Shown here: positions 1-64,000 of the stretch, in pieces | Layout: the number at the start of each line of letters is the position of its first letter | Numbering within the stretch: the first letter of the stretch is position 1 | Source of the DNA: a virus | Lineage: Duplodnaviria > Heunggongvirae > Uroviricota > Caudoviricetes | Length of the DNA: 64,000 bases | Direction: 5' to 3' (one strand) | Virus record (IMG/VR): IMGVR_UViG_3300045004_000084 | Translations under genes and position numbers: made by a program | Notes under the pieces: model-generated | Told to the model about the DNA's origin: nothing | Databases searched by the model: none | The model's input: the letters and a program-made list of their open reading frames with translations, nothing else

Positions 1-1025
1 CTTTCGATCTTCTCGATCGACATTATCATTCTGTACGTCATCAGATTCCGCCAGTAGAACGGCGTGTCGTTCACCAGGCGGTTCTTGAGATCCGACTGCG
101 CGTCCACCACGATCTGGCGGAACGCCATGTCCACTTCTCGGGAGGTGAGAGAGCGGAACACGAGTTTGAGCTGGCCGCCGAACAGGAGCCGTTCTTGACG
201 AAACCGTTGGCCGCCGAGAACGGACTGGACGAAGTTCAACTTGTCCAAGTCGGTGATCGGAGTGTCGTCCTGTTTCTTCAGATCGAAGCCGCAGTGAGGA
301 CACTCGACCGGATGGAGCAGCCCGCCGGCGCCCTCTGGGGGAGAGGCGACGCGCGGGGGTAACGCCGAACCGGCCGCCGTGGGGGACGGCGTGTATGCCG
401 GTTGCGCCGGGGGCTGCGGGGGAGCTGTCGTCCGTCCACCAGGCGAGAGATCGTCGACGAACTCGACGACGCCCTGTTGGGGACGTGGTTGGGGGGAAGG
501 AGCGGACGCAGCACGGGGGGACGGGTCGACCGGGTTGGCGCCCGGCCTCATGATCTTGGCGAACGCGTCGATGGCCTCTGCCGCCGATCGGACTTTGTCT
601 GGCGGAGCCTTCGAGATATCGACCGGCAGCGGCGCTTTCAGGACGTGGTCCATCTTCACGTCCGGATGATACGGAACCGGACCTTCGAGCGCCCTCTGGT
701 GCGCGGCGATCTGTTGGGCGATGTCGGTCGGGACCGGTTTCTTCGGATCGACGTTGAGTTTCTTCAATCCCTCGAGCTCAAAATCCGTGTACACGGTGCC
801 GGCAGGAATGAATTCAGGACCCTGCGGCGCGGGACCAACGACGCCGCCAAGAGATGCCGGGTCGACACCGGACTGTCCGAGAAAGTTAATCACGCCCTCC
901 GGCAGCTCGGCCGGAAATCCCGCCGGCAGACTGGTCGGCGGAGGAGGCGGTACGGGAGCGGCCGGAGCAGCGGGCGGAGACGGCTTCTTCGCCGACCCGA
1001 CGCGACGGATGGGTTTGTCTGCCAT
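1..1025 (-). CDS. Partial CDS whose 3' end lies beyond the window start. Pro/Ala-rich N-terminus (MADKPIRRVGSAKKPSPPAAPAAP...) and later a CPHCG zinc-ribbon-like motif. Probable virion (tail/baseplate-class) protein, function unknown
   Basis: Hand translation of the minus strand. ATG at 1025-1023 with AAGGA about 7 nt upstream. The codon register (plus triplets starting at multiples of 3) has no stop down to position 3. It starts 15 nt after the stop of the 1040-3664 gene. It is absent from the ORF track because there is no in-window stop. Confidence 0.6.
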   Translation of the reverse strand, partial: MADKPIRRVGSAKKPSPPAAPAAPVPPPPPTSLPAGFPAELPEGVINFLGQSGVDPASLGGVVGPAPQGPEFIPAGTVYTDFELEGLKKLNVDPKKPVPTDIAQQIAAHQRALEGPVPYHPDVKMDHVLKAPLPVDISKAPPDKVRSAAEAIDAFAKIMRPGANPVDPSPRAASAPSPQPRPQQGVVEFVDDLSPGGRTTAPPQPPAQPAYTPSPTAAGSALPPRVASPPEGAGGLLHPVECPHCGFDLKKQDDTPITDLDKLNFVQSVLGGQRFRQERLLFGGQLKLVFRSLTSREVDMAFRQIVVDAQSDLKNRLVNDTPFYWRNLMTYRMIMSIEKIE

Positions 1026-1039
1026 GTGAGCATCCTTTC

Positions 1040-3664
1040 TCACCCGATGATCGGGTAGTTGCCGTCCAGCGCCGCCGCCTTGGCGGTCGCGGGCTTGGGT
1101 TCTTCGTGTTCTTCCCTGGCCTTCGGTTTACCCTGTGGCACATCGTACAGCATCAGATCGACCGTGCGGAAGTTCGATCCCGTCCAGCAGTCTTTGCCGG
1201 GCCACGGATAAGTCGTCTCGGACCCGGCCATGACCGGTTTCTCGGTCCACTTCTGCGTCGTCTGACCTGCCAATCGACTGCGCTGCTGCCAGCGGCTCTC
1301 GTACAGCTTGTAGTTTTCCGTCTTGCACTGTGTTGTCGAGCGGAACGAGAACTCGATGTACTCCTGGGTCTGATCGTTTCCGACCCGGTTGATAGGGTAG
1401 TGCGGTGTGTCGAGCTTCTTGTTGTACGTCTCCCCGCAGGACTCGCACCCCTCGTTGATGATCGACCGGATCCGTTCGAGGTTGGACTGCACCTGCCCCA
1501 GACCCGGATCCGACAGCGACGGGACCAGGTTACTATAGGCATCGGCGTCGGAAGTGAAGACGTGACCCTGAGCCACAAACACGGAATTCTGGAACTGGGC
1601 GTAACCCTTCGCCAGCAAGTCGCGGTCGGCCATCAGGTACCCGCACACCACCGTGGCGGTCTTCGAGTACCAGTTGCAGTCCGAGTACGAACCCTCCTTA
1701 CCGAACGCGTCGAACACGTTCTGGTCGACCAAGTTGAAGTTCGACTGGCCCTGTAGGACGATGTCGCCTTTGCTCTTGGCCGAATCGAGGACGATGTTGC
1801 CGACCTTTCCTTCTGCCCCCGAGCGAACGTATACGTCGTTGACCGCCAGAATGCCGATGATGCCCTCGCTCTTGAGAAGCACGCCGTTCGACTTTACGTC
1901 GGTGCCGACTTTGCCGACGAACTCCTGGTCGAAGCCCTTCGCCCGACTCTCGAGAAGCAACGCCCCTTTCCCCGAGTTGCCGGCAGTGATCTGCGTGTTG
2001 AACTCCGACTTGACGCGGACGTCCTCCGTCGTCGCCGACAATTCGACGTTCTTGTAACCCCGGACGACGGCGTCGCGACCGGCCAGGGTGACGGCGTTGC
2101 GCCCGGCCCGGTTTAACACGTCGCCGGGAGCGGACACCTCGGCCGTGCCGTCGATGAACCGCAGCTCCTCACCGTGGCCGCCGGCCAGAACCATGTTGCC
2201 GCCGGGCAGGAGCTTGATCATCGACATCAGCTTGTAGAACTTCGCCTTGTACCGGTGGTCGACCTTGAATTCGACGGGCTCCGAGTCGTCGAAGAACTGC
2301 TGGTCGGCGAGTACGCCGAACGGCACCTGCTCCTCGGTACCTTGAACCTCGTCCGGCTCGCGAAGCTCGAAGTCTTTTTCGTGGTAGTGGAACGGGTGGT
2401 CGCCCCGCCACTGCATCGAGTACGAAGTGTCGTCGTCGGACGCCAGGGCGCGGATAACCCCCTCGTTCTCCCCGTTCACGTCCAGCGGGGCTTTCATCTT
2501 GTGCGAGCTGTTGTCGTACCCCGACTCGACGGAATCGCCGGTCTTGTCCTCCGGCCGCTTGACGCGGGTCGGCGGCGCCCACGGCGGAGTCATGGCGATC
2601 GTGATGCCCTGAGCCGACCGTAGGAAGTAGTACCCGTCCATCGCCAGGGCTTCTTCCCACGCCGCTTTCGTGTCGGCCGGATCCTTCAGCCGGTTGAGTT
2701 CGCCCTCCTCTGGAGGCAGAACCATGACGCGGCGGAATCCCTGACCCAAATAACCCTGGTACTCACGGAACCGATAGAACGCGGCCTGGTCGTCGTGCTT
2801 GGTGTCGAGATTGGCCCGGTACGGCTCGTCCTGCTGCGTCTGCTCGGCGGTGTACGACTTGGTCGGATCGGTGCCCTTCTCGAACGCCCCGAGCGCTTCG
2901 TGCGGGTACGGAGTTGTGCCCACCTCCCGACTGAATTCGCCCTCGTCGTTGAGCTGCTCGTCTTCGCGGCCGCCGGATCGAATCTGCACGTTTTCGCCGG
3001 CCATGCGAGCGAGCTGGTCGTGATAGAACGCCCAGAACCCGGTGTTCTCGTCCGCCCGCAGAAACGCCATGAACGAGTCGACGAACACCGCGACGCCGGT
3101 CTCGGCTATGTATCCCCACTCGCCGAGAGCCGTCTCGTCGAGCGGACGGCCGTTGGAGAAGTCGACGATACCGTGCTTCTGGATCTGCAGCAGGGCCGTG
3201 ATGACCTGCTGACTGGCAGGGGCGTGCCCGCTGGCCTGGGAGATGTAGTCCGAGATCACCTGCCGCTTATCGGAGACGTACGGCGGCTCGACGCCGATGA
3301 TGCATCCGTATCCGGACCGTGGGTGCTTCACATAGAAGACGCGGCTGTTGGGCTGGAGTGCCCCGATACGACACACGCCCACAGGAGTCAGGGCAGCGTC
3401 GGACAGGAGACAGCAGGAGATGATGATATTGCCCTGGTCCGGGGTCACCCGGTACCAGCCGAAGAACGGCATGACCTCGGTCACCCGCCCCGAGCGTACC
3501 TGGAGCTGATTACCGAGGTCGAGATGAGCCTGGCCCGACGACCCGACGGCGTCGGACTTCGGCTGCGACTTGTCGATCTGGGCCTCGAGGCGCTGAACCT
3601 GCGCCTCGAGCCCGACCACCATGTTCTGCAGCGAACTGATGATCTCCGCGATGTTGACCGGCAT
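1040..3664 (-). CDS. Large virion structural protein (874 aa) with an N-terminal coiled-coil segment and a beta-rich body. Candidate baseplate/tail-spike-class protein, function unresolved
   Basis: Long ORF with protein-like composition. It lies directly downstream of the sheath/tube-like pair in the same orientation. No recognisable catalytic motif. Confidence 0.5.
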   Translation of the reverse strand: MPVNIAEIISSLQNMVVGLEAQVQRLEAQIDKSQPKSDAVGSSGQAHLDLGNQLQVRSGRVTEVMPFFGWYRVTPDQGNIIISCCLLSDAALTPVGVCRIGALQPNSRVFYVKHPRSGYGCIIGVEPPYVSDKRQVISDYISQASGHAPASQQVITALLQIQKHGIVDFSNGRPLDETALGEWGYIAETGVAVFVDSFMAFLRADENTGFWAFYHDQLARMAGENVQIRSGGREDEQLNDEGEFSREVGTTPYPHEALGAFEKGTDPTKSYTAEQTQQDEPYRANLDTKHDDQAAFYRFREYQGYLGQGFRRVMVLPPEEGELNRLKDPADTKAAWEEALAMDGYYFLRSAQGITIAMTPPWAPPTRVKRPEDKTGDSVESGYDNSSHKMKAPLDVNGENEGVIRALASDDDTSYSMQWRGDHPFHYHEKDFELREPDEVQGTEEQVPFGVLADQQFFDDSEPVEFKVDHRYKAKFYKLMSMIKLLPGGNMVLAGGHGEELRFIDGTAEVSAPGDVLNRAGRNAVTLAGRDAVVRGYKNVELSATTEDVRVKSEFNTQITAGNSGKGALLLESRAKGFDQEFVGKVGTDVKSNGVLLKSEGIIGILAVNDVYVRSGAEGKVGNIVLDSAKSKGDIVLQGQSNFNLVDQNVFDAFGKEGSYSDCNWYSKTATVVCGYLMADRDLLAKGYAQFQNSVFVAQGHVFTSDADAYSNLVPSLSDPGLGQVQSNLERIRSIINEGCESCGETYNKKLDTPHYPINRVGNDQTQEYIEFSFRSTTQCKTENYKLYESRWQQRSRLAGQTTQKWTEKPVMAGSETTYPWPGKDCWTGSNFRTVDLMLYDVPQGKPKAREEHEEPKPATAKAAALDGNYPIIG

Positions 3665-3711
3665 TGAGTCTCCCGATCTACCGAATCGCCACGCCGGTCG
3701 TCACCGTGCGA

Positions 3712-4176
3712 TTACGGGATCCGGTTGAGTTGCCCGAACATTCCCTGGACCTGCTCGTTGATGAGCATGTCCTGGGCCTGCATCGAGTACGCGACGGACA
3801 TCAACACGACCGCCTTCGCGATCAGGATGATGAAGCCGCCCACCCCGGCGCCGGAACAGGCCGAATTCCCGAGTAGCAGGAAGACGTCCTTGTCGCCCTT
3901 GGAACACGGATTCCCCAGAAGGGCGAGGAACGCCGACCCGACGATCGACGGGCCGATGATCTTGCCGAGCTGGATCTGGCCGGTGGTACGACCAACGACG
4001 TAGTAGCGGTTGTTCGAGCCGATCTCGAACAGAGTGTTCACGGTCTGACTGTAGTTGATGCTGAGCTGCTGGATCAAGTGGGTAGCCATCGCTTGACCAC
4101 CGATGATCAGCACGCTCGCATCGGCAGCGAAGGCCCCGGCGAAGGGGCTGTCGTTGCGACCGAAAATGTCAGCCAT
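3712..4176 (-). CDS. Small virion protein (154 aa), candidate tail tube protein by size and by position immediately after the sheath candidate
   Basis: A 154-aa ORF 80 nt downstream of the 922-aa sheath candidate. Beta-rich composition. No motif proof. Confidence 0.3.
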   Translation of the reverse strand: MADIFGRNDSPFAGAFAADASVLIIGGQAMATHLIQQLSINYSQTVNTLFEIGSNNRYYVVGRTTGQIQLGKIIGPSIVGSAFLALLGNPCSKGDKDVFLLLGNSACSGAGVGGFIILIAKAVVLMSVAYSMQAQDMLINEQVQGMFGQLNRIP

Positions 4177-4256
4177 TGCTCAGGACCTCCGTGTCCGTTA
4201 AGGAGGGGCGTCGTGCCCCTCCCGTTAATTGTGGATGCGCCTCGACTTTCTCCGGG

Positions 4257-7025
4257 TCAGACCACGAGCCGCAACTCGATGTTGTTGATCGGGTACGGCA
4301 CAGTCAGGTCGATCGTAATGACCACGCGGTCCTTGAGCAGGGCGTGTTGTCGCAGCTCCCTGATGTTGTAGCCGACCAGTTGCGGGCCGATACGGGGGGT
4401 CCGGTCGACCGACATCTCGTCGAGGGCCGAGGTGATGGTGTTACGCATCATCAGCAGCACGCCGTCGACCACGTTGCTCTTGCCGATGTACGGCTCGAGA
4501 GCGGCGAGCAGAGTGTAGCTGATCGAGTCCACGTTGACCCGGATCATTTCCTCGCGACGGTTCAGGTCGGTGTTGTCGGTCGTCAACGCGTGACGCGTGA
4601 TGATCGACCCGTCCTTCGCCTTCACCACGATCCACCCGCCGGCGGCCGCGATGGTGTTCAGGTGGACGCTGTTAAGGCTCTTCACCAGCTCCCCGACGTC
4701 GTCGATCCCCGCGATCTCGACGTTCGTCAGACCCTGGTGCGGGTTGACGGCCGACCGAAGGCCGGCGGCAGAACAGGCCAGGAAGTAACCCGGGAAGCTG
4801 ACACCGGCGTTGCCGACCGTCTCGTTGACGATCGCGCAAACCCGACGGCTGGACAACCGACCGACTTCATCGACCACCGCCGTCGCCAGCCCGGCGCCCT
4901 TCAAGCTCCGCCAGACCTCCACTTTCTGCGCGACCGAGATGGGAACGTCGTGCCCGTCGGTCAGGCGGAGGGTGTTCTCCGACAGAACTTCGTCGACCGT
5001 GAACTCGGTCCAGGTGTCGTTGTCGAACCCGTCCGTCGAGTACAGGAACCGGACCTTGTCCCCCGGCTCCACGTCGTTGGTCAAAAACTTCGCGTTGCCG
5101 GCCGGGACCGACAGCCGGGTGTACTGCGTTCCGCTGGTCAGCGGATCGTCGGACAGCGTCGCCAGCGCGACCTCGCCGTCCGAAGTGGTGGCTTCCGAGA
5201 CGATGGCCTTCTCGTCCGGCACGCTGATCCCGCAGAACATGCCCCGCCACCGCCCGTTCTCCGGGCTCGACTGCCCTTCGACGTGGGCCTTCCACGCGTC
5301 GATGACGGTCTTGTTGGTGGTCAGCGGGACCAAGTTGTACAGGTCGTCGCGGCCGACCAGGATCTCGAGCGCGTCGAACCAGGTGTCGGTGTCGTTCGGA
5401 TCCTCGACCGCCGTGAAGCGGACCGGCTGGCCGTTGCTGTTCTGCAGCGCCATGAAGACGCCCCAGAACAGCGGGTTGTCCGGACTCGCCTGGCCGAGCA
5501 GGTCGGGCAGATTCGCCACATCGTCGGCCGACTCGAACTCGGCGATGTAGGTCGGCAGCCACGCGCGGTAATGGAGGAACAGCTCGCCGCCCTTGAGCGG
5601 CAGCGGAAGCTGCTCGCCGTCGTCGGTCCACGTCGAGTCGTAGAGGGTGATCCCGCTCTCGACAGTGAACTCGGTGTCCGCCTGCGAGTAGTTCGTCAGC
5701 GGCGGGCTCGTCACGCGGTTCTTCTCGATGACGATGTCCTTCTTGATGAACAGCTTCAGGTCGAGGTCGGTCGCGTCCTGAATCTCTTCCGGCAGGTCGT
5801 CGGCCAGGATCAGGGTCTGCATCGACCCTTCCTTCTCCGCCTCGACCTCGATGTAGTACTTGTCGCCCTTGCACAGGCCGGAGGCGCCGGCAAAGGAGAC
5901 GGTCACGTCCTTCGTTCCGGCCGCGAACGCGGTGGACGCGGCGGTGACCTTCGTCGGGCCGCTCTTGTCCACGCCGGTCGTGGTGGTGACGGTGATCTCC
6001 GGCTTGTTGGCGAAAGCGCCGCCCTTCGTGACCTCGATGATGTAGGTGGTGTTCTTGGTGCCGCTGTAGGTGCCGCCGCTGGTCGCGACGGGCGCGGTGA
6101 ACGCCTGCTTGACGCGCACCTTCCACTTCTGGCCGACAACCAGGTCGTCCGGGCTGATGTCTTCGAGCTCGGCCGCCGAAGACGCCGAGTTCGTCTCGAC
6201 GCGGTCGAACTCGATCTTCAGGCCCCGTTTGCCGATGAGCGTGAACCCGCCTACCGGCGAAGGCTCGACGTCCGAATCCTGGTCGTGGCCGCTGGCCGTG
6301 GTGACGCGCAGGCGGGCCGTGGTCAGGTCGCCGCTGATCGAGCTGCGGGTGACCTCGATTGTGTAGCTCTCGTCGAGATCGCCCAGCTCGCGACCGTCGT
6401 AGCTGGACCCGTCGGCCGTCAGGGTGATGGTGTTCTTGAGCCCGCTGAGCTCGTCGACCGTCACTTCGTAGCTCTGGTCGTCTTGGTTGGTGTCGGCGTC
6501 GGTCGCCGACCCGGTGACCGGGGCCACCAGATCGCCGGCGAACCCGTTGACGGTGGTCCACAGCTCGAAGCTGTCGCCGCTTCCCGACTCGACGCCACGG
6601 ACGTACGCCGTGTCGCCGACCTTCACGTCGCGGTCGTACAGGCTGTCAGAACGCGGGTAGTCGTCGGTGTTCTTCTTGAACGCGTGGCTCGCCGAGCGAA
6701 TCCGGTTCTTGTAAGTGGCGACGGGCACGACGAGGCCGCCCACGGCGATCAGGTCGGCGAAGTACTGCAGCAGAGCGCCGTCGCAGTAGAGCTTGGTGTA
6801 GTCGAAGTCGACTTGGGCGCCGTCGGGGCGTTCGGGCCAGGCGTACGCCTGGTCGGAAATCGGGTCGTACTGGCCGAGGCCGATGACGGCTTTCTCGTCC
6901 TCGTCGTCGTAGCGGAACAAGCGGGCGTGACCGCCTGTGATGTGGGCCTGACGCGGCGCCTCCGTCGCGGTCGGAGCAACGCGGAACTCCTGGTACACCA
7001 GGACGCGGGGCAGAACGTACGCCAT
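4257..7025 (-). CDS. Candidate contractile tail sheath protein (922 aa) with a central Thr/Ser/Gly-rich beta-sandwich (Ig-like) insertion region. Alternative reading: large capsid/decoration-bearing structural protein
   Basis: Size, conserved-looking N- and C-terminal regions flanking a low-complexity T/S/G-rich middle, followed by a tube-sized gene. Assigned by synteny only. Confidence 0.35.
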   Translation of the reverse strand: MAYVLPRVLVYQEFRVAPTATEAPRQAHITGGHARLFRYDDEDEKAVIGLGQYDPISDQAYAWPERPDGAQVDFDYTKLYCDGALLQYFADLIAVGGLVVPVATYKNRIRSASHAFKKNTDDYPRSDSLYDRDVKVGDTAYVRGVESGSGDSFELWTTVNGFAGDLVAPVTGSATDADTNQDDQSYEVTVDELSGLKNTITLTADGSSYDGRELGDLDESYTIEVTRSSISGDLTTARLRVTTASGHDQDSDVEPSPVGGFTLIGKRGLKIEFDRVETNSASSAAELEDISPDDLVVGQKWKVRVKQAFTAPVATSGGTYSGTKNTTYIIEVTKGGAFANKPEITVTTTTGVDKSGPTKVTAASTAFAAGTKDVTVSFAGASGLCKGDKYYIEVEAEKEGSMQTLILADDLPEEIQDATDLDLKLFIKKDIVIEKNRVTSPPLTNYSQADTEFTVESGITLYDSTWTDDGEQLPLPLKGGELFLHYRAWLPTYIAEFESADDVANLPDLLGQASPDNPLFWGVFMALQNSNGQPVRFTAVEDPNDTDTWFDALEILVGRDDLYNLVPLTTNKTVIDAWKAHVEGQSSPENGRWRGMFCGISVPDEKAIVSEATTSDGEVALATLSDDPLTSGTQYTRLSVPAGNAKFLTNDVEPGDKVRFLYSTDGFDNDTWTEFTVDEVLSENTLRLTDGHDVPISVAQKVEVWRSLKGAGLATAVVDEVGRLSSRRVCAIVNETVGNAGVSFPGYFLACSAAGLRSAVNPHQGLTNVEIAGIDDVGELVKSLNSVHLNTIAAAGGWIVVKAKDGSIITRHALTTDNTDLNRREEMIRVNVDSISYTLLAALEPYIGKSNVVDGVLLMMRNTITSALDEMSVDRTPRIGPQLVGYNIRELRQHALLKDRVVITIDLTVPYPINNIELRLVV

Positions 7026-7078
7026 TTGTTTGGCCTCCGTGCCAAAAGTTCGGGTGACTTCCTGTCAGCCGCCCTCGT

Positions 7079-7699
7079 TCACGGCAAGAACGAGGACAAA
7101 ACCACGCGCTTCAGAGTCGGGGCATAGGGTTGCAGCAGCCACTTCTCTTCGGCTGCGTAGCTCACGGTCACCGGGACCGCGTAGTTCTCCCTCGCCTCCT
7201 CCAGCTCGAACAGAGCGCCGACGCCCACCAGAACGAACCGCATCATGTCGAGTTCTTGCCGGATGATCGGCCCGAACTGTAGCAGTTCTCGGTAGACTTC
7301 GCCACCCAGAATCTCCGCTTCTGTACCGTGTCCTGCGATACAGAACAAGGTGTGCGAGCCGGTGAGGAAGGTCGAGTAGTACCGCTCACCGGTCAATGAT
7401 ACTCCACCCTGCAGTCTGTCGTCTATACCGGCCCGCTGCACCTGCCATTCATTCCGTTTGATGATAACCGCCGGTCGTTTCTCGACGAGAGTCGGTTTGT
7501 ACTTCGTGATCGACTCGATCAGGATGTTCGACGAATCGACCTCCTTCCACAGCTTGCCCCGCAACTCCTTGTTCTCAACGAAATCCGGGTTCGAGAAGTG
7601 GTACTTGAACCATTCTCGTAGGAATCCCGTCATCAGGTGCGGTCGGGGCGCGATCGCGCACCAGTTACTTACCAGCCCTGTTCTGATTTCCGGCGGCAT
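7079..7699 (-). CDS. Virion protein upstream of the sheath candidate (tail terminator/neck class by position), about 206 aa
   Basis: The track ORF 7079..7777 was trimmed to the internal ATG (MPPEIRTGLV...), which has an AGGGGG RBS about 6 nt upstream. The residues upstream of this Met are Arg/Ser/Thr-rich and look like junk. Confidence 0.4.
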   Translation of the reverse strand: MPPEIRTGLVSNWCAIAPRPHLMTGFLREWFKYHFSNPDFVENKELRGKLWKEVDSSNILIESITKYKPTLVEKRPAVIIKRNEWQVQRAGIDDRLQGGVSLTGERYYSTFLTGSHTLFCIAGHGTEAEILGGEVYRELLQFGPIIRQELDMMRFVLVGVGALFELEEARENYAVPVTVSYAAEEKWLLQPYAPTLKRVVLSSFLP

Positions 7700-7858
7700 C
7701 CTTGCCCCCTGTCTGGTACGGCGGGACGTACTTATCTGCCGCCGCAAGCTGTATGCGCCCGTCTGACGACAGACCAAGGGCTGCGTGACACTGCTGGGTC
7801 AGCTTTTCGTCGGGCTCCCACTCGGTGAGCCGGATCCGCTTCGGACTGATCGACTTGA

Positions 7859-8680
7859 TCATGTTCCCTCCAGCGGGATCTTGTACGCCCGGTCGGTGAA
7901 CGGCAGCTCTCGCATGGTCAGCGTACTCGCGATCGTGTATCCCCGGTGGACGGCCAAGTCGTTCACGTCGCGGACGATGTACCTCATGTCGCTCCCCTTC
8001 ACCACGAAAACGTCGTACACGTCGATATTCGGGTCGCCGAGAGCCCGGCATCCCTGAACAACGGCCGACTCGGTCGTACCGGCCGCCTGGAGCTGATCCA
8101 TCTGCTCCTCAGTGTCGACGGGCGGAATCTCGATGTACACGTCAGGAATGGCCGCGTAGTACCCCTCGACAATACCGGTGCCGTTGCATTCCGGACAGTC
8201 CGAGTTGGTCACTTCATCGGTCAGACGCTCGACGCAGGTCGTGCATTTGCGGCCGTACCGTTTCCGTTTGAGCAGGTACCCCTGGACGCCGACGAAATCG
8301 TCGAGACGGAGCCGCTCCTTGCGGATCATTTCGGTGGCGAGTCGCCAGTCGCGGAAATTCAGGTTCTCCTTCGGCGAGACGGCCGACGAGATGTACGTCC
8401 TGACCGGGGTCGTAAGAACCACCCGGTAGTTCCAGTCCTGATTCTTGCCGTATACCCGCTGCTCGTCGTCGACCGCGTAGTACCCGTTGGACACCGACAG
8501 ACCGATGTCCTCCCAGTCCGACCCGTCCACGCCGCCGTACGACCCCTGGAGCTGGAAAACATGGGGCAGCGGATCGGTAAACAGCCGGTGGAGCTGCCAC
8601 TCGACCTTCGCGCCGCCGGTCGTCGCGTACCGCACCGTGACGCGCTCGAACGGAGTGTTCAGTTTGTCACGCGGCGGCAT
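7859..8680 (-). CDS. Structural-module protein with a C4 zinc ribbon (CTTC...CPEC), 273 aa
   Basis: ORF with normal composition. Cys-x2-Cys ... Cys-x2-Cys motif. Its stop overlaps the start of the upstream gene (8680). Confidence 0.45.
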   Translation of the reverse strand: MPPRDKLNTPFERVTVRYATTGGAKVEWQLHRLFTDPLPHVFQLQGSYGGVDGSDWEDIGLSVSNGYYAVDDEQRVYGKNQDWNYRVVLTTPVRTYISSAVSPKENLNFRDWRLATEMIRKERLRLDDFVGVQGYLLKRKRYGRKCTTCVERLTDEVTNSDCPECNGTGIVEGYYAAIPDVYIEIPPVDTEEQMDQLQAAGTTESAVVQGCRALGDPNIDVYDVFVVKGSDMRYIVRDVNDLAVHRGYTIASTLTMRELPFTDRAYKIPLEGT

Positions 8681-9597
8681 CAGCGGCGTCCTCCGTACGG
8701 GGAGCCGTGGGTGCCAGTCCAGCCCATACGGTTGATGCGGGCCTTCTCCATCTTGACCCAGGTCAGGTAGCTCTGCTCGAGCTCCTGGGCGACGGCCAGA
8801 TACTCCTGGGCCTTGTTCTTGTCGTCAAGCTGCACGCCGCCGGCCGAATACGGCAGGTGGTCGCGGCTGTAGTGCTTGGCGGCCAACGAGTACAATTCGG
8901 CCATGATCCCGTCGATGAGCGCGTACGGGTCGTAGAAGTTGGCCGAGTTGTACATCCTCGTCAGGCGGGGCGGGGTCTTGTTCCAGGTGTGGATCGCGGC
9001 GGTCATCGCTTCCACGATCTCGGCCAGGTCCCACTCGTAATCCTTGAGCAGGAAGTTGCCGTCCTTGTGGTCGCGGAGGTAGGTGCGGATCTCGCTTACC
9101 GACGGCACGCCGCCGGACTGCTCTGCCTGCGCGAACTGGTTGGCCTCGACCAGGACGTACATGCCGTTGGTGAACAACAAATCGCCGTCCGGGGCGAACA
9201 CCCCCCAGTCGCCGTTCATGATTCCGGCCAGTTCGGTGGCCTTCTTGGGGATCCGAACCCGGACCGTGCCGCTCGGCGCGTCCATAACCACCGCGTCGGT
9301 CTCGACCATCCCCTCGTCGGTATGGGCGAACGTCTCGTTGAGGCGTAGCTTGATCGACCCCTCGGCAGCGGCCGACGAGGACGTGGAACTCGAGCTGGAG
9401 GTCGAACCGAATCCGCAGGAGGTGAGGTTGACCGGACGACCCTCGGAGTCGCGGATGACGAACTCAACTACCGGGCTGGCGGTCTGAGGGACAGCGACGG
9501 CAACGAACTTCGTGAGAACGGGCTTACCCTCGACTCGCGTGTATCGCGGCTTGACGAGAGCGGCCTCGGGGCAGGTGATGATCGAGGGGTCGGGCAT
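8680..9597 (-). CDS. Structural-module protein of unknown function (305 aa) containing a poly-Ser tract
   Basis: ORF with protein-like composition in the morphogenesis block. Confidence 0.45.
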   Translation of the reverse strand: MPDPSIITCPEAALVKPRYTRVEGKPVLTKFVAVAVPQTASPVVEFVIRDSEGRPVNLTSCGFGSTSSSSSTSSSAAAEGSIKLRLNETFAHTDEGMVETDAVVMDAPSGTVRVRIPKKATELAGIMNGDWGVFAPDGDLLFTNGMYVLVEANQFAQAEQSGGVPSVSEIRTYLRDHKDGNFLLKDYEWDLAEIVEAMTAAIHTWNKTPPRLTRMYNSANFYDPYALIDGIMAELYSLAAKHYSRDHLPYSAGGVQLDDKNKAQEYLAVAQELEQSYLTWVKMEKARINRMGWTGTHGSPYGGRR

Positions 9598-9607
9598 GGC
9601 TAGGTCC

Positions 9608-10864
9608 TCAGATCAAGCACGGCCCGGGAGCCCGCTGCCCCTTGAGAGCAACGAGATCCGCGAAGACGTACGGAATGTTGTGTGCCTTGTGGAATTCAGA
9701 GGGGGACGCGGTCCAGACTCTGACTCCCTGAAAACGGCACTGAATCTCCGGGACGTACTTCGCGTACTCCCGATTCGTGTAGTACCAGAACGAGTTCTCG
9801 TTCATGAAGTTAACGTGCGTGGGATCTTGGAAGGCCCCGCGCCCGTCGCTCGACGGCGTTCCCGACAGAATCCATCCGCCGGGGGCGAGCACGCGGTAGA
9901 AGTCGTTCATCGCGAATACGAACTTCTCCCTCGGAACGTGCTCGAAAAAATCGAAGGCCCGGATAACCCCCACCGAATTATCGGCGAATGGCAGCGGCCC
10001 GTCTCCGATCCGGTGGATCACGTCCGCGTCGACCAGGTCGACCGTCGTGAATCCGGGCGGGGCGTTGTGGGCTCCCCCCAAATCGAGCTTCGCCAGGCCG
10101 CTGCGCTCGGCCCACCGCGTAGCAAGCGGATGGACGTAGCGATTCAGGTTGGCGAGTTGCTGCTTGGCGATCGCGGTTCCCTGGTCGACCGACGTGTTGT
10201 TATTTTTCTTGTCAAGAACCCGCCGGTACATGTACAGACAGTCGGGAACGTACACGAAGGCTACGTCGGCCAGATACGTCCGGCACACCAGGTCGTGGTC
10301 GTCACCTACGGCGAGAGTCGGATCGTGCCCGCCGCTCTTGTAGTACGCGTCGCGGTGCCAGGCCCGGACGTGGTTGGGACAGTAATAGACCTCGCTCAGC
10401 GAACGGGCGCAGGGCTCAAACGCTTTCTGGGCCTGATACTTCTTGCCCTCGTACTCGAAGTCGTAACCCCGCCACCCGTGGAAGTTCGAGTACTCCTCGC
10501 TCGTCCCGTTCGGATAGTAGCTGACGAAGTCCGAGTAGTAGAACCCGACGCCGGACTTTTCGACCTCGTTCTTGAGTACCATCAGGGCGTTGGGCGTCAG
10601 CATGTCGTCGTGGTCGAGTTCGACGTACACTTCGCCCGAACAACGCGTACAGGCGTATCGCTTGAGCGCCCCAATCCCCTTGCCGTTCGATGGCGCAATC
10701 ACGACCCGGCGGTCTTCGCGTATGACTGCCGGAATGTCGAACCGCTTCGGGCCGTTGGGCACAATCACCCACTCCCACTGGGTGTACGTCTGCGCGGTCA
10801 GCGACCGGTAGCAATCGAGCAGCCACCGGGGGTCGTTCGTCGGAGTGAACACGCTGAACTTCAC
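9608..10864 (-). CDS. Bifunctional glycosyltransferase family 2 (N-terminal) / class I SAM-dependent methyltransferase (C-terminal) fusion protein
   Basis: N-terminus 'FSVFTPTNDPRWLLDCYRSLTAQTYTQWEWVIV' is a typical GT2 start and the protein has a DHDD-like 'LDHDDML' motif. C-terminus 'IRAFDFFEHVPREKFVFAMNDFYRVLAPGGWILSGTP' matches the MTase type-11/12 motif (post-I region 'RVLKPGG'). Confidence 0.65.
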   Translation of the reverse strand: MKFSVFTPTNDPRWLLDCYRSLTAQTYTQWEWVIVPNGPKRFDIPAVIREDRRVVIAPSNGKGIGALKRYACTRCSGEVYVELDHDDMLTPNALMVLKNEVEKSGVGFYYSDFVSYYPNGTSEEYSNFHGWRGYDFEYEGKKYQAQKAFEPCARSLSEVYYCPNHVRAWHRDAYYKSGGHDPTLAVGDDHDLVCRTYLADVAFVYVPDCLYMYRRVLDKKNNNTSVDQGTAIAKQQLANLNRYVHPLATRWAERSGLAKLDLGGAHNAPPGFTTVDLVDADVIHRIGDGPLPFADNSVGVIRAFDFFEHVPREKFVFAMNDFYRVLAPGGWILSGTPSSDGRGAFQDPTHVNFMNENSFWYYTNREYAKYVPEIQCRFQGVRVWTASPSEFHKAHNIPYVFADLVALKGQRAPGPCLI

Positions 10865-10944
10865 AGTCCGCCCCCTCTCCCCACTGAAAAACGAAGCCGG
10901 CGGTAATTGCCGCCGGCCCCTTCCGGTTACATCGGACGGCCGAC

Positions 10945-11283
10945 TCAGCTCCCGATGGAGCTCGAGTACGCGCCCCAGCTCGGGTCGGTGGCGCTGACCG
11001 TGTTGTTGTTGACCTTGATGGTCTTCGTGACGTCGAGCGTCTCGTCGTAGAACAGCGGCGGCGGGGTGCGGACGATCACCAGATCGCCGTTGTCCAGGGC
11101 GTTCAGCAGCGCCCGACGCTTACGGCCCTGGGTCACGCCCGCGAAAGACTGGCGGGGGTCGCCGTCCAGTTCGTACTCTTCGCCGGCGGCGAGACGCTTG
11201 CCGCGAGGGCCGAGGAAGCCGAAGAACGCTTCCCGCCCGGTCATGTTCCGGACGAGCGTCTTCAGGTTGTCTTTGGCGGCCAT
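10945..11283 (-). CDS. Small structural-module protein (112 aa), unknown
   Basis: ORF with protein-like composition. Confidence 0.4.
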   Translation of the reverse strand: MAAKDNLKTLVRNMTGREAFFGFLGPRGKRLAAGEEYELDGDPRQSFAGVTQGRKRRALLNALDNGDLVIVRTPPPLFYDETLDVTKTIKVNNNTVSATDPSWGAYSSSIGS

Positions 11284-11373
11284 GTTCGAGTCCTCCTGAC
11301 TCGGGGGTGTAAACCGGGTCGGCGTTCCTGAACGGTGGAGTTACCGCAGGCCGGCCGCCCCGGTAGTGTAGCT

Positions 11374-11757
11374 TCAGCCGGCGAGTTCGCCAGCGAGAGC
11401 AGCCTGGAACGTCTTCACCGCCTGCGCGACCACGGGATCGGCGGCGAGGTTGGCGCTTGCATTCTTGATCAGGCTCTCTTCGTTGGTAGAGCCCTTGTAC
11501 CCGAGGGCGGCCATCTGCCCGTCGAGGTTGTGCGCGGCTTGCGCGATGAAGGAGGTCTGGGCCTGCGCCTGCTTGACCTGCTCCTGTTCGCGGACCTGGC
11601 TGAGTCGGCTGCCGATGCCGAGGAGGTACTCGACCTCCTGTTCGTTTTGGGGAACGATCCCGAAGTCGCTCGCCAACTTCTCGAGGAACACCGGGACGTA
11701 AATTTCTCGCGTCAGGAACGCGTGGGCATCCTGCGGAGTCATGGCTTCTTGCGACAT
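11374..11757 (-). CDS. Small structural-module protein (about 127 aa), Gln/Ala-rich, unknown
   Basis: Track ORF 11374..11826 trimmed to MSQEAMTPQDAH..., which has a GGGAGGG RBS 5 nt upstream. Confidence 0.4.
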   Translation of the reverse strand: MSQEAMTPQDAHAFLTREIYVPVFLEKLASDFGIVPQNEQEVEYLLGIGSRLSQVREQEQVKQAQAQTSFIAQAAHNLDGQMAALGYKGSTNEESLIKNASANLAADPVVAQAVKTFQAALAGELAG

Positions 11758-11865
11758 GCGAGCCCTCCCTGGCTGCATTGGGATGTTCGTGTGGAGAAGT
11801 GGTGACGCCTGTCTTGGCGCCACCACTTTTGTTACTTCAGGGCGCCCGGTTCACCCGGGCGATCA

Positions 11866-12798
11866 TCACGCGAAGTCGGCTCGCGCGACGGCATTCGTGT
11901 TGCCGATGGCCCCGCCGAGGGTCTCGTAGGCGAAGAACTCGAGCATGAACGCCTTGCGTTCGATGTACATCGTGGTGTCTTCCAAAACATACGATTTGCC
12001 CAGGAACTTCGGGTCCGCGAACATGAACATGCTGTCCGTCGGGACCAGGTCGTGCTTGATCGTGATGATCCAGCGCGCCCCCATGAAGTTCTGCTCGGAC
12101 CAGCCGTTGAAGAGGATGTCCTGCGACTTGTCGCCGCCGGTCTCCTCGCGGCCGAACTTCATGATCTCGCGGATCGTCAGGTTGTTGATCAAGCAGGTCG
12201 CCGTCTCCAGCCGGGAGATCGTGCGCGGCAGGATCTTGAAGCTGTCCTGCAGCGTTTCACGGGTGATCCCACCGTAGATGGTCTCCCACTGGACCTGACC
12301 CGACTGCTCGACGACCGAGTCGGCCGCCGACCCCAGCGCCGCGTTGACTGCGTCGATGAACTTTTTATCTTCTTCCGCCAGCATATCTTTGATGCTGTTG
12401 TCCGACAGCACCTGGCGGATGTCGATGTAGTAGGTCCGCAGTTCGTCCACGTCTTTCGTGAAGCGCGGCGTGACGATGCGGTCGAAGCTCACCCGGTAGC
12501 GCTGGCCCCGGATGTACAACGACATCGGGAGCGTGGCGAACGGGATGCTCATCGCAGCCGGCGAATCGGGCTCGCGATCGACGATCTTGACGGGCTTGTC
12601 AGTGTCGTACTGACGATCCAGGTCGTCGTTGCTGATTTGGACCGGCGGCAGGACGCGCCGGAAGAAGCCTTCTTCACGCATCCGATACCGCGTGAAGTCG
12701 TTGACCGAATCGAGAGCCCGCTTCTCCATGCCCGGAGTGGACAGGTAGTTCAGGAACGTCTCGTTCGCCAGTTGGATCTCGCTCGTGGCGGCAGGCAT
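11866..12798 (-). CDS. Candidate major capsid protein (310 aa, HK97-fold size class). Weak assignment
   Basis: Size and position downstream of the scaffold-like gene. No diagnostic motif. Confidence 0.3.
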   Translation of the reverse strand: MPAATSEIQLANETFLNYLSTPGMEKRALDSVNDFTRYRMREEGFFRRVLPPVQISNDDLDRQYDTDKPVKIVDREPDSPAAMSIPFATLPMSLYIRGQRYRVSFDRIVTPRFTKDVDELRTYYIDIRQVLSDNSIKDMLAEEDKKFIDAVNAALGSAADSVVEQSGQVQWETIYGGITRETLQDSFKILPRTISRLETATCLINNLTIREIMKFGREETGGDKSQDILFNGWSEQNFMGARWIITIKHDLVPTDSMFMFADPKFLGKSYVLEDTTMYIERKAFMLEFFAYETLGGAIGNTNAVARADFA

Positions 12799-12866
12799 TT
12801 TCAGACCTCCTTGTCTGTCGATCGGACGTCATGTCCGGGTTAGTGCTCCAGAGGAACGGGGGTTGG

Positions 12867-13424
12867 TTACAGGCCGCTGGCGCCTGGGTAGTGGCCCGGC
12901 CAGAATGCGAGCACCTTGTGACGGTCGGACTGGCGCTTGCGGGGCGCGCGGCTGACGTGGCCGACGATCGCCGTGGCTAGTTGCGGGGTGGCGGATTGCG
13001 TCTTCACGACGCTCTGGTTTGTCAGACGCCCGCCGGTGGTCTGATTGCTGTTGCTCGCGACAGCGCGGAGCGGCTGGTTCGGCAAGTACGTCTGGTCGTC
13101 GTCGTACTCGGTCGTCTCCAGCTCGTAGGCCCCCTTCGCGACGAGACCGTTGAGTGTGCCCGACGGCCCGATCGGGTACCACAGCGTCCCGCCGGAGTTG
13201 GTCACATCGGAATCGTAGCTGTTTTGCAGCAGGAAGATCGGCATGTGGTCGCCCGTGCAACCCATCTCGAACTCGCCTTCGTCGTTCAGGTGGACACACC
13301 GACCCTGGTAGGCGTCGATGGTCACGTTGCTCGACAGCTTGGCGGAGAAGTCGAGTGCCGCCATGTGGAACCACCCCTTCGGGGCGTCCAGCGTGTGGTC
13401 GAACATCTGGCGCGGATTAGCCAT
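12867..13424 (-). CDS. Head-module protein (185 aa), beta-rich. Possible decoration/auxiliary capsid protein
   Basis: ORF with protein-like composition between the scaffold-like gene and the capsid candidate. Confidence 0.4.
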   Translation of the reverse strand: MANPRQMFDHTLDAPKGWFHMAALDFSAKLSSNVTIDAYQGRCVHLNDEGEFEMGCTGDHMPIFLLQNSYDSDVTNSGGTLWYPIGPSGTLNGLVAKGAYELETTEYDDDQTYLPNQPLRAVASNSNQTTGGRLTNQSVVKTQSATPQLATAIVGHVSRAPRKRQSDRHKVLAFWPGHYPGASGL

Positions 13425-13491
13425 CTCAGTGGACCTCCATGTCCAGTGGGGTTGAGAATCGTTCTCGGTTTGGCCTCACGGCCGTTGGTGG

Positions 13492-13896
13492 TTAGCCGCC
13501 GATACCGAGGCCGGCGAGGAACACCTTGTCACTTTCCCGGACCTCCGAGGTCCGCCGCCCGACATACGGGCTGTCGAGCGAGCTGACGCCAGCGGCGCCC
13601 GCCTTCTTTTCCTGCACGGCCGTCCCGAGGGTACGGGGCCGGATCGTGTTGTTGACGTCGGCGGTCTTGATCAGGATCTCCAGCACCCGGGCCGGGTCCT
13701 TCAGCGCGGCGGCCGCCTTCTCGCGGTCCGCCGGGTCGATGCGCTCGTTCGCGATGAGTGCCTCGATCGCGGCCGGAATCAGGGCGGCAACCTTCTGGTC
13801 GGCCGCCCGCTTCACGGTCAACTCCTTCTCCGCGACCTCCAGCGCAGTCGCGCTGCACTGGACATAGTCGAGGAGTTTTTCGTTCAGGTCCGGCAT
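13492..13896 (-). CDS. Small alpha-helical head-module protein (134 aa), unknown
   Basis: ORF with protein-like composition. Confidence 0.4.
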   Translation of the reverse strand: MPDLNEKLLDYVQCSATALEVAEKELTVKRAADQKVAALIPAAIEALIANERIDPADREKAAAALKDPARVLEILIKTADVNNTIRPRTLGTAVQEKKAGAAGVSSLDSPYVGRRTSEVRESDKVFLAGLGIGG

Positions 13897-13954
13897 TTTA
13901 CGCCCTCCTTGGCGCTGTTCAGTTGGTGGAACTCGACCGGCGAGTTAACGCCAG

Positions 13955-15319
13955 TCAGTTGACGATCTCGGCGATGCACTTCTTCAGCTCGTCCCGCAGC
14001 CGTCGCTCGGCGGCCGTCTTGGCTTCGGAGAAGCGGAACCGCCCCTGCTTCTGGTACGTCTTCGCTGTCTTCACGAGCTGAATCAGGTTCCGACGAACCT
14101 GTTGAGCTTGTTTGACGCGGGCCATCTTCGTCGGGTCACCGCCAGCGCCGGCAAGGGGATCGCCGCCACCCGCGCCCGCAAGAGGATCACCGCCCGCACC
14201 AGCGAGTGGATCGCCGCCACCGCCTGCGCCGGCGAGCGGATCACCGCCGCCACCGCCGCCACTGCCCTGCAGTGCCGCCATGATCTCGTCAGGCGTCACG
14301 CCCATTTCCATCAGGGCCATGAGGAGCTGGTTGACCGCTTCCTCCTGACCGCCGCCACCGCCGCCACCGGCCATCGGGTCTCCGCCACCGCCGCCACCGG
14401 CCATCGCGCCGAGAGCCGACGGGTCCAGCCCGAGACCGCCGCCTTCGTCACCGCCGCCGCCACCGCCGCCGCCACCGCCTTCGTCACCGCCACCGCCGCT
14501 GTCGGACTTGCTCTCGCTCTTCGAGCCACTGTCCGAATCGCTGGACGAAGAACCGCTGTCCTCTTCGTCGGCGGCGCGCTTGTTGACAGCCTGCTTCTGG
14601 AACTCGACCAGGTAGTTCCCGGTCATGACGGCGGCGGCGAGCGCGTCGCGAATCGTCCCTTCGACCGCCGCCTGGACGGCCTGCTTCTCCTGCTCGTCGC
14701 CGTTAACGCCGGCAGCGGTAGCCGCCTGATACCCGGCCGCAGCGGCCTGGGCCACGGCAGCTTTCTGAACCTGCGGGGCCGGCGTGGTCTTCGCGGGGGT
14801 AGTCGGCGTCTTGACCGGAGTCGCAGGACTGGCGCCGGCGACCTTCTGACCTGCCGCCGCAATCGTGGCGAGAATGTCGTTGGCCTTCTTTTCGCTGAGC
14901 TTCTTCAGCTCCTCGAACTTCATCGACCCGTACTTCTCGTTGTCGTCGACGCTGGCCGGGTGGTCGGTGCCGGGATCGTCCTTCTTGTCCTTGTAGTTCT
15001 GCTCGTTGGCTTCGTCGTTACCGGTCTCGGTCGACGTCACGCCGATGTTGAATTGCTGGCTTTCCTGGTCGGGGCCTTTTTCCGACGCGGAGTCGACGTT
15101 GAGCGGAATCTGCTTCTTGACGTCGGACGAGTTCTCGCTCGAACGGGCGCCTTCCGCAGCGTTCTGGAGTTGGTCGTCGATGTTCTTGACGGGGTGGCTC
15201 GTTTCGCCGCCCACGGAGCCGGGCTCAGAGAGGGTGTCGGCCTTCTTCTGGGCCGCCGCCTTCTTTTCGCCTTGGACCTCCGCGAGGAAGCCGCGCAGTT
15301 GATCGAAGAGCTGAGGCAT
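13955..15319 (-). CDS. Acidic, low-complexity scaffold-like protein (454 aa) with Gly/Asp/Ser tracts and tandem 'GGGDPLAGAGG' peptide repeats
   Basis: Highly acidic, coiled-coil ends, internal Gly/Asp repeats (DNA 14120-14470). Its position upstream of the capsid candidate is typical of scaffolding proteins. Confidence 0.45.
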   Translation of the reverse strand: MPQLFDQLRGFLAEVQGEKKAAAQKKADTLSEPGSVGGETSHPVKNIDDQLQNAAEGARSSENSSDVKKQIPLNVDSASEKGPDQESQQFNIGVTSTETGNDEANEQNYKDKKDDPGTDHPASVDDNEKYGSMKFEELKKLSEKKANDILATIAAAGQKVAGASPATPVKTPTTPAKTTPAPQVQKAAVAQAAAAGYQAATAAGVNGDEQEKQAVQAAVEGTIRDALAAAVMTGNYLVEFQKQAVNKRAADEEDSGSSSSDSDSGSKSESKSDSGGGGDEGGGGGGGGGGDEGGGLGLDPSALGAMAGGGGGGDPMAGGGGGGGQEEAVNQLLMALMEMGVTPDEIMAALQGSGGGGGGDPLAGAGGGGDPLAGAGGDPLAGAGGGDPLAGAGGDPTKMARVKQAQQVRRNLIQLVKTAKTYQKQGRFRFSEAKTAAERRLRDELKKCIAEIVN

Positions 15320-15438
15320 TCCTTGTCACTCCTTGACTTTTGGGTCCGGCTTCCTGCCGTGCAGTCGGTCAACCGGCGTTAGACAGACCCGATTTTGCAA
15401 AACCGAAGAAATACCCGCAAGACCGACTTGCGGTTTTT

Positions 15439-16914
15439 TTACCCCAAACCGTTCTGTTTTACGATCAACTCCCGATAGAGAGGTTGATCGGGGTCGTTCC
15501 TCAACTCGTCGAGGAAGTAGAGTTGGTACACAGCATATTGCCGTGCAAGGGTTTCGGCTCCGCCGGCCGCCGACTTTGTCAGCCGACGTAGGCTCGGTCG
15601 GGGGGTGTCCTGAATGACCTCCCGGACTCCGCGATCGCCGATATGTTTGCGAGAAATCGAAATCTCGGACGCGATTTTCGCGGCCCAGTTTCGTTCCCGC
15701 TCGCTCGCCACAGCCCGGCCTGGGTCGCAGCTCCGATCGGCGAGCATCCGTTCGAGGTTGTCGCCGTCACCCACCAGGCGACCAAACACGCCGGGCAGGC
15801 AATCGGTGGCGTCCGGAGCGGAGGCGGTCTTCGTCAGCACGCCGACGGTGGGCATTGCCGGACGGAAGTTGGCCCAGCTCCGGTAAGAAAGAGCGATCTT
15901 CTCGGCGGTCATCGCCTGCCACACGCCGTCCTTGAGGACCGGCGACACCTCGATCACCTTGTACCCGTTAGTGCGGATCGGACGATCGAGAATGCTTTCC
16001 GTCATCTTGCCGTGAGCCAGATCCTGCTCCAGATCGGCCATGTCGTACGACAATTTGATAAGTCGGGCCGTTCGCTCGTCGACTTCGGCGTACCGCATGT
16101 ACGGCGGTACGGTCAGACCGTACAGCTCGGCTGCTTCGGCTCCGCCGATCACCCGACCGCTGGCTGCCTTCTGCATCTCACCCATGACGTACGCGATCCG
16201 GTCCGCTGGGCGGTACACGTCGCTGATGTCGAACCACGTCGGACTCGGGTTGTCGACGTGTAGAATGTGTCCGTCGTCGGCGACTTTCGTGAGGTTGTTA
16301 GTACACCCGCCGTACTTGCAGGTGTCTTCACGGCAGTATTCGGCACGGGTACGAGCCTGGTTGCCGCAGCCGCTGCACACGTCAAACGGGACGCGGCACG
16401 CCATGCTGACGCCCCAATCGCTCTCGCCCCGGGCCAGCTTTTCCATCTCCTTGTCGGCCACCAGTCCGCCGTTGCGGTCGGCGGCCTCTTTGGTGGAGTT
16501 CAGGGCGACGAGCAACTCGATCCGCTTCATCGCCTCGTTGAACGCGGCCAGCTTCACAACGCCGTAGGACTTCTGAGGGTCCTTGTTCTGGTGGTTGCGG
16601 TACCAGTAAGCCCCCTCTTTGGTGAGCGGCTTGGTCTCGAACGTCTTGTAGAACTTACGGCACGTCGCGCACTTGAACCCGTCGCCGTTGCGGTTCGGGC
16701 CGTAGAACTCGGTCGCGCCGATAGCGAGCAAGTGGATCGGCACCTCGCCCGGCCCCAGGCGTACGTTTCGCATGGCGTCGACGAACTGGTGACCGGCGCG
16801 CTTGATGAGCTGCTGCAGGTCGTGCCCTCTCAATCCGGCGCTGGCCGTCTTGATTTGCTCGACTGCGGCGCAACCGAAATCGTACGCTCCGGGCGTCGTC
16901 CTCTTGATCAGCAT
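15439..16914 (-). CDS. Head-module protein with a Cys cluster (CSGCGN...CREDTCKYGGC), 491 aa. Position is compatible with the portal/prohead-protease class. Unknown
   Basis: Long ORF with protein-like composition and a Cys-rich zinc-finger-like segment. Confidence 0.45.
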   Translation of the reverse strand: MLIKRTTPGAYDFGCAAVEQIKTASAGLRGHDLQQLIKRAGHQFVDAMRNVRLGPGEVPIHLLAIGATEFYGPNRNGDGFKCATCRKFYKTFETKPLTKEGAYWYRNHQNKDPQKSYGVVKLAAFNEAMKRIELLVALNSTKEAADRNGGLVADKEMEKLARGESDWGVSMACRVPFDVCSGCGNQARTRAEYCREDTCKYGGCTNNLTKVADDGHILHVDNPSPTWFDISDVYRPADRIAYVMGEMQKAASGRVIGGAEAAELYGLTVPPYMRYAEVDERTARLIKLSYDMADLEQDLAHGKMTESILDRPIRTNGYKVIEVSPVLKDGVWQAMTAEKIALSYRSWANFRPAMPTVGVLTKTASAPDATDCLPGVFGRLVGDGDNLERMLADRSCDPGRAVASERERNWAAKIASEISISRKHIGDRGVREVIQDTPRPSLRRLTKSAAGGAETLARQYAVYQLYFLDELRNDPDQPLYRELIVKQNGLG

Positions 16915-16925
16915 GTGAGTGCTCC

Positions 16926-18215
16926 TTACTTGTCAGGGCCTCTCGAGGCTTCTCTGCCGGACTGGATACCGCCGCCCATCAAGGCGCCGAGAATCGGGTT
17001 GCGGAGTTTTCCAATCCACAGATTCGTCCGCCCGGCGAATCCGGCCCGAGTCGCGGCACGCGCCGACGGAGTTCGGGCCGCCGCTGCCTGCGCCTTCGCC
17101 CGAGCAGCGGCCTCTTCGGCTTGCGCCTTAGCCACCTGTGCCTTGTACGAATTCAACGTCGCTTCGAGTGGCGCACGCCTGGCCGCCATGTCCTTCTGTA
17201 CTTGACCGTACAGAGTCTGCAGAAACGAATCGCTCGATCTGCGGCTCATGTCAATGAACCCGCCATGGGCGGCCAAGCGCCGGTTCAATTCGGCTAATTG
17301 CGTCGGCCCAAGATTGCGAGCTGCTCTCAAATAAGCATCGTTGGCTCCGGGTCCGCGAATGACCTTCGCGGCTGTCAGGGCTCTGATCCGATTCTGCAGA
17401 TCGGCCTGAGGAGCAGTGAAATTCTTAGCCGTCGATGCGGCCGTACTGGCGTTGAAGTTATGGTACCTCCGGCTGATATCCGGGCCGGCCTTGTCCGCCA
17501 TCGCCATCACAGTCGGGAACGCGATGGCTCCGGCCCCGGCTCCCTGGGCCACCCGCAATCCGCTGCGAGCGAGTTGCTTACCGCCCTCAGCCAGGTTGTT
17601 CAAGCTGAAGACGCTCTCGCCGCTGTCGACACCGACAAAATTCTGACTGGTGACAGGAGGCTTCGGGCCTGTCGTCACTGGACCCGTTCCTGCGGCAGTT
17701 CCTACGACATTTCCTCCACCAGCTACTGTGCCGGTTCCTGTGCCTGTCTCTTTGCTCATGCCCGGCTTCTCGTCCGGTTTCGGCTTCTTGGCGTTGAGCA
17801 ATTGGGATCCGCCGTATCCGGCCGCCGCCCCACCCAGGCCGCCCATGGCGAGTCCGGACAGGAAGTTCTTGAATCGGTTCCGCTTGCCGTCGCGGAGCAT
17901 ATTCAAGGCACCGAACGTGCTGCCGCCGATGAGGCTGCCGGCCAGCGCATACTGCTTATCCTTACTCAGACCTTTCCACCAGCCTTCGATACCGCCGGGC
18001 TTGGCGCTGCCAGCAGCGCCCTCACCACTGGCGGTTGCCGGCATAGTCGTCGGCGTTGTTGCCGGCGTTGTCAGATTTTTCCACCAGCGCTCGATACCGC
18101 TTGGCTTGGTGCTGCCAGCAGCACTGGCGGTTGCCGGCGTTGTCGTCGGCGCAGTCGTCGGCGTTGTCGTCGGCGTTGTCGTCGGCGTTGTCGTCGGTGA
18201 TGCCGGATCTCGCAT
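16926..18215 (-). CDS. Low-complexity virion protein: N-terminal Thr/Pro repeat (TTTPTTTPTTTP), glycine-zipper segments, Ala/Gln-rich C-terminus. Probable internal/ejected protein
   Basis: 12-bp DNA tandem repeats (about 18139-18198) encode the TTTP units. GxxxG runs (GGLGGAAAGYGG). Confidence 0.5.
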   Translation of the reverse strand: MRDPASPTTTPTTTPTTTPTTAPTTTPATASAAGSTKPSGIERWWKNLTTPATTPTTMPATASGEGAAGSAKPGGIEGWWKGLSKDKQYALAGSLIGGSTFGALNMLRDGKRNRFKNFLSGLAMGGLGGAAAGYGGSQLLNAKKPKPDEKPGMSKETGTGTGTVAGGGNVVGTAAGTGPVTTGPKPPVTSQNFVGVDSGESVFSLNNLAEGGKQLARSGLRVAQGAGAGAIAFPTVMAMADKAGPDISRRYHNFNASTAASTAKNFTAPQADLQNRIRALTAAKVIRGPGANDAYLRAARNLGPTQLAELNRRLAAHGGFIDMSRRSSDSFLQTLYGQVQKDMAARRAPLEATLNSYKAQVAKAQAEEAAARAKAQAAAARTPSARAATRAGFAGRTNLWIGKLRNPILGALMGGGIQSGREASRGPDK

Positions 18216-18218
18216 AGC

Positions 18219-19754
18219 TTACCTCCGTGCTTTCCGAGCTGCTTCCTCAGCGGCTGCCTGCTGCTTCATCTCAGCAAGCTGCATGCGGTCCCTGATACCC
18301 TCGAGCTCGCCAGAAAGATCTGCGACTTCCTTCGGAGTCAACTTGCCCTTTGTCGGGCTAGTCAACCGCTCCCTGATCTGATCCAGTCGAGTCTGCACAG
18401 TCAGGTCGCTCGGGCCTACGGTCGCCCCCAGATCGGCATTCGGATTCCCGCCGGGAGTGTACTTCAAGGGCGGCAGCGCTCCATAGCGAGTCCCGAGCCC
18501 GTTGGTCATCGTCTTGAAGTAATCGGACGTGACCCTCTCGTTCTCCATGTCGATGCCCTTCGAGGCACCGCCGATAAGCGTACCGACCAGGCCAGCCCTA
18601 CCGGTCCGGAAGATACTGCCGGGCGTCATCAGCTTCATGCGACCTTCCACCGGCACTTTGGCGCTGTACCCGTCGCTTACGAGCGCCCTGGCGATCGTAC
18701 GCGGGTCTTTGACGTCGGCCAAAGCCTTTGCGGCGATATTGTCAGACCCACGCAGAGCCGCCCTGATCTTCGCCTCCTGAGCCTGGAAGTCCGTGATGGC
18801 CCGGGGCATCACTGTCGGTGGTGCGGCTCCAGGCGCAACCGGACCGGGAACCGGCACCTTCCGCCACTTACCGAGCAGGTCGTCTAGATCGTCGGGGCTC
18901 AGATTGTCAACAGTGGCGAGGGCAGATGGACTCTTCGATAGGAACGACCGCAGAGTAGCGGCGTTCGGACTCGCGCTTGTGTAGTTGCCCAGGCCCGACC
19001 CGTACCGTCCAATCAGCCGGACGCCGGTCTCGCCGGCTCCGTAGATTCCGGCTCCGCGCCCGAAGCTGCCCAGTACCTCATCATTGCTCATGTTGTTGAG
19101 ACCACGGAGAGTCTTCTCACCCGTGACTTCGTCTTTGCCTTTGAATTCCTTCCCGACTCGCCGAATGTCTTTGTCCAAATTGGCCGACTGGGCGACACTG
19201 GGTCGCTGCTTCCCTAGTAAGCCGCTGGCCCCACCCAGGCTGCCGACTGCGGCACCACCGACACCGCCGAGCATGCCGCCAAACAGGATGTTCGAGAACG
19301 GACGCTTCCGCTTGTTCTTCGAGAACACGGTCGCGCCGAGACCGCCAAGGGCGCCGAGGCCGGCTCCGGCAATGCCGCCGGTGATTGCGTTCTGCAGCTC
19401 CGGACTCTGCTTGAAACTTTCGCGGATGCCAGCCCCAGCTTGATCGCCGACCCACTTCTTGAGGCCGCCCAGATTACGGTCGAAGAAGTCGGGCTCCGGT
19501 GTTGGCTCCGGTGTTGGCGTCGGTGTTGGCGTCGGTGTTGGCGTCGGTGCCGGCGCAGGCACAGCCGGCGGCGTCGTAGCGTTCGGATTGGCCTCTTTGA
19601 GCATCGCGGCCTGCTTGATGAGGTCGTCCGCCCACGCCGGTCGCTCGCCGGCCTTCACCACGCCACCCAAAGCGCGGCTCGCCACGGCCCGATCGGCGAG
19701 CATGGTAGCTGCGTCGGCAACACTCCCATCAAGCCAGGACAGATCGGCCGGCAT
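18219..19754 (-). CDS. Low-complexity virion protein with a (TP)n/(EP)n linker and glycine zippers (GGIAGAGLGALGGLGA). Paralog-like to the 16926-18215 protein
   Basis: TPTPTPTPTPTPEPTPEP repeat (DNA about 19495-19552). Gly-zipper motifs. Confidence 0.5.
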   Translation of the reverse strand: MPADLSWLDGSVADAATMLADRAVASRALGGVVKAGERPAWADDLIKQAAMLKEANPNATTPPAVPAPAPTPTPTPTPTPTPEPTPEPDFFDRNLGGLKKWVGDQAGAGIRESFKQSPELQNAITGGIAGAGLGALGGLGATVFSKNKRKRPFSNILFGGMLGGVGGAAVGSLGGASGLLGKQRPSVAQSANLDKDIRRVGKEFKGKDEVTGEKTLRGLNNMSNDEVLGSFGRGAGIYGAGETGVRLIGRYGSGLGNYTSASPNAATLRSFLSKSPSALATVDNLSPDDLDDLLGKWRKVPVPGPVAPGAAPPTVMPRAITDFQAQEAKIRAALRGSDNIAAKALADVKDPRTIARALVSDGYSAKVPVEGRMKLMTPGSIFRTGRAGLVGTLIGGASKGIDMENERVTSDYFKTMTNGLGTRYGALPPLKYTPGGNPNADLGATVGPSDLTVQTRLDQIRERLTSPTKGKLTPKEVADLSGELEGIRDRMQLAEMKQQAAAEEAARKARR

Positions 19755-21129
19755 TGAGCACCCCCTTTTCTTCCTCTGCGGTCTTGATCTTGCCGTAGCT
19801 CGGGTCGTCGCGCTGCTTGATCTTGTTCTCGATGTTCAGCAGAAGATCCACGTCGTAAGGGTCGATTGCATTCTTGCCGCCCTCGAGTCGCTTCCGCAAG
19901 ATCGCGCGGACAAGACCCTCCTGGCTCGCCGCTCGAGGGGCGAGCTGGGAGATCTCGTTGTAGTGTTGAAGGACGTCGTCCGGATGGAACCCGGAGATTA
20001 CGTCGTCGTTCGCCATCAAGTCCGTGAGCATGCCGCTCGTCTGCATGCTCTTGATCTTCATGTCTTGCTGGGGATCGTCCATCTGGTCCGACAGCTTGCT
20101 GGCAACCGAGTCCGGCGTAGGAGCCGCCAGTCGCATTGCCGAGATGCCGCCGAGCATGCCGCCGACGAAGTTAGCGACCTTTTTGCCTCCGGCCGGCTCA
20201 GAGCACACCAGCACCCCACGAGGCGCCGGACCGGAGGCGGGGACGAAAGGGTCGAGGAGTTCCTCCACCTTCGCGTCGTGGGTCTTGTCGATGGCCTCGA
20301 ACTCGGCCTGCTTGGCGAGGTACGTCTCGGCCTGAGACAGACACACCTTGATGAGCGAGTACGGCGGAACGTCGAACCGAACCGGATCAGCGAGTCGGCC
20401 GCGACTCAGTGCCTGCTTCTCCAGATGGCGATTGCGATCGCCGATCATGCCCATGAGCAGCTCGGCCTTCTTGCCGAACAGGCGGACGGCGTTGTCCCGG
20501 ACCAGCGGGAACGGCTGGCACCCCAGACTCCGGAAGTATTCGCCGAGTTTGGCGATGCCGCGAGTCAGTTCGTCGTGGGCGAACGATGCGGCCGCTCGAG
20601 CGTCGGTAACAGCCCGCTGCAGATCCAGAGCCTGACAGTAGGCGTGCTTGAGACGAATCGCCGGTTCGGTCGGCAACGGTGGCGGCGCCGAGACAATCTC
20701 CTTACCGTCTCGGGTCTTCATCGGCGCCAGCACAGCCGACGCGGTCTTAACCGTCTGCTGTTTCTTCTGAGCCCAATCCGGCCGGCGGGCGTACTCCTCG
20801 TCAACGACCGTTTCGGCGTGGATAGCAGCAGCCGTCTTGACGCTGGACGGGAACATCCGCTCGAGCACCCGCGAGGCGTCGGCCAGCGTGAACTCGGCGG
20901 ACTTCTCGAACAGGTCGGTACCGGCCCGCCGCTGTGATTCCTGGCGGCCAATGTTGTACGTCTGGACCATCAGATTGACGTGACCAGCCGGCAGCCCCAA
21001 GTCGGTAGCGACTTTGACAATGGCGTCGTTCGGGTCCGCGCCGGTGCTGACCAACTGGGCCACTTCACCTAGAGCGTCGGTGAGCCGCTGCTCGGCTTGC
21101 TTGTTAAGCCTGTTAACGGTTCGCGACAT
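19729..21129 (-). CDS. Virion-block protein of unknown function (466 aa)
   Basis: ORF with protein-like composition. Confidence 0.45.
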   Translation of the reverse strand: MSRTVNRLNKQAEQRLTDALGEVAQLVSTGADPNDAIVKVATDLGLPAGHVNLMVQTYNIGRQESQRRAGTDLFEKSAEFTLADASRVLERMFPSSVKTAAAIHAETVVDEEYARRPDWAQKKQQTVKTASAVLAPMKTRDGKEIVSAPPPLPTEPAIRLKHAYCQALDLQRAVTDARAAASFAHDELTRGIAKLGEYFRSLGCQPFPLVRDNAVRLFGKKAELLMGMIGDRNRHLEKQALSRGRLADPVRFDVPPYSLIKVCLSQAETYLAKQAEFEAIDKTHDAKVEELLDPFVPASGPAPRGVLVCSEPAGGKKVANFVGGMLGGISAMRLAAPTPDSVASKLSDQMDDPQQDMKIKSMQTSGMLTDLMANDDVISGFHPDDVLQHYNEISQLAPRAASQEGLVRAILRKRLEGGKNAIDPYDVDLLLNIENKIKQRDDPSYGKIKTAEEEKGVLNAGRSVLA

Positions 21130-22045
21130 TGGTCGCCTCCGGGAAAGTGAGCGTCTCCAGTTCTGCGGCGCGGGCGCCGCCGCTCGTAATTGCCATGAGT
21201 TCTCCGACCCGGGGCTCCGCTGCGAACCCGTCGACCTGAACGGTCATCGGGTTAAGCGGCCGGTCTGCATCGCCACGTCCGACCGACCAGGCCAGACCCT
21301 TCATCACCTCGCCGACCATCTCGACCAGCATGCCCTGCGATTCGCCGGCATTGGCGATCTTGGCGATCTCCTGGTACTTCTGCTCGATCTCGACGATGAT
21401 CTGCTGCGTATACCCGTTGACGGGCATCGTACGCATCGCAATCGCCGACTTCCGTCGAGCCACGGAGCGAGTGTCGTCCGAGAAGAAGTCGTTGACTCGG
21501 TCTGCACTCGTGGCCTTCGTCGGATTCGAGAACGTCGTGACCAACGCGTCGAGAACGAACGGTCCGCCGAAGTACCCGTACATCTTCCACAGCAGGTCGA
21601 ATTGCCGCTCGGTCAGGTTGGCGTAGATCGACCGCCCCATCACCGTGTGGACGATCCAGCTCTGGGCGTGGAGTCGGTCCTGCACGTTGAAGAACAACGC
21701 CTCGTACGCCAGGATAGCCCGAGGATCGAGGGCCAGCCGGGCGGCGATGCTTTCGGGTTTGTCCTCGGCAAGCAGTCGGGCCTCCACTTCCCAGCGTGGG
21801 CACTCGGCGCCGTTATCCTCGCGCATGTGCCTGGCGTCAGCTACGCCCGGATACTTCTCGGCCAGATCGAGTAGCTGCCAGTCGTCGCGGCACGCGGCCA
21901 AGTCGGTCTGGAACTGCTTGGCGAGTGACACCCACTCGTCGTCACGTCGGCGAGAAACGCGCCGGCTCTGCTCGCGCAGGAGCCGGGCCATCTGCCAGCG
22001 CCAGTCGACCGGGCGGAACGGGGCTTCGCGTCGCAACTGCAGCAC
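21113..22045 (-). CDS. Virion-block protein of unknown function (310 aa)
   Basis: ORF with protein-like composition. Confidence 0.45.
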   Translation of the reverse strand: MLQLRREAPFRPVDWRWQMARLLREQSRRVSRRRDDEWVSLAKQFQTDLAACRDDWQLLDLAEKYPGVADARHMREDNGAECPRWEVEARLLAEDKPESIAARLALDPRAILAYEALFFNVQDRLHAQSWIVHTVMGRSIYANLTERQFDLLWKMYGYFGGPFVLDALVTTFSNPTKATSADRVNDFFSDDTRSVARRKSAIAMRTMPVNGYTQQIIVEIEQKYQEIAKIANAGESQGMLVEMVGEVMKGLAWSVGRGDADRPLNPMTVQVDGFAAEPRVGELMAITSGGARAAELETLTFPEATNVANR

Positions 22046-22054
22046 GGACTAACC

Positions 22055-22489
22055 TCATCGAGGAAGCAGGCAGGCCAGAGCCAGGTCGAGAGTCAGGTTG
22101 CCGCTCCCAGCCGCTACCTCGATCTCCAGGTAGATGCGGTGGAGCTTCGACGCCGGACCGCCGTCCTGATTCTCGTACACCGGGCCGTCGTTGTTCCAGA
22201 ACTTCAGCAACTTCCCGGCCGAATCGGACGAGATCGTCGGGCACACCCGGTAGGCGTCCGGGTCGAGCGAGTACTCCCCTTCCGGGTTGTCGCCGCCGCT
22301 CGACGCGGACACGGAAGCACCCTTGCGGGAGTTGAAGATGTCGACCGTGAAGTTCGACATCGCCCCGCCGGTCTGCTTGATCACGAGCTTCGAGAGCCGG
22401 CACCGGGCAGGGAACCCCAGCGTCAGCACAGTCCGCTGCCCAGCCACGATCTCAAGGTCGCGGTACTGCTTCTCGTACGGCTTGAGCAT
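22055..22489 (-). CDS. Small beta-rich protein (144 aa), unknown
   Basis: ORF with protein-like composition. Confidence 0.4.
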   Translation of the reverse strand: MLKPYEKQYRDLEIVAGQRTVLTLGFPARCRLSKLVIKQTGGAMSNFTVDIFNSRKGASVSASSGGDNPEGEYSLDPDAYRVCPTISSDSAGKLLKFWNNDGPVYENQDGGPASKLHRIYLEIEVAAGSGNLTLDLALACLLPR

Positions 22490-22498
22490 GGGTTCTCC

Positions 22499-25400
22499 TT
22501 ACACCTGGGCCGTCGAACTGAGGTCGGCGCCGGCCGCCTCCTCGGGGAACGGCTCGACAGTTTTCTGCTTGAGGAACAGCACCACGTCGCCCAACTGCTC
22601 GAAGGCGTTACGCAGCGAGTCCTCGAGCTCAGGCATATCCTTCTTCCCGTATCGTTCCTGAAACTCTTCCCCGTGCCAGTAGAAGGAGAACAAGATGCGA
22701 CCGATACGGTCGAGTCCCTTCATCAGGTCGCCGAGGTGTCGGTCGACCATCGTGTCGTCGCGGACCGCCTTGAGAAGCGATCCGACCATCGCCGTGTCGA
22801 ACACCTCTTTCTGCCCAGTCTGGGCCGCCTGCATGCCCGTCTGCATGGTCTGCGGGTCGGGCGGGGTGCGCGGGTCGTAAGCGGCAGTGTTGTTCGTCGC
22901 CGGGTTGGCCGGCATGGCCGGAACCGTCTCCGACTGCGGGTACTGCGCCGGCACCGACCCGTTCAGCGTCGGCTCGCTGCCGGTCGGCGGCGAGGGAAAC
23001 GGCGGGGCACTCGTCATCCCCTGCATCATCGGATCCATCGGATCGCCCGGAATGGCCTGCTTGATCATGTCGTCGACGTCCCGCAGCCAGCCGACGTGGT
23101 AGGCTGTGGGGTCGTCGGGCAGACCGGCCGCCAGTTTCACACGACAGGTGAACCTGCGAGCGTCGAGGGCGTTCTTGACCAGATCGCGGGCCTGCTTCTC
23201 CTTGAGCGCCCAGTCGCGGACCAGGTGACCGACGACGTACTCGCGGTCCATCGGGTACCCGTTGACCTCGACCACGGTCCCGGAGTGGACGATACGCAGC
23301 TCGGCGGTCTTCTCGTAAATCGCCTTCGTCACGTCGAGCATCGTGCCCGGATTGAGCGGCTGCGGATCCGAGGAGTCGCTCCGATAAGATCGCGGACGCT
23401 CGTCCTCCTTGTCGTCGTCGGCCAGAAGGGTGACGAGCTTGTAGTCGCCGGGAACGTAGACTCCGCTCCCCGTCGTCCGGATCCGCCCGCCCTCCTTGTT
23501 CGTGATGTGGAGGTTGTGGTACCAGTTCGAGCAGCAGTAGCTCAACGAGTCGTCGTAGCCGGACCGACTGGCGACGGCCGGCAAGTTGCCCGGCCGCGAC
23601 CGGCTGGCCCAGTCGCGGAAGCTGACCTCGTAGCTGTCCACGGCGTCGTCGCCGCCGATCGCCTTGCGAACCTCGAACGGTAGCGTGCAGTCGCCGTTCG
23701 GGCCGACGAGCATGTACACGGCCGAGTAGCTCGGCTTGAGCGAACCCGGCTTCGACAGACCGTCGAGCCATTTCCGGTACGCCTCAGGGCTGACCTCGTC
23801 CGACTTGCACCACAGGTGAGCCGGGTGGATGTTCAGCCACTTTTTCTTGCCGCTGGTCGCAAACACGGTGGCGAAGTCAGCAGCCCCCTTCGGCCCCTGG
23901 GGGCCGATGACAACCAGGCACTCCTCGAACGTGCCTGGCTGGGTCAGCATGTGGTAGATACCGGTCTCGTGCGGCGTGCTCAGCTTGAGCGGCCCGGTGA
24001 CCTCGTAGGCGATGGAGTTCTCCGGCCGTTCGTCACGGAACGCCACTCCCTCGAGCTTGACCTTGGCCTTCTCTTCGTCGGAGATGTCTTCCATCACGCC
24101 GCTGACGGCAAACGTCTCGTGCGTGATGATCGCCAAGGCACCCTTCTTCTCGACGACCGAGCTGCCGGTTGATTCGACGTCGAGAACGGACCGAGGAGCG
24201 CCCTTCTTCTTGCTCGTGTTAGCGGGGCCAATGAACTGCTCGAACGGCCCCTCCGGGCCTCGCCGTTTGTACTGGCGCGATCCGGATTCCTTCGCCATCA
24301 TCGCCGCCAACTGCTCGTCGCGGTTTTTCTTGCGACGGCGGGCGGCCATCATCGACATCATCGCAGCGATGCCGCCGACCCCCAGAAGGGCGGACGTGGC
24401 ACGGCCGCCCGGCAGTTTGCTGGGCAGCCAACTCGCATGACCGTCGAGCCAGTTGTTGGCTCGATCCAAGTTGCGACCGATGAACCCGCGTGGCGGCGGA
24501 GGCGGCACGGCTCCACCGGGGGCTTCTTCAATCGACGGAGCACCAGTGCCAGCGCCGCCGGTCATGCCGGACTCGCCAGTGCCGTACGGATTCTCGGCCC
24601 CGGTCGGACCCGGCCGGATCGGCGACCCGCCGGGTGGAACCTGCGGCGCTGACGTCAGCACGCCGCCGCCCATACTGCCGGGGTTCGTAGCGGATGGAAG
24701 CGACCCGCCAGCCGGACGCGGCGCCGGCGCAATCTCAGGCGGCTCAGGCGGCTGAGCAAGCGGCACGCCAGACGGACGTGGCGCCGGCGCAATAGCCGGC
24801 GGCTCCATCGTCAGCGGGCTCGTCGGATCCTTGAACGCCGTCTTGTAGAACTGCTGTCGGCTCCGGTCCCAAGCCGGCCGCTGGATGTAACCGTCCAGCG
24901 AGCTGAATGCGTCGTGACCGGTAGACAGAACACCACCGTTGGCCTGGCTCGGGGCCTGTCCGCGCTGGTCGGGAGACATCTGACCGAACTCGAGCCGAGC
25001 AAGGCCCTCCTTCGACAAGATGTCGCTCAGACGAGCTTCACGGGCCTTCGCCTCCTTGATTGCGTCTTGGATGCAGCCCAGGCCGCCGTAGAACTTCTCG
25101 AACGCCGAGGCGAGCTTCGGGAACGCCATCAGGTCTCGGATCAACGACACGATGACCGCCTGGCCTTCCTTCTTGAGGAAGGTCGGAACGTCGATCACGT
25201 CCTTGTACTTCGGGTCGGTGAGCGGGTTGGTCCGGCCGAAGTGGGCGAAGGCCGCCATGCCCGGGACCATCTCGGTCGGGACCGACACGCCGCCCACCTT
25301 GACGTGGCTGGCGTACTTCGACGGCGGACGGCTGAACGCCGACAGCTCGGGGCTCATCACCCCGAGACGGGTCAAGTTCGGCTCGACCTCCTTCCCGAGG

Positions 25401-25879
25401 ATGTTCGGCCGCTTCTGCAGAAGGTGGTTGAGCCAGTTCTCCTTCAGCGGAAGAAACTGGTCTTGGTTCTTGATGTAGAGGAGCTCGTGGCCCTTCAAGT
25501 CGCCGGACAGGAAGAAGCACGGGGCGTAGAGCCACTGACTGCCGACCTTGAATCCGAAAATCCCGACGGCTTTGGTGTTGTCCTCGTTCCGCTCCATCAA
25601 CTGGAACCCGACTTCGTAGTCGAGCAGCGACGGCGCCTTGTCTTTCAAAAAAGCATGAGCGAGGTTGCTGAAAGCCTGCTCGAACTGCGTGTCCTTGCCG
25701 TCTCCGCCCAATTCGGCGACTTTCGTACGGCCGGACGGGCGCACCAGCCGACGGATTGCCGCCAGCAAATGCGACGACTGCTTGCTCATCATGTGGGGCA
25801 TGAGAGTCTTCCTTGACTTTAAGACGAGGCCGTCCTGGCCCATGTGGAACATTATCACCGCAAACAGCCCGGAGAGCAA
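22499..25879 (-). CDS. Very large virion protein (1126 aa) with a central Pro-rich linker, a predicted transmembrane/Gly-zipper helix (ALLGVGGIAAMMSMMAARRRKK) and globular N- and C-terminal regions. Internal/ejected or portal-class protein, unresolved
   Basis: Long ORF with protein-like composition. Hydrophobic helix followed by a basic patch. Confidence 0.5.
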   Translation of the reverse strand: MLSGLFAVIMFHMGQDGLVLKSRKTLMPHMMSKQSSHLLAAIRRLVRPSGRTKVAELGGDGKDTQFEQAFSNLAHAFLKDKAPSLLDYEVGFQLMERNEDNTKAVGIFGFKVGSQWLYAPCFFLSGDLKGHELLYIKNQDQFLPLKENWLNHLLQKRPNILGKEVEPNLTRLGVMSPELSAFSRPPSKYASHVKVGGVSVPTEMVPGMAAFAHFGRTNPLTDPKYKDVIDVPTFLKKEGQAVIVSLIRDLMAFPKLASAFEKFYGGLGCIQDAIKEAKAREARLSDILSKEGLARLEFGQMSPDQRGQAPSQANGGVLSTGHDAFSSLDGYIQRPAWDRSRQQFYKTAFKDPTSPLTMEPPAIAPAPRPSGVPLAQPPEPPEIAPAPRPAGGSLPSATNPGSMGGGVLTSAPQVPPGGSPIRPGPTGAENPYGTGESGMTGGAGTGAPSIEEAPGGAVPPPPPRGFIGRNLDRANNWLDGHASWLPSKLPGGRATSALLGVGGIAAMMSMMAARRRKKNRDEQLAAMMAKESGSRQYKRRGPEGPFEQFIGPANTSKKKGAPRSVLDVESTGSSVVEKKGALAIITHETFAVSGVMEDISDEEKAKVKLEGVAFRDERPENSIAYEVTGPLKLSTPHETGIYHMLTQPGTFEECLVVIGPQGPKGAADFATVFATSGKKKWLNIHPAHLWCKSDEVSPEAYRKWLDGLSKPGSLKPSYSAVYMLVGPNGDCTLPFEVRKAIGGDDAVDSYEVSFRDWASRSRPGNLPAVASRSGYDDSLSYCCSNWYHNLHITNKEGGRIRTTGSGVYVPGDYKLVTLLADDDKEDERPRSYRSDSSDPQPLNPGTMLDVTKAIYEKTAELRIVHSGTVVEVNGYPMDREYVVGHLVRDWALKEKQARDLVKNALDARRFTCRVKLAAGLPDDPTAYHVGWLRDVDDMIKQAIPGDPMDPMMQGMTSAPPFPSPPTGSEPTLNGSVPAQYPQSETVPAMPANPATNNTAAYDPRTPPDPQTMQTGMQAAQTGQKEVFDTAMVGSLLKAVRDDTMVDRHLGDLMKGLDRIGRILFSFYWHGEEFQERYGKKDMPELEDSLRNAFEQLGDVVLFLKQKTVEPFPEEAAGADLSSTAQV

Positions 25880-25885
25880 CGGCGG

Positions 25886-26398
25886 CTATACACGGGGTTT
25901 GTTCGGATCCCCGGCTAACAAAGTCCTCATGTTTTGCCCGCCCCGTGCCAAATCGGCTACCGCTGCCAGACCAGGCAGTCCGGCGTACCCGGCGATCCCC
26001 TTCGTTACCGGCTGCATCGCTCCCATGAACTGCCCGATCTGCTCGGGCTTGATGTTCTGGAGAAAACCGAGCATCCCGCCGGTCGGATCAGCGTCCGGGG
26101 CGGGTGGCGCCGGTGGCGGCTGGGGTACAGGCGCAGGGGGCGGAACCGGGGGCGGAACCGGGGGCGGAACAGCCGCCCGAGCCGGTGAAGGCGTCGGCAC
26201 CGGCGGTGGAACCGGCGGTGGAACCGGCGGCTTAGGCGGCGCCGGACGGGGCGCCGGAGCCGGCATCGGCGGCGGCTTAGGCATCGTTGGAGCCGTCGGT
26301 CCGGCGGGTCCGCCAGTCACCTTCGGCGGAACAGGATTAGGCCCCTTCGGATTGACGCCTTCGGCCGCCAACTTCGCCAGCATAATCTCGAGTTTCAC
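25886..26398 (-). CDS. Proline-rich protein (170 aa; PPVPPPVPPP tracts)
   Basis: ORF whose start overlaps the beta'C gene end by 4 nt. Confidence 0.4.
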   Translation of the reverse strand: MKLEIMLAKLAAEGVNPKGPNPVPPKVTGGPAGPTAPTMPKPPPMPAPAPRPAPPKPPVPPPVPPPVPTPSPARAAVPPPVPPPVPPPAPVPQPPPAPPAPDADPTGGMLGFLQNIKPEQIGQFMGAMQPVTKGIAGYAGLPGLAAVADLARGGQNMRTLLAGDPNKPRV

Positions 26399-28314
26399 AG
26401 CACCCCTCCCCCCATTGACGGCTCGATAAACGGTTTGACTTCCTTGACATCGAAGCCCTTCACCTTGCCCTTCTGCCCGAAGTTCGTCGGATTAGCGAGA
26501 GCGGGTACGAACGACGTACCCTCAGGGTCGGACACGGCGCCACGGTGTACACTCTTCGTCAAAGACTTCTCCAAGTTCGAGCCGAGCATACGGGTCATCC
26601 AGTCCGGGTCGTACTGCAGACTGTCGAGTCCGCGTACGAAGTGCGGCTCGAACGGTGGTTTTTCATCGTGGACGACCAGATCCTTGATGCCGAACGCCTC
26701 CATGTCCTTGAGCATCGAAGGCGTCACACGAGTGCCGACAGTGTGATGCAGAACGGGCTTCTCGAGGTACTTGCCCACGGCCGTCTTGTAGGACATCGTT
26801 CGAGCTCCGTCCCGAGGTCGGTATGTGCGCTCGAACACGTCGTACGGAATCACGTCGTCGGGCAAGTATTCGCCCACCTCGTCGTTGAGACGGACGTGGT
26901 TGATGAGGCCACGGGCCAGGATCTCGATGTTCCGCCGGTGGCCGCCCATGCCGGCGTTCCGCATCCCGACGCGAAACGCGTCCATGAACAGTCGACGAGC
27001 CTCGCCGATGCCCTTGTGGCGGGTCACCTGGTCGGGGTTCACCAGACCGTCGGTCAGAGGGTCGCCGGCCTCGACCGAGTCGCCGACCTTGTACTTCACC
27101 TCGGCGTCCGGGCCGGCGTAGTGCTTCACCCCGTTGACGAAGACGAAGTTACCGCCGGCCGGCGCCTTCTCGATGGCCGAGACGATCCCGTCTTTCTGCG
27201 CGTGGGTCGCCCAGTACGGACTGGTCTTCGGGCTCTGCACGAGCTGGTTCAGGTACTTGAACCCGCTCACCGACTTCGACGCCCCGGCCACGCCGCCGGA
27301 GTGCTTGCTGGACAAGCCGCCCTGGCTGATCGGTTCGGACAGCGCCTGCACGGCGGCGATGCCGACCACGTCGCCCTTCGGCGGCAGCCCGCCCCGCTCG
27401 CGGACCCCGACGTCGCGGGCGTACAGGCCGCCGTCCGGGGCTCCGGTCGCGACGGGGGAGCGGACCAGGATGCGGCCGATGCCCTTCGCCTTCAGGTCCC
27501 TCAACACCCGTGGGGTGAGAACGGTGTTCCGCTTGTACGGCCCGAAGTCACGAGCCAGAAGAGCTCCCTCGTTGTCCGCGTCGTCGGTGTCCACCGGCAG
27601 GCCCCGCCCGACGAGTCGCTGATCGTCATCGTCGTCCTTCGCGGTGATCAGCAGCCGGTGACCGATCTGGTTCAACTGCTTGGAGAAGAACCCGGCGTCC
27701 TGGGTGGCGAACTTGGTGTCGGCCACGCCCTTGCGGGCGCCGAACGCCCCCGCGAAGTACTCGGCCGGGGACAGGCCCTTCGAGTACGAGTTGAGGATCG
27801 GGATGGGAATCGGGTTGTCGTGGTGGTCGGTGTACAGGAGGTCGCCGCCACGCAGCGACTTCAGGTTCATAGGCTTCCCACGGGAGCCGGACATGACCTG
27901 CATGGCGAGCGGGTTCTTCTCGGCCTTCGACTCCTCGAAGATCTCGCCCTCCAGACGCTGTTGGTGCTGCATGAGCATGTGGACGATGGCCTTCTGCTTG
28001 GCCGCGTCGTCCAGAGTCGGCGAGGCGAGGATCTGGTCGAGGTTGGTTTGCAGTTCGGTGCGGGCGTTCGCCATCGCCTTCGAGCCCCGCAGGGCCTTCA
28101 GGCCGAAGCTGTACCCGCCGGTGTAATACGCCACGTCGCGGCCGATGTCGGACAGCCGCTTCGCCACGTCCCGGTACTTGTCCGGGTGCTTCTCGGCGAC
28201 CTGCTGCATGAGCGCGGCCAGGCCCTTCCCGTCGAGGGGCCGCTCGTAGTCGCGGAGCTCTTCGGGAAGGGCCTCGTTCACCAAGATTTGACCAGCAGTA
28301 GCACGCAGCGGCAT
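26395..28314 (-). CDS. DNA-directed RNA polymerase beta' subunit, C-terminal module (bridge helix + trigger loop), as a separate 639-aa polypeptide
   Basis: 'GAFGARKGVADTKFATQDAGFFSKQLNQIGHRLLITAKDDDD' aligns to the beta' bridge helix ('[29 protein letters not shown]'). 'GIAAVQALSEPISQGGLSSKHSGGVAG' aligns to the trigger loop ('[27 protein letters not shown]'). Confidence 0.85.
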   Translation of the reverse strand: MPLRATAGQILVNEALPEELRDYERPLDGKGLAALMQQVAEKHPDKYRDVAKRLSDIGRDVAYYTGGYSFGLKALRGSKAMANARTELQTNLDQILASPTLDDAAKQKAIVHMLMQHQQRLEGEIFEESKAEKNPLAMQVMSGSRGKPMNLKSLRGGDLLYTDHHDNPIPIPILNSYSKGLSPAEYFAGAFGARKGVADTKFATQDAGFFSKQLNQIGHRLLITAKDDDDDQRLVGRGLPVDTDDADNEGALLARDFGPYKRNTVLTPRVLRDLKAKGIGRILVRSPVATGAPDGGLYARDVGVRERGGLPPKGDVVGIAAVQALSEPISQGGLSSKHSGGVAGASKSVSGFKYLNQLVQSPKTSPYWATHAQKDGIVSAIEKAPAGGNFVFVNGVKHYAGPDAEVKYKVGDSVEAGDPLTDGLVNPDQVTRHKGIGEARRLFMDAFRVGMRNAGMGGHRRNIEILARGLINHVRLNDEVGEYLPDDVIPYDVFERTYRPRDGARTMSYKTAVGKYLEKPVLHHTVGTRVTPSMLKDMEAFGIKDLVVHDEKPPFEPHFVRGLDSLQYDPDWMTRMLGSNLEKSLTKSVHRGAVSDPEGTSFVPALANPTNFGQKGKVKGFDVKEVKPFIEPSMGGGVL

Positions 28315-28327
28315 TTACTCCGACTCC

Positions 28328-28960
28328 TCAGCTACAGGTCAGAACCCGAGTGTTGACGTCGTACGTCCAGAACTCGATTCGCTCCCGATGGCAGATGTCG
28401 CGACACCGATCGACGCCGGGCTTGCTCACCTCGCCAGTGACAAGAATCAGACACACCGGCTTCTTCGATGTCATGTGAGCGTAGTGCAAGACCTGCCCGA
28501 CGCACTCGGCCCACTTGTGAGCAAAGTCGATCTCGATCACGAATTCGTCGGTGACGATATCAACCCGGCAGCCGTCCTTGAGGACGTATTCGTCGGTAGC
28601 CGTGATTCCCTCGCGGTTCAGCAGGGCGACGATGTCGGCCTGGTATCCGCGCTCGGTCTTGTTGTCTGACGCGGCAGCGACAGCCTGCGGCGTCTCGCGG
28701 CGCTTCCTCAGCCGATCGAATAAGTCCTGCAACGGTCCCTTCCTTGGAGCCGGCTGATCGGGATCAATGGTGCCAGGCGGATCGGGGTCTTTCTTCGGCG
28801 GATCGAATGGAATCGTGGCCGGCGGCTCCTCCGACTCGACCGGCGGAGGAAGCGGGTCAGGCGCAGGCGGAGCCGGCAACGCATTGCCCTTTCGGCCCCT
28901 CCACCACTTCAACGCCAGAACCACAGCGACGGCGATTCCGGCCCAAATCAGTTCTTCCAT
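28328..28960 (-). CDS. Membrane-anchored protein: N-terminal TM helix, Pro-rich linker, C-terminal alpha/beta domain with a D...E.D pattern (possible nuclease-like fold)
   Basis: Track ORF 28328..29110 trimmed to MEELIWAGIAVAVVLAL..., because the upstream part overlaps the 79-aa gene and is Arg-rich junk. TM segment and PPAPDPLPPP linker present. Confidence 0.4.
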   Translation of the reverse strand: MEELIWAGIAVAVVLALKWWRGRKGNALPAPPAPDPLPPPVESEEPPATIPFDPPKKDPDPPGTIDPDQPAPRKGPLQDLFDRLRKRRETPQAVAAASDNKTERGYQADIVALLNREGITATDEYVLKDGCRVDIVTDEFVIEIDFAHKWAECVGQVLHYAHMTSKKPVCLILVTGEVSKPGVDRCRDICHRERIEFWTYDVNTRVLTCS

Positions 28961-28964
28961 GACT

Positions 28965-29204
28965 TCACTCAATTTGGAAATCACCGGCCTTGAGATCCAG
29001 TTTGGAGACCTTCGCCGGCTGGTAGTGACCCATCGACGCCAGAAGACGATTGAACTCCTTATCGGTCGCCTTGTAGACGACCAGCCGGTTCGGCGCTTCT
29101 TCAAGAACAATCATCAGCGGCTGTCCGAAGTTGTCCCGGACGATCAGCCGCGTGGCCTGTTCGAGCTTCGCGCCCGTCAGGCCGTTGTGGAAGTCAAGTT
29201 GCAT
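28965..29204 (-). CDS. Small protein (79 aa), unknown
   Basis: ORF with protein-like composition. Its start overlaps the upstream gene's stop. Confidence 0.35.
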   Translation of the reverse strand: MQLDFHNGLTGAKLEQATRLIVRDNFGQPLMIVLEEAPNRLVVYKATDKEFNRLLASMGHYQPAKVSKLDLKAGDFQIE

Positions 29205-30010
29205 CAGAGGTTCAGCTTTCGGTGGATCGCCAGCATCGCCGCTGCCTTCTCCGCAACCGACGCGGTCTTGGCTCCGCCGAGCGGCTGGATCGGAAGGATG
29301 GGCTTGATGCCGGTCGGGTTATTCGCCTTCTTGTCAGTGCCAGAGCTGCCGCCACCGGACCCCGACGAGGACGAGCCGCCGTCCTTCGAGTCCCCGCCCT
29401 CATCGCCTTCGGGCTTGGGCTCGTCGAGGATGTCGTACGGCAGCGGAACGCCGATCGCACTGTAGAGGTGCGTCATCAGCTTCTGGTTACGCTGCATGTA
29501 CTGCTGAAGTTGCTCGGGGTCGATCTTCCCCTTGCCCTTCGGCTTGGCGCCGGCCGAGCCGGCGCCGTTGCCCATTGCCTGTTGAATCTCCTCGCGGATA
29601 ATCGAGCGGATGTCACCGCCAGCGCCGGCCGCAGCCGGATCGGACGGAGGAGGCGGCGGCGCCCCGCCCATCGCAGCGGGGTCCATCGGAGGAGCGCCGC
29701 CACCTGCAGCGGCCATCATGGCCGGGTCCATCGGAGGAGCGCCGCCACCTGCAGCGGCCATCGGATCGCCGCCCGGCGGAGCCCCACCCATCGCAGCCGG
29801 GTCCATCGGAGGAGCGCCGCCTGCAGCAGCCATCGGGTCGCCGCCCGGCGGAGCCCCCGGAGGAGCGCCGCCGCCCGGCGGAGCACCGGGCGGGACAAAC
29901 GCGATTTTGACGTGCTTGACGGCCGCCTTCGCCGCCTTGAAAAGCTCTCGGTTCAGTGGCATGTGAACGTCCTTGTCGTGTATGACCGCTCCGCGCGGCC
30001 GTGGGTTCAA
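29204..30010 (-). CDS. Low-complexity repeat protein with 'GGAPPMDPAAMGGAPPGGDPMAAAGG' units, a Lys-rich segment and a Gly/Ser-rich segment
   Basis: Approximately 60-bp imperfect DNA tandem repeats (about 29600-29900). ATGA overlap with the upstream gene. Confidence 0.4.
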   Translation of the reverse strand: MNPRPRGAVIHDKDVHMPLNRELFKAAKAAVKHVKIAFVPPGAPPGGGAPPGAPPGGDPMAAAGGAPPMDPAAMGGAPPGGDPMAAAGGGAPPMDPAMMAAAGGGAPPMDPAAMGGAPPPPPSDPAAAGAGGDIRSIIREEIQQAMGNGAGSAGAKPKGKGKIDPEQLQQYMQRNQKLMTHLYSAIGVPLPYDILDEPKPEGDEGGDSKDGGSSSSGSGGGSSGTDKKANNPTGIKPILPIQPLGGAKTASVAEKAAAMLAIHRKLNL

Positions 30011-31533
30011 GAGGACAGCAGCCGAGCCAGTTTGTTCACGGAGGCCATCTTCGAGCGGGCCTTTTCTTCGGCCTTCATCCGCTGCCTGATCTCGGTCGCC
30101 TCGCGGTCCTTCTGGCGGGGGTGAGTACCCATTATCAGGCGAGCGCCGCCCAGACCAAGGCCGCCGCCCAGAACGGCACCAAGCAGCGCGCCCTTGCCGC
30201 CGCCAACTTCGTTGCCGATCAGGCCGCCGACCCCAGCGCCAAGGCCCAGGCCGCCGCCATACAGGGCGCCGCGACCGGCACCCTGCGTGCCGTACACCGA
30301 CGGACTGCGGGCGGCACCGAGAGCCGCCCCGCCGAGAGTCAGAATCGGTACGAGACTGCCGGCCCGGGCCGGAGCGATTGCGCGGATTTTGCCCGCCATT
30401 GCCGCACCAGGGTCGTAGCCGAGCGGACGTTCGGTGGCAATTTTTACCAAGTCGATCACGGCGGCCTCCTTGTCGGTTTCCTTTTTGTCTTTCTTGTCCT
30501 TCTTGTAGTCATTGTTACCGGTCGAAGGAGTCGACTTCTCGTTCGCCTTTTGGGCGGCGTACTCCCGCTCACGAACACCGGCCCGGGCGATCCCCATCGC
30601 TTTACCCGCCACCAGGCCGGTAAGCGCCATAGGGTTGGCTCCGAGAAGAGGGGGGACCAATCCTCCGACGTAGCTGCCGTAGCCGGCCGGAAGGACGCGG
30701 TCGCGGCGGACGAGGATGTTGTGCAGATCGTCCGGCTTGTCCTTCAAGCCCTGGTCGAGCGCTGATCGGCTTTTGAGATTGGCCTGACCTTCGTGGAACA
30801 GCCTGAGCGGGGGAACGAAGGTGTAGAGCGCGTCGTACCCGTCGCGGGTCAGTTTGCCCACCAGACCGGGGTTCTTGCCGCTCTGATCGTTGAAGTCGAT
30901 CGCGTGACCCAGCTCGTGGGTCGTCACCGCCGGCTCGTCGCCGTATATCGAGGCCGCATCCGCCGCCGGATTGTAGTGGCTCGACCGAGTCAGGTTCGTC
31001 AGCAAAGACGAAGGGATCGCCCCCACCATGCCGAATCCCTTGCCCAACAGCGACGTTCGGGGGTTCTGCATGATCCGGCCGCCGATCCGGTTGTACCACC
31101 GGCCGGGGTCTTGATCGCCGTGACGCTTCTTCCACAGCATGTCGTCGATAAGGTCGGTGCCCTCAAGACGCACGACAGTATCGTTGAGTTGATCGGGAGC
31201 CGCCGCCTCCATTGCCTTCGCGATCGCCTGGTGCTTCTCCGGTCGATCTTTAGCAGAAGCGTTGTGGTAAGCCCGTCCCGTCAAAATCAGATTCAACAAA
31301 TTTCTCGGGTACAACCTGCCCAGAGTCAGCGATGTGAGGCGGCTCGGCAGCCCGCCCGGCACGACCTCGACCGCGAGCTTTTCCTGATCGTTGAGTCCCA
31401 CGGCGACCTCCTTGCTCTTCTTCTTGGCTTTCTCCGGCAGCTTCGAGAAGTCCGTCTCGGCCGCCCACTCCTTCGCCATCTCGGGTTTGTTGGCGAACAT
31501 CCACCGCTGTTGGGATCGTGACTTGAATGGCAT
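30007..31533 (-). CDS. Putative zinc metallopeptidase (HExxH: 'THELGHAIDF') with a Lys-rich linker and a C-terminal glycine-zipper/amphipathic tail. Probable virion-associated enzyme
   Basis: HELGH motif. C-terminal GGGLGLGAGVGGLIGNEVGGGKGALLGAVLGGGLGLGG. Confidence 0.5.
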   Translation of the reverse strand: MPFKSRSQQRWMFANKPEMAKEWAAETDFSKLPEKAKKKSKEVAVGLNDQEKLAVEVVPGGLPSRLTSLTLGRLYPRNLLNLILTGRAYHNASAKDRPEKHQAIAKAMEAAAPDQLNDTVVRLEGTDLIDDMLWKKRHGDQDPGRWYNRIGGRIMQNPRTSLLGKGFGMVGAIPSSLLTNLTRSSHYNPAADAASIYGDEPAVTTHELGHAIDFNDQSGKNPGLVGKLTRDGYDALYTFVPPLRLFHEGQANLKSRSALDQGLKDKPDDLHNILVRRDRVLPAGYGSYVGGLVPPLLGANPMALTGLVAGKAMGIARAGVREREYAAQKANEKSTPSTGNNDYKKDKKDKKETDKEAAVIDLVKIATERPLGYDPGAAMAGKIRAIAPARAGSLVPILTLGGAALGAARSPSVYGTQGAGRGALYGGGLGLGAGVGGLIGNEVGGGKGALLGAVLGGGLGLGGARLIMGTHPRQKDREATEIRQRMKAEEKARSKMASVNKLARLLSS

Positions 31534-31575
31534 GGATGTACTCCAACAGTGTAACCGATCCCTAATTGAGGGTCA

Positions 31576-32181
31576 CTACCTTCTGGTCTGGTGTGGACAC
31601 ACGCCGTACCGGCTTTTGGCGATGTTGCAGTTGGCGCACAACACTTGGAAGCCTTCCGGGTACCCTCTGGCTCGGAGCCACTTGTACAGGTAGTTGGACC
31701 CCGCCATCCGACGGCGCAGTCCGCCCGACCCGTCGATGTGGTCGATCTGAAGGAACTCGGGTGTCGATTCACCACAGCACGCACATGCGTATCCGCCGTA
31801 CGCCGCGAAAACCTCGTCGCGCAACTTGCGGTAGTTCCGGCGACCGGCTTCGAGGCACTTCGCGCAGCTCTTTTTGCCGAGTTCCGGTCGGTCGCCGCAC
31901 CGTACGCAAAGGCCGTCACTTCTCGTACGATTCGCTCGTTTGCGGTTGTAGTTGCGGTGGTATAGGTAACAGCCCTCACAGGTGGTGGCTCCGGCCCGTG
32001 GCGGCTTGCCGCAGGCGCAGACCGTATCGTTCCTCTTCGACTTCCGGTTGGCCTGCTGCCACGCCAGGTACTTCTCGTGGCACGGTTGGCAGCGGACTCG
32101 ATCCGGAGCAGCCGGCTGGCGGCCGCACACCACGCACAGACCTTTTTCTTTTCGGCTCCTGTACTGCTCCTGTACGCCCAT
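31576..32181 (-). CDS. HNH endonuclease (homing-endonuclease type) with N-terminal multi-CxxC zinc ribbons
   Basis: 'LQIDHIDGSGG...LCANCNIAKS' is a His-Asn-His core. Six or more CxxC pairs lie upstream. The gene begins 4 nt after the stop of the RNAP beta-beta'N gene. Confidence 0.85.
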   Translation of the reverse strand: MGVQEQYRSRKEKGLCVVCGRQPAAPDRVRCQPCHEKYLAWQQANRKSKRNDTVCACGKPPRAGATTCEGCYLYHRNYNRKRANRTRSDGLCVRCGDRPELGKKSCAKCLEAGRRNYRKLRDEVFAAYGGYACACCGESTPEFLQIDHIDGSGGLRRRMAGSNYLYKWLRARGYPEGFQVLCANCNIAKSRYGVCPHQTRR

Positions 32182-32185
32182 GACG

Positions 32186-35100
32186 TCACCCCAGAATAAC
32201 GACGTTGCTAGACGGCTTGATTCGCCCCTGACGCAGAGCCCGAATCATGTCGGCCTTCGTCTGGAAGTAGTGCGGCGAGCCGTTGTCTTTGGACGCAGTC
32301 GACTCGTATAGACCTCCAAGATACTCATTTTGTGGCATCATGTGTACACGAAAATTCTTGACCGCCAGCAGGTTGCGCGACGGCAGCATCTTCTCCATCG
32401 CGTCGCGGACGGCGGCGTCGCTGGCCGGGACGTGGTAGTTCATGGCGTCGCCGTCGAAGTCGGCGGCGAACCCCTTCACGATCAGCGGCGGCACCTGCAG
32501 CGTCTCGCCCTTCACCAGCCGGGGTTTGAACGCCATCGTCCCGTACCGGTGGAGCACCGGCGCCCGCGTCAGAATCACCGGCCGTTCGTCCATCTCGTCC
32601 TGCAGGGCGGTCAGCGCCATCTTCTCGTTGTTCTTGACCATCTCGGCGGCCCGCAGCGGGGGGACGCCCCGGCGGGCCAGGCGGCGGATGACGAACGGCT
32701 TGTAGATCTCCCACGCCTTCGACTCCGGCAGCCCGACCTGGTCCATGTCGAGCTCCGGGTTGGGCGTGATGACGGCCCGGCCGACCGTGTCGACGGTCGA
32801 CCCCAGGAGCTTGCGCTGGACGACGCCGAACTTCGGGTTGTCGCCGAAGACGTACTTCAGCACGCCCTTGACCTTCCGCTCGACGTGCTTCGGATTCGTC
32901 GGATCGCCAAGGCCGGTAACTGCCTTGAACGACTTGTACAGATTGAGCCGCTCCTGACCGACGTCGTCGACCATCTGGCTCATGTCCTTCAGGGCCTGGT
33001 TCGACTCGAACAGATCCTTGTACAGGTAGTTCGGGTCGGACACCATCGGTCGTCCCGACGAGCCCATGACCGACACCGGCCGGAACGCCGGCGGCAGCAC
33101 CGGAACTTTGTTCATGACCCAGTCGCCTGGGTGTATGCCAAGGCGCTGGGCGTGCCGGAGTAGAGCCAGCTTGCGGATCGCCTGGTCTCTGCTAGACCGC
33201 TTGCCGCTCCGAAACTCCGCCTCAGCCGCGTCGATTCCCTTCTGCACGTCGATCCGCTTCAAGGCTGACGCGATCGCAGGCGGCCCCTTCATGCCGTTGA
33301 GCTCGGCCTTGCCGATCATCACCTCCTCGAACTTCTTCTCCGTCAGACCGAGGACGCGCCGAATCGGTTCCTCCATGATCGGATTGGGCATGGGCTCGTG
33401 GAGACGTATGAAAGACCAACGGTTGCCGCCGTGGCCGCCCGTCAGCGTGTTGTCGAACAGCCCGCCGGCAACAGGCTTGAGGCCATCCTTCCAGTCCACC
33501 GTCTCGGCGTTCGTGACCTCGCGACCGGCCGCCATCTGGTCGATGTCGCGGTCGGTCAGAGCCATGACCTGGGTCTTCGACCCGCGAGCCACCGGGTTGA
33601 TTCCGGCCGATTGTAGTTGCGCCAAGAATTTTCGGTAAACGAGGGGAACCTTCGGTTCCGGCGGCGTCTTGCCGGCCATGAACGCGGCCCAGAAATCCTG
33701 GTTCTTCTGCCCCCGAATGGACCCGGCGTCGTGCAGAACGCCGTGAGCGCCGTGGCTCAGCAAAGCGTTGATGTCCATGAGCGAGATCCGCTTGGAGCCG
33801 GTTTCGCCGCCCTTCGCCGGGGTCTCTTCGTTCGTGTATCCGCCGAGGCCACGCCCTTGCCCCTTCGACTCGGACGTGTGGTGCAACTTCATGAAGAAGC
33901 GGTTCCCGGTGAACACCTGGGAAATCTTCCGCTGGGTAGTCGGATCCTCCACGTCCTCGGTGTCCGGGATGCCATGGCGACCGAGTTCGGCGATAGCCAT
34001 CTCGACCATGTCGTCGATGTTGTCGAAGTCCTTGATGGCGTACCGCCGCCCCGTCCGCTCGGCGATCTTGCCGAGGGCGGCCTCAACCATCTGACCGGGG
34101 TTGGTACGGGTGATAATGCCGAGCGGATTCGCCAGAACCTCGTACGGCTTGCCGTCACCGTCCCTGGGCATCTCCTCGTCGGGAATGATGTGAGCGATGA
34201 CGCCCTTATCGCCGTAGCGGCCGGACAATTTGTCGCCGACCTTCATCTCGGACAACGACTTCACGGTGACGACTACACCCTTGTCCGTCTTCTCGACGTC
34301 TGTTACGACGCCCGGATCGTGGTGGTCCCAGGTCAGGGTCGAATCACTGAACATGGCCTCCTTGCCACGGACGATCTGGTTGTGAGCGCGGTCCTTGGCC
34401 TTGGCCTGGAGAACGAGTGGATGACCCTCTTCGACGCGAGTCCCGGGAGCGACGATTCCGTCACTGTCCAAAGTGTCGAGCATCTTGCGGTCGAACTTGG
34501 TCGGGAACAGAGACAGGAACGTCTTCTTACCTCTCTTGGTGTTATCCTCCCACTCCGTATCGTGCTGGTACATGTGCTCGCTGGAAAGCCGCTTGGCGGC
34601 CGCCTGCGAGATCACGATTGCGTCCTCGAAGTTCAGGCCCTTATACGGCAGGTAAGCCACCCGCATGTTCAGGCCCAGAGCGGTCGCCCCCTTGTCGTCG
34701 GTGTAGTTCGACTTGGCGAGTAAGTCGCCCTTCTTCACCATGTCACCGACGCCCACAACCGGAGTGTTGTGCAAAAACGTCTTGCGATTGAACGGCAAGT
34801 TGTTGTGCAGCTCGTGGACCTGAACCTTACCGTCTGGACCCTTGACGTGAACCTCGTCCGGCGAGACGTGAACCACCTGCCCCTCGACGTCCGAGTGGGC
34901 GGCGCCCATGTACTTGCCGTACTCCTCCTCAAACGAGCGGTCGTCGTGGTCGGGTATGCCGGCCTGGACGAACGGCGCCTGCGGATTCGCCAGCGGCAGC
35001 GCCTGAGTGAGCATCCGCGCACCCATCATCACCCGCTGGCCCTTGATGGTGCTCTTCAACGGGATCATGTTGGCGAGCGGGTTGAAGGCCGACTCCATGT

Positions 35101-36649
35101 TCGGCATCGTCAGGTCGACCTTGTCGCGCGGAACATACTTCAGCTTCCCGCCCTGTAGGGCCGCGACCATCGTCTTCTTCTGGTCGCGGAGTTCGCCGGG
35201 AAAGGCGATGGTCATGTCGGCCACGTCCTGAGGAGTCTTCCACACCTTGTCGCCGGACTTCGGGTCGAGGAACTGGCTGTACACCTTTCCGTCGGTACCC
35301 TTGCGGGCGTTGAACGCCAGCCTGGAGTCGACGCCGACCTTGAAGCTCTCGGGGGTTAAGAGCGGGTCGACGTACCCGAAGTGAGAAGGCTGGACGTTGC
35401 GCGCCTCTTCCGGCACCGAGTCGATGCTGGGGATGCCGCCCTCACCGAGTCGAGATACGCGGGTGATCTGACTGAGCAAGTCCGCCGGGTTCACCTCCTC
35501 GAGCGGTTGACCCAGGCCCGACGCAGTAATCGCCGCCTTGACGTGCTTGTCGAGGAAGTTGGCCCCGAGCGGACTCAGATTCTGCTTGAACGTGGCCTTC
35601 CACAACAGCGGCCGTAGAGCCTTATGGGCGTTGCGCAGCCTCTCCGCAAACAGGTCCTCCGGTCCGAGCAAGTTCTGATACGCAAGTGCGTCGCGGTCGT
35701 CGGGCTCCTGCTCGCCCTTGTGAACAGCCAGAATACGTTTCGTCGAAGACAGTATCGAGTCCACGGACAATCGGTCGAACCCCGTGCCGAGGGTGCGCTT
35801 CGTAACCTCCGGGTCGAGGTGCATATCGCCGAGCACTTTCGCCAGGGCAGCCCGACGGTTGTCAGGAGTGTCAGGTCCGTCGGTGTTCTTGATGAGACGC
35901 TTAACCAACTTGTCGACCACTCGAGGGTCGTCGCTCTTGAGGTTGGCCCCGAGCACGTCGTCGCCCCACGCCTCGCGGAGCTGCATCTCGGTGGCGCCCA
36001 TCGCACGCAGCACCGGCAACAACGGAAGCTGCGCCTGACCGAAACCGATCTTGAACGTGCTCTTCTCGGGGTCGAGCGTGTACCGGTGGCTGACCCCCTT
36101 GCCCGGAAGGATATTAACGTGACTCTCGACCTCGCCGTTGTGCTTGTGGCGAGTGAAAATGCCCGGCCTCAGCCGCATCTGGTTGGCGAGCGTGTATTCG
36201 GTGCCGTTGAGTACGAACGTGCCGCCGTCGGTCATCACCGGGACAGTGGCAAGAGTCGTCTTTCGCTCGTCGATGGTCGCCCCGGTGGCGTTGTCCACGA
36301 GCCGCCAGGTGCCACGCAGTCGTCGGCCCAAGGTTTCGCCGCGAAGAATGGCCCGCTTGCGGTCCTTCTTCTTGACGTCCTCGGGATCGGCCCAATCGAC
36401 GTCGGATAGCTGAAGAGTGTGACGTGTGTTCTGGACAGGTTGTATACCACGAGCAGCGTTGAGCACGCCGTCGTAAATCGACCGACGCATGGCAGGAACG
36501 TCGGCGAAGTCGCGCATAGCAGGGCCGGCGGTGGCGGGTTGAATCGCCACCGCCGGCGTGGGCGCCGGTGCCTGAGTGGAATTTATTGTAACCGGCGTGG
36601 GTGGCTTCGGCAACACCCCGGCCGGTGAGTCGTCGAGGACTCCGGCCAT
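32186..36649 (-). CDS. Fused multisubunit RNA polymerase beta - beta' N-terminal polypeptide (1487 aa): a complete-looking beta subunit followed directly by the beta' region up to and about 90 aa past the catalytic NADFDGD loop
   Basis: Beta motifs: 'GRYGDKGVIAHIIPDEEMPRDGDGKPYEVLANPLGIITRTNPGQ' aligns to 'RHGNKGVISKI..DMP...[21 protein letters not shown]', and 'RISLMDINALLSHGAHGVLHD' aligns to 'GEMEVWALEAYGAA'. Beta' motifs: 'RAPVLHRYGTMAFKPRLV' and 'GFAADFDGDAMNYHVP' align to 'NADFDGDQMAVHVP'. Confidence 0.9.
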   Translation of the reverse strand: MAGVLDDSPAGVLPKPPTPVTINSTQAPAPTPAVAIQPATAGPAMRDFADVPAMRRSIYDGVLNAARGIQPVQNTRHTLQLSDVDWADPEDVKKKDRKRAILRGETLGRRLRGTWRLVDNATGATIDERKTTLATVPVMTDGGTFVLNGTEYTLANQMRLRPGIFTRHKHNGEVESHVNILPGKGVSHRYTLDPEKSTFKIGFGQAQLPLLPVLRAMGATEMQLREAWGDDVLGANLKSDDPRVVDKLVKRLIKNTDGPDTPDNRRAALAKVLGDMHLDPEVTKRTLGTGFDRLSVDSILSSTKRILAVHKGEQEPDDRDALAYQNLLGPEDLFAERLRNAHKALRPLLWKATFKQNLSPLGANFLDKHVKAAITASGLGQPLEEVNPADLLSQITRVSRLGEGGIPSIDSVPEEARNVQPSHFGYVDPLLTPESFKVGVDSRLAFNARKGTDGKVYSQFLDPKSGDKVWKTPQDVADMTIAFPGELRDQKKTMVAALQGGKLKYVPRDKVDLTMPNMESAFNPLANMIPLKSTIKGQRVMMGARMLTQALPLANPQAPFVQAGIPDHDDRSFEEEYGKYMGAAHSDVEGQVVHVSPDEVHVKGPDGKVQVHELHNNLPFNRKTFLHNTPVVGVGDMVKKGDLLAKSNYTDDKGATALGLNMRVAYLPYKGLNFEDAIVISQAAAKRLSSEHMYQHDTEWEDNTKRGKKTFLSLFPTKFDRKMLDTLDSDGIVAPGTRVEEGHPLVLQAKAKDRAHNQIVRGKEAMFSDSTLTWDHHDPGVVTDVEKTDKGVVVTVKSLSEMKVGDKLSGRYGDKGVIAHIIPDEEMPRDGDGKPYEVLANPLGIITRTNPGQMVEAALGKIAERTGRRYAIKDFDNIDDMVEMAIAELGRHGIPDTEDVEDPTTQRKISQVFTGNRFFMKLHHTSESKGQGRGLGGYTNEETPAKGGETGSKRISLMDINALLSHGAHGVLHDAGSIRGQKNQDFWAAFMAGKTPPEPKVPLVYRKFLAQLQSAGINPVARGSKTQVMALTDRDIDQMAAGREVTNAETVDWKDGLKPVAGGLFDNTLTGGHGGNRWSFIRLHEPMPNPIMEEPIRRVLGLTEKKFEEVMIGKAELNGMKGPPAIASALKRIDVQKGIDAAEAEFRSGKRSSRDQAIRKLALLRHAQRLGIHPGDWVMNKVPVLPPAFRPVSVMGSSGRPMVSDPNYLYKDLFESNQALKDMSQMVDDVGQERLNLYKSFKAVTGLGDPTNPKHVERKVKGVLKYVFGDNPKFGVVQRKLLGSTVDTVGRAVITPNPELDMDQVGLPESKAWEIYKPFVIRRLARRGVPPLRAAEMVKNNEKMALTALQDEMDERPVILTRAPVLHRYGTMAFKPRLVKGETLQVPPLIVKGFAADFDGDAMNYHVPASDAAVRDAMEKMLPSRNLLAVKNFRVHMMPQNEYLGGLYESTASKDNGSPHYFQTKADMIRALRQGRIKPSSNVVILG

Positions 36650-36653
36650 GTGC

Positions 36654-37682
36654 TCACCCCTTGATGTCTACCTCGTCGCCGCGTCGAACCACCGGTGTCG
36701 GCACCGCGAAGATCTCCGGCGTACGAGTCGCCCATCGCTCCCGCGACCGCTTCTTCACCAGGTCGGCGAGGACTTTGTTCGGATCCGTCTTGGAGAAGTA
36801 CTGATTAGCCAGGTATCCGCTGCCAAGTGCCAGGCCGCCGGCCAGGGCGGCGTACAGACCCAGGGCACTGCCGCCGACCGAACTGGCGGTCTGCTGTGCT
36901 TTGAAAGTCGGAAACAGGCCATCGACCCTTTTCCCGATGGTGTCGGTCCAGGTTTCCTCGCCGAGCTTGGTCATGAGCGTCGCCAGCTCATGCAGATCGC
37001 GGGCCAAGAGGCTGGCTGCCGAGCCGCGCTTGACCAGCGAAATCTGCTTCGGGTCGTACATATCGACCAGGGCCTCCTGGTACTCCCGCTTGGCGTCGTC
37101 CAGTTCCCCCTTGAGATCGGCCTTTCGCTTCTTGTTCAAAATCCAGTCCATGATCTTGTATCCGCCGATGCTTCCGCCGACTGTCGCCGCTCCGACTGCC
37201 GGGATGTACCACGGCATCTGCGTCTTGCCGAGTTCCGACGTCGGGCTGGCACCGTGACCTGCAAGCCATCCGCCGTCTTCCGGGTTGAACGGGTTCTTGT
37301 ACATGCCCAACATCGAGCCGATCGGGTGCAGCTTCTGGGCCGACTTGATCTGCGTCCCTGCCGCCCCCCGTATTGTCTGGTCCTTTTTCTTCTTCCGAAT
37401 GCCGGCGTCGGAGTCAGTGTCAAACACCGGGCGCGGCACCTCTAGCAGCGCCGGACTTTGATCGGCCAGCAGGGCCGGCTTGCCCCGTCCGAACATGGTG
37501 CCGGCACCTTGCAAACCGCGCACGCCGATACCCAACGCCCCGGCCAAAAGCAGCGCACGACTGACGTCACCTATCCCTTGCGAGATCATCTCGTTGCGGG
37601 CATTGACGGTGATCGGGTCGTTGTCAAGTTCCGACCGCTTCACGAACTGGTCTTGGATGGCTTTGGTAATCGGGCTTCGCAT
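36654..37682 (-). CDS. Glycine-zipper virion protein (342 aa), unknown
   Basis: GAATVGGSIGG and ALGLYAALAGGLALGSG motifs. Follows the RNAP gene with a 4-nt gap. Confidence 0.45.
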   Translation of the reverse strand: MRSPITKAIQDQFVKRSELDNDPITVNARNEMISQGIGDVSRALLLAGALGIGVRGLQGAGTMFGRGKPALLADQSPALLEVPRPVFDTDSDAGIRKKKKDQTIRGAAGTQIKSAQKLHPIGSMLGMYKNPFNPEDGGWLAGHGASPTSELGKTQMPWYIPAVGAATVGGSIGGYKIMDWILNKKRKADLKGELDDAKREYQEALVDMYDPKQISLVKRGSAASLLARDLHELATLMTKLGEETWTDTIGKRVDGLFPTFKAQQTASSVGGSALGLYAALAGGLALGSGYLANQYFSKTDPNKVLADLVKKRSRERWATRTPEIFAVPTPVVRRGDEVDIKG

Positions 37683-37685
37683 GAA

Positions 37686-38048
37686 TTATCTCCCCACCTC
37701 TGAGGTACCCGGCCGCGTCGGAATGCGACCTTTCGGTTCCGCCCATTCCATAAGCACCTTCACAATAGTGCCGTCCGTCGAGATGATTTCCCGTCGGACG
37801 AGCTGGATGCACGCACGGTTGGCGATCCGATCGCGTATATCCTGGTAAGCCTCCATGTCCGTCGGCTCGAGCAGGTCGAATATCCGTACCTGGACATCCA
37901 CCTCGACAGGGATGTTGCGGTACTCCTCGTCCCGCATGTTGGGCATCATGCCCGGGTTCTTGATGGGGAACCCATGGTGGGTCGCCGCCCGCTGATCGCG
38001 GTACTTGGGACTCACGCCCCGCCCACCGAAATGACTCAAGATGTCCAT
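37686..38048 (-). CDS. Small protein (about 120 aa), unknown
   Basis: Track ORF 37686..38102 trimmed to MDILSHF... so that it abuts the upstream gene's end at 38050. Confidence 0.4.
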   Translation of the reverse strand: MDILSHFGGRGVSPKYRDQRAATHHGFPIKNPGMMPNMRDEEYRNIPVEVDVQVRIFDLLEPTDMEAYQDIRDRIANRACIQLVRREIISTDGTIVKVLMEWAEPKGRIPTRPGTSEVGR

Positions 38049-38049
38049 C

Positions 38050-38508
38050 TCAACCCCCAATGGAACTCTGAGCTGCCCGGAGCTGCTTGATCCGCCGGGC
38101 ACGATCGGTCAGTCGCTGGATCTCGGACAGCTCCTCGTCCGTCTTGGCCTCCTCGACGGTGAGGGGGTCCTTCTTGGCGTCGGCCAGAATCTTGCCGCCG
38201 AGGATACCGGCGGCGGCCGGCACAGCCAAGCCGGTGATCGTGAGGAACTTGCCCATGCCGACCGGGTCCCTGTCGAAAACATGGCCGAGCATGGAGCCGC
38301 CACCGGCACCGAGCGGGCCGCCAACCGCGCCGCCAGCGACACCGCCGACGGTTGCACCGGGTCCGATATTGAAGCCGAACAGCGCACGTTTCTCGCGGCG
38401 GACCTTCGCCAGCGCCGTCTTCACCCGCTGGTGGGTCTGCTCGACGTCGAGTCCCTCGTCGGCACACCTCATAAGGAAGGCGACTTTGAACGCTTCGATC
38501 GGGCTCAC
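38050..38508 (-). CDS. Small glycine-zipper protein (152 aa) with an amphipathic N-terminus
   Basis: GPGATVGGVAGGAVGGPLGAGGGS and AVPAAAGILGG motifs. Confidence 0.4.
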   Translation of the reverse strand: MSPIEAFKVAFLMRCADEGLDVEQTHQRVKTALAKVRREKRALFGFNIGPGATVGGVAGGAVGGPLGAGGGSMLGHVFDRDPVGMGKFLTITGLAVPAAAGILGGKILADAKKDPLTVEEAKTDEELSEIQRLTDRARRIKQLRAAQSSIGG

Positions 38509-38518
38509 GGCGTCCTCC

Positions 38519-38926
38519 TCAGTCGATCCCGCCGGGGACGTAGACGCCGCCCGGGGTGTAGTGGTTGGGGTCTTTGTGGTGGTTGTAGGCCCCGCTCATC
38601 GAGACCTTGACCTTCTTGCGGAGCTGGGCCTGCTGGCGGGCCACTTCGGGGTCCAGAGGGCAGCCCTGTTTCTCTGCCTCCTGCGCGCAGAGCACGCAGT
38701 GGACGGCGCCCTGGAACATCTCCCGGATCTCGTCCTTGTACTTCCAGCCCTCGTTCTTCATCTTCTGGGCGTCGGCGGCGAATGCGCGGCCTCGGAGACG
38801 AAGCTCCATCGGGGAGACGTCCTTCTCCTCGCCGGTCTCCTCGTTGATCATCCGGCACATGCCGTTGACCGCGAAGAAAACGAGCTTCCTGAACCGGTAG
38901 CGGGTGCCTTCTTTGTTGTCGGACAT
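38519..38926 (-). CDS. Small Cys-containing protein (about 135 aa), unknown
   Basis: Track ORF trimmed to MSDNKEG..., which has an AAGGA RBS about 8 nt upstream. Confidence 0.4.
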   Translation of the reverse strand: MSDNKEGTRYRFRKLVFFAVNGMCRMINEETGEEKDVSPMELRLRGRAFAADAQKMKNEGWKYKDEIREMFQGAVHCVLCAQEAEKQGCPLDPEVARQQAQLRKKVKVSMSGAYNHHKDPNHYTPGGVYVPGGID

Positions 38927-39011
38927 GCCGGCATCCTTGCTCAAAAGGGAGCGGGCATTCCGTGCCCGCAGTTCACAGCTTACCGAAGTCAACCCCGTCT
39001 GTCACGGCCGG

Positions 39012-40091
39012 TCAGTTCCCGAACAGACCAGGCACCACGGCCTTCAAAGCGCCGGCGAACGCGCCGGTCTGCTGAAGCCGCTTCTGGGCCTGCGGAGTCA
39101 GCCCAGCCAGAGCCCCCAACACCTTGCCGCCGAGATACGCCTGAGACAGCCCGGCGCCCATACCAATGCCGATGCGGGCCAGGTCGTACGGCGAGATGAT
39201 GCCCAAACCGCCTCGGGCCTGGTTGGCCGCCTCGGTCATACCGACCGTCGCAGCCTGGAGCTGCGGAGTGGCGAACGGGTCAACGAGCACGGCCCGATTG
39301 AACAGGTCGACGGGGATCGACGGCATGAACAGCCCCCCGCCCTCACCGATCGCCGCCTTGACGAATTCGGACTCCGGGTTGCATTCCGGTGCTGCCTTTT
39401 CCAGACCCTCGGCCGCCGCTCGGAGGAACTGGCCCTGCTTGAAATTGCCGGGGTCGAGATCGGCGGCCATGCCGGCCGGCGGTTGGTCTGGCTCCTTGCT
39501 GAACAGACCGTTGGGCTTGAGCCATGCGCCGAATGCCGACGTTCCCGGTTCGCGATTCCGCATGGCCTCGGTCCCGAGCCACAGCCCGGGAACCGAGCCG
39601 AGAGCCCCGCCGAGCAGGGCTGTCACCTTACGCAGGCGGCCGCGCCGGATCACGTCTTCGGGCAGCAGATTCTCGGCGACGCGGCCTCCGAGGTAGCCCA
39701 GACCGGCACCGAGAAGGCCGCCGCCGATTGTGCCGGCCAACGGAGTGGCTCCACCAAACGGGGCATTGAGCTTAGACGGAGCGAGATTCGTCGCCTGCAG
39801 TATCGGCTTGAAGATCGACTTAGTGCTCCACGCCGCCGACTTGATTGGCACCCATGGTTCGTCCGGGTCGAGTGGTCGAGACTGAACGATGCACTCGATC
39901 CCGGCCTCGGCGAGCTTTGTAGCTGCGCCAACACTTTTGGTGACGAGCCGTCCAGACTCAGGCTGGAGATAAACCCACGAAGGGTCTTCGCCGAGTGCAG
40001 CGGCCACCTTGATGTACGTCGGAGCGGCCATATCTGCGAGACGGATCGCCTCGGTCGGGACGAACCGCCAGAGCATCAATTCCGTGTTCAC
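39012..40091 (-). CDS. Glycine-zipper virion protein (359 aa), unknown
   Basis: Multiple GxxxG runs (TIGGGLLGAGLGYLGG; IGIGMGAGLSQAYLGG). Confidence 0.45.
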   Translation of the reverse strand: MNTELMLWRFVPTEAIRLADMAAPTYIKVAAALGEDPSWVYLQPESGRLVTKSVGAATKLAEAGIECIVQSRPLDPDEPWVPIKSAAWSTKSIFKPILQATNLAPSKLNAPFGGATPLAGTIGGGLLGAGLGYLGGRVAENLLPEDVIRRGRLRKVTALLGGALGSVPGLWLGTEAMRNREPGTSAFGAWLKPNGLFSKEPDQPPAGMAADLDPGNFKQGQFLRAAAEGLEKAAPECNPESEFVKAAIGEGGGLFMPSIPVDLFNRAVLVDPFATPQLQAATVGMTEAANQARGGLGIISPYDLARIGIGMGAGLSQAYLGGKVLGALAGLTPQAQKRLQQTGAFAGALKAVVPGLFGN

Positions 40092-42043
40092 GGCCCCTCC
40101 GGCGGTTTCTCGAAAGCCTTGTGGTAGAGCTGGCGACCGGCCTCGTCGGCCTTCAATGTCGCCAAGTCGGTGACGCCAACGCGGTCGGTTACCTTGCGGA
40201 CCGCGTCGGCCGACGACAGGGTTTTTTCGGCAGCCGAACCAGCTAATTCTCGGGTCGGCGGCCGATGTTCACGAGCCTTATTGATCGCCGGCATAGCATA
40301 CGGGCCAGCCCTCATGAGATAGTCGGCGCCCTGCGGGCCGACAACCGAGGTAAGCAGAGCCCGGCGGCTGTCCGGGTTATTCCACAACGCCGGCTCGGCA
40401 GTCTCGGCCAGAGTCTTGAGAATCGGACTGTCGAACACCGCTTCGGGGTTATGCAGCACGTCGACACCAACCTGCTTGGCGGTCTCGTAGGCCACGTCCG
40501 GAGCACCCTCACCGAGGTTGTGCATGACGTTGCCGATGACCGTCTGCTTAGCCAAGTTGGCCGGAGTGGGAACGAACTTGCTCGGCGACCGGGTGAACAA
40601 GTCGGTCGCCTTATCGATCTTCGGCCTCTTGATTTCGACGCCGACCATCTTGGGCTTCGGCAGCATCATGACTGTGTTCTTGACGAACCGGAAAGGAGCC
40701 CTGCCGATCGGCGTGTCGTCGCCGCCCATAGACGCCGGCGCAAGCGTCTGATGCAGCAGCTTCGGCTGGGCCTTCATGACTCTCCACCACTGGCGGTTGA
40801 TAGCGTCCTCGTCTGTGACGCCGGCCGAGCGCAAATCCGCCTCGACTCGGTCTGGCGCAACCCGCGCACCGCGATAGCCGCTGTACGCCCCTAGTCCTCC
40901 GTAAGTGAGCTTGTTGGCATGACGACCGAGACGAGGGCTGAACGTCTGCAGCAGCGGACGCACCGGATTGCTGGTGAGAATGTTCTTTCCGGCGCGCAGA
41001 GCCACGGCCGTGACGTGGCCGGCCCTGCCCATGTCGTCGAGCGAGCGCATCGCCCGTGTGCCCACTCTATTAAGAGGGTTGAGGCGACCGAGCGTGCCCG
41101 GGATGGAGACCGGACTGCCGGTGCGGTTCAACAGGCCAACACCCTGTAGGTTGCCGCCCTGGCCGAACCCGGCCCAGTTCTTCATGAAGTTGACGGGGGC
41201 CTTGACGACTGCCTTACCGGCGCCCAACGTCGCGTCACGAGCCCGAGCCGACAGTGTCCTCGAGACGGCGGGTGCCGGCGGCACGGGAATAGGGGGCTTC
41301 GGAACGATCGGCAGCTTCTGGGCCGCTCCAGACCTGCCAAAAAGAGCCCCTATCAGGCGGTTAGCCGCCTTCTCGATCGGATCCGTCTTGAGGCGAGGTA
41401 CGACCACATCCGTAGGCAGCATCCGCCCCGGCATGTGGATCCGGAATTGCGTGGGTGAGTGTGTCAGCCCGACGATCCCGTCGGGCTGTTCGCTGTCGAT
41501 CACGAAATCGTTGGGGCTCTTCGAGATCAGTTGGCGCAGAATTGCGTGCTTACGCAGGTAGTGTTTCCGATCGCTGTACATCTTCGCCAGCAGCAACTGG
41601 GGAAGTGCGGAAGAAGCGGCGCGTTTTTCCTCTAATACGCCGCCGTACTTCTCGTTTTCGGAATTTTCCCGATTTTCTTCCTTCTTGTTTTTCCCCACCC
41701 CGACGTAGTCGAGCAGCTTGCCGCTGCCGACCCAACCGAGACCAGCACCGCCGAGGGCCGCGAGGATTGTCGGCCAGTCGGGTTCGCCGTCTTTCGGCAT
41801 CATGGCCTTGCCGGCGAACAGACCGCCGGCCCCGGCCGACAAACCCTGCAACAAGCCACGGAGTTTATGCTGCGCCGACGCCGCTCGAGCGACGCCGATG
41901 GCGGACACGCCCGGAATGTTGGTCGGATTCTCCTCGCCGCTGGCGAGTCCGTAGTCCGGGTCGTTGACGCCGTAAACCGGCAGACCGGCTGTCCGGTCCG
42001 TCAGCGGACGGGCCACAAAAGCTGGAGCGGACGTCTTGTCCAT
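40088..42043 (-). CDS. Large virion-block protein (651 aa) with Gly-zipper and Pro-rich segments. First gene of the minus-strand block
   Basis: Long ORF. ATGA overlap with the downstream gene. Promoter-like element upstream (see next feature). Confidence 0.5.
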   Translation of the reverse strand: MDKTSAPAFVARPLTDRTAGLPVYGVNDPDYGLASGEENPTNIPGVSAIGVARAASAQHKLRGLLQGLSAGAGGLFAGKAMMPKDGEPDWPTILAALGGAGLGWVGSGKLLDYVGVGKNKKEENRENSENEKYGGVLEEKRAASSALPQLLLAKMYSDRKHYLRKHAILRQLISKSPNDFVIDSEQPDGIVGLTHSPTQFRIHMPGRMLPTDVVVPRLKTDPIEKAANRLIGALFGRSGAAQKLPIVPKPPIPVPPAPAVSRTLSARARDATLGAGKAVVKAPVNFMKNWAGFGQGGNLQGVGLLNRTGSPVSIPGTLGRLNPLNRVGTRAMRSLDDMGRAGHVTAVALRAGKNILTSNPVRPLLQTFSPRLGRHANKLTYGGLGAYSGYRGARVAPDRVEADLRSAGVTDEDAINRQWWRVMKAQPKLLHQTLAPASMGGDDTPIGRAPFRFVKNTVMMLPKPKMVGVEIKRPKIDKATDLFTRSPSKFVPTPANLAKQTVIGNVMHNLGEGAPDVAYETAKQVGVDVLHNPEAVFDSPILKTLAETAEPALWNNPDSRRALLTSVVGPQGADYLMRAGPYAMPAINKAREHRPPTRELAGSAAEKTLSSADAVRKVTDRVGVTDLATLKADEAGRQLYHKAFEKPPEGP

Positions 42044-42084
42044 TTTCGGCCTTCTCCTGGCCCAGATCGAAGTACGCGATTAAC

Positions 42085-42113
42085 ATCATACCCCGACACC
42101 GCCAGGGTGTTAA
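42085..42113 (-). promoter_or_regulatory. Sigma70-like promoter for the minus-strand block: TTAACA - 17 bp - TATGAT
   Basis: Minus-strand sequence cgtcTTAACAccctggcggtgtcggggTATGATgttaatcg. It is about 40 nt upstream of the ATG at 42043, and an AGGAGAAGG RBS lies in between. Confidence 0.35.
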
Positions 42114-42134
42114 GACGGGATCACCTTCCGTGAT

Positions 42135-42162
42135 TGCCGGCACGCCGTTGAGTTGGTAGAAT
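42135..42162 (+). promoter_or_regulatory. Sigma70-like promoter for the RNR gene: TTGCCG - 16 bp - TGgTAGAAT (extended -10)
   Basis: Plus-strand sequence aTTGCCGgcacgccgttgagtTGgTAGAATgacc, about 75 nt upstream of the ATG at 42237. It is divergent from the minus-strand promoter, back to back. Confidence 0.4.
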
Positions 42163-42236
42163 GACCACTTGCCGAGACCGGTTAGGTTGGCCGGTCAACA
42201 CTTCTGTCGGGACATGACGATCAGTCAGAGGGAGTT

Positions 42237-44522
42237 TTGCCCATGAGTGCTACTACGCGCTCCGTGGGTGGTGACGCTGTTGTCGCCACCCGTACCCTGG
42301 TGGTCAAGAGGGACGGCCGCAAAGTGCCGTTCGACTCCACCAAGATCAGAAGCGCCGTGGCGCGCTGTCTGATGAACGGAGTTAAGTTCTCAGAGGCCGA
42401 CGCATTCGGCGTCGGCAAGGACATCGCGGACGCGGTCGCCAAGATCGTGGCCCGCCGCGCCGAACGGGAGATGGGCGTCGAGGACGTCCAGCAGCTCGTG
42501 ATCCAGCAGCTCTGGGCGGCCGACTTCTTCAAGGCCGCCGAGCACTACACGATCTACCGGGAAAATCGGCGGGTGGCACGCGAGTCGCGACCCATCAACC
42601 CCGAACTCGAACGTCGAGTCCAAGAAGACGCGAAGCACTTCCCGAACCCGATCCAGTACTACCAGTTCATCTCCAAGTTCGCGCGGTGGCGCGAAGAAGA
42701 AGGCCGCCGAGAGACGTGGCGGGAAGCCTGCACCCGCGTGATGGACTTCTTCAAACGGCAGCCGCAACTGTCGGCCGTAGTTACCGATGACGAGTGGTAC
42801 GAGCTCGACACCTACCTGTACGAACAGAAGGCGAGCTGCGCCATGCGCGTCCTGCAGATGGCCGGGCCGGCGCTCGACCGCTGCAACGTCGGCGTCTACA
42901 ACTGCTCGTACCTGCCGATCGTGGACTGGTTCTCGTTCGCCGAGTTGCTCTACATCCTCATGCAAGGCACCGGGGCCGGATTCTCGGTCGAGGTCGATTA
43001 CGTCGAACAGCTCCCTCGCATCCGCCGCCAGCGGAAGGGCGCCCCCAAACACCACTTCCAGATCGAAGACAGCACCGAGGGTTGGTGCGACGCGCTGTTC
43101 TTCGGCCTGCAGAAGTGGTCGATGGGCGAGGACGTGGAGTTCGACTACTCGCTCGTCCGTCCCGAAGGCGCGCGGCTGAAAACCAAAGGCGGGCGAGCCA
43201 GTGGCCCCGAACCGCTCAAGACGCTGCTCGAGTTCGCCCGCAAGCTCGTCCTGAGCCGCCAGGGCACTTACATGACCGACCTCGATTGCCACGACCTGGC
43301 CTGCATGACCGGCAAGATCGTGCAAGTGGGCGGCGTACGTCGGGCCAGCCTGATCTCGCTGTCGGACCTCGACAGCAAGAACATGCGGGACTGCAAGAGC
43401 GGCAACTGGTGGCAGAACGACCTGCACCGCATGATGGCAAACAACTCGGCGGTGTACAACGAGAAGCCGAGCGCTATCCAGTTCATGGAAGAGTGGTTGG
43501 CCCTCGCGAAGTCGGGGACCGGCGAGCGCGGCATCTTCAACCGCAGCGGCGTCGAACGTATGCTGCCCAAGCGGCGGAAGAAGCACCGGTTCGGGTGCAA
43601 CCCGTGCGCGGAAATCATCCTCCGCGCCTACCAGTTCTGCAACCTGACGATCGCCGTGGCCCGCCACGACGACACACCGGAGACGCTCAAGAAGAAGGTC
43701 CGCATCGCCGCCATCTTCGGCACGCTACAAGCCAGCCTCACCAACTTCAAGTACATCCGCGAGGACTGGAAGAAGAACTGCGAAGAAGAGGCGCTGCTCG
43801 GCGTCGACATCACCGGGCACATGGACTGTCCGCTCCTGCGACCGGGAGCCCCCGGTCGAGAGGCACTGATGCAAGAGTTCAAGGCAATCGTGGCCGAGGT
43901 CAACTCGGTTTGGGCCGACCGCATCGGCATCAACCGCTCGGCCAGCGACACCTGCATCAAGCCGTCGGGCGACAGCTCGGCGTTCTTCTGGTGCGGCAGC
44001 GGGATCCACGCCTGGTTCAACGACTTCTTCATCCGTCGCACCCGAGAGAAGGGCGACAGCCCGGTGGCGAAGATGCTGAAGGACGCCGGTGTGCCGTGGA
44101 TCCCGGCGCCGGAGGACGCCTCACTGGTCGCGTTCGAATGGCCCTGCAAGCCGGCCGGTGAAGGAGCCCCGACCCGGAAGGACATGTCCGCGATCGAGCA
44201 GTTGGAGAACTGGCTGTCGTGGAAGAAGAACTTCGCCGAGCACTCGGTGAGCTGCACCGTCTACATCGAGCCGCACGAGTGGTTCGCCGCCGGGCAGTGG
44301 GTGTACGAGCACTTCGACGACATCTCGGGCATCAGCTTCCTGCCCCGGGACAACGGGAAGTACACCGGAACTCCGTACGAGGACATGACGAAGGCCGAGT
44401 ACGAAAAGCGACTGGAGGAGTTCCCGGAGATCAACTGGGCCAAGCTGATGCGCTACGAAACCGAGGACGGCACCGAGAGCGGCCGGACGTTCGCCTGCGG
44501 GGCCAACGGCTGCGAGCTGTGA
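42237..44522 (+). CDS. Ribonucleotide reductase catalytic subunit with an N-terminal ATP-cone. Probably class II (adenosylcobalamin-dependent, NrdJ-like), because no small-subunit gene is adjacent
   Basis: ATP-cone signature 'VVKRDGRKVPFDSTKIRSAVARC'. Active-site region 'GCNPCAEIIL' (the N-P-C-x-E motif of RNRs). C-terminal redox Cys pair 'CGANGCEL'. Confidence 0.85.
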   Translation: MPMSATTRSVGGDAVVATRTLVVKRDGRKVPFDSTKIRSAVARCLMNGVKFSEADAFGVGKDIADAVAKIVARRAEREMGVEDVQQLVIQQLWAADFFKAAEHYTIYRENRRVARESRPINPELERRVQEDAKHFPNPIQYYQFISKFARWREEEGRRETWREACTRVMDFFKRQPQLSAVVTDDEWYELDTYLYEQKASCAMRVLQMAGPALDRCNVGVYNCSYLPIVDWFSFAELLYILMQGTGAGFSVEVDYVEQLPRIRRQRKGAPKHHFQIEDSTEGWCDALFFGLQKWSMGEDVEFDYSLVRPEGARLKTKGGRASGPEPLKTLLEFARKLVLSRQGTYMTDLDCHDLACMTGKIVQVGGVRRASLISLSDLDSKNMRDCKSGNWWQNDLHRMMANNSAVYNEKPSAIQFMEEWLALAKSGTGERGIFNRSGVERMLPKRRKKHRFGCNPCAEIILRAYQFCNLTIAVARHDDTPETLKKKVRIAAIFGTLQASLTNFKYIREDWKKNCEEEALLGVDITGHMDCPLLRPGAPGREALMQEFKAIVAEVNSVWADRIGINRSASDTCIKPSGDSSAFFWCGSGIHAWFNDFFIRRTREKGDSPVAKMLKDAGVPWIPAPEDASLVAFEWPCKPAGEGAPTRKDMSAIEQLENWLSWKKNFAEHSVSCTVYIEPHEWFAAGQWVYEHFDDISGISFLPRDNGKYTGTPYEDMTKAEYEKRLEEFPEINWAKLMRYETEDGTESGRTFACGANGCEL

Positions 44523-44551
44523 TCGTCTGATGGCTAAAGAAAAGCCGGGCG

Positions 44552-44575
44552 GCCCGGGGAGCGATCCCCGGGCCG
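44552..44575. terminator. Bidirectional intrinsic terminator hairpin between convergent genes (RNR and the 44614-45018 gene)
   Basis: ggcccgggg-agcgat-ccccgggcc forms a 9-bp GC stem. On the minus strand it is followed by GCTTTTCTTTAG, and on the plus strand by GTTCGCTTTG. Confidence 0.5.
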
Positions 44576-44613
44576 TTCGCTTTGCCAGTCACCAGTACCT
44601 TCCTCCAGCATGA

Positions 44614-45018
44614 TTAAGCAGTTTCGGGCGGATTGTTGACGGCGGCCATGTGCATCTCGAACAGTTCCTGGTGGCTGTAGTACCGGCCGTCGATCTCGAA
44701 CCCCATCCGATTGTCGCCGGGAATCTCCGGGATCTCGTAGTCTTCGCACCCGGACAGGCACGAGTCGTCGGACTCGTGGAAATGGGCGAACACCGTGGCG
44801 CGATCGTGACACTCGTGGAACTTCTTGCCGAAGTCCTGGCCGTCCACGTCGCCCCATTCGATCAGCTTGGCCTTCGGCACCAGGAACCGGACGGGCACCA
44901 GGCAGTTCATGCCCTTGATGGTGCGCCACCGCTGTTGCAGCGCCTCCCACTCGTTGTCGGTCAGATCGGCGATCCAGTGACGGTAACCGTACTCTTCTTC
45001 GATGAACAGGACCGGCAT
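44614..45018 (-). CDS. Small His/Cys-containing protein (134 aa), unknown
   Basis: ORF with protein-like composition (HECHDRATVFAHFHESDDSC). Confidence 0.45.
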   Translation of the reverse strand: MPVLFIEEEYGYRHWIADLTDNEWEALQQRWRTIKGMNCLVPVRFLVPKAKLIEWGDVDGQDFGKKFHECHDRATVFAHFHESDDSCLSGCEDYEIPEIPGDNRMGFEIDGRYYSHQELFEMHMAAVNNPPETA

Positions 45019-45042
45019 AGCCGTCTCCTTCGGATTGGAGTC

Positions 45043-45088
45043 CGAGTTAAGAAAAGAGAAAAGACCCGGGCACTCAGTGCCCGGGTCT
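45043..45088 (-). terminator. Intrinsic terminator (minus strand) between 45142-45612 and 44614-45018
   Basis: agacccgggcac-tca-gtgcccgggtct forms a 12-bp stem. The minus-strand tail is TTTCTCTTTTCTT. Confidence 0.55.
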
Positions 45089-45141
45089 TAGGAGTCAGAC
45101 CGGCGTAGAGCATCGTTGACTGCCCCGTTGCCGGCTTCTGG

Positions 45142-45612
45142 TCAGAACCAGGTACGGTGTGCCTCAGCCACCCGTTCCCGACCGTCGTAGTCCTCGATGT
45201 AGAACTCGACGTCGTCGGGGATCTCGACGACCTTCAGCTCCCCGTTGTAGCAGCCGTGGGCCGCCTTGCCCCCCAAACTCTCGACCGCAAAGACCAAATC
45301 CGGGTCGTCCCGGTCGGCCGCCCATTCATCCACTTCGCGCGGCAGGCAGCCCTTGAGAGCCGCGATCAACTCAACCGCCTTACGGCTCAGGCAGAACCCG
45401 CCGTAGTAGCGGTTGATCACCACCTTCCGGACCCCGTTGTGCGGGTTGCTCGGGGACAGGATCGGCGGCGGCCAGTAGAAGTCGTCGTAGTAGTCCGCCA
45501 TGTTCTGGCGGACGTTCCGGCGGATCCGCCGGTTGAGCTCCGCCTTCACCCGGACATCCCACAGCATCTGCATCTTGTAGCTGGGGCGGGCGGCTTGGCT
45601 GTGCTTGGGCAT
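45142..45612 (-). CDS. Protein of unknown function (156 aa)
   Basis: ORF with protein-like composition (Tyr/Asp/Trp-rich) and a weak GAGG RBS. Confidence 0.45.
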   Translation of the reverse strand: MPKHSQAARPSYKMQMLWDVRVKAELNRRIRRNVRQNMADYYDDFYWPPPILSPSNPHNGVRKVVINRYYGGFCLSRKAVELIAALKGCLPREVDEWAADRDDPDLVFAVESLGGKAAHGCYNGELKVVEIPDDVEFYIEDYDGRERVAEAHRTWF

Positions 45613-45639
45613 TTCTAACCTCGTGAGTTAGGTAAATGA

Positions 45640-45681
45640 TCAGACATTAACCGTGTGGATTCAGACATTAACCGTGTGGAT
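45640..45681. repeat. Perfect 21-bp tandem duplication (tcagacattaaccgtgtggat x2) that duplicates the last 6 codons plus stop of the TIGR02996-like gene
   Basis: Units at 45640-45660 and 45661-45681 are identical. The stop codon of the gene (45661-45663) lies at the junction. Confidence 0.9.
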
Positions 45682-46263
45682 GTTGACCGCGTGGTTGTAC
45701 ACGATCAACGGCAACTCGTTGTCGTTCTCCCTCTTCGGTACTCCGGCCACGACGAACGGGGCCAGAACAATTTCGCACCCGAGGGAGCGCAGGCGTACGC
45801 CCAGGGCGTTGGCCTCATCGCACAACATGGGGCGCTGAATCGACTCGTCCGGCCCCGAGTTCTTGCGCGGCATCAGCACCCGAAACGTGAACGGATGACC
45901 GTCTAATTTCAGAGCGGTCAAGGCAATTCGGCGGGGCAAGTTCTCGACCGCGTACACGCTCTCGCCCAGCCCCCATCCAGTGGCGTCGCGTATCGCCCTG
46001 ATGACGGGAACCTTGGCGTGTGAGGGCCATCTCACCAGCGTAACGGCGTAGCTGCCCATGACTGCACCGAGCCAGCCGGGCGGGAGTGTCGTCAGCCCGG
46101 CCGACACGAGAGCCATGTCGTTTCGGATCCGGACCGCTGCCCGCACGAACGCGGCCTTTTCAGGCTGTGCGTGCTCGTCCAGCCAGTCGGCGTACACGAG
46201 CCGGCAGGCGTCGTCGCCAGGCTCTTCCGCAATCGACGCCAGGAAAATGTCTTCTTCGTTCAC
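45661..46263 (-). CDS. Protein with an N-terminal TIGR02996-type 'repeat-companion' domain (…IFLASIAEEPGDDACRLVYADWLDEHAQP…), about 200 aa
   Basis: Start set at a GTG (VVNEEDIFLAS...) that has an AGGAGGGG RBS 6 nt upstream. The longer track ORF upstream of that is Arg-rich junk. The 'LVYADWLEE' signature is characteristic of Gemmata/Myxococcus family proteins. Confidence 0.55.
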   Translation of the reverse strand: MNEEDIFLASIAEEPGDDACRLVYADWLDEHAQPEKAAFVRAAVRIRNDMALVSAGLTTLPPGWLGAVMGSYAVTLVRWPSHAKVPVIRAIRDATGWGLGESVYAVENLPRRIALTALKLDGHPFTFRVLMPRKNSGPDESIQRPMLCDEANALGVRLRSLGCEIVLAPFVVAGVPKRENDNELPLIVYNHAVNIHTVNV

Positions 46264-46283
46264 CACGGCAGTCCCCTCCTGTC

Positions 46284-46325
46284 GGGTAAACAAAAGGGCC
46301 GATCCCACCCGACGGGGATCGGCCC
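46284..46325 (-). terminator. Intrinsic terminator (minus strand) after the 46353-47138 gene
   Basis: gggccgatccc-acccgacg-gggatcggccc forms an 11-bp stem. The minus-strand tail is TTTTGTTTAC. Confidence 0.5.
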
Positions 46326-46352
46326 TGTTATGATCATCCCCGAGCGCCGGTC

Positions 46353-47138
46353 TCACTCGTCGTCGATTTCCTCGTCGTCCTCGGTCTGGTCCAGGTCGAG
46401 CAACTTCGAGATGTCGATGCCTTCGACATCGACACCATCGCTCCGTCTCTTCTCCCACATCGCGTCGATGTCCTCTTGCTTGCGGGGGTCGTACCTGAAC
46501 GCGAGCAGTTTCTCCTCGGCATTGTTGAACCGAAGAGGGTCCTCCTTGAACTCGGTCTGGATCGCCGCGACCTTATCGCGGAGTTTCTCCAACAACATGT
46601 CCCGCTCGAAGAGCAGGTTGTCCGGAAAGTCGGCGGTGAGGCGCTGCAACTCCCGGAGAACCAGGCCGTGAACGAACTGCTCCCAAAAGAGCAGGAGGCA
46701 CATGGCATCTTCGCCGAGAGCGTGTTTGAACGCTCTCGCCTTCGTGCGGTCCCTGATGGCCTCCAGTCTCTCCCGCGTGCGGCAGCCGTCCTTGTCGTGG
46801 AACCACTTCGTAATGTCCTTCAGGAGGTCGAGCCGACCTCCAGGGTGAAGGAGGTCCAGTAAGCCTACCTCCTTGCCCAGCAGGTAGCGGACCTGGGCGA
46901 CGGCCTCCACCGCAGAGTACGCGCTCTCCTCGCACATGGGGATGTCTTTCGACAACGCCTTCGGCAGGATGTTGCTGAGGATATCGCCGAGGCCGCTCGA
47001 CCGAAGCTGGTTCCAGCTCGCCAGCCTCGCAGCGCACTGAATCGAAAACTTCTGGCCGACGTTGCGCCGGCAGTTCGGGCAAAGGGGTTCGCCCTTCATG
47101 CCGTGCCCGAGGAGCTGCCCGAGAACTGGGTCGATCAT
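46353..47138 (-). CDS. Protein of unknown function (261 aa) with an N-terminal CPNC motif and a strongly acidic C-terminal tail (DLDQTEDDEEIDDE)
   Basis: ORF with protein-like composition. Confidence 0.45.
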   Translation of the reverse strand: MIDPVLGQLLGHGMKGEPLCPNCRRNVGQKFSIQCAARLASWNQLRSSGLGDILSNILPKALSKDIPMCEESAYSAVEAVAQVRYLLGKEVGLLDLLHPGGRLDLLKDITKWFHDKDGCRTRERLEAIRDRTKARAFKHALGEDAMCLLLFWEQFVHGLVLRELQRLTADFPDNLLFERDMLLEKLRDKVAAIQTEFKEDPLRFNNAEEKLLAFRYDPRKQEDIDAMWEKRRSDGVDVEGIDISKLLDLDQTEDDEEIDDE

Positions 47139-47283
47139 TTCATTCTCCTGAGTAGGTGAAACCCGTGCAGAACTACCGCACAGGACAAAGGATTATGACA
47201 GGGTTGACTACCTTTCTACAGGAACGACGGCTAAAGAGAAAGGACACCCCGAGCCCCTCGCGGGGCTCGGGACGTGGCCGTCG

Positions 47284-47910
47284 TCACACCGGGTTCAGCC
47301 CAGACTTCGCCTTCGACACCGCCAGCAAGGCGTCGACCGCCTCGTGGGCCTCGGCGTACAGCCTGTCGACCTGCTCGAGCAACTGGTCGCTCGCCAGCGC
47401 CCCGCTGTTCGTCTCGAGCCACTGCCGCACGATTCCGAGCGTCCGGTACGCCGACTTGTGGCACCACGCGATGGCTCGCCGCCCGTCGGCAGCCGGGGTC
47501 TGCGCGTTGTGCCACACGTCAGCGAGCTTGACAAGTATCTCGATCCAGCTCGCGTGGGCGAGCTGGACATCATAGTAGTACACGGACATCTCCTCCCCCA
47601 TATCCCCAGCTCTGGGTCGAGTGAGAATCAGCACGCTCTTCGAGATCGGCTGGCCGAAGGTCCGCGAAATAAACGCCGGCGTGATCGGTGTGTCCTCGAC
47701 CACGTCGTGCAGCAGGCCGACGATCTTGACCGCCAAGCACATGCTGTCCGGGACGCAGGAGTCGACGGCCGCTCGGAACGCTCGCTGGGCCACCGCCCTC
47801 GGGTGCTCGATGTACGGCGTGCCGTCCCACCGCTTCTGTGGGACGTGAGCTACCTCGGCCAGCTTGTCGGCCAGATCGACCTGCTTGAGCATGAAAGCCA
47901 GATCGGACAT
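47284..47910 (-). CDS. HD-domain (p)ppGpp hydrolase of the RelA/SpoT (small alarmone hydrolase, Mesh1-like) family
   Basis: 'YIEHPRAVAQ...IVGLLHDVVEDT' matches the SpoT hydrolase HD signature (H...HD with the LLHDVVEDT box). Size 208 aa. Confidence 0.7.
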   Translation of the reverse strand: MSDLAFMLKQVDLADKLAEVAHVPQKRWDGTPYIEHPRAVAQRAFRAAVDSCVPDSMCLAVKIVGLLHDVVEDTPITPAFISRTFGQPISKSVLILTRPRAGDMGEEMSVYYYDVQLAHASWIEILVKLADVWHNAQTPAADGRRAIAWCHKSAYRTLGIVRQWLETNSGALASDQLLEQVDRLYAEAHEAVDALLAVSKAKSGLNPV

Positions 47911-48016
47911 GAGAAGTCTCCAGATTGGAAAAGGGCCGCCCGAAGTGGGCGACCCCGCAAACGGGCCGGTCTCAGGCGCAGAGCTCGGCCGTTTCCTTCG
48001 AGATGAACTTGACGGC

Positions 48017-48529
48017 TTACGGCAAGCTCAGGTCGATCTCCTCGATCTGCTCCGTCGCCGGCGGAATCGGAGCAGCGATCCGCCCAGGGAAGGCGGTCCA
48101 GGGAACGAAGGTCGAATCGGTCTTCGACGTCGGCCCCATGACGAGCCACGCCTCGGTCGCCGGCTTCTTCTCGAGTGGCTCGGTCGTGGCGAGATACGGG
48201 CCGACGTAGCCGTTCTTCACCAGGAAGATCTTGCTCCGGTCCATCTCGCTGCTGATACCGATCTGTTCGACAGCATCGCTGAGCAGGAACGCCAGGGTCG
48301 AGCGTAAGTAGCGGCATCCGTGGACTGTCGTTCCGGCCGGTAGGTCCGCCGCCGGAACCTCGACCCACTCGAGGACCGCCCACGCATTGGCCGACGGAGG
48401 GATCACACCCCACTGGGACCCGTCCGGTCGCTGCCGAAAAAACTTCGCGAAATGGGGCGGATTCACCTTCTCCAGATGATTGAAGGCGTCGCGGATCTGG
48501 CCGATCAGAACGTAGTTGGTTCTGGGCAT
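48017..48529 (-). CDS. Protein of unknown function (170 aa)
   Basis: ORF with protein-like composition. Confidence 0.4.
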   Translation of the reverse strand: MPRTNYVLIGQIRDAFNHLEKVNPPHFAKFFRQRPDGSQWGVIPPSANAWAVLEWVEVPAADLPAGTTVHGCRYLRSTLAFLLSDAVEQIGISSEMDRSKIFLVKNGYVGPYLATTEPLEKKPATEAWLVMGPTSKTDSTFVPWTAFPGRIAAPIPPATEQIEEIDLSLP

Positions 48530-48615
48530 AGCACCGGTCTCCGGTAAGGACGCCCTCGCGTGACGTACGCGGAGGGCACCGGATTATGACAGGCCGTTCC
48601 GGCCAGTGAAGTGTA

Positions 48616-48651
48616 CCAACAAAATAGGCCGGCGGGATATACCCGCCGGCC
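48616..48651 (-). terminator. Intrinsic terminator (minus strand) after the PhoH gene
   Basis: ggccggcggg-atata-cccgccggcc forms a 10-bp stem. The minus-strand tail is TATTTTGTTGG. Confidence 0.55.
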
Positions 48652-48720
48652 CGTGCGCCAGAGCGTCGCCCATTCACTCGTGGCCGCACATCGACAATGC
48701 TATACTCAGTACGCGGCCAA

Positions 48721-49425
48721 TCAACCGTTTTTTGCGTTTTTTTCCAGAATCCACTTTTCCTTGCCGTTCTTGATCGCCGCGAGCGCTTCGGCCATACGGG
48801 GATTGCGTAGGATCTGGGTCGGATCGAACTCGATGACGCCGCACGAAGACACCTCGCGAACGCTGTCCACGAAAGGCCCCAGGGCCTGGTAACGCCTGGG
48901 CAAATCGCTCTGGTCGACGGAGCCGCAGAAGATCATCCGGCCCCGCTCGCCGAGGCGGGTGAACGCCAGCTCGAGCAACTCCCACGGACAGTTCTGAGCC
49001 TCGTCGATCACCACCACGCAGTCGTCGAACGTGCGGCCCCGCATGTGGCTGAAGGCGACGATCTCGAAGAAATCGGCCATCACCTCGGCCGGCTTGGTCC
49101 AAGTCATCTTGGAGAGCACGTCCTCGACCGGCTTGAGCCACGGACCCATCTTGTCCTCGAGCGAACCGGGCATGAACCCGAGCGGCGGCCCGGCTTCTAC
49201 CGCCGGCCGGGTGAGCACGACCCGGCGCGGCCTGAACGGCAACTTGATGTCCCCCATGATGGCGCTCATAGCCATCTTGATCGCCTGGTGCGTCTTGCCG
49301 GTGCCCGCCGGCCCGATCAGAAACAGCCAGTCCTTGTCAGGAAAAAGCTCCTCGGATCTCTTCTGTCCGTCGTTGCGGGGGTGGGGTATCAGATCGCGGT
49401 TCCAGTGTTGCGTGTGTTGCCCCAT
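48721..49425 (-). CDS. phoH: PhoH-like ATPase
   Basis: Walker A 'LIGPAGTGKTHQAIKMA' and the PhoH-family core. Start trimmed to MGQHTQHW..., which has a GGAGGG RBS 6 nt upstream. Confidence 0.8.
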   Translation of the reverse strand: MGQHTQHWNRDLIPHPRNDGQKRSEELFPDKDWLFLIGPAGTGKTHQAIKMAMSAIMGDIKLPFRPRRVVLTRPAVEAGPPLGFMPGSLEDKMGPWLKPVEDVLSKMTWTKPAEVMADFFEIVAFSHMRGRTFDDCVVVIDEAQNCPWELLELAFTRLGERGRMIFCGSVDQSDLPRRYQALGPFVDSVREVSSCGVIEFDPTQILRNPRMAEALAAIKNGKEKWILEKNAKNG

Positions 49426-49474
49426 ATCGGTTCCCTCCGTGGGGGTCGTCCGTTTCACTCTCCCCTCTGATTCT

Positions 49475-51076
49475 CTACCCCGACAGGTAGAGCAGGTCGT
49501 GCAGGCGGGCCTCGGCCGTCTTGGCCCGCAGCGATGCCAGATCACGAGCCAGTTCCGACTCGTCGGCGAACTGGACCTCGTCGCGGAGCAGGTCGGGAGA
49601 CTGGCTGGTGAACATCTCCTTCACCGCCACGAGCTGCTCCGGCGTCAGGTTCAGGAACCACTTCCGCTCGTCTGGTTCCCACTTACCGGACAGGTTCTTG
49701 CCCTTCATGAACCGGCCGTGCAACGTGCCGTCGCCGACGAACACGTCGGCCCCCTCGTTGTCGTCGGGGTTGATGATCCCGTCGAAGTACCCGTAGTCGA
49801 CCGGGTAGCTCTTCGTGACAGGACCCGCAGGCGTGGGGAACACTTTCTGGAACCCCTTCGGGCGGTCGATCTTGATGGCCGGCAAGCCGGCGATCTTGAC
49901 CATCTTGCCGTCCGCGTTCGGTCGCTTGAACGACGACAGCAGGTCGGCCAGCTCGGTCTCCGCCACCTCCCGGTGGGAGTTGACCACTGGGCCGAACGCC
50001 TTCAGGACGGCCGACATCTCCTCCGGCGTCATCCCGTAGAGCAGCTTGGTCTCCGCGCCGCCTCTGGCGTCGGGCCTGTTGACCCGCATGACGCCGTGCG
50101 TACCGCCCGACCCCTTGAACACGTCCAGATCGTCATCGTCCTCGCCGACGTAACCCGGCAGGTACCCGTAGTCGGTCGGATACGTCACGCCCTCGATGGG
50201 ATAGTCTTTCAGCGCCGCGTCGGACGGGTCACGGAACTGACGGTACGACCCCCGTGGCTGATCGACCGTGAACCCGGACATCATCTCGGCCAACTTGGTG
50301 ATCACAGACATGCGATCCTCCGGTGAGTTTTGCCCGACGTGGGATACGCCGGGCCACCGGATTGTGACAGCATCATGGAGTCGATAAAGAGCGGCCTTCT
50401 TGATATGCTTCTTGCGGATACGGGCCAGACGCCCGAGGCGGCCGACCATGCCGTCGCCTCCGCCCATCTGACCCTTGAGGTAGTAGTACGCCCCGGGAAC
50501 ACCCTCCGTGAGGACGTGAGACATCCCGCTCGTAACCGCCTTAGCGGCCTGCAAAGGCCCCTCCGCCTTCTGCAGGGCCATAGTCATCGACGGATGCGCG
50601 TCGAGATGCAGCGTCCAGTAGTCGGGGTGGCTGTGCAGGTGGTGGTTGTCGTCCACGCGGCGAAACGACTTGAACCTGTCCTGGCCGGTTTCGGGAATGC
50701 CGGCCAGGACGCTCTGGAACCCGAGTCTGCGGAGTTCGTCCTCGCTGATGTTTGTTTTGGGAATGGCGATGCGCTTGTGCCCGGTGCCGACGAAGTCGCC
50801 ACGGCTGTCCAGCTTCTTGGTGTAGCTGACCCACTTCTTGAGCAGGTCGAGAGGCGGCGGGGGAGTGGGATCGGTGACCAAACGGACCAGGGCGTTCTCG
50901 TCACCCAACACGCCGGCTTCCTCGACGGACTGCTCGTCGAAAGCCCGCTTCGATTGTGTTGGCGCCAAGACCCGACCGGCCTTCTCTAGAACATCCAGAA
51001 ACGACACGGCCGGCCGGAACGCCACGGCCCCGGTGCCGAGCGCCTCCAGACCGGCCACGACAAGATCCCATCCCAT
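49475..51076 (-). CDS. 533-aa protein with two tandem family-I inorganic-pyrophosphatase-like modules and an about 270-aa N-terminal extension
   Basis: 'YPTDYGYLPGYVGEDDDDLDVFKGSG' and 'YPVDYGYFDGIINPDDNEGADVFVGDG' both resemble the PPase active-site block 'YP.NYG.I..T...DGDP.DVLV'. Confidence 0.5.
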   Translation of the reverse strand: MGWDLVVAGLEALGTGAVAFRPAVSFLDVLEKAGRVLAPTQSKRAFDEQSVEEAGVLGDENALVRLVTDPTPPPPLDLLKKWVSYTKKLDSRGDFVGTGHKRIAIPKTNISEDELRRLGFQSVLAGIPETGQDRFKSFRRVDDNHHLHSHPDYWTLHLDAHPSMTMALQKAEGPLQAAKAVTSGMSHVLTEGVPGAYYYLKGQMGGGDGMVGRLGRLARIRKKHIKKAALYRLHDAVTIRWPGVSHVGQNSPEDRMSVITKLAEMMSGFTVDQPRGSYRQFRDPSDAALKDYPIEGVTYPTDYGYLPGYVGEDDDDLDVFKGSGGTHGVMRVNRPDARGGAETKLLYGMTPEEMSAVLKAFGPVVNSHREVAETELADLLSSFKRPNADGKMVKIAGLPAIKIDRPKGFQKVFPTPAGPVTKSYPVDYGYFDGIINPDDNEGADVFVGDGTLHGRFMKGKNLSGKWEPDERKWFLNLTPEQLVAVKEMFTSQSPDLLRDEVQFADESELARDLASLRAKTAEARLHDLLYLSG

Positions 51077-51092
51077 AAACCGTCCTCCGTCA

Positions 51093-51494
51093 TCACCGAC
51101 GCCAGAACCGATTAGCCGGTTGTTCTGGCGGCGGAGTCTGCGGAAGGCCGAGCTTGGCCTCCTGCTCGTTGCCGAATCGCTGCAGACTCTTCACGCGCCA
51201 CCGGTCGCCCAGAAGGCCGAGCCCGATACCGGTCCCCGACAGTCCAGCGCCGCCGGCGGAGCCGAGTAGGATGTTCTTCAAGTTGCTGTTGCCGGCTGGC
51301 TCGGGAGCAACAGGGGCAGGCCGTATCGGCCGTACCGAAGGTCGCGAAGCAGGTCTCGGCGCCGGAACCGGCGTCGGAGGCGGCGGCACCGGCGTCGGAG
51401 GCGGCGGTTTGGGCGGCATTACAGTCCCGAAACCAGGAGGCGGACCACCTGGTTTTGCGGGAAGCGGAAGGCTGCCGTATGGGGTTCTAATCAC
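51093..51494 (-). CDS. Pro-rich ORF (133 aa). It is probably the 3' half of a gene split by the 65-bp duplication
   Basis: GTG start inside duplication copy 1. The protein begins (M)IRTPYGS, the same peptide that ends the upstream ORF. Confidence 0.4.
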   Translation of the reverse strand: MIRTPYGSLPLPAKPGGPPPGFGTVMPPKPPPPTPVPPPPTPVPAPRPASRPSVRPIRPAPVAPEPAGNSNLKNILLGSAGGAGLSGTGIGLGLLGDRWRVKSLQRFGNEQEAKLGLPQTPPPEQPANRFWRR

Positions 51495-51601
51495 TGGCGG
51501 TTTGGGCGCAGGAGCCGGAACGGGGACCGGCTTTGGCTGCCGTATGGGGTTCTAATCACTGGCGGTTTGGGCGCAGGAGCCGGAACGGGGACCGGCTTTG
51601 G
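51472..51601. repeat. Perfect 65-bp direct tandem duplication (2 x 65 bp)
   Basis: 51472-51536 equals 51537-51601 (ctgccgtatggggttctaatcactggcggtttgggcgcaggagccggaacggggaccggctttgg). 65 is not a multiple of 3, so it causes a frameshift. Confidence 0.9.
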
Positions 51602-51847
51602 AGCCGGCTTGGGAGCGGCGGCCGGAACCGGGGCCGGCTTTGGAGCGGCAGGTACGGGCCTTGGAACAACAGGTGCCGGTTTTACGGCCGCCCCCGCCCT
51701 CGCCTTCGACCACGCCTTCATGGCGTCCATCACGTCCTTCGGACTGGCCGCCAGCTTGATCAGCTCGAACAAACGAGATTCCACTTCGGCCCGCTGGGGA
51801 CGAAACACCAGAGACGCCATCTTCATCATCGCGTTCGTCTTGCTCAT
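51491..51847 (-). CDS. Pro-rich ORF (118 aa; N-terminus MSKTNAMMKM). It is probably the 5' half of a gene split by the 65-bp duplication
   Basis: Ends ...KPPVIRTPYGS then 14 out-of-frame residues and a stop inside duplication copy 1. Confidence 0.4.
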   Translation of the reverse strand: MSKTNAMMKMASLVFRPQRAEVESRLFELIKLAASPKDVMDAMKAWSKARAGAAVKPAPVVPRPVPAAPKPAPVPAAAPKPAPKPVPVPAPAPKPPVIRTPYGSQSRSPFRLLRPNRQ

Positions 51848-52857
51848 TTTTTGTCCCCGCCATTGTCCTCCTTCTTGTTCTCCTTCGACCCGTCCTTCGG
51901 ATCGGGCTTGTTAACGCCCACCCCGGCCCGATTGGCGATCTGACGGGCGTCGTGGCGACGCTTCGCCCCGCCCAGAGCCGTCGCGGTCGCATTCGTCACG
52001 TCGTCGACGTACAGTCCGGGCTCAAGCCCGTCAGCCAGGTCGACACCGAGACCGCCCTCGTCGGCTCTGATAGCAAGGCCGAGCGGAGTATTCGACAGGA
52101 CCGCCATCGTCGGGCTCGTGGCCTTGCTGGCGGCGTTACGCTGAAGGATCCGCAGGTCCAGGGCCGACAGCGGTCCACCGACGAGGGGATTGAGCAGCCA
52201 CTGGACCTTGTGACGCTGCTCGTTGTACCGGTTGCCGGCCAGCAGCTTGTCTATCGCCAGCACCCGAGCGGACTGGTCGACGGCGTACGGCCCGTCGGCC
52301 TTGAAGATGCCGGCCTTCTTCTCCTTCTTGCCGCCCTTCTCGTCGTCCTGCTTGGCAAGCTGTTCGTACAGAGCGGCCTCGGCCTTGTCCGACTCGGGCT
52401 CGAACTCGTAGGGGGCAATGCGATCCTGGTACAGGCCCCGGGCCTTGTCCTGCCGCTTCGATCCGCCGGCAATCGCCGCCGCAGGAGCGCCGACCAGTGA
52501 CAACGGATTGAGAGGGAACGCGCCGCTGAGGATCCGGAAAGTCGGACTGGTAGCCCTACTGGCGTTCACCCGGCGGTCGAACCGGTAACCGACCTCCGAC
52601 AGCGGCCCGCTAACGAACGGGTTGAGCCAGTAGTGGAACGGATGCTTCTTGCGATTGCGGGCCAGAGCCTGGATGATTTGGTCGTCGGCTGCCACGTCGG
52701 CTGCCGAGTCGGCGGTGTACGCCCCCAGGGAAGCCGCCATCTTCATCACGGCCTTGTCCGAACACGGCTTTTTCTGCCGGGCTTTCTGCCCGTCCGTCCG
52801 GACCTCTTTCGCCGAGATCAGGAACGACAGCTTCATCATCGCATTCGTCTTGCTCAT
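51844..52857 (-). CDS. Protein (337 aa) with N-terminus MSKTNAMMKL (shared with the next gene) and two internal about 55-aa repeats (…WLNPFVSGPLSE… / …WLLNPLVGGPLSA…). Unknown
   Basis: ORF with protein-like composition. ATGA overlap with the downstream gene. Confidence 0.45.
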   Translation of the reverse strand: MSKTNAMMKLSFLISAKEVRTDGQKARQKKPCSDKAVMKMAASLGAYTADSAADVAADDQIIQALARNRKKHPFHYWLNPFVSGPLSEVGYRFDRRVNASRATSPTFRILSGAFPLNPLSLVGAPAAAIAGGSKRQDKARGLYQDRIAPYEFEPESDKAEAALYEQLAKQDDEKGGKKEKKAGIFKADGPYAVDQSARVLAIDKLLAGNRYNEQRHKVQWLLNPLVGGPLSALDLRILQRNAASKATSPTMAVLSNTPLGLAIRADEGGLGVDLADGLEPGLYVDDVTNATATALGGAKRRHDARQIANRAGVGVNKPDPKDGSKENKKEDNGGDKK

Positions 52858-53016
52858 ACGATCTCCTGCTTCTTCTTATTCTTCTGGTTCCGCCACGGGG
52901 CAGGGCCGAGCACCTTGTCGGCAATGGGATCCTTCGTTCGCATCAGCAACTGCGACAACCCGTACGCGCCGGTTGCCGTTCCCACTGCAGGCATGATCGA
53001 CGACTCGGTGTCCGGA

Positions 53017-53097
53017 CCTTGTACCCGGCGACGATCGCCTCGTGGTGCTCGAGGTCGATGCGGCGCTCCAGTACTCTGGTATTGCAGGATCAGGTCC
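53017..53097. repeat. 81-bp copy (order B-A) of a segment of the 53902-54405 gene. It is the circularly permuted partner of 54159-54237 (order A-B)
   Basis: A = tctggtattgcaggatcaggtcc. B = (cc)ttgtacccggcgacgatcgcctcgtggtgctcgaggtcgatgcggcgctccagtac. The copies are identical base for base. Confidence 0.85.
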
Positions 53098-53368
53098 AGT
53101 AGCAGTTCCCCGGCTCGTACCCAAGCTCGTTTCTGCGCCTCTCCAGGGCGTGCCCCGGCGGCCTCAGCCCCATGTCCTCCAAGAAGGCCGTGAAACTGTT
53201 CCGCCACCTCGGACAGACGCGTATCCCGCGACCGCCGTAGTCCTTGTACTGCTTGTGCTTCTTTCTCTCGCAGCGCTCCACCATCGCCCGCCAGGAGTTG
53301 TACTCCGGCGTCCCGACCTTGCGGTGCTGCTCCCGACTTTTCTTCGGTCTTGGTCGTTGAGTTTTCAT
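53090..53368 (-). CDS. Small HNH-family homing-endonuclease-like protein (92 aa) of the phage 'GGRGI-VC-RW ... YEPGNC-W' family
   Basis: 'EYNSWRAMVERC...YKDYGGRGIRVCPRWRNSFTAFLEDMGLRPPGHALERRRNELGYEPGNCYWT' is the conserved block of small phage proteins usually annotated as HNH endonuclease. Real-protein composition, unlike the overlapping frame. Confidence 0.6.
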   Translation of the reverse strand: MKTQRPRPKKSREQHRKVGTPEYNSWRAMVERCERKKHKQYKDYGGRGIRVCPRWRNSFTAFLEDMGLRPPGHALERRRNELGYEPGNCYWT

Positions 53369-53888
53369 ACAGCACTCCTTTCTTTCGTACCGCGATGGTA
53401 GCGTGAAAAGGGTGCTTGGGGAAGGGCGTCAGGCCGTAGCTCTTCCGGAGCATAGCCAGATCGGGGCTGGCGATCTCGATGAACCACACCTTCGACATCT
53501 CCGGCCAGCCGGCCGGCTCGACCTCCTTGATAGGCCCCAGCGTGTAACGGAAGTGGTGACCCCACTCGTGGACCTTGTCGGCCCCGCCGATCTGGTCGAG
53601 CTCTTCGGGTCGGAACACAGAAACATGGCCGTTGAGACGGCCGTCTCTGAGAGGAAGCTGCGCCCCGTGCTCGTCGAGGGCGTCGAACGCGCCGCGAATC
53701 AGCGCGTTGGGGACCTTGAGAAGGCCCCAACCAGAACTGGATAGCTGAAGCTCGCCGCTGAGTGCGTGTACTTTGACGGCGTCGCCGCCGGCCTTGTACA
53801 TGAGGCCCACGGCCTCGCCCGTCTCGTAGCGGCTACGGGCGATCTCGGCGACGGTCTTGTAGAACGGGCGGGTCAGACTGGGGAACAT
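53367..53888 (-). CDS. 2H phosphoesterase (LigT / cyclic-nucleotide phosphodiesterase-like) domain. The annotated ORF continues without a stop to 52854, but that extension looks spurious
   Basis: Two H-x-T/S-x motifs ('NGHVSVF' at about residue 88 and 'FHATIAV' at about residue 162) at the spacing typical of LigT. The domain ends exactly where the HNH-like ORF begins. Confidence 0.5.
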
Positions 53889-53901
53889 CCGTGTCCTCCG
53901 G

Positions 53902-54405
53902 TCACGCGGCAGTGGTCGACTCCGGTGGGCTCGCTTGCCCGACGCTGCCCTTGAGCTCGGCCAGCTCCGCCTTCAGCTCGTGCAGCTCGGCCTGCTGGGC
54001 GTCGTACCGCCCCTGCATGGCGTCGTACCGCTCCTGCATGGCCCTGCCATCTGCTTCGCACTTCTCGTGGTTCTTCGCCAGAATGTCGAACTTGATCGAC
54101 AGGGCGTCGAACTTATCCCGCAGGTCGATGACCTCTTTGCGAGCCAGATCGCGGGCACTCTGGTATTGCAGGATCAGGTCCTTGTACCCGGCGACGATCG
54201 CCTCGTGGTGCTCGAGGTCGATGCGGCGCTCCAGTACCTCGATCCTCTTCTCTTCGACCTCGACCCTGTCGGCTTCAACGTCCACCTTCTTCTCGCGGAC
54301 CACGTTGCGACTGCGACCGATCAGATAGGCGGAGACGGCCGTCGCCAGGGCGCCGAAGCCGCCGATGAGGAGGCCACCGATCGAAAGCAGAGTCGAGGTG
54401 TCCAT
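53902..54405 (-). CDS. Membrane-anchored coiled-coil protein (167 aa): N-terminal TM helix then a long heptad-repeat region. Spanin-like or SPFH-partner-like architecture
   Basis: 'LLSIGGLLIGGFGALATAVSAYLIG' is a TM segment. The rest is E/R/K/L-rich coiled coil. A GGAGG RBS lies 8 nt upstream. It contains the A-B copy of the permuted repeat (54159-54237). Confidence 0.5.
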   Translation of the reverse strand: MDTSTLLSIGGLLIGGFGALATAVSAYLIGRSRNVVREKKVDVEADRVEVEEKRIEVLERRIDLEHHEAIVAGYKDLILQYQSARDLARKEVIDLRDKFDALSIKFDILAKNHEKCEADGRAMQERYDAMQGRYDAQQAELHELKAELAELKGSVGQASPPESTTAA

Positions 54406-54435
54406 GGCAGCCTCCGTGCCGCTGAGACAGGTTAA

Positions 54436-54468
54436 GGAAAAAGAGCCCCGGGCAAAGAGCCGGGGCTC
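54436..54468 (-). terminator. Intrinsic terminator (minus strand) located only about 30 nt upstream of the 53902-54405 start codon
   Basis: gagccccgg-gcaaagag-ccggggctc forms a 9-bp stem. The minus-strand tail is TTTTTCC. Confidence 0.55.
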
Positions 54469-54811
54469 ATTGTGGGCCGCCGAGGGGTCGGCGCTCTCCG
54501 GATCCCCTACCCGGAGTCCGTCTCCCGCCTTGCGGGCAAGAGAGTCGGGGCGGAAACGAGTGCGTCCGCCGCCTCCACCTGCTGCGTCGGACGGCTTTCG
54601 CCAGGACGCAGGTTCCCGTCACAGCCGCAGTCGTCCTAACCGTAGCCATGACTCCTAACCGGTCGGCACTCACGACCAGCGCCGGGTTCTCACCTCGGCG
54701 ACCCACGAGGTTTAGTATCGCCGAACGAGGCCGAAGAGTCCAGCCCGTGATCAGAGTGCCCGCGTTCTAGAAGAAAGTGAATTCGTGCTGATGTGAGAAC
54801 GGAGCTTGGCA

Positions 54812-54839
54812 TTGACAGCGCTGGACGCTAGAATAATCA
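54812..54839 (+). promoter_or_regulatory. Sigma70-like element TTGACA - 16 bp - TAATCA on the plus strand (TAGAAT overlaps at a shorter spacing) in an AT-richer intergenic stretch
   Basis: attgacagcgctggacgctagaataatcag. Perfect -35 but a weak -10. No plus-strand gene follows. Confidence 0.3.
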
Positions 54840-54858
54840 GCGTCCACCACTCCTCCGC

Positions 54859-54912
54859 CCCACCAGGGTGCGTTCCCGGCGCACAACCTACCCTGGTGGG
54901 GCTTCTCTTTTT
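54859..54912 (+). terminator. Plus-strand intrinsic terminator-like structure (long imperfect hairpin plus a U tract)
   Basis: cccaccagggt-[gtgcgttcccggcgcac aaccta]-accctggtggg followed by GCTTCTCTTTTT. It overlaps the stop of the minus-strand SPFH gene. Confidence 0.45.
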
Positions 54913-55492
54913 ACACAGGCGCCGGACGCTGGATCGACGACCCGATCGCCGCCGGATCGGTCAACAGTCGGACGGTCGGACCCCGGAAGAAGTTGTTGAG
55001 CCTGAGCGAGACCACGTTGAGGCCGAACTGCCCGATCTCGTTGTTGACGGCAATCCGGATCCGATCCCGCACGGCTGCCCACTCGGCGCGGTCTTCGGGC
55101 ATGATCTGGTCCCAGCTCAGCCGGGCCATCTCCTCGGCGATCACCGATGCGGCGATCTCCTGAACGGTTTCGGTGTAGTGGCCCAACTTGAGGTACGCAG
55201 CCGACGCGTCGGTCACGACCACGCTGACGCTGGCACTGAACGTAAGAGCGGATCCGTCGCTGAGCATCACGTTCTGCAGGCTCAGCGTGTAGACATCAGG
55301 AACGGTCGATACCGTGCGGACGTCGCACAGCCAGGGGACGACGAGCTTTAGCCCCGGGCGAACCTGAAACCGGTACTTGCCGGCCACGAAGTACAGGCCG
55401 ACCTCCCACGCCCACACGACCCTGAAGGGTATCATGTGCCCGGCGATCTCGATCAGTTTCAGAATGAGATCGCTCACGGCAGTTACCCCCAT
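54911..55492 (-). CDS. SPFH/band-7 (stomatin/prohibitin/HflKC-like) domain protein (193 aa)
   Basis: 'LKLVVPWLCDVRTVSTVPDVYTLSLQNVMLSDGSALTFSASVSVVVTDASAAYLKLGHYTETVQEIAASVIAEEMARLSWDQI' follows the SPFH core pattern. Confidence 0.55.
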   Translation of the reverse strand: MGVTAVSDLILKLIEIAGHMIPFRVVWAWEVGLYFVAGKYRFQVRPGLKLVVPWLCDVRTVSTVPDVYTLSLQNVMLSDGSALTFSASVSVVVTDASAAYLKLGHYTETVQEIAASVIAEEMARLSWDQIMPEDRAEWAAVRDRIRIAVNNEIGQFGLNVVSLRLNNFFRGPTVRLLTDPAAIGSSIQRPAPV

Positions 55493-55495
55493 AGG

Positions 55496-56125
55496 CTAAC
55501 CGACCATCGAGGCTATCTCCGCCAGCAGTGAAGGCACGTCGAACGCACCCTCGGGGCTGATCTCTTTCTTCCGCTTGTTCCACGAGCGCGGCACCAGAAC
55601 GGCCAGCCCGCCCTCGGCCACGAACCGTTCGCAGTTGGTGTCGTTGTCGTCGACCAAGATCTTCGACGGAGACGCCAGCAAATGCTTGTCGACTCCAGTG
55701 AAGAAACGCCTGCTATAGTCGGGCAGGTGGGCCTCGACCCACCGCCGCTTGCCGTCGAAAATCCCGTCGTACGGCATCGGCGCAGTCAGCAGCCCGATCC
55801 TCTTGCTGGTGATCAGCCTCTCGACGCCTGCGAGTAGCTCGAACCCGTCGCGGCAGCGCTCGAGACTGGCCCAGAACCGGGTGTCCAGCGGCCTCCAGAA
55901 CTCAGGGTCGTTTACGCCGTCGAAGCTCATGGCGGTGACGAAATCCCAAGGCACCTCAGTCACCGGCATCGAAAACCCGTAATGGACAAAAGCCCCTTTG
56001 ACGAAGTTTGCCAGAACCCCGTCCATGTCGAACAGAACCGACCTCTTCACGACGGCCTCCGTAAGTTGTCGATGAGCATCAGCACCGAGCCCGCCACGAA
56101 CAGTAGCGAGCCGGCGATGTAACAC
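55496..56125 (-). CDS. HAD-superfamily 5'(3')-deoxyribonucleotidase-like phosphatase
   Basis: Motif I 'VLFDMDGVLANF' (DxDG). Motif IV region 'ILVDDND'. Size about 200 aa. Confidence 0.65.
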   Translation of the reverse strand: MLHRRLATVRGGLGADAHRQLTEAVVKRSVLFDMDGVLANFVKGAFVHYGFSMPVTEVPWDFVTAMSFDGVNDPEFWRPLDTRFWASLERCRDGFELLAGVERLITSKRIGLLTAPMPYDGIFDGKRRWVEAHLPDYSRRFFTGVDKHLLASPSKILVDDNDTNCERFVAEGGLAVLVPRSWNKRKKEISPEGAFDVPSLLAEIASMVG

Positions 56126-56144
56126 AGCAGAGCCGCGCGGACCA

Positions 56145-56504
56145 TCACTTCCTCCGGTACCGCACCACCGTGATCACCTCGCCAGGAGAGAAGCCGGGGT
56201 AGGCGGCTTCCATCTTCGACAGCAAGGCGTAGTAGCTGCGAGCTTCCGTGCAGGCGTTGGTAGCCACGTCTTTGGCGGTCACCTGGTCGAACGCCAGGAC
56301 TTCCACCGAAACGACCTCACCCTCGAACTCGAACTTCTGATCTGCGGGACACGTTCCCGAGTGGACCCGAATGGTATCCCCCGGACGCAGGTCCGCCCAC
56401 TTGGTGCCGCATCGAGCGGTCGTTACGACCGTATTCGGCGGCACATCGGGAACAAAGTGGTTGAACAGGTCCCGCTTCACCGGTCGTGGCTGTCGCCACC
56501 CCAC
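56145..56504 (-). CDS. Small protein (119 aa), possibly a PUA/ASCH-like beta-barrel. Unknown
   Basis: ORF with protein-like composition. Confidence 0.4.
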   Translation of the reverse strand: MGWRQPRPVKRDLFNHFVPDVPPNTVVTTARCGTKWADLRPGDTIRVHSGTCPADQKFEFEGEVVSVEVLAFDQVTAKDVATNACTEARSYYALLSKMEAAYPGFSPGEVITVVRYRRK

Positions 56505-56585
56505 TTCTTGTCCTGGTAGTCCCGTTCCTGCGACACCTCGGCCAGAACCTTCTCGCGACCAGTCATGACAACCTCGTGTTAGAGT

Positions 56586-57860
56586 TCAAACCCTTGCCCG
56601 GATCTTCATCGTCTTGAGGCCCTTTCCGTCCGGAGGCCACACGTCTTCCGCTGACAGGCGCCAGCGATGCGTGATGCCGTGCTTCGGATGGACGCCGAAC
56701 AGGAGCTGTCCGGGTGCGACGGCGTCACCGAACGAGTGAACGCCGAACTCCTGCGGGCCGATCAGCGGCGGATTGATAATGTACTCGCCGCCGGCGTTTT
56801 CGATAGAGCCGTGGACATGGAAATGCCCGAACAGCCAGTAATCGACGGGCCGGAAGTGTTTGGCAAGGACCGCCCCGAGCCGTGAAGTCATGCGGTTGAT
56901 TCCGTAGAACGGGATCGAGTTCCACGATTTGATGAAGTGCCCGTGGCCCTGGTAGAACAGCTTGCCCTCGAGCTCGTACATCACAGCCCAGGCGTCGGGA
57001 ACCTCTACCTGGACGTTCGGGCAGTCGGCCAGGAGGGCGGCGGCGTACTCGTACACCAGATAGTCCCAGCTACGAGTCGGATCTTTCGTCTGGACCTTTC
57101 GGGCGTCGCCCAGACGCCCGTGGTTGCCCGGAGTGCCGAACACATAGATCCGCTCGAAGTGGGCTGACAGGTCGCGTACCACAGACGCGAACACCTGACC
57201 GCACCGAAGGGCCGTCTGCATCACGTTGGGGCCGTCGGTGTGACGCTCGACTTCGTGAATCGTGCCGGAGACCATGTCGCCGTTGGCCGCGATCACCAGG
57301 TTCGGGAACCGGTAGCCGCCCGACTCCAGGCGGGTCTTGATGTCCACCGTGGCGTGAACGATTCGGGCCGACCGTCGGTCCATCACCTCGCGGTCGTACT
57401 CGTTGAGCCCGAAGACGTTCTCGGACCGAACGATTTCGTCGGCATGCCAGTCGGACAGATTGAGGACCATCGACTCGGTGACGGCGTTCTTGCCGGCGAC
57501 GATCGGTCTGTACTGGGGCGGCGGCTCGAGCCTGTTGACGGCTTCTGTTATGGCCCCCCGGACAACGTCACGAAAAGCCAGTTCCCGGACTGCGTCGATG
57601 TGTTCTCTGCGCTCGCGCTGGCGAGCGGCGCGCTCGCGTTCGGCGTCCACCGGGTCAGAAAGTTGTGAAGTTTCAGTTGATGCTGGGCTTGGAGTTGAAG
57701 TGGATTTGCTTTTCTGTCCGACCAGACCTAGTTCTCGGCGGCACTCAGTGATGAGCCAGTCCGAGACCTGCATTTTTGCTTTGATGCGGCCGTAGGTCCA
57801 ACCGGCCCGCAGGAGCTCCAGAACGCGCTCTCTCTTACCATCGCCGACAGACGTCGACAT
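56586..57860 (-). CDS. Calcineurin-like metallophosphoesterase (Mre11/SbcD-type nuclease family) with an N-terminal helix-turn-helix domain
   Basis: N-terminus 'RERVLELLRAGWTYGRIKAKMQVSDWLITECRRELGL' is HTH-like. Phosphoesterase motifs 'LSDWHADE', 'GNHG' and 'GHFHVHG'. An AAAGGAGGT RBS is present. Confidence 0.6.
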   Translation of the reverse strand: MSTSVGDGKRERVLELLRAGWTYGRIKAKMQVSDWLITECRRELGLVGQKSKSTSTPSPASTETSQLSDPVDAERERAARQRERREHIDAVRELAFRDVVRGAITEAVNRLEPPPQYRPIVAGKNAVTESMVLNLSDWHADEIVRSENVFGLNEYDREVMDRRSARIVHATVDIKTRLESGGYRFPNLVIAANGDMVSGTIHEVERHTDGPNVMQTALRCGQVFASVVRDLSAHFERIYVFGTPGNHGRLGDARKVQTKDPTRSWDYLVYEYAAALLADCPNVQVEVPDAWAVMYELEGKLFYQGHGHFIKSWNSIPFYGINRMTSRLGAVLAKHFRPVDYWLFGHFHVHGSIENAGGEYIINPPLIGPQEFGVHSFGDAVAPGQLLFGVHPKHGITHRWRLSAEDVWPPDGKGLKTMKIRARV

Positions 57861-57917
57861 TGGTTGACCTCCTTTCTTGGAGTTGAGCCGGGCATCCTGC
57901 CCCTAGCCGTTTCTACC

Positions 57918-58673
57918 CTAAAAGCGTTTCCACGACAACGCGAGTTCACGAACGACCGTGCCGGTTCTAGAATGTCGTCCGTGAACTCTTCTTGGGGGAT
58001 AGGTCAATGAAGACGAAGATTCAGAATCTGGGAGCCTTCGCCGTGTTCCGCTTCGAGGGACGTCGACCAGTTTTCCGCCGAACCACAGGATCGAGCTCGG
58101 CTTCACGCCCGGAAGCAAGTACGGACCGCCCTCCGGCTTCGCCATCACCAGTTCGATGAGCTCGTGCATCGGTCGCAGTAGGCGGTTGCTGACGAAACAC
58201 ACCGGATTGTCCTTGCGGTCGCTCGTGGTCTGCCACTTGCCCTTCTGCTTGGCCTCGTAGAACGGCAGCCAGCCGTGGAGTATGACCGTCTTACTGCTGG
58301 GCACCCAGACGGCGTGGACGCCGATGTCGGTGTCCTTGTCGTCCGCCCGGGCCATGTACTGGTAGAACCTTTCGGTCCGGGTGCGGACGACAATCCCGCC
58401 GCCGCTGATCTGCGGGGTCTTCCGGAAGTCGAGGCACACCACGTTGTAGTGTCGGCCGAGCAGCTTCGCCGTCTGCTGCGGCCCGAACACGCCGGCTTCG
58501 TGGTAGAGCAGCCCGGTCGTGTCGTTCTTGTCGTTCGGGTTGGGCACGAGCCCGTACGCGTCAAGGAGGTTGAGTTCTTTGGCCTGCTCCTGGCGCAGCT
58601 TGGCGAGCGCGCCGTAGACCACCATCTCGGCCTCGCTGACAGTCATGACGACGGGTTCGGGTTGCTGGTTCAC
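57918..58673 (-). CDS. Protein of unknown function (251 aa). The C-terminal about 45 residues (R/S-rich) may be read-through junk
   Basis: ORF with protein-like composition for about 200 aa. Confidence 0.4.
   Translation of the reverse strand: MNQQPEPVVMTVSEAEMVVYGALAKLRQEQAKELNLLDAYGLVPNPNDKNDTTGLLYHEAGVFGPQQTAKLLGRHYNVVCLDFRKTPQISGGGIVVRTRTERFYQYMARADDKDTDIGVHAVWVPSSKTVILHGWLPFYEAKQKGKWQTTSDRKDNPVCFVSNRLLRPMHELIELVMAKPEGGPYLLPGVKPSSILWFGGKLVDVPRSGTRRRLPDSESSSSLTYPPRRVHGRHSRTGTVVRELALSWKRF
57945..57990. promoter_or_regulatory. Operator-like 13-bp inverted repeat flanking a TTCTAGAA palindrome, about 85-130 nt upstream of the HTH-phosphoesterase gene
   Basis: GTTCACGAACGAC-cgtgccgg-TTCTAGAA-t-GTCGTCCGTGAAC. 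The arms are complementary with 1 mismatch. TTCACG-17-TAGAAT also reads as a promoter on the plus strand. Confidence 0.4.
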
Positions 58674-58687
58674 GGTTCGGACCTCAG

Positions 58688-58963
58688 TTAGGTGTCCGCG
58701 TCCTTGCGTTGTCGGTATCCGTCCACTTCGGGGAAGTGCTCGTCGAGGTACTTCACCAGGTCGTCCTTGAGACCGGCGTCCTCGATGAAGTGCAACAGCA
58801 CGTCGCGCTGGTACTCTGCGCTGTCCTTGTTGATCGACATCAAGTCGTACACGAACGGCTCGTTCGGGTGGTCGTCGAACTTGTCCATCTCGGCGGTCAT
58901 CGACAGGCTCCGAGCAGGAAACACAGGATCAGCAGGACGATAAACACGAACCACCAGTCCCAC
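58688..58963 (-). CDS. Small acidic protein (up to 91 aa; true start probably the internal MTAEMDKF...)
   Basis: ORF with protein-like composition. Confidence 0.35.
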   Translation of the reverse strand: MGLVVRVYRPADPVFPARSLSMTAEMDKFDDHPNEPFVYDLMSINKDSAEYQRDVLLHFIEDAGLKDDLVKYLDEHFPEVDGYRQRKDADT

Positions 58964-59006
58964 GGGTCGTAGGAGGGTGGCGTGCGCTAGGTCTCGTAGG
59001 AACGGG

Positions 59007-59285
59007 TCACGCGCCCTTGGAAGGATCTTCCATCTCGACGATACGAGGCCCCTTGACCTTGGCGTTGAAGGCGATCGGTGCGGTCAGTGGGTCGAAGGGA
59101 GGGACGGGAGTCGTGATAATCGACCACAGGTGCATCGCGTCCTGACGGCACTTCTCGAAGATGGATATCCTCTCGGTCACCGAGATGCTTTCGGGGCGCC
59201 CCATCTTCTGCATCAGGGCGTCGTACATCGAGACAGCGGCGAGGTTAATTTCCTCGACCGCTTTGAGCAGATCCGTCTCGGCCAT
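59007..59285 (-). CDS. Small protein (92 aa), unknown
   Basis: ORF with protein-like composition. Confidence 0.35.
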   Translation of the reverse strand: MAETDLLKAVEEINLAAVSMYDALMQKMGRPESISVTERISIFEKCRQDAMHLWSIITTPVPPFDPLTAPIAFNAKVKGPRIVEMEDPSKGA

Positions 59286-60171
59286 CGCAGGTCTCCTCGC
59301 ATGGGTCTTTCTCGTATGGCTGCCCCGAAGCCATCGAGTCGTAGAATCGACCGCAGTTCTTGAGAAAGCGGTCCCGGGACAGTAGTTTGGGTTCGTACTC
59401 GACGCCGAATATCTTGGCGATCTTCAGGTAGAAGTCAAGCCAGCAGATGTCGTCGAACTTCTGGGACAGCGTGTAGAGACACGCTTCGCGAAGTTCGTCG
59501 TCCTTCGTCACCTGCTTCGGCGGCAGTGGCTGCGTAAGAGACGCCCACGCCAGTCGCAACCGAAGCCAGATCCGTCGCCAGCACGACATCGCCTGGTACT
59601 GTTTCGTGTACGACGGCGGTTCCGTGACAGATTTTTCCTTGCGCTTCTTCTCACGGACCGCCGAGGCATCATCCCTACCCCGGACTATCATTCGGTCGAT
59701 GATGACGTCTCGGTACTTCTTCAGTAAGTCGAACGGCTCGAACAGTACGGTCACACTGTCGAGCACCAGGCCGTACCGCCGCACATACTCATCGGCCGTC
59801 GCCGCACTCGCTTCGTCGAGCGACAGAAAGAAGTCGCAGAACATCTTTGCCCCGGCCTCGACAACGTCGTCGGGCACGGACTTGAACTTGGCCTCCTCCC
59901 GATCTTCGTCGCTCATGCTGCTCATCGTGTCGACGCGGGCCTTCACCATCTTCAGTGTCGACGGGTCCCGAGTAATCTTGGGCGGCGGTTCTGGACTCGG
60001 CCCGTCCATGAGCCAGACGAACTCCATCCCCGGCTCCAGGTGCTCGTTGCGAAGGACATCGGCCGGCATCGAGACGCGGGGAAAGTGCATCTCGCCGGTC
60101 CGCACTTCCACAGTGGCGGTGTCTCCGGTGTACTCGAGCAACCTGCAGACGGCCGGTTGCGATTGGGCCAT
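59245..60171 (-). CDS. Protein of unknown function (308 aa)
   Basis: ORF with protein-like composition. Confidence 0.4.
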   Translation of the reverse strand: MAQSQPAVCRLLEYTGDTATVEVRTGEMHFPRVSMPADVLRNEHLEPGMEFVWLMDGPSPEPPPKITRDPSTLKMVKARVDTMSSMSDEDREEAKFKSVPDDVVEAGAKMFCDFFLSLDEASAATADEYVRRYGLVLDSVTVLFEPFDLLKKYRDVIIDRMIVRGRDDASAVREKKRKEKSVTEPPSYTKQYQAMSCWRRIWLRLRLAWASLTQPLPPKQVTKDDELREACLYTLSQKFDDICWLDFYLKIAKIFGVEYEPKLLSRDRFLKNCGRFYDSMASGQPYEKDPCEETCDGRDGSAQSGRGN

Positions 60172-60173
60172 GA

Positions 60174-60632
60174 CTACCTCTTCGGTAACACCGCGATCTG
60201 GATCGCGGTGGACTGTTCGGGGTGGCGGGTCAGGTACAGTTCGAGCGGGAGGTTGGGGCTGTGCTCACGGAGCACCTCCTCGCAGACGTGGCGCATCTCT
60301 AACAGCGTCTCGTCGGTCATGTTCGACGAGCCGATGTACTCCTGCAGGCGCTGCACGCACTTCGACTCGGCTTCGCGACACAGATTGTTTACGTCGACCA
60401 CAACAATGTCCTCCCATACCGATCCCGGGAACACCGCAAGAGGAAGCTCGACGCCGGCCGTCTCGCACAGCTCTCGCACCTCCGCCTTGAACGACGGGGG
60501 GAGCGAGTTGAACTGCTTGAGTCGCTCCTCAGGGAGCATCAGCCGGAGCATGGACGCCATAACAAGGGCGTTGTTCAGGTTCAGAGGAACCATGACGAAC
60601 AGTTCGGCGCGAGTGTAGAGTCCGTTAATCAT
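60174..60632 (-). CDS. Protein of unknown function (152 aa)
   Basis: ORF with protein-like composition. Tightly packed with its neighbours. Confidence 0.4.
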   Translation of the reverse strand: MINGLYTRAELFVMVPLNLNNALVMASMLRLMLPEERLKQFNSLPPSFKAEVRELCETAGVELPLAVFPGSVWEDIVVVDVNNLCREAESKCVQRLQEYIGSSNMTDETLLEMRHVCEEVLREHSPNLPLELYLTRHPEQSTAIQIAVLPKR

Positions 60633-60650
60633 CGTCGAAGTACTCCTCTT

Positions 60651-61169
60651 TCACTGGAAATCCACCCTTTCGATGCCGTTCATGTTGCCGATGACGCCGC
60701 CCATAGGCCGAGCTGGCTGGCCCGTCTTGGCCTCGCGCAGAAGCTGGTCCATGTCGTACCCGCAGCCGTACGCCACGACGACCTCCTGCGAGATGCCCGT
60801 GATGATGTCGTTCTCGTCCACGGTGATCGACACCCGCCACGGGCGCCAGTCGGCGTTGAAATCGCCGCGAGTGATGCGAATAGCGCTGGGCCGAACAGCG
60901 GCCAGCCAGCCCAACACCAGATCGGACAGCTTGAGACCCTTGAGCTCCGGAAGAACCTCGATGGAGGAGTACCCGCCGGACTGTATCTCTTTGAGAAGGT
61001 TGCGGGCCAGTTCACGGTTCTGGTCCGAGGTCTGGCCCCGGAAAGTTTTGATCCGGTCTTCCCCGGACAGATTCGCGCGCAGCTCGTTGAGCTCCGCCGC
61101 CTGACTGTCGACGGAAGGTAGACGCTCGTAGGCGTAGAACTCGAGCTTAGACGGCTGTTGGTCGCTCAT
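60651..61169 (-). CDS. Protein of unknown function (172 aa)
   Basis: ORF with protein-like composition. Confidence 0.4.
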   Translation of the reverse strand: MSDQQPSKLEFYAYERLPSVDSQAAELNELRANLSGEDRIKTFRGQTSDQNRELARNLLKEIQSGGYSSIEVLPELKGLKLSDLVLGWLAAVRPSAIRITRGDFNADWRPWRVSITVDENDIITGISQEVVVAYGCGYDMDQLLREAKTGQPARPMGGVIGNMNGIERVDFQ

Positions 61170-61399
61170 TCCCAGTTCTCGTTCGAGTAGCAGTCGACGA
61201 AGGTCTTGGCGACCTCCTCGCTGACGGTGAGGTTAACAGGCCGGTCACTGTCATCAAAGGTAATCGTCAATTCCCGGATCGTGGGCTTGCCGGGTACTTT
61301 CTTGCAGAACAAGAATCGGATGAAGGCGAACCGCACAACCATCGTTATGCCGTCCGCCGTGATCGTCGCCACTCTCGGCTTGCTCATTTCTGAACGCAC
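61166..61399 (-). CDS. Small protein (77 aa; possibly starts at the internal MSKPRV...)
   Basis: ORF overlapping its neighbours by 4 nt. Confidence 0.35.
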   Translation of the reverse strand: MRSEMSKPRVATITADGITMVVRFAFIRFLFCKKVPGKPTIRELTITFDDSDRPVNLTVSEEVAKTFVDCYSNENWE

Positions 61400-61590
61400 T
61401 CCCGGGCCGTTGTGAGAGCCTGGATGGCGAGGTCGAAGTCGGCTTTGTGCTTGAGGTCGACGAAAACCGCCGACACCTTCTCGGCGGTGATGCCACGGAT
61501 GGCCTCGGTGTCGTCTTGCCTTTCGATCTTCACCTTGCGAGACGTATCGACGTTGTTGCGCGACGTTTCCAGTGTGATAGTACCGCTCAT
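61384..61590 (-). CDS. Small protein (about 69 aa; MSGTITLETSRNN...)
   Basis: Track ORF 61384..61818 trimmed to the Met that abuts the stop of the PRTase gene (61593). The upstream part is Arg/Gly-rich junk. Confidence 0.35.
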   Translation of the reverse strand: MSGTITLETSRNNVDTSRKVKIERQDDTEAIRGITAEKVSAVFVDLKHKADFDLAIQALTTARECVQK

Positions 61591-61592
61591 GA

Positions 61593-62198
61593 TCAACCTT
61601 CCGGTGCGGGTTGGGGTTCTGGCTTCGGCTCTTCGAGGCCGAAGTCTTTGAGGGTGAACACGCTCGAGAAGCCGTACTTCAAGAGCTTCGGGGAGAGCTC
61701 GGTCGAGCGGTCGATCAGGGTGCAGACGTGGACGACGGTGTGGCCCTCGGCCTCCAGTGCCTCGACGGCCTTGAGTGCCGAGCCACCCGTAGTCGTCACG
61801 TCCTCGATCACCACGCACTTCGAGAACGGCTTGAGGTTGCCCTCGATCAACTTGCAGGTGCCGTGCGGCTTCGGCTGCTGGCGGACGTAGAACCCTTCGA
61901 TCTTCTTGGCGCGCTCGCGGTCGATCTGGTGGGCGTAGGCCAGAAACGCAGCGGTTAGCGGGACGGCGCCCACCTCCATCCCGCCGATCGCGTCGAACTC
62001 TTTGACGGGGTAGAACAGAGTCCGCCAGAAAGCGTGGCCGATGCCGAACATGGCACTGCCGGTAAACAGCTTGCGGACGTCGATGTAGAAGTTCGACATC
62101 GCTCCGCTCGCCAGAATGAAATTGCCCCGCTGAATGCAGCGCTCGTCGATCAGGTCCCGCAGGATAGCCATGTGACCGGTCATCATGGTGTCAGTCAT
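61593..62198 (-). CDS. Type I phosphoribosyltransferase, orotate phosphoribosyltransferase-like
   Basis: PRPP-binding motif 'CVVIEDVTTTGGSALKAV'. N-terminal 'GNFILASGAMSNFYIDVRKL' is typical of OPRTases. Size 201 aa. Confidence 0.6.
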   Translation of the reverse strand: MTDTMMTGHMAILRDLIDERCIQRGNFILASGAMSNFYIDVRKLFTGSAMFGIGHAFWRTLFYPVKEFDAIGGMEVGAVPLTAAFLAYAHQIDRERAKKIEGFYVRQQPKPHGTCKLIEGNLKPFSKCVVIEDVTTTGGSALKAVEALEAEGHTVVHVCTLIDRSTELSPKLLKYGFSSVFTLKDFGLEEPKPEPQPAPEG

Positions 62199-62315
62199 TG
62201 CGGTGTGTCGCTTTCGTTGGAGGGTTTGGTCTCGTGCGTCCTCTCGGTCAGTCGATCTGCGGCGTCTTTAGCATGGTTATCCCGGCGCGGGGACTTGTCC
62301 AGCCGGTTTTCGTAC

Positions 62316-64000
62316 TTACTTGGCATTCTCGAGCAGGCGCATGAGTTCCACAGCCTTCTTGGCCGCCCGCAATTTGTCTGCCTTCTCTTGAGGCGTCCCT
62401 TCCAAGTACGCCGGAGGGCTCTCCTCCCTAGCCAGAGCTTTCACCTGGTCCCAGGTTGCATTGTTATTCTTGGCCTGCTGGTAGAGCATTGCCACAGCCT
62501 GCCTACGCAGATCAGGGCTCATACGAGATACCATCTGCCCCAGCTCGGGTAGTGTTTTGCCGGACAAGTCCGGCACGCCTTTCACCATCGGAATTTTGTA
62601 CTCGGCCGCAAAGTCGTTGATGTTGGTGGCCTTCGACACAGTGACAGGAGTCCTAGGCGCCGGGCCGGGTTTCGGCGTAGCCACCGGCGTCGCAGCGGGC
62701 CTAGGACCAACGCCCGGCGCCCCCGGAACCGGGTCAGGAGTCGGTCCCGGAACTGGCCCTGGAACTGGCCCTGGAGTTGGATTCGGTCCCGGAGTCGGTC
62801 CCGGAACTGGCCCAGGGGTTGGCCCGGGAGTCGGATCCGGATCATTCATCTCCTTGATGGCATGCAACTCGTCCTGCCGATTCGCATGGAACTGATCGAC
62901 CTGCTTGATCATAGGCAGAAGCGGGCTGCCGGGCTGCGTGGCCTGCAGTTCTGCCGCGAACCGAGCCCGATCCTGAGGCTGCAAGGCGGCCAGGTACTGC
63001 ACCGCCTGACGCGACGGTAGCTTGCCGGCCACCAGGTCGTTGTACTGCGGAAGCTGCTTCAGGCTGTCGAGGCCGACGGCACCCACCGCACTCACGCCGG
63101 TGAACGAGTCGACCCTGTCTCCCATCGACGTCAGGACTTCCTTGTTGCGGGCCTCCGGCGACTTCATGGCATTCGACCAGAAGTCCTTCTGGAACAACTT
63201 GGAGAAGTCGCCGCCGGTCATCTTGTGGCCGCCGAACGCCGCCCCCAGTAGCCCCAGGATGGGGAGCCACGCCCCGCCGAACCCGAACATCGCGCCCATA
63301 ATGCCGACGACGCCCAGGCCCAGGCCGCCGAACGTGAGCATCTTCTCCATCGAAGTCATGTTGCCGAAGATCCCGGCGCCGATTTCGGGCGGGACCTGGT
63401 GCTCCATGATCGGCCGGCCCTGCGCGTCGATGCCCGTCTGCTGACCCTGGATGCGCTGCAGGATGTCGGAGTCGATACGGGCCTTGATCTCCTTGCCGAT
63501 CCGCGTGGCCGGCTCGGTCACCGGCTGCTGCACCACGGTCCCGTCGGGCTGACGGACGAACTGCATGAGCGGCTTACCGTAGGCACCGAGGACGGGCTGG
63601 GTGCGATTGGCCTCGCCGAGGAAGTCCTGCACGCTCTTGATCGGCGTGCCGTCCTCCTTGAACCCGCCGTCGGCAATGGCCTTGCGCATCGCGAAGTCGG
63701 TGTACTTCTGCGTGATGGCCTGGCCCCGCTCCCGCATGCCGACCAGCCGGGCCTGCGTGTCCGGATCGAGCGGGGATCCAGGCGGCCGGTCAGCCATCAG
63801 CTTCTTGATCTCGTCGTACTCCTTCTGGAACGCGGGAATGTGGTTCTCCCGCAGATCCTTCATGACCGTGCTCTCGTAGTGGGCCAGGGCCTGACCCTGA
63901 ACCTTCTTCCGCATCTCCATGTACGGCGCGAGCTTCTGGTCGTACTGCGCTTGCAACTCGGGCGGAATCGGCTGACCGGCCGCCTGGAGCTGGTTGATCT
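62316..64000 (-). CDS. Partial CDS (5' end beyond window end): glycine-zipper membrane protein with a (PGPT/PGPV)n linker
   Basis: The reading frame stays open from 63956 to 64000, and the track 'start' is merely the first in-window TTG. GIFGNMTSMEKMLTFGGLGLGVVGIMGAMFGFGGAWLPILGLLGAAFGG is a Gly zipper. The PGP repeat DNA is at about 62650-62840. Confidence 0.5.
   Translation of the reverse strand, partial: INQLQAAGQPIPPELQAQYDQKLAPYMEMRKKVQGQALAHYESTVMKDLRENHIPAFQKEYDEIKKLMADRPPGSPLDPDTQARLVGMRERGQAITQKYTDFAMRKAIADGGFKEDGTPIKSVQDFLGEANRTQPVLGAYGKPLMQFVRQPDGTVVQQPVTEPATRIGKEIKARIDSDILQRIQGQQTGIDAQGRPIMEHQVPPEIGAGIFGNMTSMEKMLTFGGLGLGVVGIMGAMFGFGGAWLPILGLLGAAFGGHKMTGGDFSKLFQKDFWSNAMKSPEARNKEVLTSMGDRVDSFTGVSAVGAVGLDSLKQLPQYNDLVAGKLPSRQAVQYLAALQPQDRARFAAELQATQPGSPLLPMIKQVDQFHANRQDELHAIKEMNDPDPTPGPTPGPVPGPTPGPNPTPGPVPGPVPGPTPDPVPGAPGVGPRPAATPVATPKPGPAPRTPVTVSKATNINDFAAEYKIPMVKGVPDLSGKTLPELGQMVSRMSPDLRRQAVAMLYQQAKNNNATWDQVKALAREESPPAYLEGTPQEKADKLRAAKKAVELMRLLENAK

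Follow-up and report, generated by a model that had tools for sequence, protein, structure and literature searches.

Background

Free-standing homing endonuclease genes of phages are known to split their host genes, as mobE does in nrdA of Aeromonas phage Aeh1 and as is seen for the T4 gene 60/mobA cassette. Templated ('filler') insertions are known from junctions of microhomology-mediated end joining or template switching, as described by SD-MMEJ and FoSTeS/MMBIR. Endonuclease genes that hide in another frame of a host gene that is otherwise uninterrupted were first reported in 2025 for one gene family of cultured mycobacteriophages (PMC11855218), the ShiLan domain and Pacc40 gp60 being out-of-frame 'hidden' HNH endonucleases in the DNA methylase genes of actinophages (Arsenault, Gosselin and Gogarten 2025, PMC11855218). 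Phage polyvalent proteins with 2H and InPase domains were surveyed by Iyer et al. 2017 (PMC5512222), and homing endonucleases in polyvalent genes are mentioned 0 times in that survey.

The locus described here lies in a window of 64,000 nucleotides, which is the whole stretch of phage DNA that was analysed. The region is likely to represent a decaying stage of a hidden out-of-frame insertion of the homing-endonuclease type in a phage polyvalent (2H phosphoesterase) gene. As in the ShiLan system, some alleles carry the insertion and close relatives lack it, the host frame is free of internal stops and an endonuclease-family protein is encoded in an alternative frame, intron and intein signatures are lacking, and the in-frame product is predicted to be unstructured. 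The two systems differ in the host gene, which is here a virion-type polyvalent 2H/InPase protein gene and in ShiLan a methylase gene, and in the nested protein, which is here phrog_3377 'HNH/AP2'-like with Arg at the canonical His position, whereas that of ShiLan is a canonical HNH with zinc fingers. The start codon is here an ATG taken from host codons, compared to a GTG inside the insert for ShiLan, and the phages are uncultured, with 52-70% GC, and are not mycobacteriophages. In addition, stop avoidance is here quantified, two insertion sites are found, and the copy in the window is a truncated remnant sealed by templated filler.

The other known systems share single traits with the locus. 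The mobE and gene 60/mobA cases have the endonuclease gene at a domain boundary of a phage gene, and one relative (L002) looks like such a split; the classical host ORF is however terminated and restarted, or bypassed, whereas here the host frame runs through. An intein with an overprinted homing-endonuclease ORF resembles the locus in having the endonuclease frame under stronger purifying selection than the overlapping host frame. The host-frame sequence of that intein splices itself out, whereas no splicing domain is present here, which leaves the junk peptide to be retained in the protein or tolerated as a linker. The SD-MMEJ and FoSTeS/MMBIR products are similar in having an exact nearby copy at a deletion junction with 2-3-nt microhomology at three joints; they differ in that the copy here amounts to exactly one period in circular permutation, and divergent copying from a single ectopic site is thereby implied.

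Results and Discussion

The host 2H phosphoesterase gene

The host ORF has 344 codons (52854..53888, minus strand, start at 53888) and consists of a 2H domain, a linker and a native tail. The 2H-SAK phosphoesterase domain occupies codons 1-172 (53373..53888, minus strand), and Pfam PF22547 matched residues 71-171 with 32.2 bits compared to a cut-off of 27. This match is in accordance with the preliminary description, in which a 2H-phosphoesterase ORF was said to overlap an HNH-like gene in another frame. Both His-x-Ser/Thr motifs are found in the domain, H88 in GHVSV and H162 in FHAT, and the two histidines (HVS and HAT) are invariant in 45 homologues. The 2H region showed 84% nucleotide identity to the close relative L001 over 53896-53461. 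A 2H-SAK domain with variable downstream modules is a likeness to the polyvalent proteins of Iyer et al., and the relatives of the host gene add InPase, NUDIX, peptidase C39 and DUF5661 domains. The bacterial and archaeal genomes scanned with the 2H domain gave no relative and thus no clue to the host of the phage.

The frame following the 2H domain had been reported to stay open for a further 170 low-complexity codons with no stop. It is indeed open for 170 codons across the HNH-like gene, and no in-frame stop was found just after the domain. A stop was however located at 52854-52856 (TGA), where it overlaps, as ATGA, the start codon of the following gene (52855-52857), and the intact gene of L001 ends in the same overlap with its next gene. 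The extension is not low-complexity throughout either, as its last 52 codons make up the polyvalent protein's own conserved C-terminal tail (GPDTESSIMPAVGTATGAYGLSQLLMRTKDPIADKVLGPAPW..., codons 291-344, 52854..53018, minus strand). This tail of 52 aa showed 85% nucleotide identity to positions 5702-5843 of L001 and is found at the protein ends of L001, L007, P0003 and P0004. The linker before it holds about 110 non-native codons, made up of read-through of the nested gene and of filler; an example of the host-frame peptide running from linker through filler to tail is DLILQYQSTGAPHR. In the AlphaFold model of the host product the 2H domain has pLDDT >95 and residues 177-319 are almost all <50, and the host-frame linker is predicted to be disordered.

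The truncated nested gene

The nested HNH/AP2-like gene (53090..53368, minus strand) encodes 92 aa and lies over host codons 174-267, +1 relative to the host frame. The small HNH-family gene proposed earlier at this position was confirmed by a match to phrog_3377, a phage family labelled HNH endonuclease (E=5e-31). The PHROG matches span only profile positions 4-84 of 196. The ORF ends ..GNCYW-T-stop, whereas the full-length relatives go on with ATRxEQxxN and two helix-turn-helix modules, so that about 125 codons at the 3' end, i.e. the ~125 aa after NCYW, are missing. In the DNA the truncation point is seen as AACTGCTACTGG followed by ACCTGA in the window and as AACTGCTACTGG followed by GCGACC in L011. 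The last sense codon and the stop (ACC TGA) come from the A copy of the repeat described below. A complete endonuclease-family ORF in the alternative frame is found in the relatives (204-229 aa) and not in the window, which therefore holds a remnant and not a full member of the family. Since the C-terminal motif and the DNA-binding modules are lacking, the remnant is probably no longer a working homing enzyme. An AAGGAG sequence, built from the host codons R-K-K-G-V, lies 6 nt upstream of the nested ATG (53375..53380, minus strand) and may act as a Shine-Dalgarno sequence. The remnant status of the HNH-like gene, together with the loss of ~560 bp of the host gene, had been missed in the preliminary description.

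The Pfam, NCBIfam and PDB sequence searches with the remnant and with the full-length copies or their alignment gave nothing meaningful, and beta-lactamase matches to the nested protein (E~0.01) were rejected as noise. The only matches were PHROG families and BFVD entries labelled 'HNH endonuclease', 'AP2' or 'HTH homing endonuclease'. The family motif is L-E-R-R..N..GY.P.NC.WAT..EQ..N, and R77 is invariant where His is expected; the canonical HNH catalytic His was not seen, as no His occurs among the invariant columns of the nested-protein alignment. The deposited-phage collection contained no related genome; DNA similarity was limited to 117 bp of the nested gene, which matched a 'putative HNH endonuclease' of Pseudomonas phage PfAn1 at 73%. 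Scanning of viral and metagenome contigs with the remnant (tblastn) retrieved about 100 family members, none above 63% identity, and the pre-deletion allele of the nested gene was not among them; the best full-length relative is 77% identical in amino acids. The lost 3' half of the nested gene and the lost host modules were also searched for across the window by tblastn, and nothing was found elsewhere in it.

Empty and occupied alleles in the relatives

The close relative L001 has no HNH-like gene and carries an intact gene of 419 aa with the 2H domain, Cys-rich modules and a Gly-rich tail. The homology of the window to L001 halts after ..TTK and picks up exactly at 53015. A comparison with relatives free of the HNH-like gene had been suggested as a way to see the native 3' end of the phosphoesterase gene. 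It does show the tail, but ~560 bp of the host gene, including its Cys-rich and Gly-rich middle modules, are missing from the window. Alleles without the nested gene were found in L001, P0001, P0003, P0004, P0006, P0008 and P0011, and full nested copies in L002, L007, L008, L009, L011, L113 and L114, all in the +1 frame and 204-229 aa long. Occupied and empty alleles are both present in both host clades. The nested gene lies directly after the 2H domain in most cases and after the InPase domain in one lineage; its ATG is made from host codons, and every nested copy starts with its own ATG.

The fate of the host frame after the nested gene was also compared. It re-enters a conserved EEKRGPxxEYCPHCDARLERDP module in L007, L008, L009 and L011, and in L113 it runs into the remaining domains of the gene, including DUF5661. 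In L002 it is open over the nested gene, ends 89 nt later and is out of frame with the downstream modules, which lie in a separate overlapping ORF, so that this locus resembles a split gene. The 2H domain of the window is itself mosaic: its N part is 84% identical in amino acids to L001, which has no nested gene, and its last ~30 codons have the PKHPFHAT..VLYEN form of L113 and L011, in which the nested gene is present. The patchy distribution and the mosaic 3' end of the 2H domain may be taken as indirect signs of homing.

Open host frame and selection on the nested frame

The host frame is stop-free across the nested gene in all the seven full copies and in the window. For the full copies 3-11 stops are expected in synonymous shuffles, and the P values were 0.023, 0.014, 0.006, 0.003, 0.0002 and <2e-4 (twice); for the 92-codon remnant of the window the stop-freeness was not significant (synonymous shuffle P=0.16). 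Among 74 distinct loci of the gene family, a spanning stop-free frame was present in 5/5 nested copies compared to 0/69 free-standing ones. The open frame had been taken for a missing-stop anomaly, an interpretation that does not hold, given that seven relatives nest the same gene family in the +1 frame with a stop-free host frame. Over the same DNA, the identity between relatives was 95/85/71% in the nested frame and 87/64/46% in the host frame. Judged from these sequence comparisons, selection is shown to act on the nested protein, and the host frame is constrained only to stay open. As the host frame is stop-free across the nested gene, the host protein would be translated through it as an unstructured linker into the downstream modules.

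The permuted 79-nt repeat and the proposed repair

The copied DNA comes from the coiled-coil gene (53902..54405, minus strand), the product of which has 167 aa, a hydrophobic N-terminal segment and a coiled coil. Its product gave coiled-coil Pfam matches only, every one under the cut-off, and the orthologue in L001/L004 is 74% identical with the same b-a order. The source segment (54157..54237) consists of A (54157-54181, 25 nt) and B (54182-54237, 56 nt) and encodes ..VLERRIDLEHHEAIVAGYK followed by DLILQYQS.. on the minus strand. The filler of 79 nt (53019..53097) carries B (53019-53074) and then A (53073-53097), the two overlapping by 'AC', and is thus an exact copy in circularly permuted order, 79/79 identical to the source 1.1 kb away; the number of such B/A matches expected by chance, with <=3 mismatches allowed, is 0. 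The base-perfect recurrence of A-B as B-A had been noticed in the preliminary description, the coordinates of which (53017-53097 and 54159-54237) were right within 2 nt. A relative carrying B-A without the HNH-like gene was not found among the loci compared. A second perfect duplication, of 65 bp and in tandem, occurs 1.5 kb from the permuted repeat.

The B-A copy fills precisely the interval from the truncation point of the HNH-like gene to the resumption of native-tail homology, and the three joints share GG, GT and (A)GG as 2-3-nt microhomologies. At the B/tail junction the first native-tail bases (53011..53018) are TCCGGACC, which match the end of A (TCAGGTCC) at 6/8 positions, and the native context of the tail start in L001 and L007 is ..GTCCAGGCCCCGGACACC. 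An exact nearby copy at a rearrangement junction with microhomology at each joint is what characterises a templated insertion. The earlier reading of the region as a scar of endonuclease-associated illegitimate recombination is essentially right in view of this anatomy; its other half, a +1 frameshift fusion, is not needed. The nested ORF takes its stop from the filler, which also moves the host frame by +1. When it was removed in silico the tail fell out of frame, and because 79 = 3n+1, its presence puts the conserved 52-aa tail back in frame.

The repair that gave rise to this junction is inferred to have proceeded as follows. A double-strand break or an aborted homing or repair event would leave two ends, ..GCTACTGG and GGTCCGGACACC.., and both may have primed through 2-3-nt microhomology at one ectopic site, the b/a boundary ..TACAA/GGACC.. 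of the coiled-coil gene. Divergent copying outwards would then extend the left end by 'a' and the right end by 'b', and joining of the two extensions via the GT microhomology would yield a-b instead of b-a. The same product could come from copying of a transient 79-nt tandem duplication or from serial template switching, and the order and number of the steps cannot be read from a single end product. The patch would restore the host frame into the 52-aa tail, with termination again overlapping the start of the next gene, which is probably why this repair product survived; the chance of frame restoration is 1 in 3. Several other origins of the filler were rejected. A b-only filler via the 6-nt microhomology TACTGG would be 51 nt long and fail to restore the frame, and does not correspond to the junction observed; an in situ tandem duplication does not fit copies that are permuted and 1.1 kb apart; and a diversity-generating retroelement or other programmed repeat does not fit identical copies in a single lineage with no reverse transcriptase.

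Alternative explanations

The preferred reading was weighed against the other explanations of the locus. The HNH-like gene may simply have split the 2H gene, in which case the open frame would be irrelevant, the 2H extension meaningless and the 79 nt a neutral scar that happened to keep the frame, the tail being expressed, if at all, as its own ORF of 46 aa from the ATG at 52994. The stop-freeness of the window remnant, taken alone, agrees with this (P=0.16), as do the in-frame ATG before the tail (..SSIMPAVGT..), the 1/3 chance of frame agreement and the existence of a split arrangement in L002. All the seven full-length nested copies nevertheless keep the host frame open well above expectation, the remnant inherited its open frame from such copies, and the ORF of the window ends in the ATGA overlap exactly like the intact gene of L001; this joint reading is therefore regarded as improbable. 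A programmed +1 ribosomal frameshift giving a 2H-HNH fusion protein, the alternative put forward in the preliminary description, is very improbable. The nested ORF does overlap the 2H domain at its end, in the +1 frame, and the translation of hidden endonucleases was an open question in the ShiLan paper (PMC11855218), but each nested copy has its own ATG, preceded in the window by AAGGAG at 6-nt spacing, and family members elsewhere are free-standing genes. Moreover the host product requires no shift, given that its frame leads on into conserved host modules.

Another possibility is that the B-A block pairs functionally with its source as direct repeats, serving programmed excision or duplication of the 2H cassette or arising from a circular or tandem intermediate made by the endonuclease-like protein. 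Such a role would explain why the block is exactly one 79-nt period and why imperfect 8-nt repeats flank it, as expected for the integration of a circle. The copy is however confined to one lineage (it is absent from L001, L007-L011 and L113), no recombinase lies nearby, the remnant protein lacks DNA-binding modules, and two-ended microhomology priming accounts for the one-period geometry without a dedicated function, which makes this explanation still less probable than frameshifting. Endonuclease ORFs inside phage genes are classically borne by introns or inteins, and the nested segment could accordingly be spliced out as a group I/II intron with an endonuclease ORF or as an intein, the open frame being incidental. 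Against this, no Rfam family matched at E<=1 over 52000-55000, no Rfam intron reached the gathering score in the seven relatives, and neither Pfam on the window product nor the precomputed Pfam data of the relatives showed a Hint/intein domain in the host products. In Pfam the window product has 2H-SAK alone, and no family other than 2H-SAK is precomputed for the L007, L008, L009 and L011 products. An intron also gives no reason for the strong avoidance of host-frame stops, and the window segment is truncated and carries foreign filler, so that splicing has a slighter chance again. The least probable explanation is an assembly or sequencing artefact, such as a chimeric join at shared k-mers. 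It would suit copies that are base-perfect and the presence of the second perfect duplication (65 bp, tandem) 1.5 kb away. Nevertheless, 9 contigs carry the identical 344-aa product, and L006, a 2.4-kb contig from a different sample, matches at 100% across the junction, although it stops short of the source copy. The junctions coincide precisely with the place where the homologous gene is truncated and with that where native homology resumes.

Conclusion

The present loci extend the arrangement described in 2025 to an endonuclease family unrelated to the first, to another class of host gene, to uncultured phages with 52-70% GC and to two insertion sites. They also provide quantitative evidence that an open host frame is actively maintained, evidence for selection on the nested frame, and an example of decay in which the element cannot simply be lost without breaking the host gene. 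In annotation, gene calling at such loci yields one long "hypothetical protein" without the nested gene, and polyvalent proteins are inflated by junk linker sequence. The permuted 79-nt patch in turn offers repair biology a clean natural record of microhomology-templated repair in a phage genome.

A broader reading, which taken as a whole is put forward as tentative, is that the out-of-frame nesting is an evolved lifestyle and not an accident. The HNH/AP2-like family would then be specialised in invading the inter-domain linkers of virion-type polyvalent genes, always in the +1 frame, the only relative frame in which any protein can be overprinted without host-frame stops through synonymous third-position choices, and with a start codon recruited from host codons. 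The host would have to read through the element, for its downstream modules or for translational coupling, and decay of the element would thereby be restricted to frame-preserving outcomes. The 79-nt patch would be a selected, compensatory, frame-restoring repair, and the remnant would be in the course of exaptation as a linker. If this reading is true, the loci would make up a natural series of the homing cycle, from the empty site through full nested copies at two sites and the split gene to the patched remnant.

Permuted repeat and its donor gene

All genes across this part of the window lie on the minus strand. The permuted repeat of the preliminary description was found to be real. Block B (56 nt, 54182-54237) has an exact copy at 53019-53074 and block A (25 nt, 54157-54181) at 53073-53097; the copies stand in the order B-A with a 2-nt overlap (AC), giving 79 nt that are a circularly permuted form of the source. 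A search tolerating up to three mismatches placed each block at its two sites and nowhere else, with no occurrence expected by chance. The source is part of a 167-aa gene (53902-54405, minus) whose product has a coiled coil and a hydrophobic segment; this gene was identified as the donor because its native order is also that of the orthologue in a relative. The 344-aa product spanning the junction was identical on nine contigs and a contig from a different sample showed 100% identity across the junction, which excludes an assembly artefact. The 100% identity between filler and source indicates a presumably recent event.

Upstream of the coiled-coil gene, positions 54397-54911 of the window were compared with L001 (3303-4098), a viral contig carrying an allele without the nested gene. 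The intergenic stretch 54397-54752 was 89.5% identical, above the flanking coding DNA, and matched nothing in Rfam. In place of about 320 nt in L001 that contain a csrA homologue (a gene which L007-L011 carry as well), the window has 40 nt (54753-54792) and thus lacks csrA; a terminator-like hairpin occurs at 54857-54902.

Host 2H-phosphoesterase gene

The 2H ORF starts at 53888 (minus); Pfam places a 2H-SAK domain at residues 71-171, after which a further 170 codons are open. The repeat, the open frame and the HNH-labelled ORF had been described largely correctly; the stop codon reported as missing is present as TGA at 52854-52856, overlapping the ATG of the next gene. The 2H domain of L001 is 77% identical to that of the window, and its intact 419-aa gene, without the HNH-like gene, encodes the 2H domain, Cys-rich zinc-ribbon-like modules, Gly-rich hydrophobic segments and the tail ..PDTEAAIAPAVGTAAGAYGLSQLLMRTKDPIADKVLGPAPW... 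Homology between the two extends from 53896 to about 53350 (..TTK) and again from exactly 53015 to 52874 (85% nucleotide identity), revealing that about 560 bp of the native gene were replaced by the HNH-like ORF and the 79-nt block. The final 52 codons of the seemingly endless ORF are the conserved native tail in its own frame. The proposed frameshift fusion is not right. In the AlphaFold model of the window product, the 2H domain had pLDDT above 95 while residues 177-319 were almost all below 50.

The 2H domain of the window is a mosaic: the first ~145 codons are closest to L001 (84% amino acid identity; 90-95% nucleotide identity at the 5' end) and the last ~30 have the PKHPFHAT..VLYEN form common to alleles with the nested gene. 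This would be compatible with co-conversion when the element was acquired, a fit that is no proof.

Modules of the polyvalent proteins (P0001-P0011; L001 4598-5857) are set apart by a recurring linker A-(V/A)-E-K-(L/M/T)-A-x-(L/M)-(L/I), such as AVEKLAGML, AVEKLAHLL and AAEKLASML, and the nested gene adjoins one such motif (..AEAERLLAS..). Cleavage by a protease, or other processing, at these linkers could free the junk peptide. Three ORFs (51093-52857) separate the 2H gene tail from an InPase-like gene (49475-51076); they have no Pfam or PHROG match and no counterpart in L001, where the flanking genes abut. Two of them (51844-52857 and 51491-51847) are paralogues, both starting MSKTNAMMK.

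Truncated nested gene and junction

The HNH-like ORF (53090-53368, minus; 92 aa) has PHROG matches (E=5e-31) to families annotated as HNH endonuclease, spanning only positions 4-84 of the 196 in the profile. In an alignment to complete nested proteins, it retains all invariant residues up to ..GYEPGNCYW and then ends; the complete proteins continue with ATRxEQxxN and two helix-turn-helix modules, so that ~125 residues are absent. The DNA reads AACTGCTACTGG followed by GCGACC in L011, a relative with the complete gene, versus AACTGCTACTGG followed by ACCTGATCC in the window, placing the break at the first base pair of block a. Neither the missing nested half nor the missing host modules were found elsewhere in the window. 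The nested family is very common in phages in BFVD, under the names HNH endonuclease, AP2-domain protein and HTH homing endonuclease. The nested protein gave no sequence match to curated models or solved structures, and the family has an invariant Arg at the expected position of the catalytic His. Membership of the HNH superfamily is not established from these comparisons; a nuclease or homing activity is presumed.

On the sense strand the junction reads ..GGGAACTGCTACT (remnant), then GGACCTGATCCTGCAATACCAGA, the shared GT, ACTGGAGCGCC...GCCGGGTACAA (a-b), then GGTCCGGACACCGAG.. (native tail); the source in b-a order reads ..GAGGTACTGGAGCGCC...GGGTACAA GGACCTG...CCAGAGT GCCCGC... The filler thus lies between the break of the remnant and the native tail, with microhomology at the three joints (GG, GT and (A)GG in turn), which bears out the suggested recombination scar. 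Removal of the 79 nt would bring the host frame to a stop 39 codons on and put the tail out of frame; with them (79 = 3n+1) the tail is in frame. The nested remnant also takes its final codon and its TGA from the filler. Restoration of the frame probably has selective value.

Repair would have begun with a break in the full nested element, or with aborted repair or homing synthesis through it, leaving one end within the nested gene (..TACTGG) and the other, after resection, where the tail begins (GGTCCGGA..). The two ends are similar to the b/a boundary of the coiled-coil gene (..TACAA followed by GGACCTGA..) and each could prime there, the left end copying a and the right end copying b outwards, before the two extensions united at the GT microhomology. 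This two-ended priming yields the sequence base for base and accounts for exactly one permuted period, although the same product would arise from contiguous a-b copied from a transient 79-nt tandem duplication, or from two serial template switches. Two-ended priming at the b/a boundary is considered the most likely pathway. At a distance of 1.5 kb, 65 bp are duplicated in tandem without a mismatch (51470-51534 and 51535-51599), with a GG microhomology bordering the duplication. This shows that such slippage events do occur in this genome, and the 79-nt patch is an event of this kind too. Removal of one copy joins ORF 51491-51847 (118 aa) to ORF 51093-51494 (133 aa) as one 229-aa Pro-rich ORF, which marks the duplication (3n+2) as a recent frame-breaking mutation.

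Nested genes in relatives and openness of the host frame

A complete 204-229-aa HNH/AP2-like gene, of the family to which the window's ORF belongs, was found in the +1 frame right after the 2H domain in L007, L008, L009, L011, L113 and the more distant L002, the host frame being without a stop across it. These relatives, reached via the protein database, proved to be long 'hypothetical proteins' with a middle part that is the nested gene translated in the wrong frame. After the nested gene, the host frame returns to the conserved module EEKRGPxxEYCPHCDARLERDP in L007, L008, L009 and L011, and continues into the remaining domains, including DUF5661, in L113. In L002 (5899-9880, 52% GC) it ends 89 nt past the nested gene, with a 20-nt overlap with the start of a 904-aa ORF that encodes the downstream modules in a different frame; the gene is either split and translationally coupled, or carries a frameshift that was never corrected. 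In L114 (3001-4950, P0059) the +1-frame nested copy instead follows an InPase domain (host codons 358-570, stop-free); nesting of the family at the InPase site was also seen in P0042 and P0067.

The nested ATG is formed from host codons (K-H-V as AAG CAT GTC, or L-Y-D/E). The start-creating His/Tyr codon was seen only in alleles with the nested gene; L001 has CGG AAG AAG AGC GTC there. Shine-Dalgarno-like strings from host codons occur just 5' of this ATG: AAGGAG in the window (within 53366-53385), AGGA/AAGG/GAGG/AAGAGG-type strings in L007, L008, L009 and L113, arising from the rare AGG Arg codon in L007-L009, and a weak AGA-derived one in L011.

Synonymous codons were shuffled within each nested gene and host-frame stops were counted. 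The shuffles predicted 3-11 stops, with probabilities of none of 0.023, 0.014, 0.006, 0.003 and 0.0002, and of below 2e-4 for L002 (zero stops across the whole nested gene against 10.7 expected) and L114. Among 74 distinct loci with the family, a spanning stop-free -1 frame was found in 5/5 nested copies and 0/69 free-standing ones, over 20 of the latter being from loci of 60% GC or higher. The open host frame is more than an effect of high G+C. Over the same DNA, relatives share 95/85/71% identity in the nested frame versus 87/64/46% in the host frame, indicating selection on the nested protein, the host frame being merely held open. Judged by the genetic code, the frame used appears to be the only one in which synonymous nested third positions can always avoid host stops (T/AA, T/AG, T/GA). 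No Rfam family was found in the window region or relatives, which argues against an intron; intein domains were absent from the Pfam results for the window product and from the listings for the products of relatives.

Comparison with known systems

Methylase genes of mycobacteriophages were reported in 2025 to contain 'hidden out-of-frame HNH' insertions (ShiLan domain, Pacc40 gp60). These insertions share with the present loci the stop-free host frame, an endonuclease in another frame, the absence of features of an intron or intein, and an in-frame product without structure (PMC11855218). A further likeness is with the cyanobacterial dnaX intein, where the endonuclease is likewise out of frame. 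The present loci differ from ShiLan/Pacc40 in the endonuclease family and in the host, a polyvalent protein with 2H/InPase domains; such proteins are predicted to be packaged into virions, and the paper describing them does not mention homing endonucleases (PMC5512222). The anatomy and the family-wide avoidance of stops are demonstrated. The window further differs in representing a later stage, in which the nested gene is truncated, host modules are lost and a patch restores the frame: it holds a decayed out-of-frame nested endonuclease-type gene within a polyvalent 2H gene, and the 79-nt insertion, templated through microhomology, seals the remnant and leaves the host ORF intact.

Follow-up and report, generated by a model that had tools for sequence, protein, structure and literature searches.

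Layout of the intergenic stretch

The window, a 64,000-nt stretch of viral DNA analysed at its full length, contains a gap of 505 nt between the stop codon of an SPFH gene (54911-54913) and the ATG of a coiled-coil gene (54405-54403), which bears out the spacing given in a preliminary description of this DNA. The stretch is non-coding. As had been described, it holds no credible ORF, since the ORFs inside it are not conserved and frame-breaking indels occur among relatives; likewise, the reported terminator proved real, with a 9-bp stem including eight GC pairs (54468-54443) followed by UUUUUCC, and the GGAGG ribosome-binding site was placed at 54415-54411. The stretch had also been called the most AT-rich non-coding segment, which is incorrect, as its GC content is 0.640 compared to 0.632 for the window, and 63 % of all 505-nt segments have a lower GC. 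Furthermore, what had been treated as a single unit consists of a minus-strand RNA (54437-54752), hereafter RNA B, a scar (54765-54796), and a plus-strand unit (54806-54912), hereafter unit A. This second unit on the opposite strand, the deletion marked by the scar, and the link to a phage csrA gene were absent from that description. The whole minus-strand stretch folds better than its shuffles (z = -5.4), and the earlier suggestion, taken broadly, that a structured RNA, leader, or ncRNA ends here in a terminator agrees with a covariation-supported minus-strand structure in 13 loci. Overall, the earlier observation is real in part and thus partly confirmed, and its interpretation is partly supported.

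RNA B on the minus strand

RNA B comprises about 315 nt and extends on the minus strand (54437..54752) from the beginning of a conserved block, GAUCACGGGCUGGACUC, through the whole U-tract of the terminator. Homologues were detected by nhmmer in 12 other phage loci (E 1e-63 to 1e-118), and DNA identity to the relative L007 amounts to 86-93 % in B, compared to 63-77 % in the coiled-coil and 73-86 % in the csrA coding sequence. The minimum free energy of B has a z of -4.2 with regard to shuffles, and 97.7 % of its pairs are canonical on the minus strand vs. 85.3 % on the opposite strand; G-U pairs, which make up 12.8 % of the cells, are tolerated on one strand only. No reading frame stays open across the homologues, and indels of 1-2 nt occur inside the core (alignment columns 77, 94-95, 143, and 306), which together rule out a protein-coding gene.

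At the gathering thresholds of Rfam 15 no match was obtained in the whole window, and the best matches by E-value within 54300-55000 were terminator-only likenesses (15-22 bits vs. cut-offs of 50-112); five relatives gave no match at either gathering or E-value thresholds. The riboswitch proposed earlier thus has no counterpart among the Rfam families, neither in the window nor in the relatives. ARAGORN detected no tRNA or tmRNA genes in the window, and blastn of the locus against a cultured-phage collection returned no match. Two specific DNA patterns were searched in viral contigs, metagenome contigs, and 185,579 reference genomes: matches were confined to the phage clade of B (viral and metagenome contigs), and none of the reference genomes matched either pattern, so that no host or prophage copy of the locus was found. 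When viral contigs were searched with two proteins, SPFH and coiled-coil, and with a coiled-coil alignment, only one extra contig was added; a loose pattern, GGTTAGGA..GGTTAGGA, was discarded, having returned at least 120 chance stretches from viral contigs, none homologous among the matches listed. Judged from these sequence comparisons, B is a new, strongly conserved structured RNA family, the mechanism of which we infer, and it belongs to a small clade of uncultured high-GC phages encoding their own multisubunit RNA polymerase.

RNAalifold and pair counts delimit a core domain of 235 nt (54472..54706, minus strand), which is sealed by a long closing helix (54691-54706 with 54472-54485), contains a second helix (54678-54684 with 54489-54495), and in which six hairpins radiate from one junction, GAAA and GCAA tetraloops among them. 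In the core alignment of 13 sequences 98.6 % of the cells are paired. Double-sided changes affect 18 pairs (62 cells) of B, as opposed to 9.8 ± 1.6 pairs (19.6 ± 3.8 cells) in shuffles (0/500), and slid controls gave 1-5. One arm (54611..54660, minus strand) carries two GGUUAGGA motifs 22 nt apart, of which AGGA (54653-54656) belongs to an internal loop and AGGAC (54633-54637) is located in the apical one. The shape of this arm is constant while its stem sequences differ by sub-clade (GUCACGGCU/GGCUGUGAC vs. GCUUCC/GGAAGC), and the apical loop varies between UAGGAC, AUGGAU, AAGGAU, and UAGGAUG with GGA constant throughout. Elsewhere B contains invariant stretches of 30-40 nt; for instance, the junction GCAGGU and a nearly invariant hairpin (GGAGGNGGCGGACGCACUCGUUUCCGCCCC; 54544..54582, minus strand) show hardly any substitution among the 13 sequences. 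The 5' part of B (54707..54752, minus strand) is conserved in sequence (CUGGACUC, AUCGGCGAUACU) and lacks a supported helix. A long-range pairing of this part with the Shine-Dalgarno (SD) region, predicted from 11 sequences with zero compensatory changes, was rejected, as it was replaced by a local SD hairpin when 13 sequences were used.

The intrinsic terminator of B (54437..54468, minus strand) is formed by a stem-loop (54443-54468) and a U-tract (54437-54442), with an energy of -20.7 kcal/mol (z = -4.7 vs. shuffles), and is conserved in 10 of the 13 sequences with two compensatory pairs. It is missing in L132, L155, and L156, which retain the RNA domain and the ribosome-site hairpin described below, and this speaks against the attenuation that had been read into its position. 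Nor did folding support the mutually exclusive antiterminator which that reading requires: no conserved alternative pairing and no covariation at alternative pairings were found, and the best partner of the terminator 5' arm lies in alignment columns 87-110 in six of ten sequences and elsewhere in the others. About nine equally strong minus-strand terminators are present in the window, several of them close before start codons, so that a terminator upstream of a ribosome-binding site represents a recurrent design and not a peculiarity of this site. The promoter scan found no sigma70-type promoter for B in the window.

Unit A, the deletion scar, and the csrA neighbourhood

Each of the 12 relatives has a csrA gene (Pfam PF02599, PHROG 'CsrA-like regulator') that adjoins B in divergent orientation and lies between A and B, with A just downstream of csrA. 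The gap between csrA and the coiled-coil gene measures 441-472 nt in 11 relatives; in L156 the called value is 312 nt, only because the gene caller placed the coiled-coil start within B and thus too far upstream. The phage CsrA of L007 has 68 aa and its sequence starts MLVITRREGEKIHVGKDVV; the nearest cellular CsrA match is labelled Planctomycetaceae. Other csrA-carrying viral contigs (L144-L153) displayed no adjacent large gap and no nhmmer match to B. Upstream of B, the relatives possess a conserved divergent promoter region common to csrA and deleted in the window; there, a candidate promoter of B (TTGACT/TTGTAC - 17 - TAGATG) was read by eye and not called by the scan tool, and the csrA promoter was likewise read by eye only.

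Across the window itself tblastn found no csrA. Pairwise comparison with L007 and a 12-sequence alignment identify the palindrome TTCTAGAA as the junction of a deletion of ~280 bp, which removed csrA and the divergent promoter region and left A and B intact. The preliminary description had recognized this palindrome correctly but placed it at 54767-54774 instead of 54765-54772. Next to it, csrA persists as a remnant of its final ~8 codons with the stop codon (54773..54796, plus strand), which can be aligned to the 3' ends of csrA in the relatives, and the same palindrome is found at a second rearrangement scar (57965-57972).

Unit A includes a sigma70-like promoter (54806..54834, plus strand; TTGGCA, 17 nt, TAGAAT), the only promoter-like site in 53500-56000 (10/12 matches, 0.2 expected). 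All relatives share this promoter in the form TTGGCG/TTGGCA - 17 - TAGAAT/TAAGAT, together with a TG upstream. The predicted transcript of ~70 nt (54841..54912, plus strand) consists of a C/U-rich single strand (CGUCCACCACUCCUCCG), a hairpin (54857-54902), and UUCUCUUUUU. Its terminator hairpin has an energy of -33.1 kcal/mol (z = -4.8) and shows compensatory changes in the L132/L155/L156 sub-clade, from ACCAGGG/CCCUGGU to GCCGGGG/CCCCGGC. Moreover, the unit is retained in the window and in L155 despite a missing downstream gene of 129-143 aa. Its C/U-rich 5' end is predicted to pair with the invariant hairpin of B, the best site in 8 of 11 loci (-18 to -26.5 kcal/mol); as the seed-shuffle p of ~0.03 is weak and other sites of the window score equal to this hairpin with the seed of A, we regard an A-B pairing as a lead only.

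GGA motifs and a possible Csr-type circuit

The SD of the coiled-coil gene is enclosed by a ribosome-site hairpin (GCGGC-ACGGAG-GCUGC at 54407-54423), which together with the ATG occupies 54403..54423 on the minus strand. Five pairs are kept in 13/13 sequences, all of which share the consensus C-A(C/U/A)GGA(G/A)-G with a 5-bp stem. The motif CANGGANG (54411-54418, minus strand) overlaps the SD GGAGG (54411-54415), and since the loop always reads ACGGAG, AUGGAG, or AAGGAA, the motif is retained even in L155, where the SD is weakened to GGAAG. With an SD-overlapping GGA in its loop and an A(N)GGA(N)/CANGGANG consensus, the hairpin is a predicted CsrA site; its core equals that of the RsmE/CsrA site, which reportedly is CANGGANG (Schubert et al. 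2007; Dubey et al. 2005). On its coding strand the window has 11 hairpins of the same design, compared to 1.35 ± 1.21 in shuffles and two on the other strand, and in eight or nine of the 11 cases the ATG of a real ORF follows at a distance of 5-9 nt. Further ribosome sites of this kind lie at 25815, 13911, 13441, 12813, 11771, 7041, and 4193. The relatives show this design as well, including a hairpin over the 2H-SAK start codon. When a second GGA was sought within the reach of a CsrA dimer (about 10-63 nt), the terminator-bearing relatives revealed a GGAG at the terminator foot, ~55 nt upstream of the SD hairpin. In several relatives the terminator stem has a near-consensus CACGGAGC at its 5' foot, where the window reads AAUGAGCC instead, and B of the window has lost GGA motifs at both its 5' end and the terminator foot.

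Among the csrA-bearing relatives (11 sequences counted) B contains 11-18 GGA each, and 14-18 in 9/10, where ~6.8 would be expected and GAG is counted 4-10 times; about nine conserved GGA positions are unpaired. CsrA-sequestering sRNAs are recognized by an intergenic location, dense AGGA/ARGGA motifs, a rho-independent terminator, GGA loops, and a GacA/UvrY box (Kulkarni et al. 2006, PMC1488887), and B was examined for the first four of these features. It is indeed intergenic: in the relatives it is flanked by csrA and the coiled-coil gene, and in the window the SPFH gene takes the place of csrA. In contrast to the 16-22 motifs of CsrB, however, AGGA/ANGGA occurs 3-8 times per ~370 nt of B (four times in the window copy), which in view of the background (2.25 ± 1.63, 99th percentile 7, maximum 10) does not make B an outlier in motif density, and a CsrB-like sponge was rejected on this basis. 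GGA is displayed in one hairpin loop and one internal loop, most other loops being tetraloops or devoid of GGA.

Since A and B adjoin a phage csrA in every relative, both probably belong to a viral circuit of CsrA control. The explanation we favour, tentatively and as possible rather than probable, is that B serves a phage Csr-type circuit as RNA partner or leader and forms the RNA arm of its post-transcriptional control. Transcription reading through from the SPFH operon would produce B in the window phage, and CsrA, provided by the phage itself in the relatives and perhaps by the host in the window phage, would bind the conserved unpaired GGA motifs of B as well as the CANGGANG hairpin over the coiled-coil SD. 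This binding would set translation of the membrane-anchored coiled-coil gene, possibly also passage through the B terminator, and in addition how much CsrA remains available to comparable ribosome-site hairpins of further phage genes. A more far-reaching version, which we consider unlikely, would be a complete virus-borne Csr-like circuit, in which CsrA, the globular new-class RNA B, and A as a C/U-rich 'anti-GGA' RNA time a regulon of hairpin-SD genes, with the window phage representing a csrA deletion that relies on host CsrA. Several findings argue against a Csr reading: B falls short of the published motif density; the csrA synteny, being known from a single phage clade, lacks phylogenetic independence; no B was seen in other csrA-carrying phages; the window keeps B without a phage csrA and has lost the GGA motifs named above; and these phages have their own RNA polymerase, with the B promoter of the relatives being read by eye. 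Also, the compact, junction-organised fold with GNRA tetraloops and invariant stretches, unlike CsrB/RsmZ, suggests a further or different partner.

B was compared with several known systems. Like the CsrA-repressed leaders of E. coli glgC, pgaA, and cstA or Pseudomonas hcnA, it offers several GGA sites in an untranslated leader, one of which exposes the SD in a short hairpin loop; at the B locus this hairpin (GGC-ACGGAG-GCU) has a CANGGANG core identical to that of the hcnA site, and the CsrA gene is encoded alongside B in the relatives. Unlike these leaders, B is a compact junction-organised domain of ~235 nt with tetraloops and near-invariant sequence, is viral, and has a terminator in most members, and its CsrA binding is only predicted. 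With CsrB/CsrC/RsmX-Y-Z, B shares the intergenic location, a CsrB-like size (~350 nt), the rho-independent terminator (10/13), and a roughly two-fold enrichment of GGA, about ten of them unpaired; it differs in its AGGA/ANGGA number (3-8 vs. 16-22), in being closed and globular instead of a string of GGA-loop hairpins, in apparently lacking a GacA-box context, and in its very high sequence conservation. Riboswitch, T-box, TRAP, and PyrR leaders likewise place a large structured 5' domain directly before a terminator and ribosome-binding site, whereas B matches no known aptamer and revealed no conserved terminator/antiterminator alternative, and its terminator is dispensable in one sub-clade. 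The putL/putR elements of HK022 and the Bacillus EAR are processive-antitermination RNAs, to which B bears some likeness as a structured RNA heading a terminator-containing phage gene array; however, it is much larger and matches neither in sequence nor in structure. Finally, ornate ncRNAs such as OLE, GOLLD, ROOL, HEARO, and raiA also exceed 200 nt, have multiple helices, GNRA tetraloops, and strong covariation, and were found by metagenomic or phage sequence comparison, but B matches none of them in Rfam 15, is smaller than GOLLD, ROOL, and OLE, and is so far confined to one phage clade and tied to the csrA locus.

A somewhat unlikely rival is that B works as an autonomous structured ncRNA with a partner other than CsrA, either binding the phage RNA polymerase or another phage or host protein, or acting in the manner of the put or EAR RNAs to let polymerase pass the many terminators of this genome, and that csrA synteny is only inherited. 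The compact multi-helix fold with its GAAA/GCAA tetraloops and 30-40-nt invariant stretches would suit this idea, as would the failed CsrB-type density test, the survival of intact B after csrA loss, and its position at the head of a long rightward gene array with the terminator next in the relatives; the genome of the window phage has ~9 strong terminators within co-directional genes and its own RNA polymerase. Yet such an RNA leaves the unpaired conserved GGA motifs and the GGA-keeping loop unexplained, Rfam reveals no match to put, EAR, or other families, and nothing ties B to the polymerase. That B is a ligand- or protein-sensing attenuator, i.e. a CsrA-independent riboswitch-like leader of the coiled-coil/2H-SAK operon, appears distinctly unlikely, even though only 3 nt separate the large closed domain from a strong terminator, itself located 30 nt before the SD, and the 5' strand of the closing helix (GCCGGGGC) is able to pair with the terminator 5' arm in 6/10 sequences; this alternative pairing lacks a conserved place and covariation, three homologues keep the domain without any terminator, no known aptamer family matches, terminators close before start codons are common in this genome, and the downstream genes point to no metabolite.

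Very unlikely, in our opinion, is a classical CsrB/RsmZ sponge, i.e. a stand-alone terminated sRNA that only soaks up many CsrA dimers. The location beside csrA and between genes, the length of about 330-370 nt ending in a rho-independent terminator, and the 14-18 GGA (about ten unpaired) in 9/10 of the csrA-bearing relatives counted resemble one, but AGGA/ANGGA density stays in the upper background tail, only two loops, one of a hairpin and one internal, present GGA, 3/13 sequences have no terminator, and the sequence of B is conserved far beyond the needs of a sponge. It is highly improbable that conservation merely reflects a DNA-level element (an origin, a packaging or recombination site, or a divergent promoter/operator) or recent common origin with no RNA function, the window copy being a leftover behind the SPFH operon terminator. 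Indeed, B sits between divergent genes in the relatives, is flanked by rearrangement scars on both sides in the window, and belongs to a small, closely related family; this is countered by compensatory changes that preserve helices, including stems wholly rewritten between sub-clades, by the G-U pairs tolerated on one strand only, and by a conservation of the non-coding B above that of adjacent coding sequence.

Phage-borne csrA genes have already been catalogued (Sobrero & Valverde 2020, PMC7366521), with 87 phage csrA records counted, but neither a function nor an RNA partner is described in that survey, and our literature searches turned up none. With respect to our favoured Csr-type reading, the locus provides a testable system comprising a viral CsrA, a back-to-back 315-nt RNA, a C/U-rich RNA unit, and CsrA-type ribosome-site hairpins. 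The compact architecture and near-invariant segments of B point to a specific molecular partner. If the CsrA link is true, a large phage with its own RNA polymerase would also take over translational control, and B would add a structurally new kind of CsrA-binding RNA; if it is false, B would still be a new, well-supported family of large structured RNAs in uncultured phages.

A conserved minus-strand RNA ahead of the coiled-coil gene

The window is a phage-like contig with a GC content of 63%, in which nearly every gene lies on the minus strand. Here, 505 nt separate the stop of the SPFH/Band-7 gene (54911-54913, minus) from the start of the coiled-coil gene (54405, minus), which is preceded by the SD sequence GGAGG (54415-54411, minus) and encodes a 167-aa product that has a hydrophobic N-terminal helix and also a coiled coil. 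The preliminary description had depicted this interval as AT-rich, gene-free and ending in an intrinsic terminator. The terminator was confirmed on the minus strand as a 9-bp stem (8 GC pairs, 54468-54443) followed by UUUUUCC, with an energy of -20.7 kcal/mol (z = -4.7 against shuffles). The lack of a coding gene also holds, as no frame is conserved among the homologues of the RNA element B described here, and 1-2-nt indels occur within its core. The supposed AT-richness was wrong (GC 0.640 vs 0.632 for the window, with lower GC in 63% of equal-length windows), and the palindrome TTCTAGAA, placed elsewhere before, lies at 54765-54772.

An identical locus is present on several metagenome contigs. 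Ten related loci were obtained via homologues of the coiled-coil protein (45-74% identity), one further copy with a DNA pattern drawn from the alignment, and a more distant sub-clade (loci L155 and L156) through a profile search based on the adjacent CsrA. One non-coding block, B (minus strand, 54437-54752 in the window; nhmmer E 1e-63 to 1e-118), is common to the 13 distinct sequences; its DNA identity to the related locus L007 is 86-93%, compared with 63-77% for the coiled-coil CDS and 73-86% for the csrA CDS. Two specific DNA patterns matched nothing among 185,579 reference genomes, and the viral and metagenome collections yielded matches from the same phage clade alone; B is thus an element of a small set of uncultured phages.

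As had been suspected, the minus strand does hold a structured RNA element; this element, B, is real and conserved, and its fold is backed by compensatory changes across the 13 sequences. Minus-strand RNA of the stretch folds much more strongly than its shuffled versions (z = -5.4, as against -3.3 for the plus strand). The structure backed by RNAalifold and by explicit pair counts has, in window numbering on the minus strand, a closing helix (54691-54706 paired with 54472-54485), another helix inside it (54678-54684 paired with 54489-54495) and six hairpins packed round one junction, GAAA and GCAA tetraloops among them; the terminator begins 3 nt past the closing helix and is missing from 3 of the 13 members. 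Standard pairs make up 98.6% of cells in the alignment and G-U pairs 12.8%. Both sides have changed in 18 pairs (62 cells) vs 9.8±1.6 pairs (19.6±3.8 cells) in shuffles, none of 500 attaining the observed values, and sliding the partners by 1-3 columns as a control gave 1-5 double-changed pairs. The arm at 54611-54660 keeps its shape with stems wholly re-written between sub-clades. Because 97.7% of pairs are canonical on the minus strand and only 85.3% on the other, B is read from the former. In the 5' 45 nt of B (54707-54752) the sequence is conserved but no helix is supported; base-pairing predicted between this segment and the SD showed no compensatory change and disappeared once more sequences were included. 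The earlier idea of a riboswitch-like leader found no match in Rfam at gathering or permissive thresholds, and ARAGORN found nothing: B lies outside every described RNA family.

The csrA cassette and its remnants

The ancestral context of B is a phage csrA cassette, partly deleted in the window phage. A csrA gene of 64-72 aa (Pfam PF02599; PHROG 'CsrA-like regulator', E = 4e-18) lies on the strand opposite B in 12/12 relatives, and in 11 of these its start is 441-472 nt from that of the coiled-coil gene, the gap being occupied by B. The gap of 312 nt in L156 arises because the called start of the coiled-coil gene falls inside B, the conserved ATG lying further downstream. Aligned with L007, the window lacks ~280 bp comprising almost the entire csrA gene together with the conserved region of divergent promoters, with the TTCTAGAA palindrome at the junction; retained at 54773-54912 are the last ~8 csrA codons, the csrA 3' region and its terminator hairpin, and no csrA was found elsewhere in the window. 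No recognisable promoter of its own was found for B in the window phage; there, transcription reading through from the SPFH operon would produce B, since the hairpin at 54857-54902 carries a U-tract on the opposite strand alone.

In the relatives, the csrA/B divergent promoter region is strongly conserved (A2 alignment columns 60-104; L007 3580-3625, for instance) and holds an inverted repeat, CGCACG...CGTGCG, with overlapping -10-like hexamers on both strands. TACAAT is assigned to csrA, and TAGATG, which has TTGACT/TTGTAC 17 nt before it, to B; all were seen by eye and are uncalled by the promoter scan tool. Judged from these overlapping hexamers, transcription of csrA and B would be mutually exclusive. 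Furthermore, several relatives carry a hairpin-embedded CAAGGACG within the csrA CDS (codons ~14-19, VGKDVV; csrA strand, L007 3491, L128 4491, L131 4484, L142 3633), which could be an autoregulatory CsrA site or a mere by-product of the protein sequence. The best-scoring CsrA outside the phage clade carries the annotation 'Planctomycetaceae bacterium' (64% identical across 77% of the query), a weak hint at a planctomycete host.

A second rearrangement scar at 57965-58075 (plus) preserves the first ~17 codons, KIQNLGAFAVFRFEGR (tblastn E = 4e-5), of the 129-143-aa gene that follows csrA in relatives; upstream are TTCACG-17-TAGAAT and the same TTCTAGAA palindrome (57965-57972), with no hairpin, and a 251-aa ORF (57918-58673) apparently overlies the remnant. 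Because this scar holds both the remnant and the palindrome, a ~3.1-kb block (54911-57960) with SPFH, NT5C-like, 119-aa and 424-aa exonuclease-like genes looks to have been inserted into the former cassette. In addition, an HNH homing-endonuclease-like ORF (53090-53368, minus; PHROG 3377, E = 5e-31) lies within the called C-terminal half of the 2H-SAK phosphoesterase gene (52854-53888), and a segment of the coiled-coil gene recurs just downstream of it as a circularly permuted 81-nt copy with 97-100% identity (repeats 53011-53097 and 54157-54237). This arrangement suggests that a mobile endonuclease has inserted here; the 2H-SAK genes of relatives are longer and uninterrupted.

The retained plus-strand unit A (54806-54912) begins with TTGGCA-17-TAGAAT (54806-54834), the sole sigma70-like site within 2.5 kb (10/12 matches), kept with its upstream TG in every relative. 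A C/U-rich single strand follows on the plus strand (CGUCCACCACUCCUCCG; variants CCCUUCCU and CCCCUCU), then a 13+5-bp hairpin (54857-54902; -33.1 kcal/mol, z = -4.8) with compensatory changes in the distant sub-clade, and then UUCUCUUUUU. As A, in most relatives, follows the csrA stop codon and precedes the SD of the 129-143-aa gene, it could be the csrA terminator plus an internal promoter or leader; its intact survival in the window and L155, both devoid of that gene, is also compatible with a ~70-nt sRNA. The best predicted pairing of its 5' strand is with a near-invariant B hairpin (54544-54582) in 8/11 loci (-18 to -26.5 kcal/mol), a lead and not a finding, as the seed-shuffle p is only ~0.03 and other window sites score alike.

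Ribosome-site hairpins and transcription signals

GGA occurs 14-18 times per B sequence in 9/10 csrA-bearing relatives and 11 times each in L132 and the window, against ~6.8 expected; in these 11 sequences, the same-composition triplets GAG and AGG number 4-10 and 8-12. About nine conserved GGA positions are unpaired, and the apical loop of the 54611-54660 arm retains GGA amid changed surroundings (UAGGAC, AUGGAU, AAGGAU, UAGGAUG). The initiation region of the coiled-coil gene is itself a 5-bp hairpin, GCGGC-ACGGAG-GCUGC (54407-54423), with its pairs kept in 13/13 sequences; L155 has its SD weakened to GGAAG, yet motif and stem are retained. Loop and closing pair form CANGGANG, which we take to be the core of the RsmE/CsrA recognition consensus (A/U)CANGGANG(U/A), resembling the hcnA site. 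That consensus reportedly stems from Schubert et al. 2007 and Dubey et al. 2005. In several relatives, moreover, the terminator stem bears at its 5' foot a near-consensus CACGGAGC, ~55 nt ahead of the SD hairpin; CsrA bound at this foot could compete with terminator formation. The motif is lost in the window.

Eleven hairpin-embedded CANGGANG motifs occur on the coding strand of the window (minus-strand starts at 54418, 25815, 13911, 13441, 12813, 11771, 7041 and 4193, and also at 53893, 34364 and 60010) vs 1.35±1.21 in shuffled sequence, where the maximum was 6, and two on the opposite strand. For eight or nine of them, the ATG of a substantial ORF follows after 5-9 nt, the SD being held in a hexaloop A-N-GGA-G with a C-G closing pair and 3-5 further pairs, a design that recurs in relatives, including a site over the 2H-SAK start codon. 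The set resembles a CsrA-type regulon, or else a phage-specific translation signal.

The terminator of B is comparable to ~nine strong intrinsic-terminator-like hairpins inside the co-directional array (minus strand, others at ~61487, 48652, 47275, 46326, 45089, 38969, 15433 and 10920, four between 45 and 49 kb), some of them 25-45 nt ahead of the next ATG. Terminators placed closely before start codons are a recurrent design of this genome and hint at leaky termination or antitermination. A 639-aa ORF (26395-28314, minus) matches RNA polymerase Rpb1 domain 5 (beta'-like, E = 2e-14); its identity to the corresponding subunits is only 24-27% in large phages that have been cultured (Salmonella Arash, Vibrio and Rhizobium phages). 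The phage thus encodes its own multisubunit RNA polymerase, and reasoning from sigma70-style promoters may be inapplicable to the main strand. A plus-strand unit spans 42127-44575 (TTGCCG-17-TAGAAT, 42127-42162; 761-aa ORF, 42237-44522; terminator, 44550-44575) in this otherwise minus-strand genome. All five TAGAAT hexamers of the window are on the plus strand, which suggests that host-type promoters drive the few opposite-strand 'moron-like' units.

A possible partnership with CsrA

We tentatively favour the reading, short of calling it probable, that B works with CsrA. On this view CsrA would bind the SD hairpin as well as the GGA sites of B, which would be either a structured leader or a terminated RNA; the protein would be the phage's own in relatives and, in the window phage, a host CsrA, should one exist. 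How far the coiled-coil gene is translated would depend on this binding, as perhaps would passage through the terminator and the amount of unbound CsrA. A simple picture of this kind has to be weighed against the motif density and architecture of B, its three terminator-less members, the missing antiterminator, the ~nine terminators of the genome, a csrA synteny that has a single clade as its source, and other csrA-carrying phages, in which no RNA of this kind was found. It is possible, if unlikely, that B acts independently of CsrA, for instance as an RNA that binds polymerase or some other protein, or as an element of the put/EAR kind.

A riboswitch-like attenuator, proposed earlier with mutually exclusive terminator and antiterminator structures, seems improbable, as no conserved antiterminator was found. 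More doubtful still is a classical sponge. Judged by the motif criterion published for sRNAs that sequester CsrA (Kulkarni et al. 2006, PMC1488887), B is no outlier, with 3-8 AGGA/ANGGA motifs per ~370 nt (window 4), against a background 99th percentile of 7 and at least 16 in CsrB; moreover, its closed, tetraloop-bearing, nearly invariant fold is unlike that of known Csr/Rsm sponges. We give very little credence to a DNA-level element or leftover.

Returning to the CsrA reading, the leaders of pgaA, glgC and hcnA are nearest to B in logic and CsrB in size, but B differs from all of these in architecture and conservation. Phage-borne csrA alleles were reported in 30/2517 phage genomes (Sobrero & Valverde 2020, PMC7366521), and 87 phage csrA records were found here; no RNA partner of phage csrA is described in that study, nor did we find such a report in the literature. 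B is a new RNA family, which may have its place within Csr-type post-transcriptional control.
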